Source: Kondoa subrosea (Eukaryota). From it: a DNA stretch of 64,000 nucleotides. Of this stretch, positions 1 to 64,000 are shown piece after piece (within the stretch, counting starts at the first letter, position 1; every line of letters begins with the position of its first letter). The stretch covers positions 1,100,604-1,164,603 of the forward strand of contig BCIN01000001.1 in the NCBI GenBank assembly GCA_039545335.1. The letters are read 5' to 3'. The notes beneath the pieces are model-generated. The model saw only the letters and a program-made list of their open reading frames with translations, made no database searches and was not told the DNA's origin. The position numbers were made by a program, and so were the translations under genes.

Positions 1-1545
1 AATCTACACGCACAATCGTCTCTTTTAGAAGAGGAGGACGAAGACCTGGAGGAAGCGGAACAAGCTTTTGTTGAAGAGGAAGACGCAGACGAAGTGATTC
101 TGGCGCCGACGTCTCAAGCTCTTCTGTCAACAGCAGAAGCACATGTTCTTTCTCCTGTTGCCGAGCTGTCGTATGCTGATCTATCCCTGCCTACTACTCT
201 CGTTCCGCAATCGGAAATGACCAGAAAGAAGAGCTTCGCAACTTTCAATCAATCTAACAATTCGCTCAATCTCAATGAGCTATCCATCACTGGTAATCAA
301 TCATACACAGCTTCTATGGTCATCGATTCTACCTCTTCCGGTATTCCAAATCCTTGCATACCTCATGCTCCAGCGACTCTGACAGCACTCGCTCTAGCAA
401 CCGGTTCAGACAAGGCAGAACATCACTATGATCTCTCGACACAAACAGCTGCCAAGTTAGAAGAGATTGAACGGCATCTCAAACCTAAATCTCGCAAATC
501 CGCATCGAGTTCGGAGGAAGGATGTTTCCTCAAACTTGGACCACAACTCTTCTCTGTTAGGACAAAGCTAGGCGAAGGTGGCTTCGGTGCAGTCTTCCGA
601 GTCGCCAATACCGAAGCTCTAGAAACCGAAGATGACGAACGACCTGCCTTCCTCGCGCTGAAAGTAGAGAAACCCGCAGCAACATGGGAATTCACCATAC
701 TTCAGCGCTTAAGATCTCGAACTGCCTCAGATCCTCGAATGCTGCATTCAATCATCACGCCTTACAGCCTTTATCAGTTCGCCGACGAATCGCATTTACT
801 GCTCGAAGTTTGCGACCAAGGCACTCTTCTTGATGCAGTCAATCAAGCAAATACCTCTGGTATAGGTGCAGCAGGCGGTCAAGCAGGCATGGACGAGACT
901 CTGGCTATCTTCTTCGTCATCGAACTTCTTCGCGTCCTAGAAGGTTTCCATTCGTCTGGTTTCATTCATGGTGACTTCAAAATTGATAATGTCTTGGTTC
1001 GATTGGACGAAGTACCAGGAGGAACAAGAGCTTGGTCTAGTCAATATCAACGAGATGGATCTTCAGGCTGGTCGAGCAAAGGTATCAAGATCATTGATTA
1101 TGGTCGAGCAATTGATGTTCGAGCTTTCCCTTCACCCCAGCAACAATTCGTTGGCGATTGGCCAACGGATGGAAGAGATTGTTTGGAAATGCGTCAAGGA
1201 AGATCGTGGACTTACGAACCGGATTACCACGGTTTAGCAGGAATCGCTTACACTCTGCTCTTTGGCAAGCACTTTGAAGCGGAAGCGACTGTTCCTTCTG
1301 GCACAGGGTTACAATTGGCTGGAAAACCTTTCCGCCGGTATCATCAGGTTGAACTGTGGACTCGCTTATTTGGGCTTTTACTGGATCCTCATTCTGTCAA
1401 ATCGGATCACAGTCTACCTGTAACAGAAGAGCTCTCTTCCATGCGTCGAGAAATGGAGGATTGGCTAGAGAAGAATGCAGATAAAGGAGGCAGGAATTTG
1501 CGGTCGATGTTGAAGAAGCTTGAGATTGCTCATTTGAGTCGCTAG
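1..1545 (+). CDS. BUB1: Spindle checkpoint kinase Bub1, C-terminal kinase domain (5'-truncated by window edge)
   Basis: Frame open from base 1. Motifs LGEGGFGAVF, ALKVEKP..WEF, IHGDFKIDN, IIDYGRAID, DCLEMR.G.SWTYEPDY.GLAG and RRY.Q.ELW are characteristic of Bub1 kinases. Confidence 0.9.
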   Translation, partial: NLHAQSSLLEEEDEDLEEAEQAFVEEEDADEVILAPTSQALLSTAEAHVLSPVAELSYADLSLPTTLVPQSEMTRKKSFATFNQSNNSLNLNELSITGNQSYTASMVIDSTSSGIPNPCIPHAPATLTALALATGSDKAEHHYDLSTQTAAKLEEIERHLKPKSRKSASSSEEGCFLKLGPQLFSVRTKLGEGGFGAVFRVANTEALETEDDERPAFLALKVEKPAATWEFTILQRLRSRTASDPRMLHSIITPYSLYQFADESHLLLEVCDQGTLLDAVNQANTSGIGAAGGQAGMDETLAIFFVIELLRVLEGFHSSGFIHGDFKIDNVLVRLDEVPGGTRAWSSQYQRDGSSGWSSKGIKIIDYGRAIDVRAFPSPQQQFVGDWPTDGRDCLEMRQGRSWTYEPDYHGLAGIAYTLLFGKHFEAEATVPSGTGLQLAGKPFRRYHQVELWTRLFGLLLDPHSVKSDHSLPVTEELSSMRREMEDWLEKNADKGGRNLRSMLKKLEIAHLSR

Positions 1546-1797
1546 GAAGTGATTGTAGGGTCGGTATCATTCTTGTGTAGATAGTTCACAGCTTGTTGTA
1601 ACGTTGAGTGGTCAGACTTGGTCATTGCATGCATTTGGTTTTGGTAGACTCCATTACAATCATATGGTTTTAACACCGATCCTGATCTGCTACAACAACA
1701 GATTAGCCTAGCGTAGGATCAGTAGAAAAGCGCGTACTTCTTGACTCTTCGAGGCATCGAAAGCAATGCTTCCTTACATCCAAATGTGATGCAATCT

Positions 1798-2477
1798 TCA
1801 CTTCTTGACCCACATTTGATACTCCCATTTCGCTTCACCTTGCTCCTCCTTCTCATTCTGGCTATCCAGTTTCTCTCCAATCCAGTCTTTCAGTTCCCCA
1901 AACTCCGCCTTTTTCCAACTTTCATCCTCTTGATATTTAGGGAAGAAAGTATCGCATTCATAATCCGGTTGAAGTATAGAAGTGATGAGCAATCGATTTG
2001 TTGCTGAATGAGTTAAAGCAGAAGTATAGAGTTGAGAACCACCAATTACGAAAGCGTGGTGCAGCAAGTCTGATTGAAGATTTGACAATAGATCGATAGC
2101 TTCTGGTAAAGACGATGTAGTATGCACATCAGGCGAATCACTAAGCAGAGAGAAGAGAAAAAGCAAAGTAGATACAAAATAAGAAACGACGCGCCAGGAA
2201 AGGAAGGCAGAGGGATGGGAACGGACTGAGGGAAAGGTTTGGAAGTGACAATAATGTTAATCCTCTCTTTCAAAGGCCTGAATTTAGCTGGAATCGATTC
2301 CCAAGTCTTTCTGCCCATAATCACTGCATTTCGTTTGTTTGGCGGACAAGCAGTCGTAACGCGTAAGAAGTAGGCCATCTCTTTGGATAAGCGCCAGGGT
2401 AGAGTCCCATTCTTGCCTATCCCGTTGGAAGCTGTGCAAGCTACAATCAAAGCTAGCGAAGGTGAAGTCGAAGTCAT
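1798..2477 (-). CDS. DFR1: Dihydrofolate reductase (one intron ~2144-2229)
   Basis: LIVAC..NGIGKNGTLPWRL.KEMAYF, NAVIMGRKTWESIP.KFRPL..R.NI, FVIGGSQLY, ECDTFFP. Confidence 0.95.
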
Positions 2478-2779
2478 TGTCAAAGGTTGAAAAGGACTGC
2501 TAGGTTGGAAAACGCGTTAATAACGATATGGAACTTAGTACAAGGGTGACCAGCATTTACAAACACGAGAACAGAAGGAGATAACGATTCATACGAGAGA
2601 TAAAAGAATACTGAGACTTGAGTGCCCTGATTGAATTAGCCCTACTATTCGCACAGGAAGTGGTTTGCTTGGTTGAGGTGACGGAAAGGGAAGCGAGAAG
2701 GAGTAGAGCGTTTGCTTGACCAGAAGCGACTTGGGAGATGAACGAGACTTGAGCTGAAATTGAGATTCGTGCAAGTGGC

Positions 2780-4133
2780 TTAGAAATCTTCTTCTTCTGG
2801 CGCTTCGCTGTATTCATCGGCAACCACGTCCTGTACGTTTAGCAAAAGCGGTATCAGGATTATACTGAGTAGCGCACGCTAAGACGCACATCTGCATCAT
2901 CGCTGAACTGGTTGTCAAACTCTTGCACATCCTCAAAATCCTCTCCATCTTCAAGATCTTCAAGGACATCCCGACGGACCATCTTCCCCTTGCTGTTGTA
3001 GATAGCCCAAAGTTGACCTTTATCTCTCTAGACAATCACAAGCACTTAGAATTGCACAGCTTGGTGAAATTGCTGCAAGACTTACAGGGTTGAAGACTTC
3101 AAGGCAGATGCCAGTAGATCGCTTATCTTGAACTTGTTTGACTGTGCAATCAGCTAAAGCTTTGGTAGATTGATCCTGTCAAAAAGAAACATGTCAGAAT
3201 ATTGTATACAGCTTCTTACCGATCAATAAAAGCGAACCGTGATGTGGTCAGTAGCGATCAAGTTGTAAGTTCCTCTTTGAGATCCAGGTTTGACAATCCA
3301 TAATCTGGTAAAACAGTCAGCATCTATTTAAAGTAGCCATATGGAGAACGTACTGTTCTGTAGTGGAGATATTCAATCAGCAAAATGTCCTGCACGAGAC
3401 GCTACGATCACTTACTGTCAGGACGAACAGGACCCATCTTTGCTCGCTTTTCAACGGCATTGTATCCCTGTGCACGCTTCAATTGTGTATGTTGGTTGTT
3501 CTTGGAGCAAGCATATAGGACAGCGGCTGTGAATAGCGGACCACTTGAACACCACATATGGCTTGAGGAGATCTACTCACCCCAATCTTCACCTCGACCG
3601 AAATGCCATTGCGCTGCTCTCGCATCAGAGTGTGATTCTCAGCCATCGAAAAGTAGAAAGACATACCAGAGAAGCACTGTCAGTAACATTCTCAGCATCG
3701 ATCTGCGGCACGCAGATGTCAAGACGGTACAACTAACCTTGTTGTTCGAAGTAGCTGGAGTGACTTTCATGTACTTGCCATACTTCATCGTCTTCATCGG
3801 ACTTCCCTTGTTGGAAAGATAGATAGATTGATACTTCTTCTACTCATTCGCTTGCTATTTCAGACACAGACCCATGTGAACATTTGTAGCTTACCTGATT
3901 ATAAGCTATCATCTGACCAGTCTTGACATTCTTAAAATAATAGTTCCTGTACAGCAACATGACAGAATAAGGCAAAGCTCATGCCCTCAAAGAGACAAAA
4001 GCACGGACCCAGGATTGGGTGGTCTACTTTGAGAAGCCAGTTTCATGGCAGCTTTAGCGAATTTAGGTGTAGCTCTACTGAGAACGGCAAAAGGCACGAT
4101 GCAGAGCACCGCGAACAGTAATTGAAAGCGCAT
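2780..4133 (-). CDS. Multi-exon secreted protein of unknown function with acidic C-terminal tail
   Basis: ATG at 4133 gives signal-peptide-like MRFQLLFAVLCIVPFAVLS. Several GT..AG introns. Last exons encode VRRDVLEDLEDGEDFEDVQEFD...DEYSEAPEEEDF*. Confidence 0.55.
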
Positions 4134-4578
4134 GGCTTTGACAGGAAAATTGAGATTATTGGGCTTATGTTTTGATTTTCAAAAGGAAAGTGTAGGCGAT
4201 TGAGTGCTTCGCCGATGGAGCTGTGTGTAGTTTAAGTTGCTGAGTAGGCCGTACGAGTGAGAGAAATGCGAGAACGAAGTTTGGAAGCGAGAACGTCGAT
4301 AAAAGAATAGAAGCAATCAACATATATAAGGGAAAGGGGCCCGATCGCGTGGTGCGGTGGATCATCCTAAAGAAGCTTATCTCCTTCTCTAGCCTCCAGC
4401 ATACTCATACAGTCCTGCTCTGTACATACAGTGCGTCCAGCGCGTCTTCTTCTTTGCATGTAAAGTATCCGTCAACGGTCTCACAAAAGACTCCTCAAAA
4501 GCGATCCCAGCCAAGCTTCTAGGCCTGCCGTCCAACCTCCTCCTCTTGCTCTTATTGTGTTTTCCAGATCCATGCCAT

Positions 4579-6235
4579 TCAGCTAGATTTCTTGATGTTT
4601 CCACATCCAACACAACTCCATCTCTCATGAGGATTCTCTTCACCGCAAGCCAGGACATGACAGAACCAGCTCTCACTCGTTCTCAGATTATCTGTTGCTC
4701 TTGGACTACTAACGATCTTGCTGGCTAGATCATTTGTGAGAGTAGCTTTGACAAATTGACAAACATGACATGTTAAGAAAGATGCAGGATTAAGGTAAGT
4801 GCATGCAGCGCAATTCCATTCTGTAGAGAGCTCAGAGTCGGCAGTAGGTTTTTCCACTCGTTTTCGAGCTGGTTGAGGTGAAGCCGAAGGTTTTCTTTTC
4901 AGAGTTTTGTTTGGGCTGAGCTTGGAAGAAGAAGAAGCTTTCGGCGCTGGGTTTTTGGAACGAGAAGGAGGAAGTTTGGAAGTACTGGCTACTATCTTGG
5001 TAGTAGAAGAAATGATTTCGATATCGCTATCACTTGATTCGGCATCCGAGTCTGCAGGTCTGAAGAGAGGTATTGGTTTGCTGCTTGTAGAAGCCAAACC
5101 AGACTTTGGTATATCTGCCACTTCTTCGTCTTCCGAATCAGAAAGGGTCAGATCGACCACAGTGAGCGAATCGTTTTCCGCTTTGATTGCTTCAGCTTCT
5201 CTATCTTCTTCCTTTCCATGAGCACATTGCTTGTCATCGCGAAGACGACGATCAGCAGCCTGTGACCCTAGGTCGTGAGCATGGCTATCGTATTTTGAAG
5301 AAACAAAACTCACCTCAGCAAGAATCTGTCTGAGCGATTTCCCAGCATTGCGATCTTTTGAGCTCCCACCCAACTTGTTTCCACCAGCAGGGCCCATCAA
5401 CAATCCTAACTTCCTTCTTCGTTCCGCTTCGGCCAAAGCTCTTTGTTTCGCAACAGACGGAGGCAGATCCGAATCGCGGCGTTCGGTACTGAGTTTCTTG
5501 CCTTCGGATAAGAAACCTTGACCTGAATAACCAGAACGACGAAGATCGTCGTACTCGTCTTGTAAACCATCAAGGAATTTGTAAAACTTATCATCGTGAG
5601 GTCCATGAACGTTGTGGGTGCTGCGATAATCGTCCAAAAACTGACTAAGTCTGAGAAGAAGTAAGACTAACAGTTCGTGAAGCATTGTACCCATCAACAT
5701 CTCTTCCATATCATAAAAAGAGCTTTCATCGCTGGCTAATTCCTTACGTAAGCATAACACAAACCTAAAGACAGAACGACTGCACCTCTGCGAAGACGAA
5801 TACAAATCTTTTGACCTCGATTGCAATTGATGCCCAGTAGATTTGGGTTATCTGGAAAGAATTCGCTCTGGCGTAGGCTCACGTCAGATTTCCGACTACT
5901 TTGATCAGTTCTCATTTCCTACTGACCAGCAGTGGTAATGTCCATCCATGCTTCTTCATGACTGTGCAACGGTAGTCAGATGAATGCAAACTTTGTCCAG
6001 ACAGATTGGATCTCACTTGGATGAACAAGCTATCAACCTCAGCAAGCTAAGTAAGCCCAAGCCAGCGTTCCAACGAGAGAAGTGCACCGACAGTAGCGAT
6101 CTTTTTGAGCAGCTCCATTGCTTCCTTAGCCTTGGGCTTCTTCAGCACTGTGATTTTGATACAAGCTCCAACAGCCAAAGGTTCCGGATGGGCATCTGCT
6201 GCTGACTTGAGTACGCCTTTGCCTTGTCGTACCAT
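4579..6235 (-). CDS. WSS1: WLM-domain DNA-protein crosslink metalloprotease with C-terminal RanBP2-type zinc fingers
   Basis: TMLHEL + THNVHGPHDDKFYKFL (HExxH split by an intron), GYSGQGF, and W.C..CTY.N.....C..C fingers. Confidence 0.88.
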
Positions 6236-6491
6236 CTCTTCCGGATTCGCTACATGCAAGGATAGATCAAAATGGTCTGGTATCTCAAAGTATGGGTATG
6301 GTCGATAGTGGTCAAGAAGTGGCCGCGCTAGTTCAGCCAGGAAGATGACACAGAGCACCTGGATGGGAAGAGAACTAGCTGAAGATCCATATGAATGCAC
6401 GTGCTCCCAGTGCTCCGCTCAATCTCTGCGCCGAAGCTCCAGAAGTGAAATCATTCAAACTATGATGCAATGGTATTTGAACTGATTAAGC

Positions 6492-7793
6492 TTAATCAGT
6501 ATCATAGCACTACATAATTCATCAGCTCAATTCTCAAAAGGGTGAATACTAAATAGGTCAAGCTTTACCTGACATCTATCCAATCTTTCTGAAGTACATT
6601 CATCCTCCATCCGATTATCAAGACAGCCAAAAATGACGGGCCAACTCCTTTCGACCGCATGACCAAGAAAAGGATTGGTAGGACCACTTTCACCAGCCCA
6701 AGCAAATCTATCGCAATTCGTCAGTATGACTGACATATGAAAGTTCAAGTAAGAGACTTACCCAATGCCTTCTTTATGCAACCAGGAATCAGACCCAGCA
6801 GTAAGCGAAGCATAAAGCGATTGATATTTCGATAAAGAGTTGGCCAAAATTCGTTTTCTGCTAACTATGAATTGACCACGATAGCTCGCCAGCTGCGGCA
6901 CAGGCGGACATAGCTGTTAACATTTCATCAGCTTACGTCCAAAATGCAGCACTTGAAAGGTCATGAGGCATACCTTTTCTGTAAAGATGGAATAGATCTG
7001 AGCCGCTCGAGGATATTTGCCATTCCCGTGTAAATCATGACCGCATTGCATCTTGAAGTATTCGCCAAGAGCTAAGAAGCCAGTGTTCTGGCGCAGAAGA
7101 GGTAATCTGGTTTCTGCGACATTGAATGCATCCAAATGACTAAGTAAAACGTCACGTCAGGATCATCGAGCTCTACGCAGAGAGTACTCACTCTTGAATG
7201 AATAGAGTATGGTCTGCCAAGCCACCCAAAGCTGTAAGATTTGGCGAAGAAACTTGAGCCAGCGAGACATTGTAGCGAGAGATGATATGATATAAGAATG
7301 TTGCTCCTTCCCTGCCCACGTTCTCCAATATTTTGATGGCATCAACTTCAGTGTGCAACTTGCGCAGATCAATGCTGCTCGATTTGGTATAGATTGTAAA
7401 AGTTGGGTTCCTTTGCTCGATTTCTTCGACACTGCGCAGATAGCGTATTAGATCCCGTACTTCTTCCCCAGAACGTCCGTAGTGAGCTATTACGACCTCG
7501 AGCGACCCCTCATTAGAAGCCAAAAGGGGTGTATGGATGTTTTCGAACGACCATTCTGTCGATTCAACGCTATATAAGGGAAAAGGGCTGTAGAGAAGCA
7601 AGAAAAGAAGTAGGCTACTGAGACAGAGAAGACCGAAGAGCCGCATGAGCCTTGATTGATAGTAAACCAAGCCCAGTAAATTAGAAGAGGTCTTCACCTG
7701 GTCGTGGTGCTCGTATTTCTCTTCATCAGGATACAGAGAAGCAGAAGCCAACTCCATATCAGTATATGGACTGAATTCGGTCGGCAGCAGCAT
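6492..7793 (-). CDS. DUF3431-like type II membrane protein
   Basis: Single N-terminal TM helix. LEVVIAHY, ENVGREGATFLYHI, DHTLFIQ and GHAVERSWPVIFGC motifs. Confidence 0.7.
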
Positions 7794-8456
7794 GAAGGTT
7801 GAGCAACAGATGGAGGGTCTTCGTACAAGTCAGACGAAAGATGAGGAACAAAGGGGAACGCCAGTTGCTGGTTTCTATTCAGAGGATTGTATCAATTGCT
7901 CTGGAGCAGAGGTGACCGTAGATTCTTTCTCGTAAAGCATTCTGCTCAAGCCTTTCGCAATCCACCCGCACAGTCCGAACGGGCAGCCTTGCAGTTGCTG
8001 CACTGATGCAGAGGCTCTAAAGACGAACAAGAGCTCAACCGCTGGTAGGACGTTGAGCAGATGAGCTGAGTGTTTACAGCAGACCGAATGAAACTCGAGA
8101 TGTCAACAAGTCGGATTCAGCAAGATGTAGCTGAAAGGCAGGAGCAGAGTAGCGTCTTCTGTCCGCTCGACCCTGGCAATTAGCTAGCAATGAATAGAGC
8201 TCAACGTTGGAGCAGAAGCTGTAACAGAACCATGTTCATGTTCACAAGACAAAGGCAGACGAAGCGGGAAAGGAATGCTTTGCGCATAAAGATTGCCGAC
8301 TGAACTGTTAGCGCACAAGAGGGGTCGCCCTTTGCTCGGAAAGATTGATTGTAGTCGCCGATACATGTCGAACGCAGCTGTCACAATTCGAAAAGTCAAT
8401 GTGTCAAAACCCATTGAAGTCCATCTCCGTGATACATCGTACAGACTATACGGCTT

Positions 8457-10411
8457 CTATCTGTTTCCTCTCCGAGGCATTGACAGCATGCTGCCTCGAC
8501 TAAAGGGCTTTTCCGATAGTTCCGACAGATGGGATGGTAAACCCAGAGGTTTCTTTTCGTCCTCTTCGATGTACGCAGTAGCGGGCTCTGAATTAAGATC
8601 ATTAGCTCATGTTGATCTTCCTGGAACAAATGCCAATCACCGTCAGTGACAACATGAGTTCTGACAAAGATCAGTCGACCGCGGTAGTTTTGCAAGAAGC
8701 ATGACTCACTGAGTTACAACATGCAAGCGGAGAACAGTCGGCGTTCCGAAGCGACTCTTTGAGCGCATTCGCGATACTGTAATGAAGCATATCAGAGTCA
8801 GTCGGCGCAAATTCATTTGACTTAGGACATACTCGAGCCACCTTCGGTCTTACTTTGGAGCAGTGCTCTGCCTCCCAAAATGATAGCTGACAATAAACAG
8901 CCGAACCTGATATCAACCAATGGGAATGAGTGCAAAAATCTTGACCAGATGTGAGGCCAGAACTGACCCGTGAATATAATATGGTAGATAATTAGAGATG
9001 AAGTTCGTTCGGCCCTCGTTCATATTAGACAGATGACCCCTGATTGTTGTAGTATAGAGTTGTCCAGCTAGAAGTGACCCTTGTATGAGCTTGGCTAAAC
9101 CGTTGCAGAACCAGACCTACCAACGCATGCGATCCAAAGACTCGAGAAGATTGTATAGACCGTTAAAAGGCTTTGCATCTTGGTCAATCCAGTAGAAGAG
9201 TCATCTGTTCTGGTAGAACTTGCATGTCGAATCTTTACACTTCGTCGCATCGCTACAATCTGCGTCAAATGATGAGCTCATACCATCAAGCACTAGATAC
9301 GGGACTCACTAGAGCAGCTGCAGCTGGGTTGAAGAGTACCAAAAGCAGAGTAATAGTGACCAACGAGATGTAGCTTATCGTCTAAAGCAGGATCATATTA
9401 CTCGAGGAGTCGGATGAGCGAGTGGATAACTGACCTGTATTAGCTGATCCATTGACTTCAATGCCGCTTTCTGCTAGAGTATTAAGACATCTTCGTCATA
9501 AATCAAGGCTCAATAGAACTGACCAATTCCAGGAGAGCCACAATATTAGGTGGTCCCGAAGGTAAGCTGTCAAGCAGGAGCCTTCCTTGTATCAATGCCT
9601 TGGCATGATGCTCATTCCTGCTTTCTTTATCAGACTCGGATGGCCTTAAGTGAGCACCAACTTACGCAACGAATCTGCGCTAGAGAATAAGTCTCAATCC
9701 CAGCGAAGAACGAAGAGACACAGCTTACGCTAAGGTGACGAGCGTTATTAGTAGTCCGACCGGTACGAAATATTGGATGAAGTGAAAGACGAAGGCATTC
9801 GGTCGATACTGAGTAAAACGACTACCTCTAACCGCACGCTGAGAATTGAAGACAGACAAGGCAGAGAAGATCATACTATATCAAGGATATGTCAGTATAT
9901 AAATGCCTTGGTATGGCGAAGATGACGGACGAAGATGCGACTGCCACGCCGGCAGCGGCAAGAATGGTCGAAGGGATGACAGTGTATGCAATTTTATTCT
10001 GCTGATGTCCACCAAGACTGAAATAATCAAACTAAGCTCATGTCAGGCAGAAGCTAACAAAGAGCTCACACATCATGTTGCAGCCTGTAAATACAGGCAC
10101 CAAGCTGAAGTCCACTATACGCGCTTGCCATGGGTAGCCACAGACATAATGCATTCGCTTGAACAGTGCCTTCACTTATCCGGAATAGCCAGAAAGCACC
10201 TTGTCTTCTTTTAGAGATAGCATCGAAGATGAATACTGCCAGCAGCAAGAAGGTAGCCAGACCGTGAAGAGCGGCGAGAAAGAAGAGTTGCTTGCGTTCG
10301 CTGTAAAATCTAGGAATCAGCCATTCGAAGCCAATTAGACATCTCCAGTACTGACCTATCGCTCGCTATTGGTTCTAGGAGTTTCATCAAGCTTGCCAAT
10401 TGGGCCTCCAT
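8457..10411 (-). CDS. Multi-pass membrane protein of unknown function (many introns)
   Basis: ATG 10411 (MEAQLASLMK). Hydrophobic exons such as LAALHGLATFLLLAVFIF and ISLVTITLLLVLFNP. Last exon ends ..SMPRRGNR* at 8457. Confidence 0.5.
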
Positions 10412-11075
10412 GCTTCCTGAAGCAATGTGTATGAATATGAACAAAAGTAGGTGATTGAGGTAGACAGTTTGAGAGGAAGCTTTGCAATGCAACCAGTCAA
10501 AGATAGACAAGCTGGTACATGGAAGATTGATGGAGATCCGCACGCAGAGAAGCGACCGAAACGTGACACATCAGGAGGTGCGCGACAGACAGGTCCGATC
10601 TCGCTCGACCTGTCGATGACTATCAATCCGGAGTTTGCACGACCCTCTTGAGCTTGAAGGGCACGTGCAAAGCGCTCAGCAGCTCTCAATGCCTTCCTGG
10701 ATTGACTTATGAAGCCGGGACCGACTCTGAAAGTGGAACATAGCAGCAGAAGAACGGCTATCGAGCAGTGAGAGAGTCGATATTGAAAGGACAGTATTGA
10801 TCAGCAGGGAAGAAGACCGAGATACAGCTTGAGAGGCATCAAAAGGACTTCACAGAAAAGTCGCACTTTTGAGGGCATACAGACTACTTGACTGCCTTTT
10901 TCCTGAGTCAGCGCTTATCATGAGCGCTTGCTCAGCAGGCCTGCTGCGTGCTTGAAATCCGTTACAGTAGCTTGTCAGACGCAACGGTTTCTGAACAACA
11001 AAGGATCTCGCGTAATTTCGAATTTCTCAGAAGGCGTTCTCTTGCTTTTCTTGCTCCAATCTTCAAACAGCCAAG

Positions 11076-12789
11076 ATGCCTACTGAAGTGCTGAAGGCCT
11101 CGAGCTCAAGTTTCAAGCAATCCGCCGTAGCAGACGCGTTGATAGATGCTCGCCAAATTGTCTGCCTCACTGGAGCTGGGATCAGTACCAGCGCTGGCAT
11201 TCCAGTCAGTCGCAAGCGTCTCGTCATGTATTATACAAGCTGATGCCCTCTGCAGGACTTTCGATCCAAAGAAGGTCTCTATCAAATGGTCAATAAACAT
11301 GTCGCGCAAACTCTGGCAGCCCAAAAGAGTAGCAGCAGCTCAGCGCCTGATCTTAAATCATTGCAGAATATGCAGGGCAAGGTACTTTAGACGCGTTTCC
11401 TTCAGGTCAGCTACTGATGCTGTACAATAGGATCTCTTCTCAGCCAATGTCTTTCGAGATCCAGCACAAGCCGCTATCTTCTACAGCTTCATCGCATCTT
11501 TATACTCTTCTTCCTTAGGTCAAGGAGTCAAACCTACCAAAACGCATCGCTTTATAGCCAAATTAGCAAACAAGGGCAAACTGCTTCGTTGCTTTACGCA
11601 GAATATCGATTGTCTAGAAGAACAAGCAGGTCTTTCTTCAGTCTTGGACAGACAAGCTTCTTCCCCTTCTTCTTCTTCACCAAGTAGCAATAAAGGGAAA
11701 GGGAAAGTCAAATTTGAAGGAGAAGTCGTTCAATTGCATGGACGCATAGATCGATTGAAATGTGGATGTGGATATGAAGGAGCATGGACAGAAGAAGTCT
11801 TATTGCAATTCTCACTTGGTCAAGCTGCACCATGTCCCGATTGCGATTCAAGAGGTATGTCTTTATCGGAAGCAGGTCACTTCGAATAATGCTGATTGCT
11901 TGACTCAAAGCTGCCGACCGAGCTCGAAGATCAAAAAGAACAGTTCGATCGGTCGGTCACTTTGGAACGCTCAAACCCGCTATTCTGCTTTATGATGATC
12001 CATCACCGCCAAGTACAGCCGAAACCATTCTCGAAATTGAACAGCATGATTTGGAAAAGAAAGTTGATTTGATCCTCGTTATGGGCACAAGTCTGAAAGT
12101 TCCGGGTTTCAAGCTGCTAGGTAAGAAAATAAATCCATCTTTGGCTGCCGCGAGAGACTCATCATTTACACTTAGTCAAAGACTTTATTACCGAATCACG
12201 GAAACGCTCCTCCACTGGTAAATCAAAGTCAAAGATTTGCGCTATCCTGGTCAATGAGACCAATGTTCTTACCTCTGAATGGAACGGAATCTTTGATTAT
12301 CACGGTAAGTCACTTCTGGTCCCTATTTGTCTTGAAGCTGAACATAGCATAGTAATGGACAAGTGCGATGACTTTGTGGACCGAATAACGAAACGTTGGA
12401 AGAGTCGGAAACCTGAAGATTGGCTTCAGCAGAACGTACTTACCACTCTGGCCAACACCAAATCGAGCAAAGCTGCTGCATCCGTGTCGATCAAACCTAA
12501 GGCCTCTGTAGACAAGGGCAAAGGGAAACAGAAAGCGCTCGAAGAAGAAGGTGAATCGCAAGAGTTGCAGGCGAAACTCTCTCGTCAACGGGAGCGCACA
12601 CCTCCACCTCAATCGCTCAGAAAGCAACCTTCCATTATCTCAATACCTTCTTCTCCTGTACGACCTAGTTCGAAGCGCAAAAGTGGTGCAGAAGAACCAG
12701 AAGCTGTTATTGATCTCATTTCGTCTTCACCACCTCCGATCGTGCGAAGAACGAAACGAGTCAAGAGAGAAGTATCTCCAGAATTGTAG
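11076..12789 (+). CDS. NAD-dependent deacetylase (sirtuin), Hst3/Hst4-like
   Basis: IVCLTGAGISTSAGIP, DLFSANVF, PTKTHRFI, LLRCFTQNIDCLE, VVQLHG, CPDC and VMGTSLKV. Confidence 0.88.
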
Positions 12790-12851
12790 ATCTTACAATG
12801 CACTGTACACTAATATACTATATATCATCTAATGACACTTTTCTTGACTCT

Positions 12852-14313
12852 TCACACAAACAACCTCTTGATAGCAGGCCAGATACCTTCACCTTCTACG
12901 GTACTGTCATTTTCTGCTATGCCATACTTGTTTTTCCTCTTCTTTTGTCCAGGTTGAGAAGGTCTTACTCCATTCCGATGATCTTCCACTCTCTTTTCCA
13001 AAGCAGCCTTGATCAAAGGCGAGCATTCAGCGTAACAATCGTCCAATTCTTTCTGCAAGACATAAGGTGGTCTTCGAGTGATGTAAGGTGCTATACCGTT
13101 GTACAAGCGAAGTTGATCATTGATCGCTTTGAGTGAGGCTTCGTGATAAGATTGCTCTCTGCTTTCCCATTCTTGATCACGAAAAGAAGAGGAAGAGCGA
13201 GAGATGTAAGAAGGGGTAAGATGCGAAAGTCCATCCAAGGTGATCATTCGAACTGCTCGTCGGATCCAAGAATCGCGCAAGGTATTTCTGAAAGCGTCGA
13301 TAGAACCGTCAAGCTCTATTTCATGACAAATTGAGGACGCAGCACAACGAGAAGACGATGTTGACTTACGGCCTTGCAATTCTATCCAAGCTGGAGCCGC
13401 ACCTTGTTGCTTTACAATTCGATTCATAAGAAACTCAGTCTTGTCCAGATACGGATTGTCTTCATTGACATCTCTAACCATAGGTTTCCCTCTGCCTTTA
13501 ACCTGCTTGAATAATCCCGCTTGAATAGCCTCTTGTATCCTTTCCTCTACTAGACTTGACCATCCAGCCAGCGAGCCAGGCATAGGACGACGACCTTGAC
13601 CTCCTTGATTGTACTTATCCGCCTTTCCAGATTGATCCGATTCGGCATATTCGAGGATAGCTTCACGAGCGTTGACGAGTCTCTGAGCTTTCGTAGGCTT
13701 TCTTGCGGACGAAGGTTTGACTGTCCCATAACGTACTGAGGGATGACCGAGATGATGCGAAGGCGACACATAGACTGCTTCCCAAGGTAAAGGATATCGT
13801 TTAGGTGTCTCTGCTGAGGTTGGATGAGCAGCTTGAGCTACAATAGTTGGAGTGCTATCGTCTGATGGAAGAGCGCGGCTTGTAGGCTGCTGAATTTGCT
13901 TCTTCCAACCTGGAACTCGCATAGGTGCTTTTTGACTGGATCATTACGACTTCAGCAATTAGCATGATTCCAGGTGCCATAGCTCACCTATCTACTAGCA
14001 TGCGAAGAACACTGTCTTTGATGCTTTCATCTCCATCCCAAGGCTTGTCTGATTTGGGTTGAGCTGCAGCTTTCAGAATCGCATTCTCTATTTCTTCCTC
14101 TTGCTCTGCCAGATCCCACAGGTAGGCTGGAGCACTCTTCGATCTTGCTGTTGCTGTTGCTGTTCCAGCTCCATGCTCTTCATCTTGCCTCGAGCCTTCC
14201 GTGGCAATTGCTGCTTCTGACTGATCGCGAAGACATCGACAGCTCTTGCTTAGGTATCTACGCGATGATATACATTGTCTATGGGTATTGACTAACACAG
14301 ACTGCAATCGCAT
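12852..14313 (-). CDS. DUF1992 (DNAJC28-like domain) protein, probable mitochondrial presequence
   Basis: WDGDESIKDSVLRMLVD, LVEERIQEAIQAGLF..VKGRGKP, EFLMNRIV..QGAAPAWIE. Arg/Ser-rich N-terminus. Confidence 0.8.
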
Positions 14314-14389
14314 GAGTTGAGTCGTGCTCAGCAGAAAAGGACACAACTTGTCTTGTGACTGTGACAGTCTCGAGATCAAATCTGGGTGG

Positions 14390-15582
14390 TCTGCTGTGTC
14401 TGTATACCCTGTTGGCTGCTCTATACCACACAAGCAGTGCTATTTCCGCAGTGACTCAGGCCTGCGCATGACTATGACAATCGTTTTATGGAAGTCAGCT
14501 CAAGGGAAGCTCTACCTTTGCTTCACTGGCTTCTGCACCTATCTATCACTGTCATACGACGCTTGGATACACACTACTGCTGCAATCGGGCTNNNNNNNN
14601 NNNNNNNNNNNNNNNNNNNNNNNNNNNNNNNNNNNNNNNNNNNNNNNNNNNNNNNNNNNNNNNNNNNNNNNNNNNNNNNNNNNNNNNNNNNNNNNNNNNN
14701 NNNNNNNNNNNNNNNNNNNNNNNNNNNNNNNNNNNNNNNNNNNNNNNNNNNNNNNNNNNNNNNNNNNNNNNNNNNNNNNNNNNNNNNNNNNNNNNNNNNN
14801 NNNNNNNNNNNNNNNNNNNNNNNNNNNNNNNNNNNNNNNNNNNNNNNNNNNNNNNNNNNNNNNNNNNNNNNNNNNNNNNNNNNNNNNNNNNNNNNNNNNN
14901 NNNNNNNNNNNNNNNNNNNNNNNNNNNNNNNNNNNNNNNNNNNNNNNNNNNNNNNNNNNNNNNNNNNNNNNNNNNNNNNNNNNNNNNNNNNNNNNNNNNN
15001 NNNNNNNNNNNNNNNNNNNNNNNNNNNNNNNNNNNNNNNNNNNNNNNNNNNNNNNNNNNNNNNNNNNNNNNNNNNNNNNNNNNNNNNNNNNNNNNNNNNN
15101 NNNNNNNNNNNNNNNNNNNNNNNNNNNNNNNNNNNNNNNNNNNNNNNNNNNNNNNNNNNNNNNNNNNNNNNNNNNNNNNNNNNNNNNNNNNNNNNNNNNN
15201 NNNNNNNNNNNNNNNNNNNNNNNNNNNNNNNNNNNNNNNNNNNNNNNNNNNNNNNNNNNNNNNNNNNNNNNNNNNNNNNNNNNNNNNNNNNNNNNNNNNN
15301 NNNNNNNNNNNNNNNNNNNNNNNNNNNNNNNNNNNNNNNNNNNNNNNNNNNNNNNNNNNNNNNNNNNNNNNNNNNNNNNNNNNNNNNNNNNNNNNNNNNN
15401 NNNNNNNNNNNNNNNNNNNNNNNNNNNNNNNNNNNNNNNNNNGGCATATCATTATATATTTTTGGAGAAGAAGGATTCTGCAATCATTTTCCAGATGAGT
15501 CGACCTCCACTCACTTCGCTTGAAGACTTCAACTGGTAGAGGAAAAGATGCAATAGGATTTAACGGTCGATTAGTTCTCGAT
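14390..15582. repeat. Copy A of the dispersed non-coding element (partial, spans the gap)
   Basis: 14390-14592 aligns with 16607-16820 and with the reverse complement of ~45035-45240. 15443-15537 is identical to 17369-17463, with diverged homology on to ~15582/17506. Confidence 0.9.
14593..15442. other. Assembly gap (850 N)
   Basis: Run of N. Confidence 1.
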
Positions 15583-15680
15583 GCTGCGCACCTCTGCTAT
15601 GCAAAACATACAATTCACTCGTAATGCCGCACATTCAGATGGAAACAAGGATCTCGGTGCATCTTTTTTGGTATTAGACT

Positions 15681-16085
15681 TGCTGTTGAGGGCTTGAATA
15701 TCGGTCAAGCTTCAACTTCCGGCAGATCAAACAAGAAGGCTAAAGGCATCAACGGTCAAGCTGTTGCCTTCAAAGCTGGTCGATTACCCAGGAGTGATAG
15801 TGTTGTGGCTGGTCTGGGTGATGAAGAGGTCAGTACACGTTCTTATATCCTGTCAATACTAATTTGTATATTTTCGTTCTAAGTAAGAAAGCTGTTAAGA
15901 TACATCGCTGTGTGCAGCGTGAGTGAAGTCAATAGACTTGCTGTACCTTCTGAGTTCGACAGACAGACAGACCAAGTCTAAAAGTCAAAGCGGCTCGCAC
16001 ATGGTCTTGATCGTTCATTGACAGCGCTGACAGTTCTGGGCAATCCGCCGAAAAGAGAGGCAAAGTAGGCACTCGCGCGCGATGA
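15681..16085 (+). pseudogene. NOG1: Degenerate duplicate of the NOG1 3' end, with both terminal introns retained
   Basis: Translates ..[35 protein letters not shown] versus NOG1 ..[35 protein letters not shown] (46020-46165). Later exons are frameshifted and there is no 5' part. Confidence 0.9.
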
Positions 16086-17222
16086 CCTCGTTAATATCTC
16101 GAATGCATCAGTGCCTTGTCGTCTGTATGCGGTTCTTATCAATCATTACTCTCCCTTTCTGGCTTTTGGCATTTCAGACTCAGCTCTGAGGTCTATTCCA
16201 TACAATCCTGCCACTCTATGTTTTACATCTCTTCTACCTCTTCCCTGACTTGTATCTCAATCGTCTATGTTATACAGTTCAAGGGCTGGACAATTGTATC
16301 ATCTATCCCTCTCCTCTACGAAACTCTTCACGACTAACGGGTCAGCTATTGAAGTCTCTCTGTCACAAGGAAGCTACTACTTCTGAATGACAGTCCAAAG
16401 ACCTTGCTGTCAGACTTTCGATTCTGGAGTGCTGCAGGAAGTCAGGTGAGACGAATACCGGAGAACGCGAATCCAACAGATGACAGAGGCGGTCTTGATG
16501 TAACATCGTAGCCTTGTACTAGTCCGAAGAGGCGAAATGTATCTGAACAGTAATGCCTTGACTTGCTTGACTCCAGACTGCGACTTTGTGGAAACCGAAC
16601 TTCGGTAGCCTGCTGGATCTGTGTATCATGTATGCTGCTGCTGCTGCTATATGCCACCGCAAGGAGTTCTACTTCGCAGCACCTCACGCCTGCGCATGAC
16701 TTTGACGGTCGTTTTATGGAAGTTGGCTCAAGGGAAGCTCTACCTTTGCTTCACTGGCTTCTGCACCTATCTATCACTGTCATACGACGCTTGGATACAC
16801 ACTACTGCTGCAATCGGGCTGACTGAGCAGTATTATCCAACTACGAGTATCAGAATCTAGACCAGCTTGCAAAGCCTTTCAAGATCCTTTTTGGACGCTG
16901 TACCATTGAGAAATATGTGGATAGCTTATAGCACTCATGCATACACGCTTTGGATCGCAAGAAATTCACACAGCGATTGTCATGCACCTGATTTCGCTCT
17001 CATGGCCTGCAATTGCCTTCAAGCAAAGGACTTGAGCGGAAGATGGCGGGATTGAAGAAGCGTCCGTCTCCGCAGTGGCGAGCCTTGAAAGCGAACAAAA
17101 CCCGCCTTGCACCTTCTCTTCCCTCTTGATCACCATCCGATCACTTCGATCTTACACTACCGCTTTGACAACGTACAAATGTGCCATCAGCATACTCTCA
17201 CCTGGTTCACCCTTGAATGCAA

Positions 17223-17378
17223 GGATGTCTCCGGTCCAGGAGGACTGATCTCTTGCTTGCATACCTTGTCGCTTCTTCCCTCGGGATCTCGGTGCAACTG
17301 ACATGCAATCACAGAAGAGATCTGTCCTCTGTCGAGTAGAGACTTGCTCGTCAAGCTTTCACCCGATCGGCATATCAT
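17223..17378 (-). ncRNA. Candidate structured RNA unit 3 (three-way junction)
   Basis: Minus strand reads GAAAGCTTGACGAGCAAGTCTCT, then a long stem enclosing CACCGAGATCCCGAGGGAAG. Same layout as the units at 44373 and 44526. Confidence 0.55.
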
Positions 17379-18092
17379 TATATATTTTTGGAGAAGAAGG
17401 ATTCTGCAATCATTTTCCAGATGAGTCGACCTCCACTCACTTCGCTTGAAGACTTCAACTGGTTCAGCCAAAGATGCAACAGGATCTACCGATCAAATAC
17501 TTCTCAATCAGATATCTGTGGAGTTTCTTACTTTAGGATGGTCCTTCTCGAGTATTTGCCTTTACATAAGTGGGTCTCTTGCTTATCTCCTGGTCATCTC
17601 TGCTATTTGGAACGATGGTCTTTGTGAGCAATAGCTAGCAAGAAGTTCATCAACTAGCAATGATCGTTCGCAAGTAATACGCTGCAAAGTCATCCGAAGG
17701 AAGTACCTGATGGCGTATAGTATGGATTTTCAATATGTGTAGCATCGAGTCAAAGTACATGCTCAAAGTACATGCTCCAAATTTGTACTACCGCTTGATC
17801 TTCGTTGGCAGATCTGCTTCCAGTTTCAATTTCGCGAAGCTCTCTTTCGCCAAAAAGTTGCAACAATACCTTAAACTGACACTGATATACCTGCTGTGTT
17901 CGCAACAATGACACGTCGGCGGTGCGTTCCAGCCATCTGGCAGCTGTCATTTCAAGAAAGACCAACCTCGCCTACTCGTGAATTCCCGATTTCCCTTCGC
18001 TTCCTATAACCAAGAGCAAGTTCCTTTCATCAAATACTTGCTCACCTCTCGTTATTCTACACCACTATAGACATATCGATTGCATTCTTCCT

Positions 18093-19442
18093 ATGGCTTC
18101 AAGCAGTCGCTTCAACAGCAATACTTTGAGCCTTCGCGCTTCTGCACGTAAACTATTCGATAAAGAAGTGAAGAAAGGACTCAAGAGATCCTCATTGCCT
18201 TGTCAAGATGTCATTGTTCGTTGATGTGATTCTGTGCGATTACATCTATACTAATTTCGAATTTGAAGGTTGGAGCCGAAGTAGCAGCTATCATCAAACA
18301 AGTCTTACTTGGTGGCAGAGGTTTATCCCTAAGGATTAAGAGAAATTCAGAAGTCATGACTTGGATGTCTGCCAACTTCAGTAAGTGACGGGGTTTCGAC
18401 GACTCTTCAGGTATTCTAACGCCTATGAGTAGCGGTGGAGGAAGACGGAAAAGGTCAACAACATCTTCTGAGCCTTAACAAGCCCGTTCTGGTCGCTTCT
18501 TTTGCTTTCCACGCTATAAACCAAGCTCATTTGGTTGGAACTCGACATCTAAATGCTGAAGAAACGCTCAAGGCTGTTGCTAAAAAGTATTCACGCGTAC
18601 ACCCTGAAATCATTTCATTATTCTTGTCAAAATGCCAGACTTGTGGTGCAACTTCGCAAACTTCGCAATTGAACACTCTTCTCTCTTCTGTTGTGGGGAT
18701 TCAAGCACTTCTTGACTTCAAGATGGTCTATACTTCTGCTTCAGTCCGATCTGCTTCGATCCAAACTCGTTCTTCTGAGATTTTGGCGACTTCTTCTTCC
18801 TCTTCTTCTCAGGCTCCAGTGAGAAAACCTCTGATTTCCACAAAGCAATCTCTTCAAGCATCACGTTTAAGAAATGTACCTAGTTCTGCCGAAGAGGTTA
18901 AGGTTCATGAAGAGCCCGAATTGGAGGAGGGCGAAATTCAAGAAGAGGTTGAACAGGTAGCTGCGACAGAGGTTGGCTCTATGGCGGAAGTGCTTTCTGA
19001 AAACGGCGCAAACTTCGAAGTGGATAAAAAAGCTGTTGTGGGACCGAGTTCAAGCACTATTGCAGAAATTCCGTTGGCAAAAGTAGCTTTCTTTACAACT
19101 CAGAAGGACAATCAAGCACACAGTCAAGCTACTCAGTCACTTTACTCAACTGCAGTCACTCGACGAGACTGGAAGACTATGGACCATGAGCTTTTGGCGG
19201 CAGTTGCATAGGATGCTGCAAGAAATGGCGATGCTTTCGTGAGTAATTGCTACCTATTTCCAGCATTAGCTTACTTCTACCAAGCAGGTCGTCAGCTCCG
19301 GCGTCGCTCAATCCCCAACCAAGAGAAGACGGGATACAGATGGCACAGCTGTAACATCGGGCGAGCTAAGAACAGTCCGTTGTTGTATTTTTCAGATGCA
19401 TGTGCTGGCTGACTTGATGAATTAGATCGCTTCGTCAGATGA
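18093..19442 (+). CDS. Integrase zinc-binding (H2C2) domain protein; in-frame TAG at 19209-19211
   Basis: AH....HLNAEET...V..KY..V....I..FL.KCQTC matches the HHCC integrase zinc-finger spacing. Canonical-looking introns. No DDE core or LTR seen. Confidence 0.65.
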
Positions 19443-19645
19443 TGGAGTTGAAGATATCTTCCGCATCGCCAAAAGAGCGAGGCTCGAATAGGAGTGTTTA
19501 TTAGCATGGTGTGGAAGGGAGTCTCTGTCGCTATTTCGTTTCGTTCTTTTTTATGTCATATCAGTAGTCAGTAGTTGAGCTTCTGTATTCCGCTTTAGTT
19601 CAGATCTAGCATGCATTTCTGTGTTCTATGTAGCCTTGGCTGCTG

Positions 19646-20965
19646 CTACTTTACATTGACAACGACTGTATGCCAAGCTTCGTAAGTTTGACCCTTTCTC
19701 AACACTGTGTCATCGCCTCTATTCGCTTCAATCAATCTCTCATGCAAGCAACAGCCCACAGGCGCTAAAATATCTATCAGCTTGCTCTTTGCAACGTATA
19801 CAGGAGCTTACCATGAAACTCCAAGAAAAGACACCCATGCTTCGGATATCCCTCACTACTGTTCTTTGGGTTGTGTAACCTTTTCCTCGTCCCATCATCC
19901 AAAGCGAAATGTTCAGCAGTATAAAGCATGAGTGAAGATTGATCAGAAGTGAAAGAAAGTGAGATAGGTGATCGAGGGTGACTAAGATGAATAACTTCTT
20001 TGCTGCTTTCTTGACGAGGTCGATCGAAAATGAGGTTATCGTCTGTCAATACAATTAGAAGAGCTGATGTAATGTAGATAAATCAGACTTACCAACTCCC
20101 TTTTCAAGGAATTTAGCTAAAGAAGTAGAAGATGTGAAATCCAAAGGTTTGGGAGCAGTCTTGACATTGATGATATTTCCAGTTGCTAAAGAAGTCTTCT
20201 GGTCTAGCTCGACTGCACGAGAGGCATGCACAATAATCTTATGTTCTGAAATATCCTCTTCTCCCTGACCATCAAATGGATTGAGAGTCCAGCCTGTATG
20301 CTGAGTGAGATTGATAGGTGTTCCTTCTCCATCTTTTGTTGATGCTCTATAGGCGAAAGTGACTTTCTCCTGCTTGACTTGGATGAGGACTTCGATATAT
20401 AGGTGAGACGGAAAGCCTTGATCTCCATCAGGCGAATCAAGGAAGAAGATTGCTAGATACGTCTGTTCAGCGGCATATAGAAGCTAGTATATGAAGCATA
20501 CCTTCTTGATCTGCAGGTGGAAAAACAGAATCTCTCTTGCCAAACAATTTAGCTTCGTTGCGCCCAATTATACTCCATTCTCTCAAGTCAAATCCTTCTG
20601 GACCACCATGTAACGATACCTCAGGGCTTTCGTTGGCACCCGGGTTGACCTTCAAGCCTTGAATTGTAGTCTCTCCAACAGGCAATCGATTTGCGTCTGA
20701 GTATTAAGATCAGCTAAGCATTTCCAAACCAGGAGAGAATCGGTTTACAGCGGCCTATAATTGTGTTGCGGAAAGAACGTCCTTCTTTCAGGTAGAGTTC
20801 TGGATCTTCTGGTCCAACAACTAAATCGGAAACCTTCTTGCCTTCACCAGAACCAACTAAGAAACGATGTAGATGAAGACCATAAGGGATCATATGCACT
20901 TCGATCAAGTCCGATTTGAGAATGACAGGCTTGAAAGCAGCTTCCGTGAATGTCTGGGAAGTCAT
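19646..20965 (-). CDS. Aldose 1-epimerase / galactose mutarotase-like protein
   Basis: DLVVG, IIGR|YANRL, SLHGGPEGFD..W, GCLFLEFH and LRKGQTY motifs across spliced exons. Confidence 0.8.
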
Positions 20966-21185
20966 GCGGACTGAATAGGGCAGAGCAGTAGAGCGAGGAT
21001 AGGAAGAATAAGAACTGTAAAGCGAGAAACCGATAGTAGAACAGATGAAAACAAGACAGAAGTCAAAGAGACTATTTCGCATACACACGGCTGAATGCTG
21101 ACGAGTTCGTCGAGATTTCGCGATGAGGCTCATTTCTTTCTCCAACAGTGATCTTGCTTACACACAACGCTTTGCAAGTCGTTCT

Positions 21186-24100
21186 ATGGTAGCACGCATC
21201 TCCAGCAAGGCCAGCAGAGCGCCAACCTACTCGCTCAAAGCCCTTCAAGCGGCCTATGCCTCGACTGCAACTTCATCAAGCTCTTTGCAATCGAACATCG
21301 CCACTGCTGCTCGTCCGCGATCCTTCGCTGTCTCTGTACCTTCACCAAAGCATGCAGCTGCACGAAGCTTGAGCTCTTCCAGCAAAGTGAACGCTTTCCA
21401 ATCCACTTCCACTGTCTTGTATCCTCGATGGGTTAACAAGGAAGATCATAAGCCAGGTCAAGAGCCTGCCAAAGAATCTTCAACACCTTCTCCACCTGCT
21501 AAGAAGCCTCCTACTTCACAGCCTGATCTTATATCGGAAGCAGACAAGAAACCTTCAACCTTGTCTAGTTCCACTTCTAGCTCTAGCTCAGGTTCGAGCA
21601 GTAGTGTGCCTCCAGCCGCTTCAGGAGCTTCAGGAGGTGATGATGGCTCAAATGGCGATGGCAAAGGCAGCAAGTCTGGCCCTACGACGACAGATGTGGC
21701 AAAGCAAACCATTCCTGAATTCTACCCTCAAGTTCTGGCTTTACCAATCACTCGAAGACCCCTCTTTCCTGGATTTTACAAGGCTGTTGTTATAAGAGAC
21801 AAAGCTGTAGTTGCTGCAATCAAGGAAATGCTCAAGCGAGGTCAACCATATTTAGGCGCTTTCTTGCTCAAGAATGATGATTCAGAAACCGATGTAATCA
21901 CGGATATCGATAGCGTTCATCCTGTCGGTGTTTTCGCTCAGATTACCTCTACTTTCAACAACCCAAGTTCAAGTACAGGGAAAGACAAAGACAGCAAGGA
22001 TACTTCATCGGAAGGCGATCTGACTGTTGTGCTATATCCTCACCGACGTATTAAGATCACCGACTTATTGCCTCCTTCGGCTAAAGCCCAAAACCAACCT
22101 TTGCATGACATTCAAGCTGTAGCGGAAAGCGAAGGCATTGTTCCACCAGCTCCTTCCTCACCTCCTCCAGCATACTCTTCTTCTGACTCTTCCACTCCAG
22201 TCACATCCACAGAAGAATCCGATTCTGTCACTTCTTTCGAACCTGAATCCACCTCACCCGAATCAACAATCGAACCCAAATCTGAATCTTCCGAACCTCA
22301 TCAACCTTATCAAACCTCTTTCTTACAAGACTACGCTGTCTCTCGAGTCAACGTAGAAAACCTTGTTACTTTACCATACAAGAAGGGCGTGGACAACTCA
22401 ATCATTCGAGCTGTTTCTTCTGAAATCATTTCCGTTTTCAAAGATATCGCTACCCTAAATCCATTGTTCCGAGATCAGATTGCCAATTTCTCAATGTCAC
22501 AAGGAGCTCACAACGTTTTTGAAGATCCTGAAAAGTTGGCAGATTTCTCAGCTGCTGTTTCAACAGGTGAACCAGCTGAATTACAAGATGTTTTGAACTC
22601 TTTAGTCATTGAAGAAAGGTTGCAGAAGAGTCTGTTGGTGTTAAAGAAAGAATTGATGAATGCTCAATTACAAAGCAAGATTTCAAGAGATGTAGAATCC
22701 AAGATTGCAAAAAGACAAAGAGAATATTATCTTATGGAACAACTGAAAGGTATCAAGAGGGAACTAGGGATGGAAAGTGATGGCAAAGATAAATTGGTTG
22801 AAAAGTTTATGGAGGCTGCTAAAACTCTCAACATGCCCGAAGCGGTCCGCAAAGTCTTTGATGAGGAGATCAATAAGTTGCAACATCTGGAACCGGCTGC
22901 AAGCGAATTCAATGTTACACGAAATTATCGTACGTGGATGTCTTGAATCTGTTCGATTGTCGACCTGATTCGAACGACTTGTACAGTTGATTGGATCACT
23001 CAGATACCTTGGGGAAGACACTCTGAAGAGAATTTCAGCTTAGGTCATGCTAGAACAGTTCTCGACGAGGATCACTTCGGGCTCAAGGATGTTAAGGTGA
23101 ATTAGACTTCTTGATCATTCATCGCCTTTAATTGACAAGGTACCTGCAGAACCGTATCATGGAGTTCTTGGCCGTAGGCAAGCTTCGTGGAACAGTTCAA
23201 GGCAAGATTCTATGCTTCGTCGGTCCGCCAGGTGTAGGCAAGACCAGTATCGGCAAATCGATTGCTCGAGCTCTCAACAGACAATTCTTCCGCTTCTCTG
23301 TTGGTGGTTTGGCAGATGTAGCAGAAATGAAAGGTCACCGCAGAACTTACGTTGGTGCTATGCCTGGCAAATTCATTCAAGCCCTCAAGAAAGTAGCGAC
23401 TGAGAACCCTTTGATCCTCATTGATGAAATCGACAAGCTTGGACGAGGTATCAATGGAGATCCAGGTAGTGCCTTACTGGAAGCACTTGATCCGGAGCAG
23501 AACCACGCATATCTTGATCACTATCTAGATGTAAGCTTCACACTTGCACCGTCTTTGCATTATCTGATTTTCGATTGCAGGTACCTGTGGATCTTTCTCG
23601 GGTTCTCTTTGTTTGCACAGCAAACTCTCTCGATACTATTCCAGCACCGTTACTTGATCGAATGGAAGTACTTGAAGTCAGCGGATATGTTTCGGAAGAG
23701 AAGCGAGCTATTGCATCCCGCTATGTACGTTACCTATATGCCGAGTGCTTCATGCCTTTCTGACAGCTCCGGTAGCTTGGCCCACAAGCGAAAGATGGTG
23801 CTGGCCTGAAAGAGGCTGATGTTTCGATAGCGGACGATGCTATTGATCAGCTCATCCGATATTACTGCCGAGAGTCGGGTGTGCGGCGGCTGAAGCAGCA
23901 GATCGAAAAGGTTTGCTTTCGTTTGGTGTCTGTTTACTTTGGCTTACGATGCTCGATATCTAGGTCTATCGCAAGGCTGCACTCAAGATAGTTGAAGACT
24001 TGGGCGAAGATGCTCTTCCAGAACCAAAATCGTCAGATCTGGCCACAGCATCAACAGATACAGCTGAAGTCAAAGAAACCGTCGTTACCAAGAATGATGG

Positions 24101-25039
24101 CGATCACAAAGTTGAGGAGTCTGGGCCACGACCAGAAGATATTCAGACAGTAGAAGAACCGAAACCGAAGTCAGCTGAACTGGCAGCCGAAGAACGAAAT
24201 ACAACCACGAAAGTCCGAAAACCCATCTCTGTGCCGTCCAGCGTCAGTGTCACAATTACCAAAGACAACCTTACCGATTATGTCGGACCACCAATATATC
24301 AACGCGATCGCATCTATACCAAGACCACACCGGCAGGTGTTTCTACTGGCCTTGGATATCTAGGCAATGGCTCAGGATCTTGTCTACCAATCGAAGTAAC
24401 AGTCATGCCTGGTTCTGGCATCACCTTGACGGGAAAGCTTGGCGAAGTAATCAAGGAGAGCGTGCAGATAGCAATGTCTTTCATGCGAACGCATGCTTTC
24501 ACCCTTGGCCTGGTACAAAAGGAAACCGATGATCTATTGAAGGACAAGGCAATACATTTGCATATGCCTGAAGGTGGAATTGGCAAAGAAGGTCCAAGTG
24601 CAGGCACTGCTATTCTGACTGCATTGGTCAGCTTGTTCTTGAAGAAAGGCATTAGCTCCGAGCTAGGTGAGCATTCAATTAGAAATGTGCAGCAAGGCTA
24701 ATATCTTCTCTAGCTATGACGGGCGAAATCACTCTTGCTGGTCAAGTGCTGGCTGTTGGTGGTGTGCAAGAAAAATTGCTAGCAGCACAAAGAGCCGGAA
24801 TCAAGACAGTCATTGTGCCGTCGGCGTGTCGCTCCGATATTGAACACAATGTATGTGCATGTCTAATTGTGCTGGGAATGCGCGCTGACTCGTATTGTTA
24901 GGTCTCTGCCTCAGTCAAAGAAGGCATGGAAATAGTATATGCCGAAGATGTACGAGACGTATTACGGACCGTCTTCGCCAACGAAGACATCGCATCAAGA
25001 CTAGATTCTCTGCCAGTGGCGTCTCAAATAGAGTCATGA
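21186..25039 (+). CDS. PIM1: Mitochondrial Lon protease
   Basis: Lon N domain ([17 protein letters not shown]), Walker [49 protein letters not shown]. An upstream in-frame ATG at 21123 is an alternative start. Confidence 0.97.
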
Positions 25040-25216
25040 CATCAAGTAGATAGCATAAACCAAATGTAAAATGATCAATTTGCAAACGTGTATCAATGCA
25101 TGGGTTGAAATGAAACCGACGTGTATCTGTGGTAACTTACAAGCCCGAAACTGAAATGAAATGCGACCGTAAACCCAAAATTTGAAAATAACCGTAAATC
25201 TTCTATGCCTCAGTCT

Positions 25217-28200
25217 TTAAGTTGAAAACTGCTCAGCGTAAGGAGACTCGGGAGCGACCAGTCTGAAGAATTCCTGTACAAGTTGTTCACCAGTCGAAGG
25301 ATCTAGCTCAGTGCCGCTACACAGAATGTCAGGGATAATGCTCAGCCGCAGCGGAGCCAATAGCTTACTCTCGACTAATCTTGACTTCACGATTCTGATT
25401 GAAGGCGTTCTTCAGATGCCGAGTGCGATGAAAGGGCAGCCTTTGAACCTGTAAAAGATATCAGTCTGTGGCCCCAAAGGGAGGAAAGCGAAACCTTACC
25501 TTGATCCATTCGATCGGGAAAGGTTTGTTCCACCCTTTATCGAATACCGATGAGCCCGAATTATCTCTCTTCTCGGTTCCTGGCAAGGAGTCCTCCATTT
25601 GTTCCAGCTTTGCGTTTCGCTCTTCAGGCGTAATGAGTGTGTCTTTCCTTATCACGCCATCCTCGTCTTCTTGCTGAGCAGGATGAGAGCTAGCTCCGAG
25701 TATCTGCTGCTGTTCCTCTTGGGAAGAAATGTTCCCAGGCTGCTCTTGGTCATTGGGCTGAAGCTTGACTTCCTCCTCCTTTGGCGACTCAATTGTAAGT
25801 TCTCTCACACCACCTTTGCCTATCGCCAGATCATTCAGCTCTAGATCGGCGCCTCTTCGTTCTGCTAGTGTTTCATGCTCTTCTTCCTCTTGTCTTTTAG
25901 CATCGATAAGGGATTGAGCAGGTCTCGGCGCAAGAGCTCCTGATTGCTGTATATCGGTACGACCGGAAGGAGCAGACATGCCTCTTTTGATAGCTGCTAT
26001 AGCAGGATGCGTGCTATCATAACTTGAAGAAAAGCCTGGTGTTTCCGGTTGGGGAGAATCAGTTTGGGTAGCAGAAGGAGAGAAGATGCCGGGAGATGTG
26101 AAAGCTTCTCCTTCCATTATTGTCATATTAGGGGCGCGAAGAGAAGAAGACGAATCCATTGTGCCATCTGAATTCGAACTCTTTTTCTTGGGCATAGAGG
26201 ATGAAGGTAGTTTTGAAATGGAGCCAGCCATTCTGTTGGCGATTGTGTATCAGTCTCTGGATACCAACACTTCCAAAAAAGACTAACTTTGCAAAACCAA
26301 AGAATTCTCCACTTTTGTTCGCGCTGAAAATCAGGAAGACACCTTCTTTGGAAGTGCGATATGCTTGGTCGAGGACAGGTTCATTGTGCGATTGAGTGGC
26401 CCAAAGACCGTTCTTTACACTGAGATTGAGATCTTCTTCCGACAAAGACTGCGGTCAATAGACTTCAGGCAACCGCATCCTGATTCTGCTCAACGAACAC
26501 ACCTTGAGGACAAAATATCGTTTGGTAAAGTTGCTTGAAAGGAATGAAGAAGAAGTAGATCCAGTAGCGGTGGAATTTGTAGAATTGGAGACCCGATGCA
26601 GAGGTTGCCTTCGCTGATCATCTCCTCGACTTGTAAGATAATCTCTTGGTTCATTGTTAGCCGCATCATGTTCATATCTATTTCGCTCCTTTTCCTCTTG
26701 TTCTGCTGCCCATTCTTTGTGCATCCCGCGACCGCGTTGAGCTCCAACACCTGTTTTAGTATCATCCCCCTTCTTTCTCACTCTACATACTAAATCTTTC
26801 GTTCGAGCATCATAAGGACGTAAAGATATACCGTGACAGACTTTGATAGCTTGATCCAGATGAACTTGGGAAGCGTAATTCACAAAGCAGCAGTTTGATC
26901 TAGCAATGAGATGAATACTTTCCACACCCGGACTTCTAAGATCAGCTGGCATATCAGGATTGGTAGTGAGAGAAGGGTCAGGATACGAAGTGATTCCAGC
27001 TGCGAAAGGGGAAGGTCGACTGTTAAAGAATCGCCATAATTCGTTATGCGAGGCATCTGACGGTACGTTGCCGGCCCAGAGAGCAAAGTCACTATGAGGT
27101 GGTGGTTTTGGCAGTGCATTCCGAATGTTATTGCCTGATCGTCGCTTGTGAGGTTGCTGTTCAGGGTATTGATGAGGCAAAGGAGCAGGTCTACCATTAA
27201 CTGCATTGTGAAGGTTTGCTTGGGCAAGATGACCTCTAGCCAACTCAGGAAGAGGTCGCAGAGCTGGTGAAAGAGGTGCAGCAGACTGCTGAGCTATCTG
27301 TTGAGAGGGCCCGGTTGGGGTGAGAGGTAAAGCACCAACCAAAGGCGAAGCAGGTTGTCGAGGAACATATGGAATAGGTCTATAGAGAGGTTGCTGTGGA
27401 CCGAATTGAGGTGCTTGCATGTAAATCGGCGATCGAGATTGATTTCCAGCAAAACCGTACGCACTGATAGGCGACATCATCGGTGTACGAGTATAGCCGT
27501 TAGACTGATAAGGAGCTTCGGGACTTATGGAAGGGTAATTCATGCTATCTTGTTCGTAAGCCATACCAGCTTGCTGACCATAATATTGGTTCGCAGGACC
27601 AATCTCCGGACCAGGCATACCGTAATACTGCATATTTGGATTGCTGTAGTACTGCTGGCTACTCTGCATTGCGTCCATCTGTTGCATATTATTGTATTGC
27701 ATCTGAGTAACACAATCAGAAGAGTATACAAAAACACATTTAATAGCGACCAACCTGAGGTCCAGCAGATTGTTGATACATGAGAGAAGCATCATTGACA
27801 GGTGGATACTGATATGAAGGATTGTAGAAGCGATTGTGATAGGCGTACTGAAATGAAGTTGGGCCATTCTCGTAATATTGACTTGACGCTGGGCTTTTGT
27901 GAGGAGAATATGGATAAGGATAGGCAGGAGAAGAGCCTGCCGTAGAAGGATAGCCATAGCCAGAGTGACCAAGCTGTGTTTGCATTTGCGAACTTGCCAT
28001 TGAAGCAGGAGACGGAGGGCAAGCTATGCAGTGACTTAATTAGCTTGAGATCTGAAGGAAATTGTGCAGCAAACCATGGGCCTCTGGCTTGCCTAGCAGA
28101 TTCAGAGTGGAGTACGTCAGAGTCTTATATAATTTTATGCGGATTGCAGGGAAGATGATCTACCTGGCTGGGATTCCTCAGGCTCAAGGAGTCCATTATC

Positions 28201-28281
28201 AAGAGCCTCTGCCTGCTTGATAGCCTGATCCACAAGCGCATCTATTCCATCTGCATTGCTGGATTCGTTCGACGAGAGCAT
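25217..28281 (-). CDS. YTH-domain (YT521-B-like) RNA-binding protein with degenerate RRM
   Basis: KRYFVLK|S..EEDL.LSV..GLWATQ.HNE..LDQAY, VFLIFSANKSGEFFG, PFPIEWI, L.NAFN.NREVKISR|DGTEL. Upstream ALWAGNVP..SNCCFVNY RRM. Start codon uncertain. Confidence 0.85.
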
Positions 28282-28594
28282 TTCTGTGGAGAGAAATGCT
28301 GCGGGTGTTATCGCTCGATAGTGTATAGAAGAGAAAGCTGCATGAGACCAGGCAAGCACAGCAGAAATTCACAGCAGTAAGTGGTTCGAGAAGACGCTCG
28401 GTAAAAGCCCGTGAAAAGCGAAACATGGAAATTATCTAATCTCTAATCTCGTTCGAAGGTGATCGCAGCGCTTGGATCTGCTCGATCGATTTCGCTATCG
28501 CTCTTTCCTATCGCCAGTAGCGAGTACTGAAGCGCCGCTTACTGTTCCGCAACACGCTAAGCAAAGTTTTGCATATGTCTCTGGAAGCATCTGC

Positions 28595-29890
28595 TTACAT
28601 GACGTGTATGGCCTCGCGTGCAAATCTTTCATGACCCATCTCTGTCATGTGATACTGGGAGCCGAACCATTAATCTTTCGGATTAATGCGAAGTGAAGAG
28701 AGGACTCACCTCATCCCAAAATAGAAATTGCGAGCTATCCTCACATTTTTCTGCTGGACCATCTCCATAAGCTCCAACCAAGCAACTCTTGCTGATCAGA
28801 TCTTTGCTGAACCCATATTTGGAAGGTTTGGCAACCATATGTTGTTGCAAAGTATAGAAATCAATGAACCCAACTTTCAATCTGTATTTGGTCGACTGCA
28901 ATCTTAGTCGCAACCTTCGTAATTCTCTTCTTAGATTCAGTCCATATTCTGCGTATCGTTGTACTGTTTCTGATGCTACCGCACCTGATCGAGAGTATGG
29001 CATGTTGGCAAGAGAAGGTTCTGCTACCAGTACGAAGCTGTATGCGCCTACTCAATTTCGCTCAATGAGCTTGTCTTCCTTCATACGACAAACACAAGCT
29101 TACCACTTCCTTTCAGTCGACCAATGACCAGCTCAATCTTCTCCACTGTTTGACTTGCGTGTACTTCAGGAGTGAAAAAGACATCGTTTCCTCCTACTGC
29201 AATGATGAAAAGAGAATGATGGATATTCATACTGCCATGTTCCACTTGAATGTAGTGCTGTACTTGATCCACTACAGCTGTGGATGTGATCGTTCCGTCC
29301 TTTCCGCTATATACCAATCAGATGGCAGGTAGACTCTGTCCATGTGAGAGACCCACGTCCTTCCTGGCGAGAGATCATTGTCACTTGTAGCTCCTCCACA
29401 AGCGTAGTCTGATAGGTAAATCAGCGCCATCTTATGTTTGAAGCTGAATCACACTGACTCCGAAGCGGTATTTCGAATGAGTGCGCTGCGCATTATTGAG
29501 CTTATGACCTCAGATTGGTGTTGAGACCTACCCATAGTCTCAGCCCAGACCGCTGCAATCATACTTCAGCTCCGAGACCGAACTTTCGGCTACAAGTAAC
29601 TCACGCCCATTCGAGAATCGTCCTTGATAATACTCCTCTCTGGGCCAAGTATGATTACTCAATGCCCAACTTCCATGTGTCCCATCATCTGATAAACTAT
29701 CGCCAAACACGACAATCTCGCGAAAAGGTAACTCTTTCTCTTGCTTTGAAGGGGAGAAGGGCCAATAAGAGACTGCTGTTTCAAACAAGGACAGCTTCGA
29801 ATCATCTTCTGTTGGTGCTGAAGTCTCTTGAGCTTCCAATTGGCCAATAATGAGCAGAAGAAATATTGCCAAGGCTCCCTTTGCTCGCAT
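28595..29890 (-). CDS. Secreted GDSL/SGNH esterase (CE16-like)
   Basis: Signal peptide, VVFGDSLSD.G, GRFSNG, VGGND and FLFWD|.YH. Confidence 0.85.
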
Positions 29891-30185
29891 ATTCACAGGC
29901 AATCAGATGTAGAATTGTATACAGGTGCGCGAGGGGTATCGCAAAGTGCAGATGCGGTATACTATGCAGATCAGCGGCTGTGTCGGGTCAAGAGTCTTTC
30001 GACACTACGCGAAGACAACACCTTCGATACCAAGATACAGCCTAAGTTAATATCATAGATTGCATGCTTGAGTCGTTTTGTCTATACTGTCCATTCTTCT
30101 TGAAGCCTTTCGAAGTTTCGCGTGCATATGTGCCGCTCCGTTTTCAATCACATCACGAATCCCTACCCTAATATCTTCTTCTCGT

Positions 30186-32628
30186 CTAGTATACGTGGCC
30201 ATGACGGATGTTGGGAAGCAAGAGAGCAATCAAAGCAGCTCCAAACCTGACGCAGAATCAGATTGCATGCTTTCGTCTTTAGGATTGACATTACGAACAT
30301 TGGTCCACCAGCACTGAGATTGGAATAAGCAGATGTGAAATACGAAGGGAGATGACTGACGCGTATAGAATATCGTTCAGACCATTTGTTCCGGCAAGGA
30401 TTCGAGCACCGATTAACGGCGCACAAATTCCAATCATGCGACCGACTACAGTAGTCAGCAAGCACGTACATGAGCGGAAAAGCAATATTGTTATAGACAT
30501 TGTGGACGTACGAGCACTAGCGGAGCCTACTCCAGTTCCTCTTACTGCTGTTGGGAAGTACAGTGGAGCGACGCCATAGAGAATAGCATTGAAAGAACTT
30601 TGCCAGCAGTATTCGAGAGCATTGAAGGCCACGTTGGCATCTTGAGAATCAATTACAGCGTACTGTCGACTCAGTGTCAGCTGCAAGAGCGTGTTTTTGA
30701 AGATCGTCCAGTACCAGACATAAGCAAACGCCCATCAAGGTTCCAGTGCTAATAAATACTTTCAGAATAATTTATGCGGCAAAGACCGAAAGCTCACATT
30801 GCTAGAGAATATTTCTGCCCGATAATTCTGATCTCGGTAAGAACAGCACCAATAGCTACACCAGGTAAACCGCAAAGAGCTTGAATGATATAGTTTCTGT
30901 ACGTTTCTTTGGTCGAGACACTTCGAGCAGCTCCCTTCTCACGAAGAACGGTAGGTAGGAAAGTACCAGCGATAGAGAAAGCAAAGTAATCGATCATGTA
31001 AATGAGCCAAATGAGAACTGTTATATATGCCACAGCCTTGGAAGAAAAGAGAACCTTCATGTGACTGAGATTGTACCATTTCTTTGGCTGAGCTTTGGTT
31101 ATAGGCGCTGTACTGCTTGTTGAAGTAGAGGTTTGACTGTAGTTTTGCTCGATCTGTTGAAAATGCTCGATATGTAGGTCAATAGATCCCTCGGACAGCT
31201 TGTTGTATTTAGCGATATAGTGAACGACAGCGATAGCCTCTTCATCCCTGCCTTTCATTAACAGATATTTCGGTGTCTCCTTGAAGTTGAACACCAAGAA
31301 GCGGGCGATGAAGAGGAAAAGGCAAAGCCCTCCAATCGTGTAGGCTAGTGCAAAGTATCAGCCCATCGAAACGATTTCCTCTCGATTCAGGACATACAGG
31401 CATAACGCCAACCCTGAAAGCCGACTTTAATGAGAAGACTTGCGGGAAGAAGACACAAAGACTGACCATATTATCAGCTTTCCGACAGCATTCCACCCCA
31501 TCGGCTACATTCTTGCACGAAGGTAGAGAAAGGCGGCAAGTCCGGCTAGGAATCAATCCCCATGATATTACTGCAGTGATCACAAAGTCGGCGCCGTATT
31601 TGCAATGTAACAGAAATGCTTACGAGAGCACAGAAACACTCCCAAGGGCTGAAATCCAGACAATAGCACAATAAGCCAGCGTTTGTTGGCGGGTAAAAAC
31701 TCAAGGCAGATCGTCTGCGAATGGCCTGAGCATGCAATTTGACAGCGGCTAGGAAACTCACTGCGTCTGTGGGTATGTTACCACCCAATCCGATACCACA
31801 GAAAAGAGCCAAAGCGCAGATGGCTCCATAGTTCGAAGGAACCCCCAGGAAGAGACCAAAGAAGGAAGTGACTGTAACATGCCAGTTCAAGATTACCAAA
31901 ATGGAAATATCAAGTGATCCGGCGTACTCAGCAACGTCACTGCATTTAACATTAGCGCGAATCGAATCATTAGACGAGTGCTGACAATTGAAAGCCCATT
32001 TACGTCCAATGACATCGACGGCGCATCCCCAGCCAAAGGCTCCGACACATAGACCAGCACTGAAACAGGAAGACAAGTTCCCTCGATCGACTGCGCTGAT
32101 TCCCAATTCCGTGACCATCTTTGGGACTTCAGGTCTTCGTTACTTGTACGATGGAAGAAACATACAGGGCTAAGAATTAAGCCAAACAGCTTTGCGAAGG
32201 CTAGATCGACCATATAACCGAATCCACAAAGGAGCCAGATCGACCCTTGTGAGACTGTGAGCAAACAAGAAAGCTCCTGTGTTCAATACACTTTGACATA
32301 CATTGATATCTTCCCATTCCCATCCCGTTCAAGCTTCTATTGACAAGAATCATCTTCCTCTCTAGTACACTACGGCCGACTGTAATCATCGAGAATAGCC
32401 ATCAGATTTTAGCCAGCATGCAAATTGTCCAGGATCGTACTGAATTCCGGATCCTTCACCGAAAGCATATCAGATTCGTTCTATAGCATGATGTGGACAT
32501 ATGTATACCTCATCTAGGGTAGGAGCGCCTTTCTCCAGAACATCAGAGTCCTTCTCCGTAGGTAATATGTCTGCATCTCTTTCTTGTGTAAGTCCGCCGA
32601 TTGCACGAGGCGCTACATAATCAGCCAT
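30186..32628 (-). CDS. MFS transporter (SV2/sugar-porter-like)
   Basis: GAFGWG..VDVIGRKWAFN, GLGGNIPTD, ETPKYLL..GR.EEA and FPTAVRGTG.G. Confidence 0.88.
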
Positions 32629-33604
32629 TTTTCGTCGAGAGCTTCGCTTGCGAAGAACGAGAGAAGAAAAAAGCAAAGCGATGAGGTTTGTTGATGACCG
32701 GCCAACACAAGGATGCCAAGCAAGAAATGTGCGGAGAGCGGGAGAGGCAAATGCAAAACTGAACTCAAGATCTGAAATTCTTCGGAGCGCTGAAGGCTGC
32801 CTAGCATCCGAAGGGACAACAACATAAGACAGACCCCTTCGATGAGGAAAATTACAGTGGATCAAACATTAGCGTCCGATGTGTCTCAGCCTTATCGCGA
32901 AACTTTAATAACACGCTCTGTGCATGTAGAGTTGGCAATGAGCAGAGAAAAGGAGATGCTTGCGAGGAAATCGATAACAGCATGAGAAGATATAATATGG
33001 GCAAGAGCAACAGACGGTCAATGGCCAATGGCAACCGCTCGAGCTAGCACAGAGCAAAGCATCACCATCTAGACGTTTGCGCGTCAAGTGCGCATTCGAG
33101 TGCGTATCATATAAGAAGTCCACGAGCAAGAAGCCAGGCTGCCTTGAGTCTACTGTTCCGAGGGCCTGCGACAGCTGCAAGTGTCCCATTTTGCGCTCTG
33201 TTTGCACTGGAGCAGCTTGACGAGCCACTGGAGAAGAGGTTATTCAAGCTCTGAACTGGTTCCGGACACTCAGAATGCGAAATTCACTCCTTGGGTTGGT
33301 TGATCCAGCACCATTGTAGCTTTCTTGTGATGCTATTCCGCAGCGGCGCAGATATGAGTGGCCGCATTTTAGCGAATTCAACCTATATCTGCTCTCGTGA
33401 CAGTCTCGTGACAGTAATTCAAAAGAATACTTGCTCGAACCTCTAAAGCTTTCTTTTGACTGTTTTCGGCTTTGCTCTTGTCCGCTTGGCTTGTAGTTGT
33501 CACTCTGCTCTCTCTCTCTTTCCTGTTATTGTTCCCGCTTCGAGAAGTCCGCGTCAAGCAGCGATCGCCCTCATTCATTCATTACGCCCTGTTGTCAAGG
33601 CAAC

Positions 33605-36321
33605 ATGCGATTATCCTTCTTTACGATAGCTTCTGCAGCTGTATCGCTTGTGAGCGCTCAGATGCTTGATGATCTTCCCTTCCAACTAGAAGACTTTGCC
33701 TTGGACGATGATATGTATGCATGATTTATATTTAGTCTATCAATTTTTCTGACTGGTCGTACATAGGTCATTACCCGATGAAGAGTGGCATCATTCGCGA
33801 AAAAGAGCTCTAGGAACCGAGTATGTACTTCGAGCGGGGCCAAACCTTCAGATTGCCGCGATGCAGCTTCAAGTAGTCGATCAAAATTCAGTCATCATAC
33901 TGGACAAGGGTAAGTCACGATGCTATCGGAAGCAATCATTCGTTGATCTATGTAGCACCCAGTCGAAAAGAATCCAGGTCGCGTTGGAACACATCGTTAG
34001 TTCACTACTGTGCTCGTCCATAGCAAGCTGATCCTTGGACATAGCTGGCGTGATTAACCTTTGTTTCTTGTGTGGACTTATTCTGAGATATTCTCGTAGT
34101 GGGTGCAATGGCTCAACCTAAAAGATTCGTCTTCGATCATTCTCGACGCTCAAACGAACAGGTCAGTGAAGACGCTCGCCTCGTCTACTATAAGATCACT
34201 AATCTTCTACATACATTGCAGCTTCTGTGCGGGTGGCTCATTCACGTACGTGGTCGTCCCATTACCATGCATTCGCCTGATTTGACTTCGTCATGACCAC
34301 AGAGGAAATGGGACGCTTGTGAGCGTTGGAGGCAACGCAGCGATTACATCAGGTTACTACAAGGACAGCGACGGCTTACAAGGCTTGCGTCTCTTCCCTC
34401 AATGTACGTCTCGCAGCGGACATATCACACAATCTAATGATTTGAACATCAGGCAATGACAAAGGATGTACAATGCTTGAATACCCTAATAGAACTCGAC
34501 TAGCGGTCCCACGCTGGTACCCAACTTCAGCCAAACTTTCAGACGGCTCAATCATAATTGTACTTGAAGTGATCAGCTTTGCGGCGTTGAACTGAAACGA
34601 GTATAGGTCGGCGGAACGAAGATAAATGCATACAATAACAACGAGGCGAACGATCAGTGCGCCTCAATTTGAAGCCTTTTGCTCTATGCTGATTGTGTGT
34701 TCAGGCCTAATTTTGAGTTCTACCCTAGCAAATCCATCAACAACGGCATGCCCATATATAGTCAATTCTTACACGACGCTCTTCCTTCTAACCTCTTCCC
34801 TGTCGTGTATGTGCAGATCTTGTTCGCGTTTATGACGCGAGCTTATATGCTGATCCATCAGCTATCCTTTGCCAGATGGCAGACTGTATATCGCAGCAAA
34901 TCAGAAGGTTGGTATGCTCCATTATTTACACTGATCCTGACTGAACGAATGGATCAATAGGCTATGTTCTATAATTGGGAGACTAATACAGAAACTCGCT
35001 TGCCCGACATCCCAGACGGAGTCGTATGTGTTACCTAATTATGATCGATTCTCACTGAGCACAAAGCCTTTCATAGCGCTTGACCTACCCATATACCGCT
35101 GCTACTGCTTTACTTCCGATGACTCAAGCCAATGCTTACACTCCAGAGGCTTTGATTTGTGGTGGCAGCACTATCAATGACAAGCAAGCTAGTAATAAGA
35201 TAAGCTCTCAAACCCCAGCATCGAGCTATGTTAGTGGTCAATTCCCTGGTTCACGTGAAACAACTTATGAAGTCTGCAGTGTTATCGAATGGTTCTTACA
35301 GCCGCAGGTGCTACAAAAGGCTGGATAAGAGATAGTCAGCTATTGCCAGAACCTCGCTTAATGGGCGAGATGGTGCTGCTACCGAATGGATTGATCTTGA
35401 TCCTCAATGGTGCCCAAAGAGGGTCAGCTCAACTCGTTTGCTGGTGAATTTTGACTCATCCAATATGTAGTGCTGCTGGTTATGGGAATTTCAAGGACAT
35501 GCCAGCGGGAACTTCTTCGAATGCCGATAGTCCAGCCTTCCGAGGAGTGATATACAACTATACAGCTCCAGCAGGTCAACGCATGAGTACGATAGGCATG
35601 CCTACCTCAAAAATCGCTCGAATGTATCGTCAGTAGTATCTAAACTGCACTCCATGGCTTTGCTGACAAGTCACCACAGACTCGGTCGCGACCCTCTTGC
35701 CAAATGGCGAAGTGCTGATAGGTCAGTCAAAGACAAGGGATACTCTGTGGCTTGCTAATGAGTCCTACCTATAGCTGGGTCCAACCCTAACAAGGTATGT
35801 AAACCTGACAAAGTTTTCTGCTTTGATCATGATTAAGCCTTGAATACAGGACGTGACCAACAAGAATAACTCACCGCTGTACGGCACCGAATATCGGACA
35901 GAATATTTCTCGCCTCCATGTTAGCCTCACTTTACATAGCTCTGGATGCAATAGCTGGCTGATCGAGCTCTTAGACATATCTGCACCCAAACCTAAGATG
36001 ACCAAGCCGCCAACATCTCTCACTTATAATACCCAGTACAAAGTCAGGATTGACCCTTTGCCAACCGGAACACCAGTAAACAAGGTCAGGATCGTATTGA
36101 TTGACCTCGGCTACCATACACACTCGCTCGCCTTCAATCAACGTTTCGTGGAGATGAAAGTCAAGAGCACGAACAGCAAGTGGTTGACTTTCAGCTCACC
36201 TGTTGACGCAAACCTCTGGCAACCTGGACCTGCATGGATGTATCTTGTCGCCGATGGTGTTCCATCGATCGGTGTACAGGTTATGGTAGGGGACGGTCAG
36301 GCTCCGCCTTTCGACGCGTGA
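33605..36321 (+). CDS. Secreted copper radical oxidase (AA5_1, glyoxal oxidase-like), many short exons
   Basis: Signal peptide with acidic propeptide and KR site. FCAGG, RWYPT, RMY|HS.ATLLP.G, AGSNPN, GYHTHS...QR and C-terminal PGPAW.Y.V.DGVPS. Confidence 0.88.
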
Positions 36322-36554
36322 GTCCTGTTCATCCTGCCCGGCTCGTTCACTAAAATAGTATGAAAGCGCCGCGAATGCAAACATGCTCGCTTCGACGACA
36401 AATCCAGCTAATCACTCTTAATCAAATGGGTAGTGGCTCCCTTTTTAGGCTTTATGTAATTTGCAGCCCATCTCGTTTTGTATTTTGTAAATGGTCATAT
36501 CATGCGTTTAGTTCATTAGAGGGGATACAAACACATTATCGAAGCCTAGCACAT

Positions 36555-38100
36555 CTATTTGACTTTGCGCTTCTTGGCGGGTTGCAAATTCCGCTGACAT
36601 TCTGCACAAGAAAATCGTAAGCTGGGTGTATGCACATATGCACACATGAGTATCTTAACATACCATCGCAGTACCATGCGCCCTTTGGAGCTGAAGGCAA
36701 GCCAATACAGCCCAAGTGAAACTATACTTCCAATGATCAGCTCGAACACAAAGGCTAAAAGAAGAACCAACCCATTCCATCTTGCAGTCCTCGTTATCAC
36801 ACCCAATCATCTCACCATAACTTACTCTCTGGCAGTAGCAGTACTTGGGTTCATTCGGATCATCATTTGATGGAGGTTGCTCGATAATGTCTGTGATGCC
36901 ACCTTCTTCCAGAGGCAAAGCAGCTTCTTCAGCAACAGCTCCGGGTACACCAGCATCACCAGCAAAATCGCCATCTTCTCCATCTTCGTCCAGCGTGCTC
37001 GATTTCCTCTTAGGTCCAGCTTTCCTTCCACCACCATTGTTCCCTCTTCTTTTCGTTACAACAGGACTCAAACCGCCCTCTTTCCCTTCTTTGTCTTCTT
37101 TCTTCCTCTTTGTACCACGCTGAGAAGAAATAGAAGGAGCAGGACTATCGTTATTAGAAGCTCGATCCACCGGATCTTCTCTATCTTTATCTTTCGAGTC
37201 GGTACTCGATTCACCATCTTCAATAGGATGTTGAACTTGTTTTCTGACTCTTTTGACAGGTACACCTTCTGTTAGCGCAGGTGAAGGTGGAACACTTTCT
37301 CCCCCTCCTTTTGTAGATTGAGAATCCCGCTTCTTGCCTGAATTGGAACGTTCGTGAACTGGTGCTGCATGAGCTGATGTGATTCGAACTGCTGGTCGAG
37401 GTGGTTTCAGTCCTGGGCCTTCGCGTTGGTAAGCTTGAATTTGAGAAACTGCATTGGAATAAGCTTGAACTGCTTGACGTGTTGGGATATGAGGCGGTGG
37501 AAAGAACTCTGCTTTACGTGGTGAATGATGAGTTGACGAGGCATATGGAGGGAATAGATGAGGATAACCAGCCGGTGTAGTTGAAGCCGGTAGATTCTCA
37601 AGTAAGTGAGCTGGCATCATTGAAGTCATAAGAGAAGTGATCAGATCCAATTGAGAAGTGTGTTGAATGATCTGGAAGCACGCAATTTTAGCTACACTTA
37701 AAATTCGAAGATGCACACATACCGTCTCGCAAGCACCTGTAGCAACACGGATCTTGTCCTCTCCGCCCAGTTTGAACACATTTGCATCCTCGGCTACCTC
37801 CTTGAGTAGTTCTAGCCTTTGTTGGGGAGTATAGCTGTCAGCAGGCGCGGTCATCATTGCATGCAATCTTTCTAATTTAACATGAATGGCGACGATAGAA
37901 GAATTCAGGACGGCGTCCAGTTCTTTGAGATCGGACAAACTTCTTGTAAGGGAGGGTGGCAGAGCGTCAATGACATCCGCTGATAAATGTATCAAGTGTG
38001 CAATCTCGGCAGCATCTGGTTGTAGAGGCTGTTCAGGCGCGGAGTAGCTGCCTTGAGCTGTCTGCGTTGCTGGCGCGTTAGCCTTGCGCCCTGGGGCCAT
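36555..38100 (-). CDS. ING-family PHD finger chromatin reader (Yng2/Pho23-like)
   Basis: [18 protein letters not shown]-domain and [34 protein letters not shown]. Confidence 0.9.
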
Positions 38101-39618
38101 TCTTTGAGCAGAAGACGGTTGTTGCAAGAAGATAGCAGAATCATCAAATTGCTCGAGGCATACTGGCAAAGACTGAGAAACGAATAGTAAGGTCCGAATA
38201 GTATTAGTATCAGAGATAGAAATGCATGCATAATACAAATACAAAGTACAGAATTCATATCTCCCCACAGCATGACTTGAAGGTCACAAGAGGTCAGACT
38301 CGCCTGCTTTATTGCCAGCTCCGTGATCCGTTGTTCACAAATGACTCAGCACGAAGCAGAGGTATGCGATTCTTATCTGTCTTTGCCAAAATTCAATGGA
38401 TGATAAAACGCAACTCCGAGAATTAGTAAATGCTATACTGCGAATCAAGATTAAACCGACTTACCATAATCAAAAGTCTTGACTAGCCTGACAGAGTTGT
38501 ATAGATGCCGGGTTCACGTCCCAGGCAAGACCTTGCTTTCTGTTACAGGCTCATATTCGCAAAACCATCGTCCATTCTCGGCAGGTCGATTGCCTTGTTG
38601 GGGCCTGAGATGAATCTGGCCATGTCATATGTGTGACGAAGGTAGCATGGGCTATGTACCAAAACCAGACATGCCAGATACAGATGACTTTCGCACATGC
38701 ATCTTCAGGCAGGACAGATGTATTCTGCAATGTCTTCCGAATTAATAGCAGGTTGAGAAGAGCCATACGAAACAGTTTAGGCGCGGGAAGGCGAGCTCCG
38801 ATCAGCAATGCAAGTGACATTTCGACGAGGCAAGAAAGGCTACTTGAAGATTGTGTACCCGCAAGCACACTACTAAGCTAGAGCTGTCTGAAGCAGCTTA
38901 ATCAAAGTGTTCTAGCCTTCATTGTTTGCTTGACCAACGCGAGACATTATATGCAACCCAATCTTGACTTCAACTTTTCATCACCGAATCACAGTACGCA
39001 ATAGGCATATCTTGATGACGATGGGAGACTACTACTGTCGCCCAGCAAAGAACCGGTACACGAGATAAGGGTGGACTTGCGAGCGGGCACTACGGATATC
39101 CGATGACTTAGCGCAAAAACCTCTTTAAACCTAATCGCTTCGAGGAACCCGTGCAGGAAAAGCAACAGCGTGGGAAGAGCAGCAAAAGAGTATCCAATAA
39201 TAGAGTCTGAGGGAGCATTGTCCAGATCCAGTTTCCGTTGGTTTAAGCCTCTTCATCGAAATTCGCGATAGAGTCGGGCATAGCAGCGCTTCTGTGTCCA
39301 GTGTCGGCTCTGGAGAGAGCGGTAGAGCGAAAGATAAAGTCCGGAAATGGCAATTTTTGTAGGCGACGATCCAAATAAATCGGAAATTTCCTCAAGTCGC
39401 GAACAACGCGCGCGCTAGACTAGGCTTCAAGCTAGTGGTTGGCGTCAAATGCAACAGGAGTTCAGCTTTCTCTCTTTTCAAAACCAACCACTTCCTAGCA
39501 AGCTCCTCTATCAATCAGCTCATCCATTACAAGCGAACAGACGAAACCTCACATGAAAACAACAAAGTGTCTATATTAGTCGAATTTCAGCCTGCCTTCT
39601 CGCGAGTGATATACAAGT

Positions 39619-41655
39619 ATGGTTCGTTTGACGCTCTCAGCAAGCAGAGGCAACCATGCTCGAACCTTTCCTCACTCTGGATTTCTTGGTCTGACGCCTG
39701 TTTCGGTGCAAGGGACTTTGAGGCTGGAAGTCGAAGAGGATAATCTACTACTGGATGCTTCATCTATAGAAGTTCGCATTCGCTGCTACGAATCAGAGGC
39801 TCGCTCTGCTGCACCTGGATCCAAACCCAGCTCGGTGCGAACATTATATGAAGTCTCCGAAACTTTATGGAATGTATCACAAGAAGAGCAGGGCGCTAGA
39901 AGATTATGGGCACCTGTAGGAACATTCAAGAAGGATTGGAGGCTGGTTATACCAAAAGATGCTCATCTCAATGGTGCATTGAGTTCAATGTCATTCAAGA
40001 GTTGGAAAGTTTGGTGGGCTGTTGAAGGCAGTAAGCTCACTCTTCACACTTCCAATCTTACACTGGAGCTCATTCTATCGTACCAGTCGTCTATCACAAA
40101 CCTGCTGGCATGTTTGGCAACCGTTTGCTCAAGTCGTTCCCCGTCAACCTGGTCTTACACAATCCGCCAGAAGATTCTGGAGCAGTCCTCTGGCAACGGT
40201 ACTCTTCTACTCTCGATCTCCAATGCACTGCAACAGTCGAAAAGAGCACTTTAGCTCCTTCCGAAGACTTCTCTTTGCGACTCAATCTATCTAGCTCGAA
40301 CGGCGGAGCGATACGAGTGAAGAAAACAATAGTTGAAGTCCGTCGAGAACTGTGCGCTCAACCTTCGTCAGTCGATTCTTCACCTCGCACACCGCCAGAA
40401 GACCAGCAAACTTTAGCTACTCCCGACTATTTCCCATCTCTTTATCCTCCACCTCAAATAACAACGCCTTCCTACGAATCTGATACATCGTCTGCAAGAG
40501 GCCTTCGTCTCACCAACGCTTTCGATTCCAAACCTACTCCTTCCACATCAAGAACGAAAACACCCAGTCCAACCAAGACTGAATTTTCGTACTTCTCAAT
40601 TGAAGTCCCTCCTGCATCTGCACAAATAGTCAAAGTCAAGACTGAAGAAACTATTCTGCTCTCCCTGACCAAATCAGAAGAGTTTGATTTGCGAGAAGGC
40701 TGGCAAGGCGTTTTTAGCGGCAAAGTACCAAAAGCCAATTCACTCCATCGATACGCTCTTGGTGAAACTTGCAATACTGGTAATATGTATATTCTGTGCT
40801 TTGTTACAGTCAAGGTATGTCGACCTCTCAAATTTATCGTTCATAAATCTGATATTGTATCGTTAGATCTTCTGCAAAACAAGTAGAGGCTCTTGCGTAG
40901 TAGATCTACCTCCACAAGAAGTGACTCTGATTTCTCTCTCTTCAGCCGACCGGGTAGCAGCTATGGAGAAATCTGAAAGGGTTCTGATATATCAGGCAGC
41001 GGAAGAAAAGGCCTTCAAATCTGGTAGAATGGCTAGGGGATCTTTAGGCGAAGATCTGGAAGAAATTGAACCGGCAAGCCATGCAACACTGAGCAAACGA
41101 AGGCAATCAGCCAGTGCAGCTCTCACGTGCCGCAATGACTTTGGTTTGGTACCAGTCAAAAGAGATTCGTCTGCTTCTGCTGTCTTGATACCTCGAAGAG
41201 CATCAAACATTCATTTCCCGGACAGCGATGTTTCGACCGATGAAGAGCGAGTTTCAGCTCACAATTTTCTATTGGAGGGACGGAAGTCGAGTATCGCTTC
41301 TCTTCTGACCACTACCTCAGCCACATCGCTTCGATCGAAACCCAATCGAAATTCTGTCGATTCCATTGGTCCTGCTCCAAGTGAACATTCGCCTACAATC
41401 AATTTCTCTAATTTCTCTCTTGCTTCTTCGACATCTTCTTCCACTCCATCACCTTTCGACAAACCTTCCAGACGAAGTAGGAAAGAAATCAGTCCGAAGG
41501 AAGTACCTCGGCTCTCTCGCAAAGAAACAGCTCCTCCCTTCTTTACAGACGCAATGTCGTTGGATCCAAATCGAGTCCCTTCTTTTCATGTCAATGTCAA
41601 GCCTGGAATGGCAGATTCACTGCTGGGTCGAAGAAGAAAGTCAATGTTTTCATAG
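39619..41655 (+). CDS. Conserved hypothetical protein, arrestin-like fold suspected
   Basis: Three long spliced ORFs. N-terminal beta-rich segment (VQGTLRL..IEVRIRCYE..W) and Ser-rich tail. Confidence 0.6.
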
Positions 41656-41869
41656 TCTCTGTATTTATTAAGCGAACAGGAAGATGTACTATTTAAGATT
41701 ATTTGTAGCAAAGATTCGCACAATCAATATTGTATTGCATTCAGACTTGTTCTCTCCGACTTGAAGCATCATAACACTCATCACGGTGGCGATTTCTTGC
41801 AAATTAATACGTATCTACTTTTTGACTTGTTCACGACAACCGGCCTTCCTCTGCGAGCACTGCTATTAA

Positions 41870-41965
41870 GGCGCTCTTCACTGCTGCGTCTTTCCTCAAG
41901 CAATCACCACGTTGTCAGACAAGCTCATCGAAATTTTCTGCTTCAACCGCTTAGAGCCTCCGTAA
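41870..41965 (+). promoter_or_regulatory. Candidate non-AUG upstream conserved coding region (uCC) of ODC
   Basis: AUG-free leader of ~550 nt. One frame ends ..IEIFCFNRLEPP* and has near-cognate codons ATC 41903, ACG 41909 and TTG 41912. Confidence 0.55.
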
Positions 41966-42250
41966 CACGACTTTCGCTTTCTGCTGAATACTACACACGC
42001 CTAGCAGTACTTTTTCTTGCTTGCTCTTTCCCCCTTTCCAGTCTTTACGACCTCAATTTCCTCTGGTTAAGGTCCAGAGGACTATCTGCCGCATAATCAG
42101 TCTTCAGCAGTCGGCCTCCAAAGGGGCTGCCTGCTTACCCAACTTTGTTTGGATATAGTCAAGACACATTCATCTTCAATTCACACAAGCAAATAAGCTT
42201 CGTCTACCAAAAGGGACGAAACACAAGACCCAATTGAGGAAAGCAAGAGA

Positions 42251-43927
42251 ATGAACAAAACCTTTACAACTTGCGATATTATTGATCCAGCCCTTGTAGC
42301 TGCAAAGAACAAGTCTCAATATCATCGACTCAATTTATCAGTCCGACCTGAAGAATGTGTGCAAGCAATTACAAGCACTACTAAACCTCCTACAGTCCCT
42401 TCTTCACCTACCTTCGCTACTCTACCACGTCTAGCTCACGCTCGTTCTACTTCTTTACCACACATTAAAAAGATTCGACAACCTTTGCCAGTTCCACCTT
42501 TACCTGATATCGTTTACAATGGATCAATAACCAATGTTATGGCTGAACAGCTTTCCGATATTGATCTAGAAGATTGCGAAGCTAACGGAGAAAATGCTTT
42601 CTTCGTTTGCGACTTGGCGGAAATTTATCGCTCTCATTTGTTCTGGCAAAAGGAGATGGCAGTAGTGTCAGAATCATCCACTGAAATTACTGCATTCTAT
42701 GGTTAGTGATGTATCAACCACATACATATATGTAGCTGAATAATCTGCTCACAGCCGTCAAGTGCAACCCTGATCCGACTGTCGTTCGATTGCTGGGTGC
42801 ATTGGGCCTGGGATTCGACTGCGCTTCACAAGCAGAGATTGAACTCGTCTTATCCCTCGGCATCTCTCCTTCTCGAATCATCTATGCCAATCCATGCAAA
42901 GCAGCTTCATTCATCCGTCACGCAGCAGCTTGCAACGTTCGTCTAATGACTTTCGACAACTTTGACGAGCTCAACAAAGTAGCTCGCTACCATCCTTCAG
43001 CTCAACTGGTTCTTCGAATCTTGGCAGACGATGAAGGTTCTTTGTGTCGCTTTGGAGCTAAATTTGGAGCAGCGGCGGAAATCGTTCCTGGTTTACTCAA
43101 GAAAGCTAAAGAGTTGAACTTGGAAGTCGTTGGCGTCTCGTTTCACGTGGGAAGCGGTTGCACCAATCCGTTGTTATATGAGAAAGCAATTGCTCAAGCG
43201 AAATGGGCATTTGAGTTGGCGGAGCAAGAAGGATTTAAGATGACTCTATTGGATATTGGTGGTGGATTTGAAGCAATTACTTTCAAGAGTATCGCTCAAG
43301 TGGTTAGGAGAGCTGTCGATACCTATTTCCCCAAAGAAAGTGGAGTCAAGATCATTGCTGAACCTGGACGATTCTTTGTCAGCGAAGCTTTCGAGTTGGC
43401 TACCAATATCATTGCTCGAAGAGGATTGGCTGAAGAGGAGGAGATTCCAGCCAAAGCTATGATTGAAGGAGAAGAAATGCCGATGGTTATGTGTAAGTTC
43501 AGACTACTTTGTTTACCTGAACACTTCTGAAGGCTTGTGCTCCCGTCCTACAGACTATGTGAACGATGGCGTTTATGGCGCATTCAATTGTATTCTCTTC
43601 GACCATCAAGTAGTACATCCCGAAATCCTCACTCTCGGTCATACTCTTTCGCTGTCTTCGTCTCGCAACGAGTCATGGGAGCCATCTTCCATTTGGGGAC
43701 CAACCTGCGATTCCATCGATCTCGTCTCCAAGTGTTCCACACTGCCGACCGATCAACTACAGATTGGCGACTGGCTTCGATGGCCAACAATGGGAGCATA
43801 CACGATATGCGCTGCAAGTCAATTCAATGGATTCAGAAAGAGTTTGGTCTACTATACTATAGATGCAAAGGGCGATAACGAAGTTGGTGGTCTGTTGTTT
43901 GATCTCCTTCAATTGCATTCGGCATAG
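42251..43927 (+). CDS. SPE1: Ornithine decarboxylase
   Basis: AFFVCDL, FY|AVKCNP (PLP lysine), GFDCAS..EI, IIYANPCK, SFHVGSG, LDIGGGF, IIAEPGRF, YVNDGVYG.FNC, WGPTCDSID, GAYT. Confidence 0.97.
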
Positions 43928-44372
43928 AATTTGTTTTTGTACAAAGGCCGAATTAGACGAATCAAAAAAGCTCAATGTATAGGGCAGCAAAGCGGTCAAA
44001 ATGTAATTAGTCAAAGAGCAGCATCTTATAAATGCATACATTCACAAACGTTGATCTACTTTACAAACTTGACTTGCGACAGGTATTCATCATTCTCTTC
44101 TGTTTCCTTAGAAGTGAGTCGTGACTGTATGAAGAAAGACATAGAAAGACATCAGTCCCAACGATGGTAGGGACGGTTCTAGCCAGCAAACACAAAAGAA
44201 ATATACATTGGAATGAGTGCGCAGGTGAAAATGAGTGCGCGTCGAAATATACTTGTGGATCATGCAAGGATTGTAGTGTGTCCAAGTGCTCTCATGTCTA
44301 TTCATCAATTTAGTAAAGCCTCTAAGACCGGAAAGGGCGCTACTCACTGAAATCCTCGTCCTTAATTCCGAA

Positions 44373-44521
44373 AAGGAACACGCCAGTCAAGAGAGAGCTT
44401 GACTAGCAAGTCTCTAAAGACAGAAGACAATCCTCAATTGCATGCCAGTCACACCGAGATCCCGAGGGAAGCAGTACCAAGACATGCAATTGAGGGATTT
44501 GTCAGTCCTAGCGTGTTCCTT
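44373..44521 (+). ncRNA. Candidate structured RNA unit 1
   Basis: 11-bp closing helix AAGGAACACGC/GCGTGTTCCTT, hairpin A at 44392-44415, and 13-bp perfect stem CCTCAATTGCATG/CATGCAATTGAGG around CCGAGATCCCGAGGGAA. Confidence 0.6.
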
Positions 44522-44525
44522 GCCC

Positions 44526-44675
44526 CATCTAAATGCAGTCTATGTGCCGGTCTGAAGAAAGCTTGACTAACAAGTCTCTTTTCGACGTATAAATGAACTT
44601 CTGATACCACAACAGCCACGCCGAGAACCCGAGGGAACAGGTAGCACTATTGTGGTATCAGAAGTGATATAGATG
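44526..44675 (+). ncRNA. Candidate structured RNA unit 2
   Basis: Motif A at 44557-44579, 16-bp perfect stem 44597-44612/44650-44665 around CCGAGAACCCGAGGGAA, and closing helix CATCTA/TAGATG. Confidence 0.6.
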
Positions 44676-45760
44676 CGAAGGTATCTTGACTACAGTAAGT
44701 CAAAGGGAGATTGAGCTGTATGAGGAAAAGGAAAGGAAAGGTGAAAAGCTGGGTTTTGTTTGGTTCCAAGGCTCGCCACTGCGGAGACGGACGCTTCTTC
44801 AATCCAGCCATCTTTTGATGAGTTGCTTTGCTTGAAGGCAATTGCAGGCCATGAGAGAGAAATCAGATGCATGACAATCGCTGTGTGAATTCTTTGCGAT
44901 CCAAAGCCTTCATTCGTGAGTGCTATATGCTATCCACGCGCTTCTCGAATATACAGTGTCGAAAAGGAGTCATGAAAGGCTTTGCAAGCTAGTCTAGATT
45001 CTGATGCTCGTCGTTGAATAATATTGCTCAGCCAGCCCAATTGCACCCAGTAGTGTGTAGCCAAGCATCGTATGACAGTGATAAATAGGTGCAGAAGCCA
45101 GTGAAGCGATGCCGGAACTCCCTTTCAGCCAATTTCCATAAAACGATACTCATAGTCATGCGCAGGCGTGAAATACTGCAGAGTAGCACTCCTTGCGGTG
45201 GTATAGAGCAGCCGACAGGGTATACAGACACAGCAGGCCTACCGAAGTTCGGTTTCCACAAAGTCGCAGTCTGGAGTCAAGCAAGTCAAGGCATTACTAT
45301 TCAGATACATTTCGCCTCTTCGGACTAGTACACGGCTACGATGTTACATCAAGACCGCCTCTGTCACCTCTTGCATCCATATTCTCCGGTATCCATCTCA
45401 CCTGACTTCCTGCAGCACTCCAGAATTCCAGAATCGAAAGTTTGACAGCAAGGTCTTAGGCTGCCATTCAGAAGTAGTAGCTTTCTGATGTCAGAGAGAG
45501 ACTTCAATAGCTGACCTGTTAGTCTTGAAGAGTTTCGTAGAGGGAGGAATAGAAGATACAATCCTCCAGCCCTTGGACTGCTTGATGTGGACGACCGAGA
45601 TACAAGTCAGAAGAGAGGTAGAAGAAATGCAAGACACAGTGCGGAAGAACTGATAGCAGAGACACAGAAGGTCAGTTCGAAAAGCCAAACAGTGAGAGGT
45701 AAGGACCAAGAGAAGCATGAAAAGGCCACAAGGCAGTGATGCATATGAGATACAATCCAA

Positions 45761-48394
45761 TCAACGACTGCGAGTGGATCCTTTGCCTCTCTTCCCAGCG
45801 AACTGCACGAGAAATGTCAGATGTGTTAATAAATGAATAAAACCACGCACAAGCCACTTCGGCATCTTTGTCTTGATCTGTCTATCGGATTCGGAAGCCT
45901 TGGCAAGTCTGTTAGGTTCACGCTGCGCAAAGCGATGTATCTTGACAGCTTTCTTGAGTTGCTGTTAGCGAAAACATGCAGATTAGTGTTGATCAGACAT
46001 AAGAAGGTTGTACTGACCTCTTCATCACGTAGACCAGCCATGTTGCGATCACTCTTTGGTAACCGACCAGCTTTGAGGGCAACAGCTTGACCAGTAATGC
46101 CTTTGGCCTTCTTGTTGGATCTGCCAGAAGTTGCAGCTTCATCGACATCCATGCCCTCTACAGCATCCTCATCGACCCAGCCAAAGCCTTCAGCAGTCTC
46201 ATCCGCATCCACTTCCATATCATCAGCATTACGTTTCCTCTTTCCAGCAGCTTTCGATAAAGTTCTTGCTTGAGCGACCATTGCTGCTCTTGCTTCGATA
46301 TTCGATGGATCATATCCTGCTCTTCGCATATCTTCAGTCATTGTAGATACTTTGCGATTTTGATTCTTTCGGGGAATAGGTGCCAAATTTCTCATCATAT
46401 CTTTCCTGGTATGATTATTGAGACGGATCGTATCCCTGCGAAGTCGAATAGCAGCGGCAGTCTCCCTAATGGCTTCATCTGCTGAATCAGCTTCTTCGCC
46501 ATCGTCAGAGTCGTAGAAGCCATCAGCATCGAGTTGGATTTCTTCCTTTTCGAGTTCGTCCAGACGAGCAAGAATGTCGGCATCAATGAAATCAGCTACG
46601 TTCTTGCCATTGGCCAGTTCAGGTAAGATATCATGCTTCCAGTCATCATTCGCAAGAAGGTAAGTTTCTGTGCAAAAATACAGCAAGGATTAGCCAAGAC
46701 TCAGTGGATTGAGAACAAGACGCACTTTTGAGATCTGATGAGTATACACCGGCGCCTCCATTCTCAGCTTCCAGATCTTTCTCCAACCGTCTGCGCATAG
46801 GATCTTCAGGATCATACTTCTTCCTTTCCGCAACTCCAGCAGGAATATGAGCAGTTCGAACTACATCATCTCTCGCGGTAGGCGTAGCAACTCTGAGCCT
46901 GTTGACAACATTATCGACTCGTTTGGTCTTCTCCTTTGTTTCGACTCGATGAGCGAGTAAAGCATCGCAAGCTGCATTTCTGACATCCATTACACCTTCT
47001 TCGGAAACGCATGAGAGTTGTAAAAGATTAACATTTTCATCTTCGAGTATGCTGTCGAGGAGAGCTTTGTTGCCTGCATCGAGATCTTCAGGTCGCATCA
47101 CATCGATCTTGTTGACGACAATGAAGGTAGGTTTATTGGCAAAGAGAGGTTTGATGGATTCGTACAGCTTGCACTGTCGGTACCCACGATCACATATCAG
47201 ATATGGCCTGAATGTAATCTGAGGTGACCAACCTGAGCTTCCACAGTGTAACCACATTGTTCACTCAAGTCCATGAAGTACATCACACAACTTCTCAAAT
47301 GAGCCAAAGCAGTAATACTTTGCATTTCGATGGTGTTCATTTCATCTAAAGGGTGATCGAGCACACCAGGAGTGTCGATGACTTGCCACCGAAGGTACTT
47401 GTAGTCCATATGACCCACGAAAAGAGATTTGGTTGTGAATGCGTAAGGTTGGACATCAACATCTGCTCGTGTAACCTTGTTGACGAAGGACGATTTGCCG
47501 ACGTTCGGATAGCCGCAGATAAGGAGAGTACGGGTGGTAGGATCGATAGCTGGCAGACGAGACATGTGTTGTCTCACTTGTTCGAGATAGGCTAAAGGGT
47601 CTTTCTGACGCTTCATGATCGTAGCCATTCGGCCAAGTGCAGCTTTTTTGAGCATCTTACAGCGGTATAGCGAATCGCCGAACTTGAGAAGTCGGGCGTA
47701 GTCTTTGCCGACCTGGAATCACTTTAGAGTCGAGTTTTGAGAAAACTAAAAACAGCTTACTGCGTCAACAAGATGTCTCGCTGTATTCAGTTGCCCTAGA
47801 GCCAGCTTGTAGTGCTGTAATAACTTATAAGCACATATTGAGTGAGGTTGAATCGCTAACTTACATTTTTGTCGTACAAGACATTGAGAAGTGAAGCGAG
47901 GAAAGGATGTAGATTCTATTGGAAGGATCAGCCAGGACGATTGACGGAAGCATGAGGGACATACATCCAAGACGGGGAACTCTGTTAGGATCTTGTCTAA
48001 TCGTTCGTGGAAAGCATCTTGCGCCCATTTGACTTTTCGCATGTAGAATGACCTGTTGCCATGTGAGCCTTTGCATCCAGTCGAGCAATACCACTGACCT
48101 GATTCTAGAGATCTTGAAACCTTTGTGAATTCTGAGCAATCACTCAGTCGCAGGTCGCAAAATGCAGTCCAGCCTAACATACTGTGTAGGCGTTTTCCGC
48201 TACAAGATTTGCAGTGTTTAGACATGACCAAGCAAGTTGAAGCAGCTGTCGACTAACCTGAAGCCCAGACAGGACAATATCCAAGAAATCTTCACCTAAG
48301 CAAATGTGCATGAGCAACAATCCAGATTCAACAAGACTAGCGAATCACTTGTCGGAACAGGCGCAATCGCCTTCAAAGCACCACGATTGCTCAT
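45761..48394 (-). CDS. NOG1: Nucleolar GTP-binding protein 1
   Basis: [57 protein letters not shown] domain, C-terminal [11 protein letters not shown]. Confidence 0.97.
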
Positions 48395-48735
48395 TTTGAC
48401 AGGATACTAGCGATGAAGTTGGGCAGAAGGGCTGCAAGTAGAAAAACTTGATTGTACGAAGGATGAGCTAGAGGAGCTGAGCAGATCCGGTATCAACCAA
48501 AGATGAGCCTTGGTATATTGCCTGGACGGTATAGCAGCTCTCTACAACTGACGAACAAGTTCAACCTAGTAAAGTGAAATCTTTGAAAAATCTTTCGCTC
48601 GGCGCGGGCACAATAGATGTGGCGTATTAATGCATACGCTCAATTGGTACATACACACAGCTATTCTACAATACTATACTGAACGCTTGCATCAGATTCA
48701 ATCGCACGGCCTAGAGCAATGAATCTGAGCTTGCT

Positions 48736-50515
48736 TCATGCTATCTTCGCTTTCTTCTTCGGCGACGGAGAAGAAGGTGAAGACGGAGCTGACTTCTTGC
48801 CAAAGAATCCAGTCAAGCTTGTCTGCCCTTTGGCCAACTCTTCCTCTTTTCGCTTCTTCTTCCCCGCTGCTGAATTGGGGTCCTACAGATCACATCAGCT
48901 TTGCAATGGCTGCAGTACGGAGACACACACAATGACACCAATTTCCAGTCCTTTGTCCATGAACTCTTGAACTAAGATCATATGCAGATGAGTTACAATA
49001 CTTGTATAGATCATGAGAACTTACATAGCTCAAGCTTGATTATTCCACCAGTCGCTTCATTATGACCACTAGCAAAGTCGTGTCCTACTCTTTCAAGGAA
49101 CGTAGTTGATGCAGATGCTGCATATTCTTTCAGCAACGTTCGAAGATTAGGTCTTTCGCCTTCAGGTAATTTGCGGAGTGAGGAGTTGATACGACAAGAG
49201 AAAGAAGTCATATCTGGATCAGGATGATGGCCTGGAAGAGGAGCCGATATTCAGGTTTTGTACTACTCAGGTAATCATGCTCGAAATCACCTTTATTCTC
49301 GACCATGATGCATTCTCTACTCCTCAATCAGAGGTAATCTCGTCAACACAAAAGTAAGACATACATTTTCTTGGACTTGCTCAGCGTTCCAGCCCATCGT
49401 GTAGCAATAACGGGATGCACCTGAAAGCCACTATCGATTCTGAATAAAGCGACACGACCATCTTTACTGAATTGAGGTGCAGTATGAGTACACCTTTCCA
49501 CTTCTTTGTTGACTGCTTCACGACATTCGAGTAATGCGTCGTTATTGAGGATATCGGAAGGTTTCTCCGCTTGATAAATCGCGTCCCAAGCAGATTTCAC
49601 TGCACTTGCATATTAGACACATCAAGTAATTAAGACATATAACGCACCATTGAACTCTGCTGTTCGTCGAGCTGTCAGAGGTTGTCAGCAACTACCTTGG
49701 CGAAAGGGACGAGGGACTTGCGAGCATTGAGCATACTCACAGCATCTCCTAGCGTCTTCTTTCCTTCCCTTTTGGCTGCTTCTCCCAGCGCAATCATTTC
49801 CTTTGTCACTGGCCAACCATTCTTTCCGTCACCAAACTTGATTTCCGATTGACCTAGATCGCCGAATATACCAACAATCGCGGCCCAGTCTGTATCTTCA
49901 GGTACGCTCGGATGTAGAGGGCAGCAAGTAAGATAAGTGAGAAGGGAAGAAGTACAGATAGGTGAAGAATGACAAGCGGTAAGATGGATTGATTCAGCTG
50001 GCCACTCTTCGCATTGATGATGATCGAGAATCAGAGTTGAGATCTTGACATCCTCTCCTACTCCTTCTACATCGTTTGATCTGACTAAAGCTCGTCCTGG
50101 TCGACTGCCTTGATCTAATACTATAAGTCGAGCATGTTTCCTATCCCCAATGTGCTGCTTGAAAAGTGATTCCATGCGAGATCTTTCATGCGCACTCAGA
50201 GAAAATGTAAAGAGACAGAAGAAGAGCGACAAACCTTTCAACGTCGCCAAACATACTTTGGCCTTTACTCAAGAAATGCATATGAAGCATTTCTTCTGGC
50301 AGTCCAAGCAAAACAAGAGTCTTGTACAGCACCAACCCAGCGCTTAATCCGTCAGCATCCTTGTCGGGGCAGATTACAGTCAAATCTCGATCAGCTGCTG
50401 TTTGCTTGATAAACGCTCTAGCAGCTTCTAATTGAGATATAGGAGCAGGCCAATCTTCAAAAGGCTTGACGTTGCATTGATGAATAGGTAGAGGGGCAGC
50501 TTTCTTTGACGCCAT
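48736..50515 (-). CDS. DHH-family phosphoesterase-like protein
   Basis: PDKDADGL, VLDQGSR, ILDHH, GDLG and FASGH..ATGG motifs. Confidence 0.78.
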
Positions 50516-50762
50516 TCGAATCAGGTTTGGCGCGAGATTTGAGCGATTCAAGGCAATCCGCAGCAAGGGAGATCTAGAGAGCAGCAGCTTGGTATCTTAT
50601 AGCAAGGTATTCAGCAACTGCAGGGTGCTCGAATTTGGTATATATGCTCGTTTCAGGCGAACAAGATGGAGATGAAGTCATCGAATATGAAACATGAAAA
50701 GCAAGCAAATAGGTACCAATACATTGCACAACCGCTACTCTAGAGAAGTATACAAGAGGGAA

Positions 50763-52263
50763 TCAAGCGCTAGCTGCAATTGTAGGCGCAGAAGATGTTT
50801 TCAAAGCACCTGCTTGTTTGTCCGCTTGAGGTACTGGAGTTTGAGCCACAGCGAGCTTGTTGCGATTCATAGCTTCGGCGATGAACTCTGCACCAGTTAT
50901 GGCTTCATACTTCTTCTCTGGTCCCTGAATGATTGTTCCAGATCGTGCTTGATTGAAGAAAGCTATAGAATATCGAGGACCTTGAGGATCTTCAGGTCCT
51001 GGCAGACGAACTCGATGGAAGTTGCTCTATATGTAGTCTTAACACCAAGAAGCCTGACTCTAGTACAAAAGATAAGCTCACCTTTAGCTTGTCATCGGAC
51101 CATCTCATCAATTGGCTGCAAGAAATGTATATATCAGTCGCTGCAAGGTTGCTGCTGAGAGAAAGATAGAGCTTACTCGCCGATGTTGCATACGATATGA
51201 TCTTGTCGAGGTGTAACAGGGGTCCAAGTAGATCCGATAGCGAAATCTCCTACTGCTTCTCTTCCAGCACATACTTCAAGTCCACCTTCTCCAGCACGTT
51301 GTAACAATAATGTCAATACATCGAAGTCACAATGAGCTCCAGCTATAGAGTGATTAGTTAGCAAGGAAATTCAAAAAGAGCCTTTTTGACGACAGACCTC
51401 GCCAAAGTTTCTCTCGATCTGTAGGTATTGAAGCATCGATTGCGTGATAATGAAGAAGACGGAGAGTGGATTGACTATCGTCAACACCAGGATCGACAGT
51501 GCCTTCAGTGAAGATATCGTGAGGTAGCCCTAGTCCGTCGGCGAAGCATTCCATGACTTTGACAGATAGACTGTGAACAAGGCTTAGTGTTCATCCAATA
51601 CTTGAGAGAAGAATCAGCGCACTCTTGAATTTGTTTCATGAAGCGTTCTGCCTTTGCTCTGAAGCCGGGCAGATCTTCATCAGATGGCCAACAGCCTTCC
51701 ATTCTGGCAAATTGTAGCTAAGAAAAGAGCTTTAGTCATTGGAGACTAGAAGATATTGTTTGCCTTACTTGTATAGACTCCTTGCAGTCAGCTGTACCAG
51801 TAGAAGGTCTTATTTGAGAATTCTGAGTGTGCAGATTAAGTGCTGGTCTAGACAGTAAGAGCTCAGTCTGCCATACCTTCTCGAAACCCATGTTTTTCCC
51901 CTGTATCAACAAAAGCTGTATGAGGAGAGGATCGCAAGCGGGAGTATTGACCTACATTATGAGGCGTCTTTCTCTTGATCTCTTCGGGCAGGTCGAAGAA
52001 GCTCCGACTGAGTGCAAAGGCATTGTCTATATCTTCCTGAGGGATTCCATGATCACTCAGAGTGCTGCAAGAGAGTGAGCGAAGTGGACAGGAATTGACA
52101 AGGGAGACCATACAAGAAACCGACTGCGAGAAGCGAATGAGCTACAGCTCCGGAATAACAAGAAACGACACTCACTGCCAGTGGAAGCATCCATAAGCTC
52201 CTTAACGATTTCAGATCGACGCTGATCAAAATGTTTGAGTGAAATAACAGGAACGGAAGACAT
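50763..52263 (-). CDS. 2-oxoglutarate/Fe(II) dioxygenase (IPNS/DIOX_N type)
   Basis: VPVISL, GF....HGI, FF.LP.E.K, TLRLLHY, AGAHCDFD.LTLL.Q (HxD), IVCNIG, WSDD.L. Confidence 0.88.
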
Positions 52264-52461
52264 TGCAGAAGTAGGATGAGATGGTAGCAGGAAGAAGAAG
52301 AGAAAGCCAGAGATGAGGACGAGCCCAACAAGGCCAAAGATAAGCGACTCCGCCGACTCCGACATGCGCTTCCCGGTTCTGCATGCTTAGCCAAGATCAA
52401 TCCGATAAGAAAACTTTGTTTGCTTTCCGATGCTTCTTCGCTCTTCTTCGCTCGTAACGAC

Positions 52462-53565
52462 ATGTATATCTCGGTCTTTCTTGCTTCAATCGCTCTAGTA
52501 GCTGCAGCTCGAAATCCTATTCATCCTCAATTTCAAGCCGGATTGGCAATTAATGGAGTTCCAGCTCATAGACGTGACCATTGGATGCGAATAGCAAACG
52601 AAGCAATATATGATGGGAAAGGAGTGGAACATCCTTGTCCCCAAGCTCCTTTTGGGTCTGCGATAGTCAATACGACATCGGACGAGCTTGTTTGTGTGGC
52701 AGCTAACGCCGTTGGAAGCACTGGCGGTAAGTCATGAGCGAGAGATAAGTCATCCATGTGGAATTGAGCTTTGCGCGACAGATCCAACTCTTCATGGCGA
52801 AATTACAGCAATACGAAGTTGCGTCGAGGTTCTGACTAGAAAAGGTGTGTCTTCTTCTCTGATACAGCTTGACACATCTGACCATTTGCCGACCCATAAA
52901 CCAGGATTATCGCCTAGCGAGATTTTGGCTGCTTGGAAGAGTTTTTCGATATACACTAATGGTACGAAATCCGCTCGTTCTGTACTCGTCGACCAGCTGA
53001 CACGCGTCAACCGTTGCAGGAGAACCTTGTCCGATGTGGTACGGAGGATACTTGCGCAATCGGACACCGCTCATCGAAGTGGATATAGCATGAGCGCGAT
53101 CAGATGGGCTGGATTCAAGGAAGTCATCTACGGAACATCGATCTCTGAGATTGCAAGACTTGGCCGGTAAGTTCGAGCTTCTTCTGTCAGGCATTGCTAA
53201 TGAGAAGTGTAGCAACCAGATTTACATAGATAGTCATGAAATCCTGGAGAAGAGCTACAGCTTAGGTCATCAAACGTTGATGTACGTCACGTTCTTTCGC
53301 CTGAGTCATAGCTGGAGTTGAATTTTCCGCAATAGGCATGGCAATATCTTGACCAATGAAACCGACATTCTCTTCTCGCATCAATTCAATGAGTCAGCGC
53401 CTTGTCGTAAGTACAGCATAGCAGTCAGATCCCTGCTGATATTCTGCAATAGCTCTTGGATGCCAGCGTGGACTGCCAGAAGGCAAACGAGTCACAGAGT
53501 GCAGTCCAATGCCAGGCTGGCGTGAGATTGTCAACAAGGAAGCAAGGCGAAGAGACGAGCTCTGA
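52462..53565 (+). CDS. Cytidine/guanine deaminase-like zinc enzyme with signal peptide and C-terminal RDEL
   Basis: PFGSAIV, DPTLHGEITAI, EPCPM|CMSAIRWAGF. Begins MYISVFLASIALVAAA and ends ..EARRRDEL*. Confidence 0.82.
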
Positions 53566-54248
53566 ATCAAGTGCTGTCGGTCACAGACTACCTAAGGCGG
53601 GAGCCGGGCCAGCGATTGAATGACACATGCTTGTTTGCGAACAACAGCTGCGACACTGTTGGCGTAGGCGGTGGCGTGGGGGGTGCTTTGCAGCGAAACT
53701 TGTATTATTTTATCTCCTGCACCATTACATTACATTACATTACAGCGATGCAATTGTTGCCTGCCAGGCTTCTGTTGATTCTACCCTGCTTGACTCTCTC
53801 TACCTTCTAAGTAGACGAATATAGCGCTACAACACGCAACTCCGATTTATTGGGCCGATTCTTGCAGCTCTCCACAAAACTTTCCCCCGAATTAATGCTC
53901 CGTCTTCATATCGAATCAGCTATAATCGCAGGCCTCGGAGAATGCTGAAAGCTCTCGCTGGCATCCGAACGCTTTCGGAGCCGCGAACGCGTCACCTTGT
54001 TTCTTCTTACAATCTACACAATTTGCATACTTCGTTTGATTGGGCTGAGAAGTCCCGATGCCTGCCTGCGATGCCCTTATCTACTTGGCATGCATGAGAA
54101 ATGAAACTCCGGCGTGTCTCTCGCCTGAGTCCCCCTTTTACTCGCGACCAGGAGGAAACCGGGAAGCTGATAAGGGCTCTAATCGCTCAAGATCACGCTT
54201 TATCATCTCTTCTCTTGTCCCTACTATATCATATTCTCATATCTAAGT

Positions 54249-57069
54249 ATGGCTGCTTTTGAATCGGATGCGCAAACGCCTAGTGTTGAGAGCAAAGAGC
54301 AATTCGTGAGCCTACTTCCTTACCACCAGCAGCAATGAAACCTTAGCTGTCTGTAACAGTCCAATACTACTATCGCACCTGCACTCGACTCTCAGGATCT
54401 TGGTCATAAGCCTGAAAGACGTCGCTTCAGTCCAGCTCGCTTCCTCAAAAGTTTGGGCAGCAAAGATGCTTGGTTTGGGGACTTCGTGAGCAGATTCGGT
54501 TTCTCTAGGATGATCGCAAGCTCATTGATCACCTATAACAGAACTACACCGCCCTTTTTATGCCAAATCTGCCTTATATTACTAAACGTCGCGCCCTGCC
54601 TTTCTATGGCTTGAACGATCGTCTGCCATACTTCCTAGCTCTCATCCTTGGGCTTCAGCGTGAGCTCGCTTCATAATTTGTCTGACACGCTCTGACACTT
54701 TCTACTAAAAAAAGATGCTTTGGCTATGGTCGGTGGCATCAGTGAGCATGATTTCCCACCGATTTGTACTTCGCTAAGAGGTGCATTGAGTCACTCCGCC
54801 ATTACTTCTGGGTGGTCCAGCCGGAGCTGCACTAGGCAGAGAAGCGACTCAATACCTAGTATCTGCTTCGCTCATCTACTGTATGTCTTCAACAGCGCTA
54901 TGTCTGATTGTGATCGTTGGCTGATCATATTCGGTCTGTTCTTGTTCTCTATCACAGGTGGTCTTGGCACAGCCCTACAAGTATCGCGTATCAAGCTCAT
55001 CAAAGGCTATTATCTTGGAACCGGTGTAATTTCAGTTGTGTGGGTGTCTTTGAGCTATGAGAAAACGTAGACCTAAGTTCTCTTGATCTCAGTGGCACGT
55101 CATTTGCGTTCGTAAACGTTGGATTGGCTTATCTTGGCAAACAATATACGAGAGGCATCTGTCAAATGGATGCTGAGGGCAACAAATTACCCTGTCCAGA
55201 GTAAGTCTTTACTGGACTCTCTTGACTACAAGATTGACTGAAATCCTTTCGATAGAGCTTTTGGGGCTTTATTGGGAAGCGCTTGTGTGACTGGTCTATT
55301 TGCGATACTGTTGGCTTTCATCCCGCCAAAGACCATTCGACGGCTTTTCCCTCCTCTCATCACGTATGTCGAAAGCCTTTCTTGCGGCGAACTCATACTT
55401 ATACGTGTTACTGTCTAGCGGTACAATGATCACCTTGATTGGCGCTACTCTTGTTCGCAGCGGTATCACCAATTGGGCGGGTGGAAGTGGTCCTTGGTAA
55501 GTCAGAGCTTTACAAGCTTCACCCTCTCGCTTATGCCTCTTCCTCGTGATCGAATAGTGCATCTGATTTTACAATGGCATGTGTAAACGGCAAGACTTGG
55601 GGCTCTGCACCATTGATCGGTCTTGGCTTCAGCTGCTTCGCTGTCATCATCGCGTGTGAATTATTTGGATCTGCATTCATGAAGAGCGCTTCAGTATTTA
55701 TTGGCTTGCTCGTCGGCATGATAATCGCTGCGGCTACTGGCTACTTCAACAAAGCGACAATTGACGCTGCACCGTATGTACTCACTATACTGGGGTTGGC
55801 GTTAGCTGATCAGCGATGTGCAGAGGCGCTATCTTCTTATGGGTCCATCGATTCCCTCTCAGTATCCGTGGAGAACTAGTTCTACCAATGCTGGCAGCAT
55901 GGATAGTCATTGTAGCTGAAACGTAAGCTCCTTTCATTGCGCATCAATACACCAGACGTGCAAGCTAACACGTTTTGCAATGGTAGCGTTGGCAATGTTA
56001 CGGCCTCGTGCGATGTCTCGCGATTACCAATCACTGGTAGTCTGTTTGAATCTCGTGTGCAAGGAGGAATGCGTCAGTGGTCTATCTAGCCTATGATGGC
56101 TAGCATGCTCAATATTCTTACAGTGGCCGATGCTCTTTCTGCTTCTCTTGCTGGATTAGCCATGGTGCCTCCATTGACGACGTTCAGTCAGAACTCTGGG
56201 GTCATCGCATTGTTAGTAATCTAAGACTCAGCTGGTATTACTTCCTAACTCTTCCGCCTCTCGAATAGGACTCAAAACGCATCAATCACGGCCGGCTATC
56301 TATGTGCCTTTTTTCTGTTTGTCATGGGAATACTCTCAAGTGAGTTTCAGTCATGGCTTGCCGGCTTCCGAGTCTTTGCTTAAGTCTTGAGCAGAATTCA
56401 CTTCACTTTTCGTAGCGTAAGCCGCTTCTAGCACTGTCTTAATCGTACCTTAATTATCACACAGCGCTCCTTCTTCTGTCATTGGCGGCTTTACGGTGAG
56501 TAGACCACAGGAGGGGAACTTTCGAAGTATTCTTATCAAAACTTTCCAGACTTTCCTTTTCGCAAGCGTCGCCGTAGCCGGTATCAAAGTCCTTCAATAC
56601 GCAGAATGGAATAGAAGAACCCGCTTCATCGCTACAGTCGCGTATGGCCATAATCCGAGCATACGTTTCTTGACTGACTTTGACTTCCGCAGCTTCTCTT
56701 TCGGTCTGGCTTCTCTGACCGTGCCTGAGTGGTTCAGTCATTTCTTCACATATGATGGCACTAAGTGAGCTATGATTATTGCTCACTCTCAGCTATACTG
56801 ATGCAGTTCGTCAGCTCCGGTCTTTCTGGCCTGATACAAGCGTACGTCCAGAAATTTCGCTGATGCGCATCATGCTCATATTTCAATTCAGTCTTGAACT
56901 CGTTGTGGAAGAACCTTACCTTCTGTCAGCCCTTATCGCGATGTCGCTCAATGCAGCCCTTCCAGCCGATATGGAAGACAATACTTCGATGGACGCTACA
57001 AGTCCAGAAGATAGAGCAGCATGGAACAACCCTGGTGCGAGGAAAGCTGAAGCACAACTGGCGGCTTAA
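54249..57069 (+). CDS. Nucleobase-ascorbate transporter (NAT/NCS2; xanthine/uracil permease)
   Basis: LGLQ|HALAM, GTGVISV|.GTSFAF, RLFPP..T|G, signature TTFSQNSGVIAL|TQ.AS, SV.GG, RRTRFI. Confidence 0.9.
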
Positions 57070-57273
57070 ATTGGGTGTAATGGCTATTAAGTTTGGGTGT
57101 AGGCTTCAATGTAACAAGGCGATAGAGCTGTTGATTATACAAACATCTGCCATTCTCCTTGCAACCCAAGCTCTTGCAGCATTGCATGCGCAGATCCGGG
57201 ATCAGCCTGATTGAGTACATTATCTGGGTCGTAAATAAGGGGGACGTTGTGTTCAAGCGTCTCAAGATTTGGC

Positions 57274-59644
57274 CTATCGAGAAATGAGCGAATTCATATC
57301 TTGTAGTGGACTGACAGACATTCTGATTCGCTTGACTACATCACTCACCAGCTCCGAATCTGCTTTCCTCTTCGACTGGCCTTGAGGTCCGGTGTTCGTC
57401 TCAACCTCGTGAAGCAGCTCGTTCAATAGCTTGGCTCCTCTTCTCGCGACTGTCGAAGAGTCTGCTAAACAACGTATGATCGCCAAAACCTTTTGCAACT
57501 CGCTCAAGATTTGCTGATTTTCCGGGGTTTCGCTCTTGAGTATATGTAAAGCAAGGAAAGTTGAAGCAGCCACAGCATCTTCAAGGTACGTCAGCAGTTT
57601 CAACCAAGTCCGTAAGTGAAGTTCACGCACGATAAGGCAAAGTCCACAATGCAGCCATCTGACTTATGAAATCTTCACCCAGAATGAATTCTTGTAGCAA
57701 AGTACGGGCGGCTGTAACTGAAGCTTTTTGAGATGCAAGGATTTGACCTGCTGTTTCATGCGAGCCAGTATCTGTATTGAAGCGGGCCAAGAAACTTCGA
57801 TGTATGACAAGAAGTTTATGTTGAGATGTGACATGGATGTATTGACGTAAGACAGGATAAGATTGGTTGAAGGTCGGGGCGATGTTGCGAGACAGAGCTG
57901 CAGGCAGATCTTGTTCCAGCTGACGAAGCTTTAAGTCTGCTGATTGTACTGCGGCGCAAATGCTAAAACATAATCAAGCACGTTACAGATCTGGGAGTTA
58001 CATGCTTACTCTGAGACCGAAGAGGTAGGATCAAGAAGGCAACTAAAGTAGCTTTCTAAAAGACCTGATACTTTGGCGCTGAAACGGATTTTGCTGACGA
58101 GGTGCGTGAGTACAAAGAAAGTGAAGGGTAGTTGAATAGACGTACAAGCTTTCAGTGATGACATTCGTCGACTGTTCTTCTATCAGTCCCTTATCAAGAT
58201 CGTCGTCGAAGCAATTCAGTGGTATAGGTGTGTCAAATAAGCGAGAACTAATCGACCAAGTCTCTCTCAACGGGATTTGGAACCAGTCCTGCGACACTTG
58301 ACTCAGCTAATTCGCATTTTGCTGTGCATTAAGAACGCACCTGAGAGGTCAGACACCACCATACTCTCTTTCCGACTTCGAGCTGTATCAACTTTCGCCT
58401 AAAGTTTCGATCCTCATCAGGAGTGTTCGTTGTATTCCTAGATGGTATTGATTTGCCAAGTCGATGCAGGTTCAGAGATTGGGCAGACTTGATTGCGACC
58501 GCCAACAAAGAGCTGAGAAGACCAGATGGAACGGCATTGTGACCACAAACAGCGAGCATTGCTATTGTTTGAACCACCGGCATTGAAGGAACGCTCATGT
58601 AGTCTGCCACTTGCAAACATGCCATACTAGCCTCGAAGAGAGTCTTGGTCAAAGCGGCTTGCTGTAGAACTGCCACTCCAGACGCTGTGAGATCTGAGGG
58701 AGACATTTGCTGGATTGCGATAGAGGTAGTCGAGTAGAAAAGACCTAACCAAGCGGGATCAACGAAAGAGAGACGAGCTCGAACTTGCATTTGATCCATT
58801 ACTAGCAGGTTCACAAGATCCATTTGCTGTACAAAAGCATTGACTTCTCGCTTGAAAGTAGGAATATGGAAGCAGGCATGTTGCCAACAGACAGATTTAT
58901 AGGTGAATGCGAGCACAGCTTGTAGAAGTGGAAGGGGTAAAAGACTAGCGACCGCGATATCTGGGTAGCCAATTGCTATTGGCTTTTGCAGAATATTGGT
59001 TGGCATGTCTTCTGCATGCGAAGTGAAAGCTCCAGTTGATGTAACTGCTGGTGCATCCCTTCTGTCCAGACCGAGGGCAAGAAACTCCAGGGTAGTAGCA
59101 GCATCCTGTTCGATTGCTGATGGAGCCTGTTCCCTTTCTTTTCCCTTTCCGCCAGTTGCAATTTCGATTGGTTTGGGTGCAAAATACGAATTACTTTCGA
59201 GCGCTGTAACTCGGCTTGGCAATTTCTCCAGCTCGAAGATTCTTCTTCGTAGGACATCTCTGTTGCCAGCAGCGATAAGCATTAGCAGACAAGACTTGGG
59301 ACCTAGAGGTTGATAGTCTTACAGTTCCGCGAAGAGAGCTATACGAAAGTCCTCCGTCACATACGTCCCAGGTTGAGAGGGAAGTGGTAAAGATGGAACT
59401 AGAGTACTCGACGATGCCGCAGGTCCTGGTAATGCAATAGGTTCAGGATCGTCAACACTTCTACAGGCGTGACCCAGTTTCCGCTTGAGGCATTGATCAC
59501 ACGGTTTCTGTGACTCTTTTGTCAATATGAAGACAGCTTCATAGGCATTGCTTGACTCGCCTGACGATTACACCGAATCTTACTCCGGCTACAAGCAGCA
59601 CAAGACAGAGTAGGTCTTTGCGACTTGCGAGGGGGAACTTCCAT
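57274..59644 (-). CDS. Zn(II)2Cys6 transcription factor with fungal-specific middle homology region
   Basis: SCAACSRSKIRCNRQ|KPCDQCLKRKLGHAC, plus AIKSAQSLNLHR and GKRVWWCL..Q. The 3' end is approximate. Confidence 0.88.
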
Positions 59645-60532
59645 TGTTTGACTTAGGCTTGCGACTGGTATGTAGGCCTCTGAGAGGAGATGCGATTACT
59701 GCCACTCTTGAATGATTTCGTGAAGAAAATAATCGGACACCGGCGGAGTTGAGTCTCAGAGTCGTTCGAGCTTCAGCTTTATACAGTGATAGTATGGAGA
59801 GCAGCGCTTCACGTTGACAATAAGCCGGAGGCAGATGGATGTAGCAGGAAAAGTCGAACATGGGTTGACCCAAAACCGCGAGGAAACTATTCTATTGAAC
59901 GCTCATTACTCTCTTATTGATAAGATACTGCTTGTGCGCGGCTGCTGTCATTGGACTCTATCGTCCAATCGACCTGAAGTCGCTCAAGTCTGTTTGCCAT
60001 AGACCAGTTCTTGCCGCGCGCGAAACAAGTTTAGCCCGAGAGGCATTCTGTGAAGCTCGCAGTCTCCCTCCTTACTTCCCTCGTCTGCTCTTCCCTACAT
60101 AAACTTTCTTCTCCTACTTCTGATGTTTTGTTGACCTTTGAATGTTCTTTCGATACGCAAGCTTGACTCCTCCTTGCTTTGGCCGCGCTGCCGACGTCAT
60201 TTGTGATTCTCTTTCCATCCGTGTGGGTGGATGTGTATGTGTCGTAATTATCGGTACGAGGTTGAGCGCAAGATCTGCCAAGAGACTGGCGGAAGAGTAC
60301 TGATCTTGCCGAGATTCGCAGTATCGCTGTGCAGACAGTTTATGGCACGGCTCTACCTCAGCTGAAGATCGCAACAGGTATGTATACAGAGCTGAATTCA
60401 GCAATAGATGTTCTGCTCTGGCGAACTTCTCGGGGGATGATCAACGATAGTGAGGACTTCTGCTTTCTGCTACAGTCACGTATTCTATCACTCCAGTACA
60501 AATCTCGAATGTAGCAGCATTGAGACTGGATG

Positions 60533-61928
60533 CATGAGAGACCAAATCCTTCGACCACTTGACTTCAGTTGTTTCATTACCACCACTACAATCTCGCTTG
60601 ACAGAGCCTGAGACCCTGAAGATTCGCCTTGGACGTGATCTGTCCCGAGTGAGCTGTCAATATGAGCTCAACAGACACCGAGACGCCTCAAGTAAGCTGC
60701 AATCAACATTGTACTTTCGCATTATTGACAAACAGCAGAGCAAGGAAAGGACCAAGAAGCCTGTGATTGATAGTCTACCTGAAGAAGCAGACGAGCATGT
60801 CTTTGGCTTCCTGCGTAAATTTGTTCTGCTCTCGAAGATCTCTCGCATGACTTATGCATTCGGCAGACTATCTTCCGTTGGCTGTGGCTTGCGTGCCTCC
60901 TTTGGGTGCAATCTTAGGTGGTAGCGCTGCTGTATGGACAGATGCTATGCTACTTGTGAGTTTGTCCTGCCTTCATATAGCAGTTAGCTGATCTTGCGCT
61001 CAGCTTGTTGTCGGTTTCTATCTCTATCAATTGGTTAAAGTACCTTGGGCTTTGTATCACGTTTCTCGAGCTAAGAGAATCGCCTATGCTGGCACGCATG
61101 ACAATGCCATTTCCACACAAGCAGCAAGAGAGCTGCGGCGAACGGAATTGGCTGCTTTGGCATTAACGTTGTTTGCACCTTTTCTGGGATCTTACAGTGA
61201 GTGTCTGAACTCCAATCAATTCTTTTCTCAAGCTAAGGTGTTGGTGTCAAGTGCTTACTTGGCTGAAACCCGCTTTCTCTGATCCGGAACGATTCATCAC
61301 CGAACGCTCCATCCGTCTCTTCACTTTAGCAGCCGGAATCAAACCATGTATGCACGTTTATCAACTTCTGAGAAGTCGGACTATGGAATTACAAGATCAA
61401 ATTAATTTCCGACCGAAAGCTGTCGACAAGCTGAAAGCTCGAATTGAGAATTTGGAAAACGAAGTCAATCAGTTGCGTACTATGGTCGCATTCAAGGGAG
61501 ATGTTAGATTGCTACGAGATGCGGTGGATACGCCTTTGACTGAATTGTTTCGTCAAGTGAAGCGCTTTGATCGAAAGGGAGAATTCATCAGAAGCGGTTT
61601 AGAAGAGAGGTTGGAAGAGCTGGAAGGCCGATTAGATGCGAGTGTGACTTTATCAGAAGGTCTGGCTTTGCAATTGGACAACTTGAAGCGGCGACAAAGT
61701 CATTATCTCGTTCAACTTTTGGACGCTTTGCACAATCAGATCTTTGGCGACACTAATCGACATTGGTATTCTCCTGTCGTTCTTACCAGAGTTCTTCTTC
61801 TACCTGTTTCTGTCCCACTGCGGGTACTCAGTTTCGCTCAAAAACAAGTCCTTTCTGGTTCACCTGGTACTTCGGCTCGACATTTGAATGGTTCAACAAG
61901 ATTGGATAAGAGAGCTTTGTATTCGTGA
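60533..61928 (+). CDS. Hypothetical membrane protein with coiled coil (start uncertain)
   Basis: Spliced ORFs with TM segments (LVVGFYLYQLVKVPW, ELAALALTLFAPFLG) and heptad-rich C-terminal half. Confidence 0.55.
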
Positions 61929-62016
61929 TCATCTGCTCAAAGGGCACACAACATTCGATTTTGTAAATAGCACTTACTTACCTATGCATTTTCATTCGCA
62001 AACAAGCATCATTTGA

Positions 62017-63281
62017 ATGTCCAGTTTTCGCAAGCGAGCTACAGCTGCAAATGTCGCACCAGCTGGCTGTCGCGTTTCAGCTTACAATGGTCAAATCCTG
62101 CTGAGTCTTGGTGTTGCTTCTTTGGATGATTTGCTGGGAGGTGGTCTGCCTATCCATTCGTCTGCCATAGTTGAGGAAGACGTGAAATCATCTTATGCTC
62201 GACTGCTGCTCAAGTATTGGATAGCTCAAGGCTTGACTTCAAGTGATCAGCAAAATGTCATAGTCATTGGATCGTCTCTGGATGGTATGGGTGGACCTCA
62301 AGAGACTGTAGAAAGTCTCATGGCAAAAGATTCTGTCACTGCTTCGGTTCCTGTGCCAAAGAAACCTGCAGAAGATGATAAAATGCGTATTGCTTTCCGG
62401 TATCAAGATCTCGCTTTGCATCAGTCTACAGTCAATGATCCGTCAACTACTCAGGGAGAAGATGAATATTGCTCGACGTATGATTTGACGAAGAAAATGA
62501 GCTTGAGCGAGAAAGATCGAAATAGATTGCATTTGTTGGATATTTCTTCGGATGGTGTTATGCCTATGTCTTATGTTACAATACTGGGAGAATTGGAAGA
62601 GCTGCTGAAGAAGTACGCTTCGCGGGATCAGTCAGTCAACCCAAAGTGTGATTGGGTTTTGGCTGAACTTAATACAGATCTTCAAGTTCCACAACACCTG
62701 CAGTACCAGTACGAATAGCAATCCAGTCGTTAGGATCATCTCTTTGGCCAGTAGCAGACAAACATGTCAGTCTCGAATTTCTTCCTTTTATCGCTCACTG
62801 GCTGATTTCCAGTCAGTCCCTCTTCAATTTCTTCTTCACTCTGCGAAATCTTCTCAAACGCTACAACGCCTCGACAATGACAACTCTACCACTCATTTCT
62901 GACATCCATCTTCGCTCACGTTTGAATTCCGCAGTCGATGCTTCTATCCTTATTCAATCCTTTGCAGACTCTCCGCATCAAGCAGCTATCTTCCCACGAT
63001 ATCAAGGTTTGATCGACGTACCTCTTTTACCAACACCTTGTTCTCTCGTTCCAGCTTCAGTCAAAATGTCCGTTCTGAGAGGATTGGCAGCTGGATCTGC
63101 TTCTTCGGCTGGAGCAGGCGGGATGAACAACAATTTAGCTTTCAGGTTGAAGAGGAAACGATTGGTCATTGAAACGCTGCATTTGGATAGTGGGGAGGAA
63201 GAACCGGTTAAGAGTAGTGCAAAGGAGAAAGAGAAGAAGGTGATACCGGATGCGGTAAAGGGGATGACGGAGGAGTGGTAA
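62017..63281 (+). CDS. ELP4: Elongator complex subunit 4
   Basis: MSSFRKR, S.GVASLDDLLGGGLP, EED..S.YA.LLLKY..AQG, KMRIAFRY, NNLAFRLKRKRLVIETLHLD. Confidence 0.92.
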
Positions 63282-64000
63282 TACAAGCGGTCAGAGAAAG
63301 CAACCATTCAAGCATATGAGTCGACTTTGGCGGCACTTTCGAATTTATGAGCTCGTCAACGCAAGCGAGGAATATCAAAAGGTAGAGTATCGTTTGTGAG
63401 CTCAAGGTCCTTACGAGCTGGACATTAGCTTATCTTCTGCTTACAGCTGACAGCCATAAGCGCGTCAAGCAACAAAGTTCAGCTGTTCAGCTGTAATTTT
63501 CAGACTAGACGACGAGGGAACTAGCGAGTTGCTTTGATTAAGTACAGTAGCTATTCTTGTATGCCGTGAGAGAAGCGAGAAGGATCAAGGAGATAGATCA
63601 CCTGACCAAGAGCCATATTTTGTAGCATTCACCTCAAGTCACGATTTCGAGTCGCAAGCTTTAATGTCAACCTCATCCTCAGCAACCAAAGCCCCTCTAC
63701 AGGCGTATACCCACACTCGTGTATTCCACTCTTCTCTATCTCTCTAGCTTGCTCAATTACAATTACAATGGACAGCGCAAGCTCTTCATCAACTGCGAGT
63801 TCTCGTCTTTCATTTCGAAACGATGCTTCGAGCTGAAGCTTGCCTGTTACTGCCCACTACAGGGCTTTGATTTCTCCAACGTGCTGCGTAACGCACACAT
63901 TCAAAACGCTGCCTCGAAGTCCCATGCTCGTCTACCGAAGGCTACATCTACGTATGTCGAGCTCCTCTTCTTGCTCGCCTGTTCAACTCAAAAGATTTCC

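Follow-up and report, generated by a model that had tools for sequence, protein, structure and literature searches.

The window, i.e. the whole 64,000-nt stretch of DNA analysed here, was found to contain a family of structured modules that is real, unusually well folded and unmatched in Rfam, resting on two lineages from one genome. Two of the units lie head to tail and 4 nt apart near 44 kb, and a third lies near 17 kb on the opposite strand. The real signal is the comparison of units 1 and 2, the sole deep comparison: two blocks have been conserved between these units, while the segments outside the blocks are no more alike than shuffled sequences and yet pair at the same places. We tentatively read the modules, with a confidence somewhat short of even, as a lineage-restricted non-coding RNA whose helices need only pair.

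Predicted fold of the modules

An intact module takes on a Y shape in the predicted fold, consisting of a closing helix, a short hairpin with a constant top (hairpin A), a long arm, a small apical helix and a constant loop of ~22 nt (Table 1). All three units were recovered at the positions given by a first-pass annotation of the DNA, and the tandem period of approximately 165 nt that it had reported corresponds to 164–167 nt between equivalent points of units 1 and 2. The long stems also pair as described, at 13 of 13 positions in unit 1, 16 of 16 in unit 2 (extending to 18 of 19) and 14 of 15 in unit 3, and arm length ranges from 16 to ~25 bp across the units. Among the 13 + 16 pairs that make up the perfect arm parts of units 1 and 2 there are no G-U pairs, which fits an origin by replication template switching, that is, by DNA copying.

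The closing helices had been described as different in sequence yet paired. This holds for unit 1, with 11 bp, and for unit 2, where 6 bp form in the predicted fold, or 8 by eye if an A-A mismatch is allowed; the closing helix of unit 3, however, is weak at about 4 bp. Homology between units 3 and 1 begins only at a GCC just before hairpin A, from which it follows that the duplication removed the 5' strand of the unit 3 closing helix. The minimum-energy fold of unit 3 moreover breaks hairpin A, and forcing this hairpin costs 3.3 kcal/mol. In units 2 and 3 the lower portion of hairpin A is paired through differing letters; in unit 1 it is an internal loop.

Both constant motifs are specific to the units. 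When the 64-kb window was searched with up to 3 mismatches, the apical-loop motif CCGAGANCCCGAGGGAA and the hairpin A top AGCTTGACNARCAAGTCTCT were each matched three times, always exactly and always within a unit, as had been claimed. Shuffled sequences gave a mean of 0.37 matches for the former and 0.04 for the latter, and none of 100 shuffles reached three matches for either motif. Two CCG triplets, 5 bases apart, are present in the apical-loop motif. When the three units were used to build an nhmmer profile and a covariance model, the searches recovered the units themselves (E 1e-32 to 1e-38, 106–133 bits); the only other matches worth noting in the 64 kb were the unit 3 reverse strand and, weakly, a fragment at 15649-15678 (E 0.7).

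Table 1. Positions in the window of the units, their parts, the constant motifs and the features of the duplicated loci. Units 1 and 2 are in layout orientation on the plus strand.
Feature	Position	Strand	Remark
Unit 1	44373-44521	+	fold -55.2 kcal/mol, z -5.7
Unit 1 closing helix	44373-44383/44511-44521	+	11 bp
Unit 1 hairpin A	44386-44421	+	
Unit 1 long-arm strands	44426-44444/44483-44503	+	
Unit 1 apical region	44445-44482	+	
Unit 2	44526-44675	+	fold -46.1 kcal/mol, z -3.7
Unit 2 closing helix	44526-44534/44667-44675	+	
Unit 2 hairpin A	44550-44586	+	
Unit 2 perfect arm	44597-44612/44650-44665	+	16 bp
Unit 3	17223-17378	-	fold -56.1 kcal/mol, z -3.3; unit 1 paralogue within inverted segmental copy
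Unit 3 hairpin A	17366-17332	-	
Unit 3 arm strands	17329-17300/17265-17240	-	
Constant apical-loop motif CCGAGANCCCGAGGGAA	44454-44470, 44621-44637, 17276-17292	+, +, -	exact in 3 of 3 units
Constant hairpin A top AGCTTGACNARCAAGTCTCT	44396-44415, 44560-44579, 17338-17357	+, +, -	exact in 3 of 3 units
Eroded hairpin-A-like stretch after unit 2	44677-44710	+	44677-44692 81% like hairpin A start
Shared flank with 3' end of NOG1-like gene	44726-46165		inverted counterpart 17127-15681
Decayed apical motif after unit 3	17117-17131		
Exact 12-nt piece of apical block, GCACCGAGATCC	15649-15660	-	at tandem-copy junction; nhmmer E 0.7
Probable fourth unit, first 10 bases	15443-15452	-	identical to unit 3 start; runs into N
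Run of 850 N	14593-15442		hides most of second tandem copy

Constant blocks and replaced helices in the tandem units

Units 1 and 2 share two blocks of ~34 nt that are identical at 28 of 34 and 29 of 35 positions (82–83%), whereas the three remaining segments show identities of 0.30, 0.46 and 0.42, which is the level obtained with shuffled sequences. The two units pair at matching relative places, namely in the closing helix, the extended hairpin A, the long arm and the short helix below the loop. The central proposition of the first-pass annotation, that conserved loops are combined with replaced yet paired stems, is thus borne out between units 1 and 2; unit 3, which had been counted as a further witness to it, does not serve as an independent one.

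Two-sided changes were found in the 5-bp helix under the constant loop in a MAFFT alignment of the units, at columns 76-104 (C-G in unit 2, U-A in unit 3) and columns 78-102 (A-U in units 1 and 2, G-C in unit 3). RNAalifold on this alignment gave two-sided change in 8 of 39 predicted pairs, a count that comes from three sequences of two lineages, together with a covariation term of +3.99, which amounts to a net penalty. The penalty arises partly because MAFFT misaligns the unit 2 arm, and the arm is likewise misplaced when the units are aligned with the covariance model. With three sequences from two lineages, a formal covariation test is without power.

Duplication history

Unit 3 had been listed as a third unit but is not an independent instance of the module, as the locus of units 1 and 2 is present there as an inverted copy. 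Self-comparison of the window matched 15681-17127 (+) to 46165-44726 at about 80% (79.9–80.1%) over 1471–1478 columns, and 17257-17360, in unit 3, to 44489-44393, in unit 1, at 76%. The shared flank contains ten perfect runs of at least 20 nt; 119 of 1459 windows of 20 nt are perfect, and 147 of 1436 windows of 43 nt have at most 2 mismatches. Motif identity between units 1 and 3 does not exceed what such stretches of flank show and therefore proves nothing. The shared flank includes the 3' end of a NOG1-like gene, and the piece at ~15.7–16.0 kb is therefore a fragment of that 3' end carried along in the duplication (15681-17127, 14388-14592) and not a second gene. The inverted copy is itself partly duplicated in tandem, with 91% identity between 15443-15582 and 17369-17508 and 90% between 14415-14592 and 16643-16820. 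The size of the N run within the second tandem copy disagrees with the spacing of the intact copy, the offsets being 2228 and 1926 on its two sides.

Eroded copies were observed at both loci, and duplication breakpoints fall at or inside units. The stretch that directly follows unit 2 is possibly the remnant of a third tandem unit and gave no significant match to the profile or the covariance model; the 12-nt piece at the tandem-copy junction looks like a truncated unit. Two DNA runs of a single sample, which may itself have supplied the window, gave contigs that bear on the locus. One contig of 418 letters aligned to 44546-44702, from which it differs by 18 letters and 2 gaps, and was unlike the window before 44546, which means that a further diverged copy of unit 2 exists; the apical motif of this copy contains one insertion and one deletion. 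In another contig 44471 is joined to 44751, in keeping with the 17-kb locus, which lacks most of unit 2. Several more contigs (at least 80% likeness) fell on ~44669-45271, adjoining the modules, and this segment looks like a low-copy dispersed repeat without a recognisable protein family.

Stability and strand of the predicted folds

Every 150-nt window of the 64 kb was folded on both strands, which gave 5030 folds with a mean of -32.8 and a standard deviation of 6.9 kcal/mol. Within this set, unit 1 ranks first to second, unit 3 fourth and unit 2 ninth in fold energy. Together, the motif matches, the inverted repeats and the fold ranks indicate that the structures are not due to chance. The third most stable 150 nt of the 64 kb (-59.4 kcal/mol, z -4.8) contains a near-perfect 18-bp hairpin with a 4-nt loop at 48744-48783 (+), upstream of the NOG1-like gene.

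The first-pass annotation had assigned function to the plus strand at 44 kb and the minus strand at 17 kb. This assignment was not upheld for the tandem units, which fold better on the opposite strand, at -68.0 kcal/mol (z -8.4) versus -55.2 (z -5.7) for unit 1 and -54.1 kcal/mol (z -6.4) versus -46.1 (z -3.7) for unit 2. On that strand the apical region of both units gains an extra helix by way of G-U pairs. Unit 3 alone slightly prefers the strand that had been proposed (-56.1 kcal/mol, z -3.3, versus -53.7 kcal/mol, z -2.4).

Known families, relatives and neighbouring genes

In agreement with the earlier failure to place the units in a known RNA class, no match to any of the 4227 models of Rfam 15 was obtained in the whole window at gathering thresholds, a result that covers the known self-cleaving ribozymes, snRNAs, snoRNAs and riboswitches. 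A permissive search of 43900-45900 gave nothing meaningful: its best hit (E 0.28) lay opposite the unit 2 arm, on the other strand, and reached 22.9 bits where the family threshold is 90. Within the same interval the hammerhead, twister, pistol, hatchet, HDV-like, hairpin and VS ribozyme models had no match at E up to 10. In the part of a survey of 17 fungal structural RNAs that was consulted (PMC8216456), no description of such an element was found; this was a limited and not an in-depth literature search.

Relatives outside this genome were found neither in viral and prokaryote collections nor among the metagenome matches listed. The pattern combining both motifs had no match in viral or metagenome contigs, and a relaxed form of it had none in genome contigs. 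The apical motif alone occurred at no fewer than 120 loci in metagenome contigs (median GC 0.59 over the 121 loci listed), and no hairpin-A-like site within 5 substitutions was present among these 121. Single motifs had three viral matches in which the likeness was confined to the motif. When the covariance model was run on 123 retrieved loci, all scored at most 19 bits versus 106–133 for the units.

A protein-coding origin of the repeat was considered and rejected, as the frame shared by the units has stops in unit 2 and the motifs of unit 3 are 70 nt apart, i.e. out of frame. By eye, the variation in block 1 lies mostly at third-codon positions of one frame. No homologues of the 66-aa frame of unit 1 or of the 101-aa ORF over unit 3 were found among the proteins of near length that were searched.

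Searches of the window with the long arms gave matches at the level of chance: in the first search both of the 2 matches were the arm itself, in the second 5 matches were found versus 2.36 expected (9 of 100 shuffles reach 5), and in the third 3 matches versus 3.61 expected.

The array lies between convergent genes and thus between their 3' ends. One gene is ornithine-decarboxylase-like (Pfam Orn_Arg_deC_N, E 4e-74; last ORF ending at 43927) and the other NOG1-like, with NOG1, NOGCT and MMR_HSR1 domains and a last long ORF ending at 45826; each is split into several ORF pieces, and both are placed among eukaryotes with no phylum standing out. A Pfam search with 12 intergenic ORFs gave no convincing family and no transposase-like ORF, and ARAGORN found no tRNA genes in the 64-kb window and no tRNA-like cloverleaf of the tRNA/SINE kind. 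The last codons of the decarboxylase-like gene (43905-43918) are complementary at 13 of 14 positions to the 3' strand of the unit 1 arm (44484-44497) on the same strand, a complementarity that is within chance according to window-wide counts. An 11-mer, AATGAGTGCGC, occurs twice, 18 nt apart, at 44212-44222 and 44230-44240, ~130–160 nt before unit 1, and the pair is followed by the A/T-rich AAATATAC. Together, AATGAGTGCGC and AAATATAC may represent a promoter-like element.

Discussion

The non-coding RNA reading is put forward because units 1 and 2 keep two blocks and pair at the same places when their other segments are at the level of shuffled sequence, and because the apical helix and the lower hairpin A pair through changed letters. 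The ranks of the folds, the exact motifs, the unlikelihood of a coding origin and the lack of a transposon protein nearby argue in the same direction. The modules would then constitute a small lineage-restricted array, of units of 150–165 nt, in an intron-bearing eukaryote that is probably a fungus. We infer that they may be transcribed, presumably from one acting strand and as a multi-unit precursor in which each unit would fold into the Y shape, and that the constant parts may have a recognition role: a protein or a further RNA could recognise the hairpin top and the ~22-nt loop. Sequence change in the helices would be tolerated as long as pairing is kept. Template switching in DNA replication probably generated or renewed the perfect Watson-Crick arms, which were then kept for their pairing. 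Along with ~1.8 kb of flank, the array was copied to a second locus in inverted orientation, and some of the units there are eroding. Weighing against the RNA reading are the restriction to two deep lineages, the covariation penalty, the lack of a consistent strand, the G-U-free arms, the eroded copies and the absence of relatives.

Several of these points are equally what would be expected of an eroding tandem or segmental repeat without function, whose palindromes were made and perfected by template switching (quasipalindrome correction) and whose blocks are simply the parts that have not yet been overwritten. In such a repeat, arms with only Watson-Crick pairs, folding of both strands with no consistent preference, eroded and truncated copies, and duplication breakpoints at or within units would all be accounted for, and the block identity of ~82% between units 1 and 2 is near the 80% of the duplicated flanks. 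Template switching is also reported to create perfect RNA hairpins, in the portion of the literature source consulted (PMC8794818). Independent mutational accidents, however, would not be expected to place four nested helices at the same relative positions with different letters, and the segments outside the blocks are at the level of shuffled sequence, so that the blocks must be constrained if the units are that old. We regard a functionless repeat as the main rival, and a credible one, somewhat less likely than the RNA reading. The freely varying duplex could, on the other hand, be the product itself. As precursors of small RNAs, the units would have their variable 16–25-bp arm diced, with the constant hairpin and loop recruiting processing factors; the arm lengths and the 4-nt spacing of units 1 and 2, like that of a polycistronic precursor, are in keeping with this. 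The arms nevertheless had no matches above chance elsewhere in the window, and known families of small RNAs conserve the duplex, so that its variation here is the reverse of what these families show; such an origin is accordingly improbable.

Remnants of a MITE or foldback transposon, small and non-autonomous, would contain inverted repeats, as the modules do, and the modules adjoin the segment at ~44669-45271 that is covered by several further contigs. In the modules, however, it is the interior that is conserved, while the inverted repeats differ between units to the level of shuffled sequence, the opposite of what a transposon family shows; by eye no target-site duplication is seen beside the arms or closing helices, every copy seen in the window is part of a single duplicated locus, and a transposase-like ORF is lacking among those examined. 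Together these observations make a transposon remnant quite improbable. There is even less reason to regard the constant blocks as regulatory sites that act at the level of DNA. The spaced CCG pair of the apical motif is arranged in a way that we take to resemble the sites of zinc-cluster factors, yet such sites would leave the paired arms unexplained and would here be located between the 3' ends of convergent genes; we give this very little credence. The proposal of a self-cleaving ribozyme in a tandem repeat of the retrozyme or satellite type, which had been raised at first pass, draws on the tandem arrangement and on the closing helix of each unit, and a protein-coding repeat draws on the third-codon variation in block 1. 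With no ribozyme family matched even at E up to 10 and junction bases that are not conserved, and with a shared frame that is interrupted by stops in unit 2, broken in unit 3 and without a protein homologue, both are highly unlikely.

Under the non-coding RNA reading, a more specific and decidedly speculative design can be envisaged, in which the freely replaceable 16–25-bp arm is the payload, a guide or small-RNA duplex, of a new class of Y-shaped structured RNA. A complex for processing or for effector function would assemble on the constant parts, template switching would supply new arms and the modules would multiply in tandem. We consider it a long shot. Should the modules prove to be transcribed, and to be conserved in related organisms, they would represent an undescribed RNA family of a eukaryotic microbe without counterpart in Rfam. 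They would combine a constant loop and side hairpin with a replaceable long duplex, which is an unusual design, and would be a clear case of a functional RNA that obtains its helices ready-made, from template switching. Untranscribed, they are of modest interest as a compact example of palindromes that arise, mark duplication breakpoints and decay.

Relation to known systems

Clusters of microRNAs and fungal microRNA-like precursors resemble the modules in that their hairpins are close-set in tandem and contain duplexes of 16–25 bp. Here, however, it is the duplex that varies, the loop and a side hairpin that are constant, and the apical region of ~37 nt is structured. The tandem ribozymes of the hammerhead type, including those of retrozymes, likewise form tandem units, 150–165 nt long here, with a closing helix and a three-way junction. 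Unlike in those ribozymes, the conserved bases of the modules are found in the hairpin top and the apical loop instead of the junction, and no ribozyme in Rfam was matched. MITE and foldback elements share inverted repeats and small size with the modules; the termini of the modules are, in contrast, not common to the copies, no target-site duplication is seen and the copies in the window are not dispersed.

Scaffolds of the Y RNA and vault RNA type are comparable in architecture: a closing helix joins the ends, and variable helices are combined with constant modules, the latter being candidate sites for proteins. The modules described here differ from them in having no sequence or Rfam similarity to either, and to our knowledge neither family is known in fungi. 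A run of four T is present within unit 2, which argues against transcription by RNA polymerase III.

Replication template switching reportedly both creates hairpins in RNA and maintains them (Monttinen and Loytynoja 2022, PMC8794818). It is a mutational process and not a functional class, and leaves the recurrence of the two blocks and of the four-helix layout unexplained. The likeness to hairpins of this origin lies in the stems of the modules, which are perfect, contain Watson-Crick pairs only and appear wholesale as opposed to by stepwise compensatory change, and in the palindromes that are located at rearrangement breakpoints.
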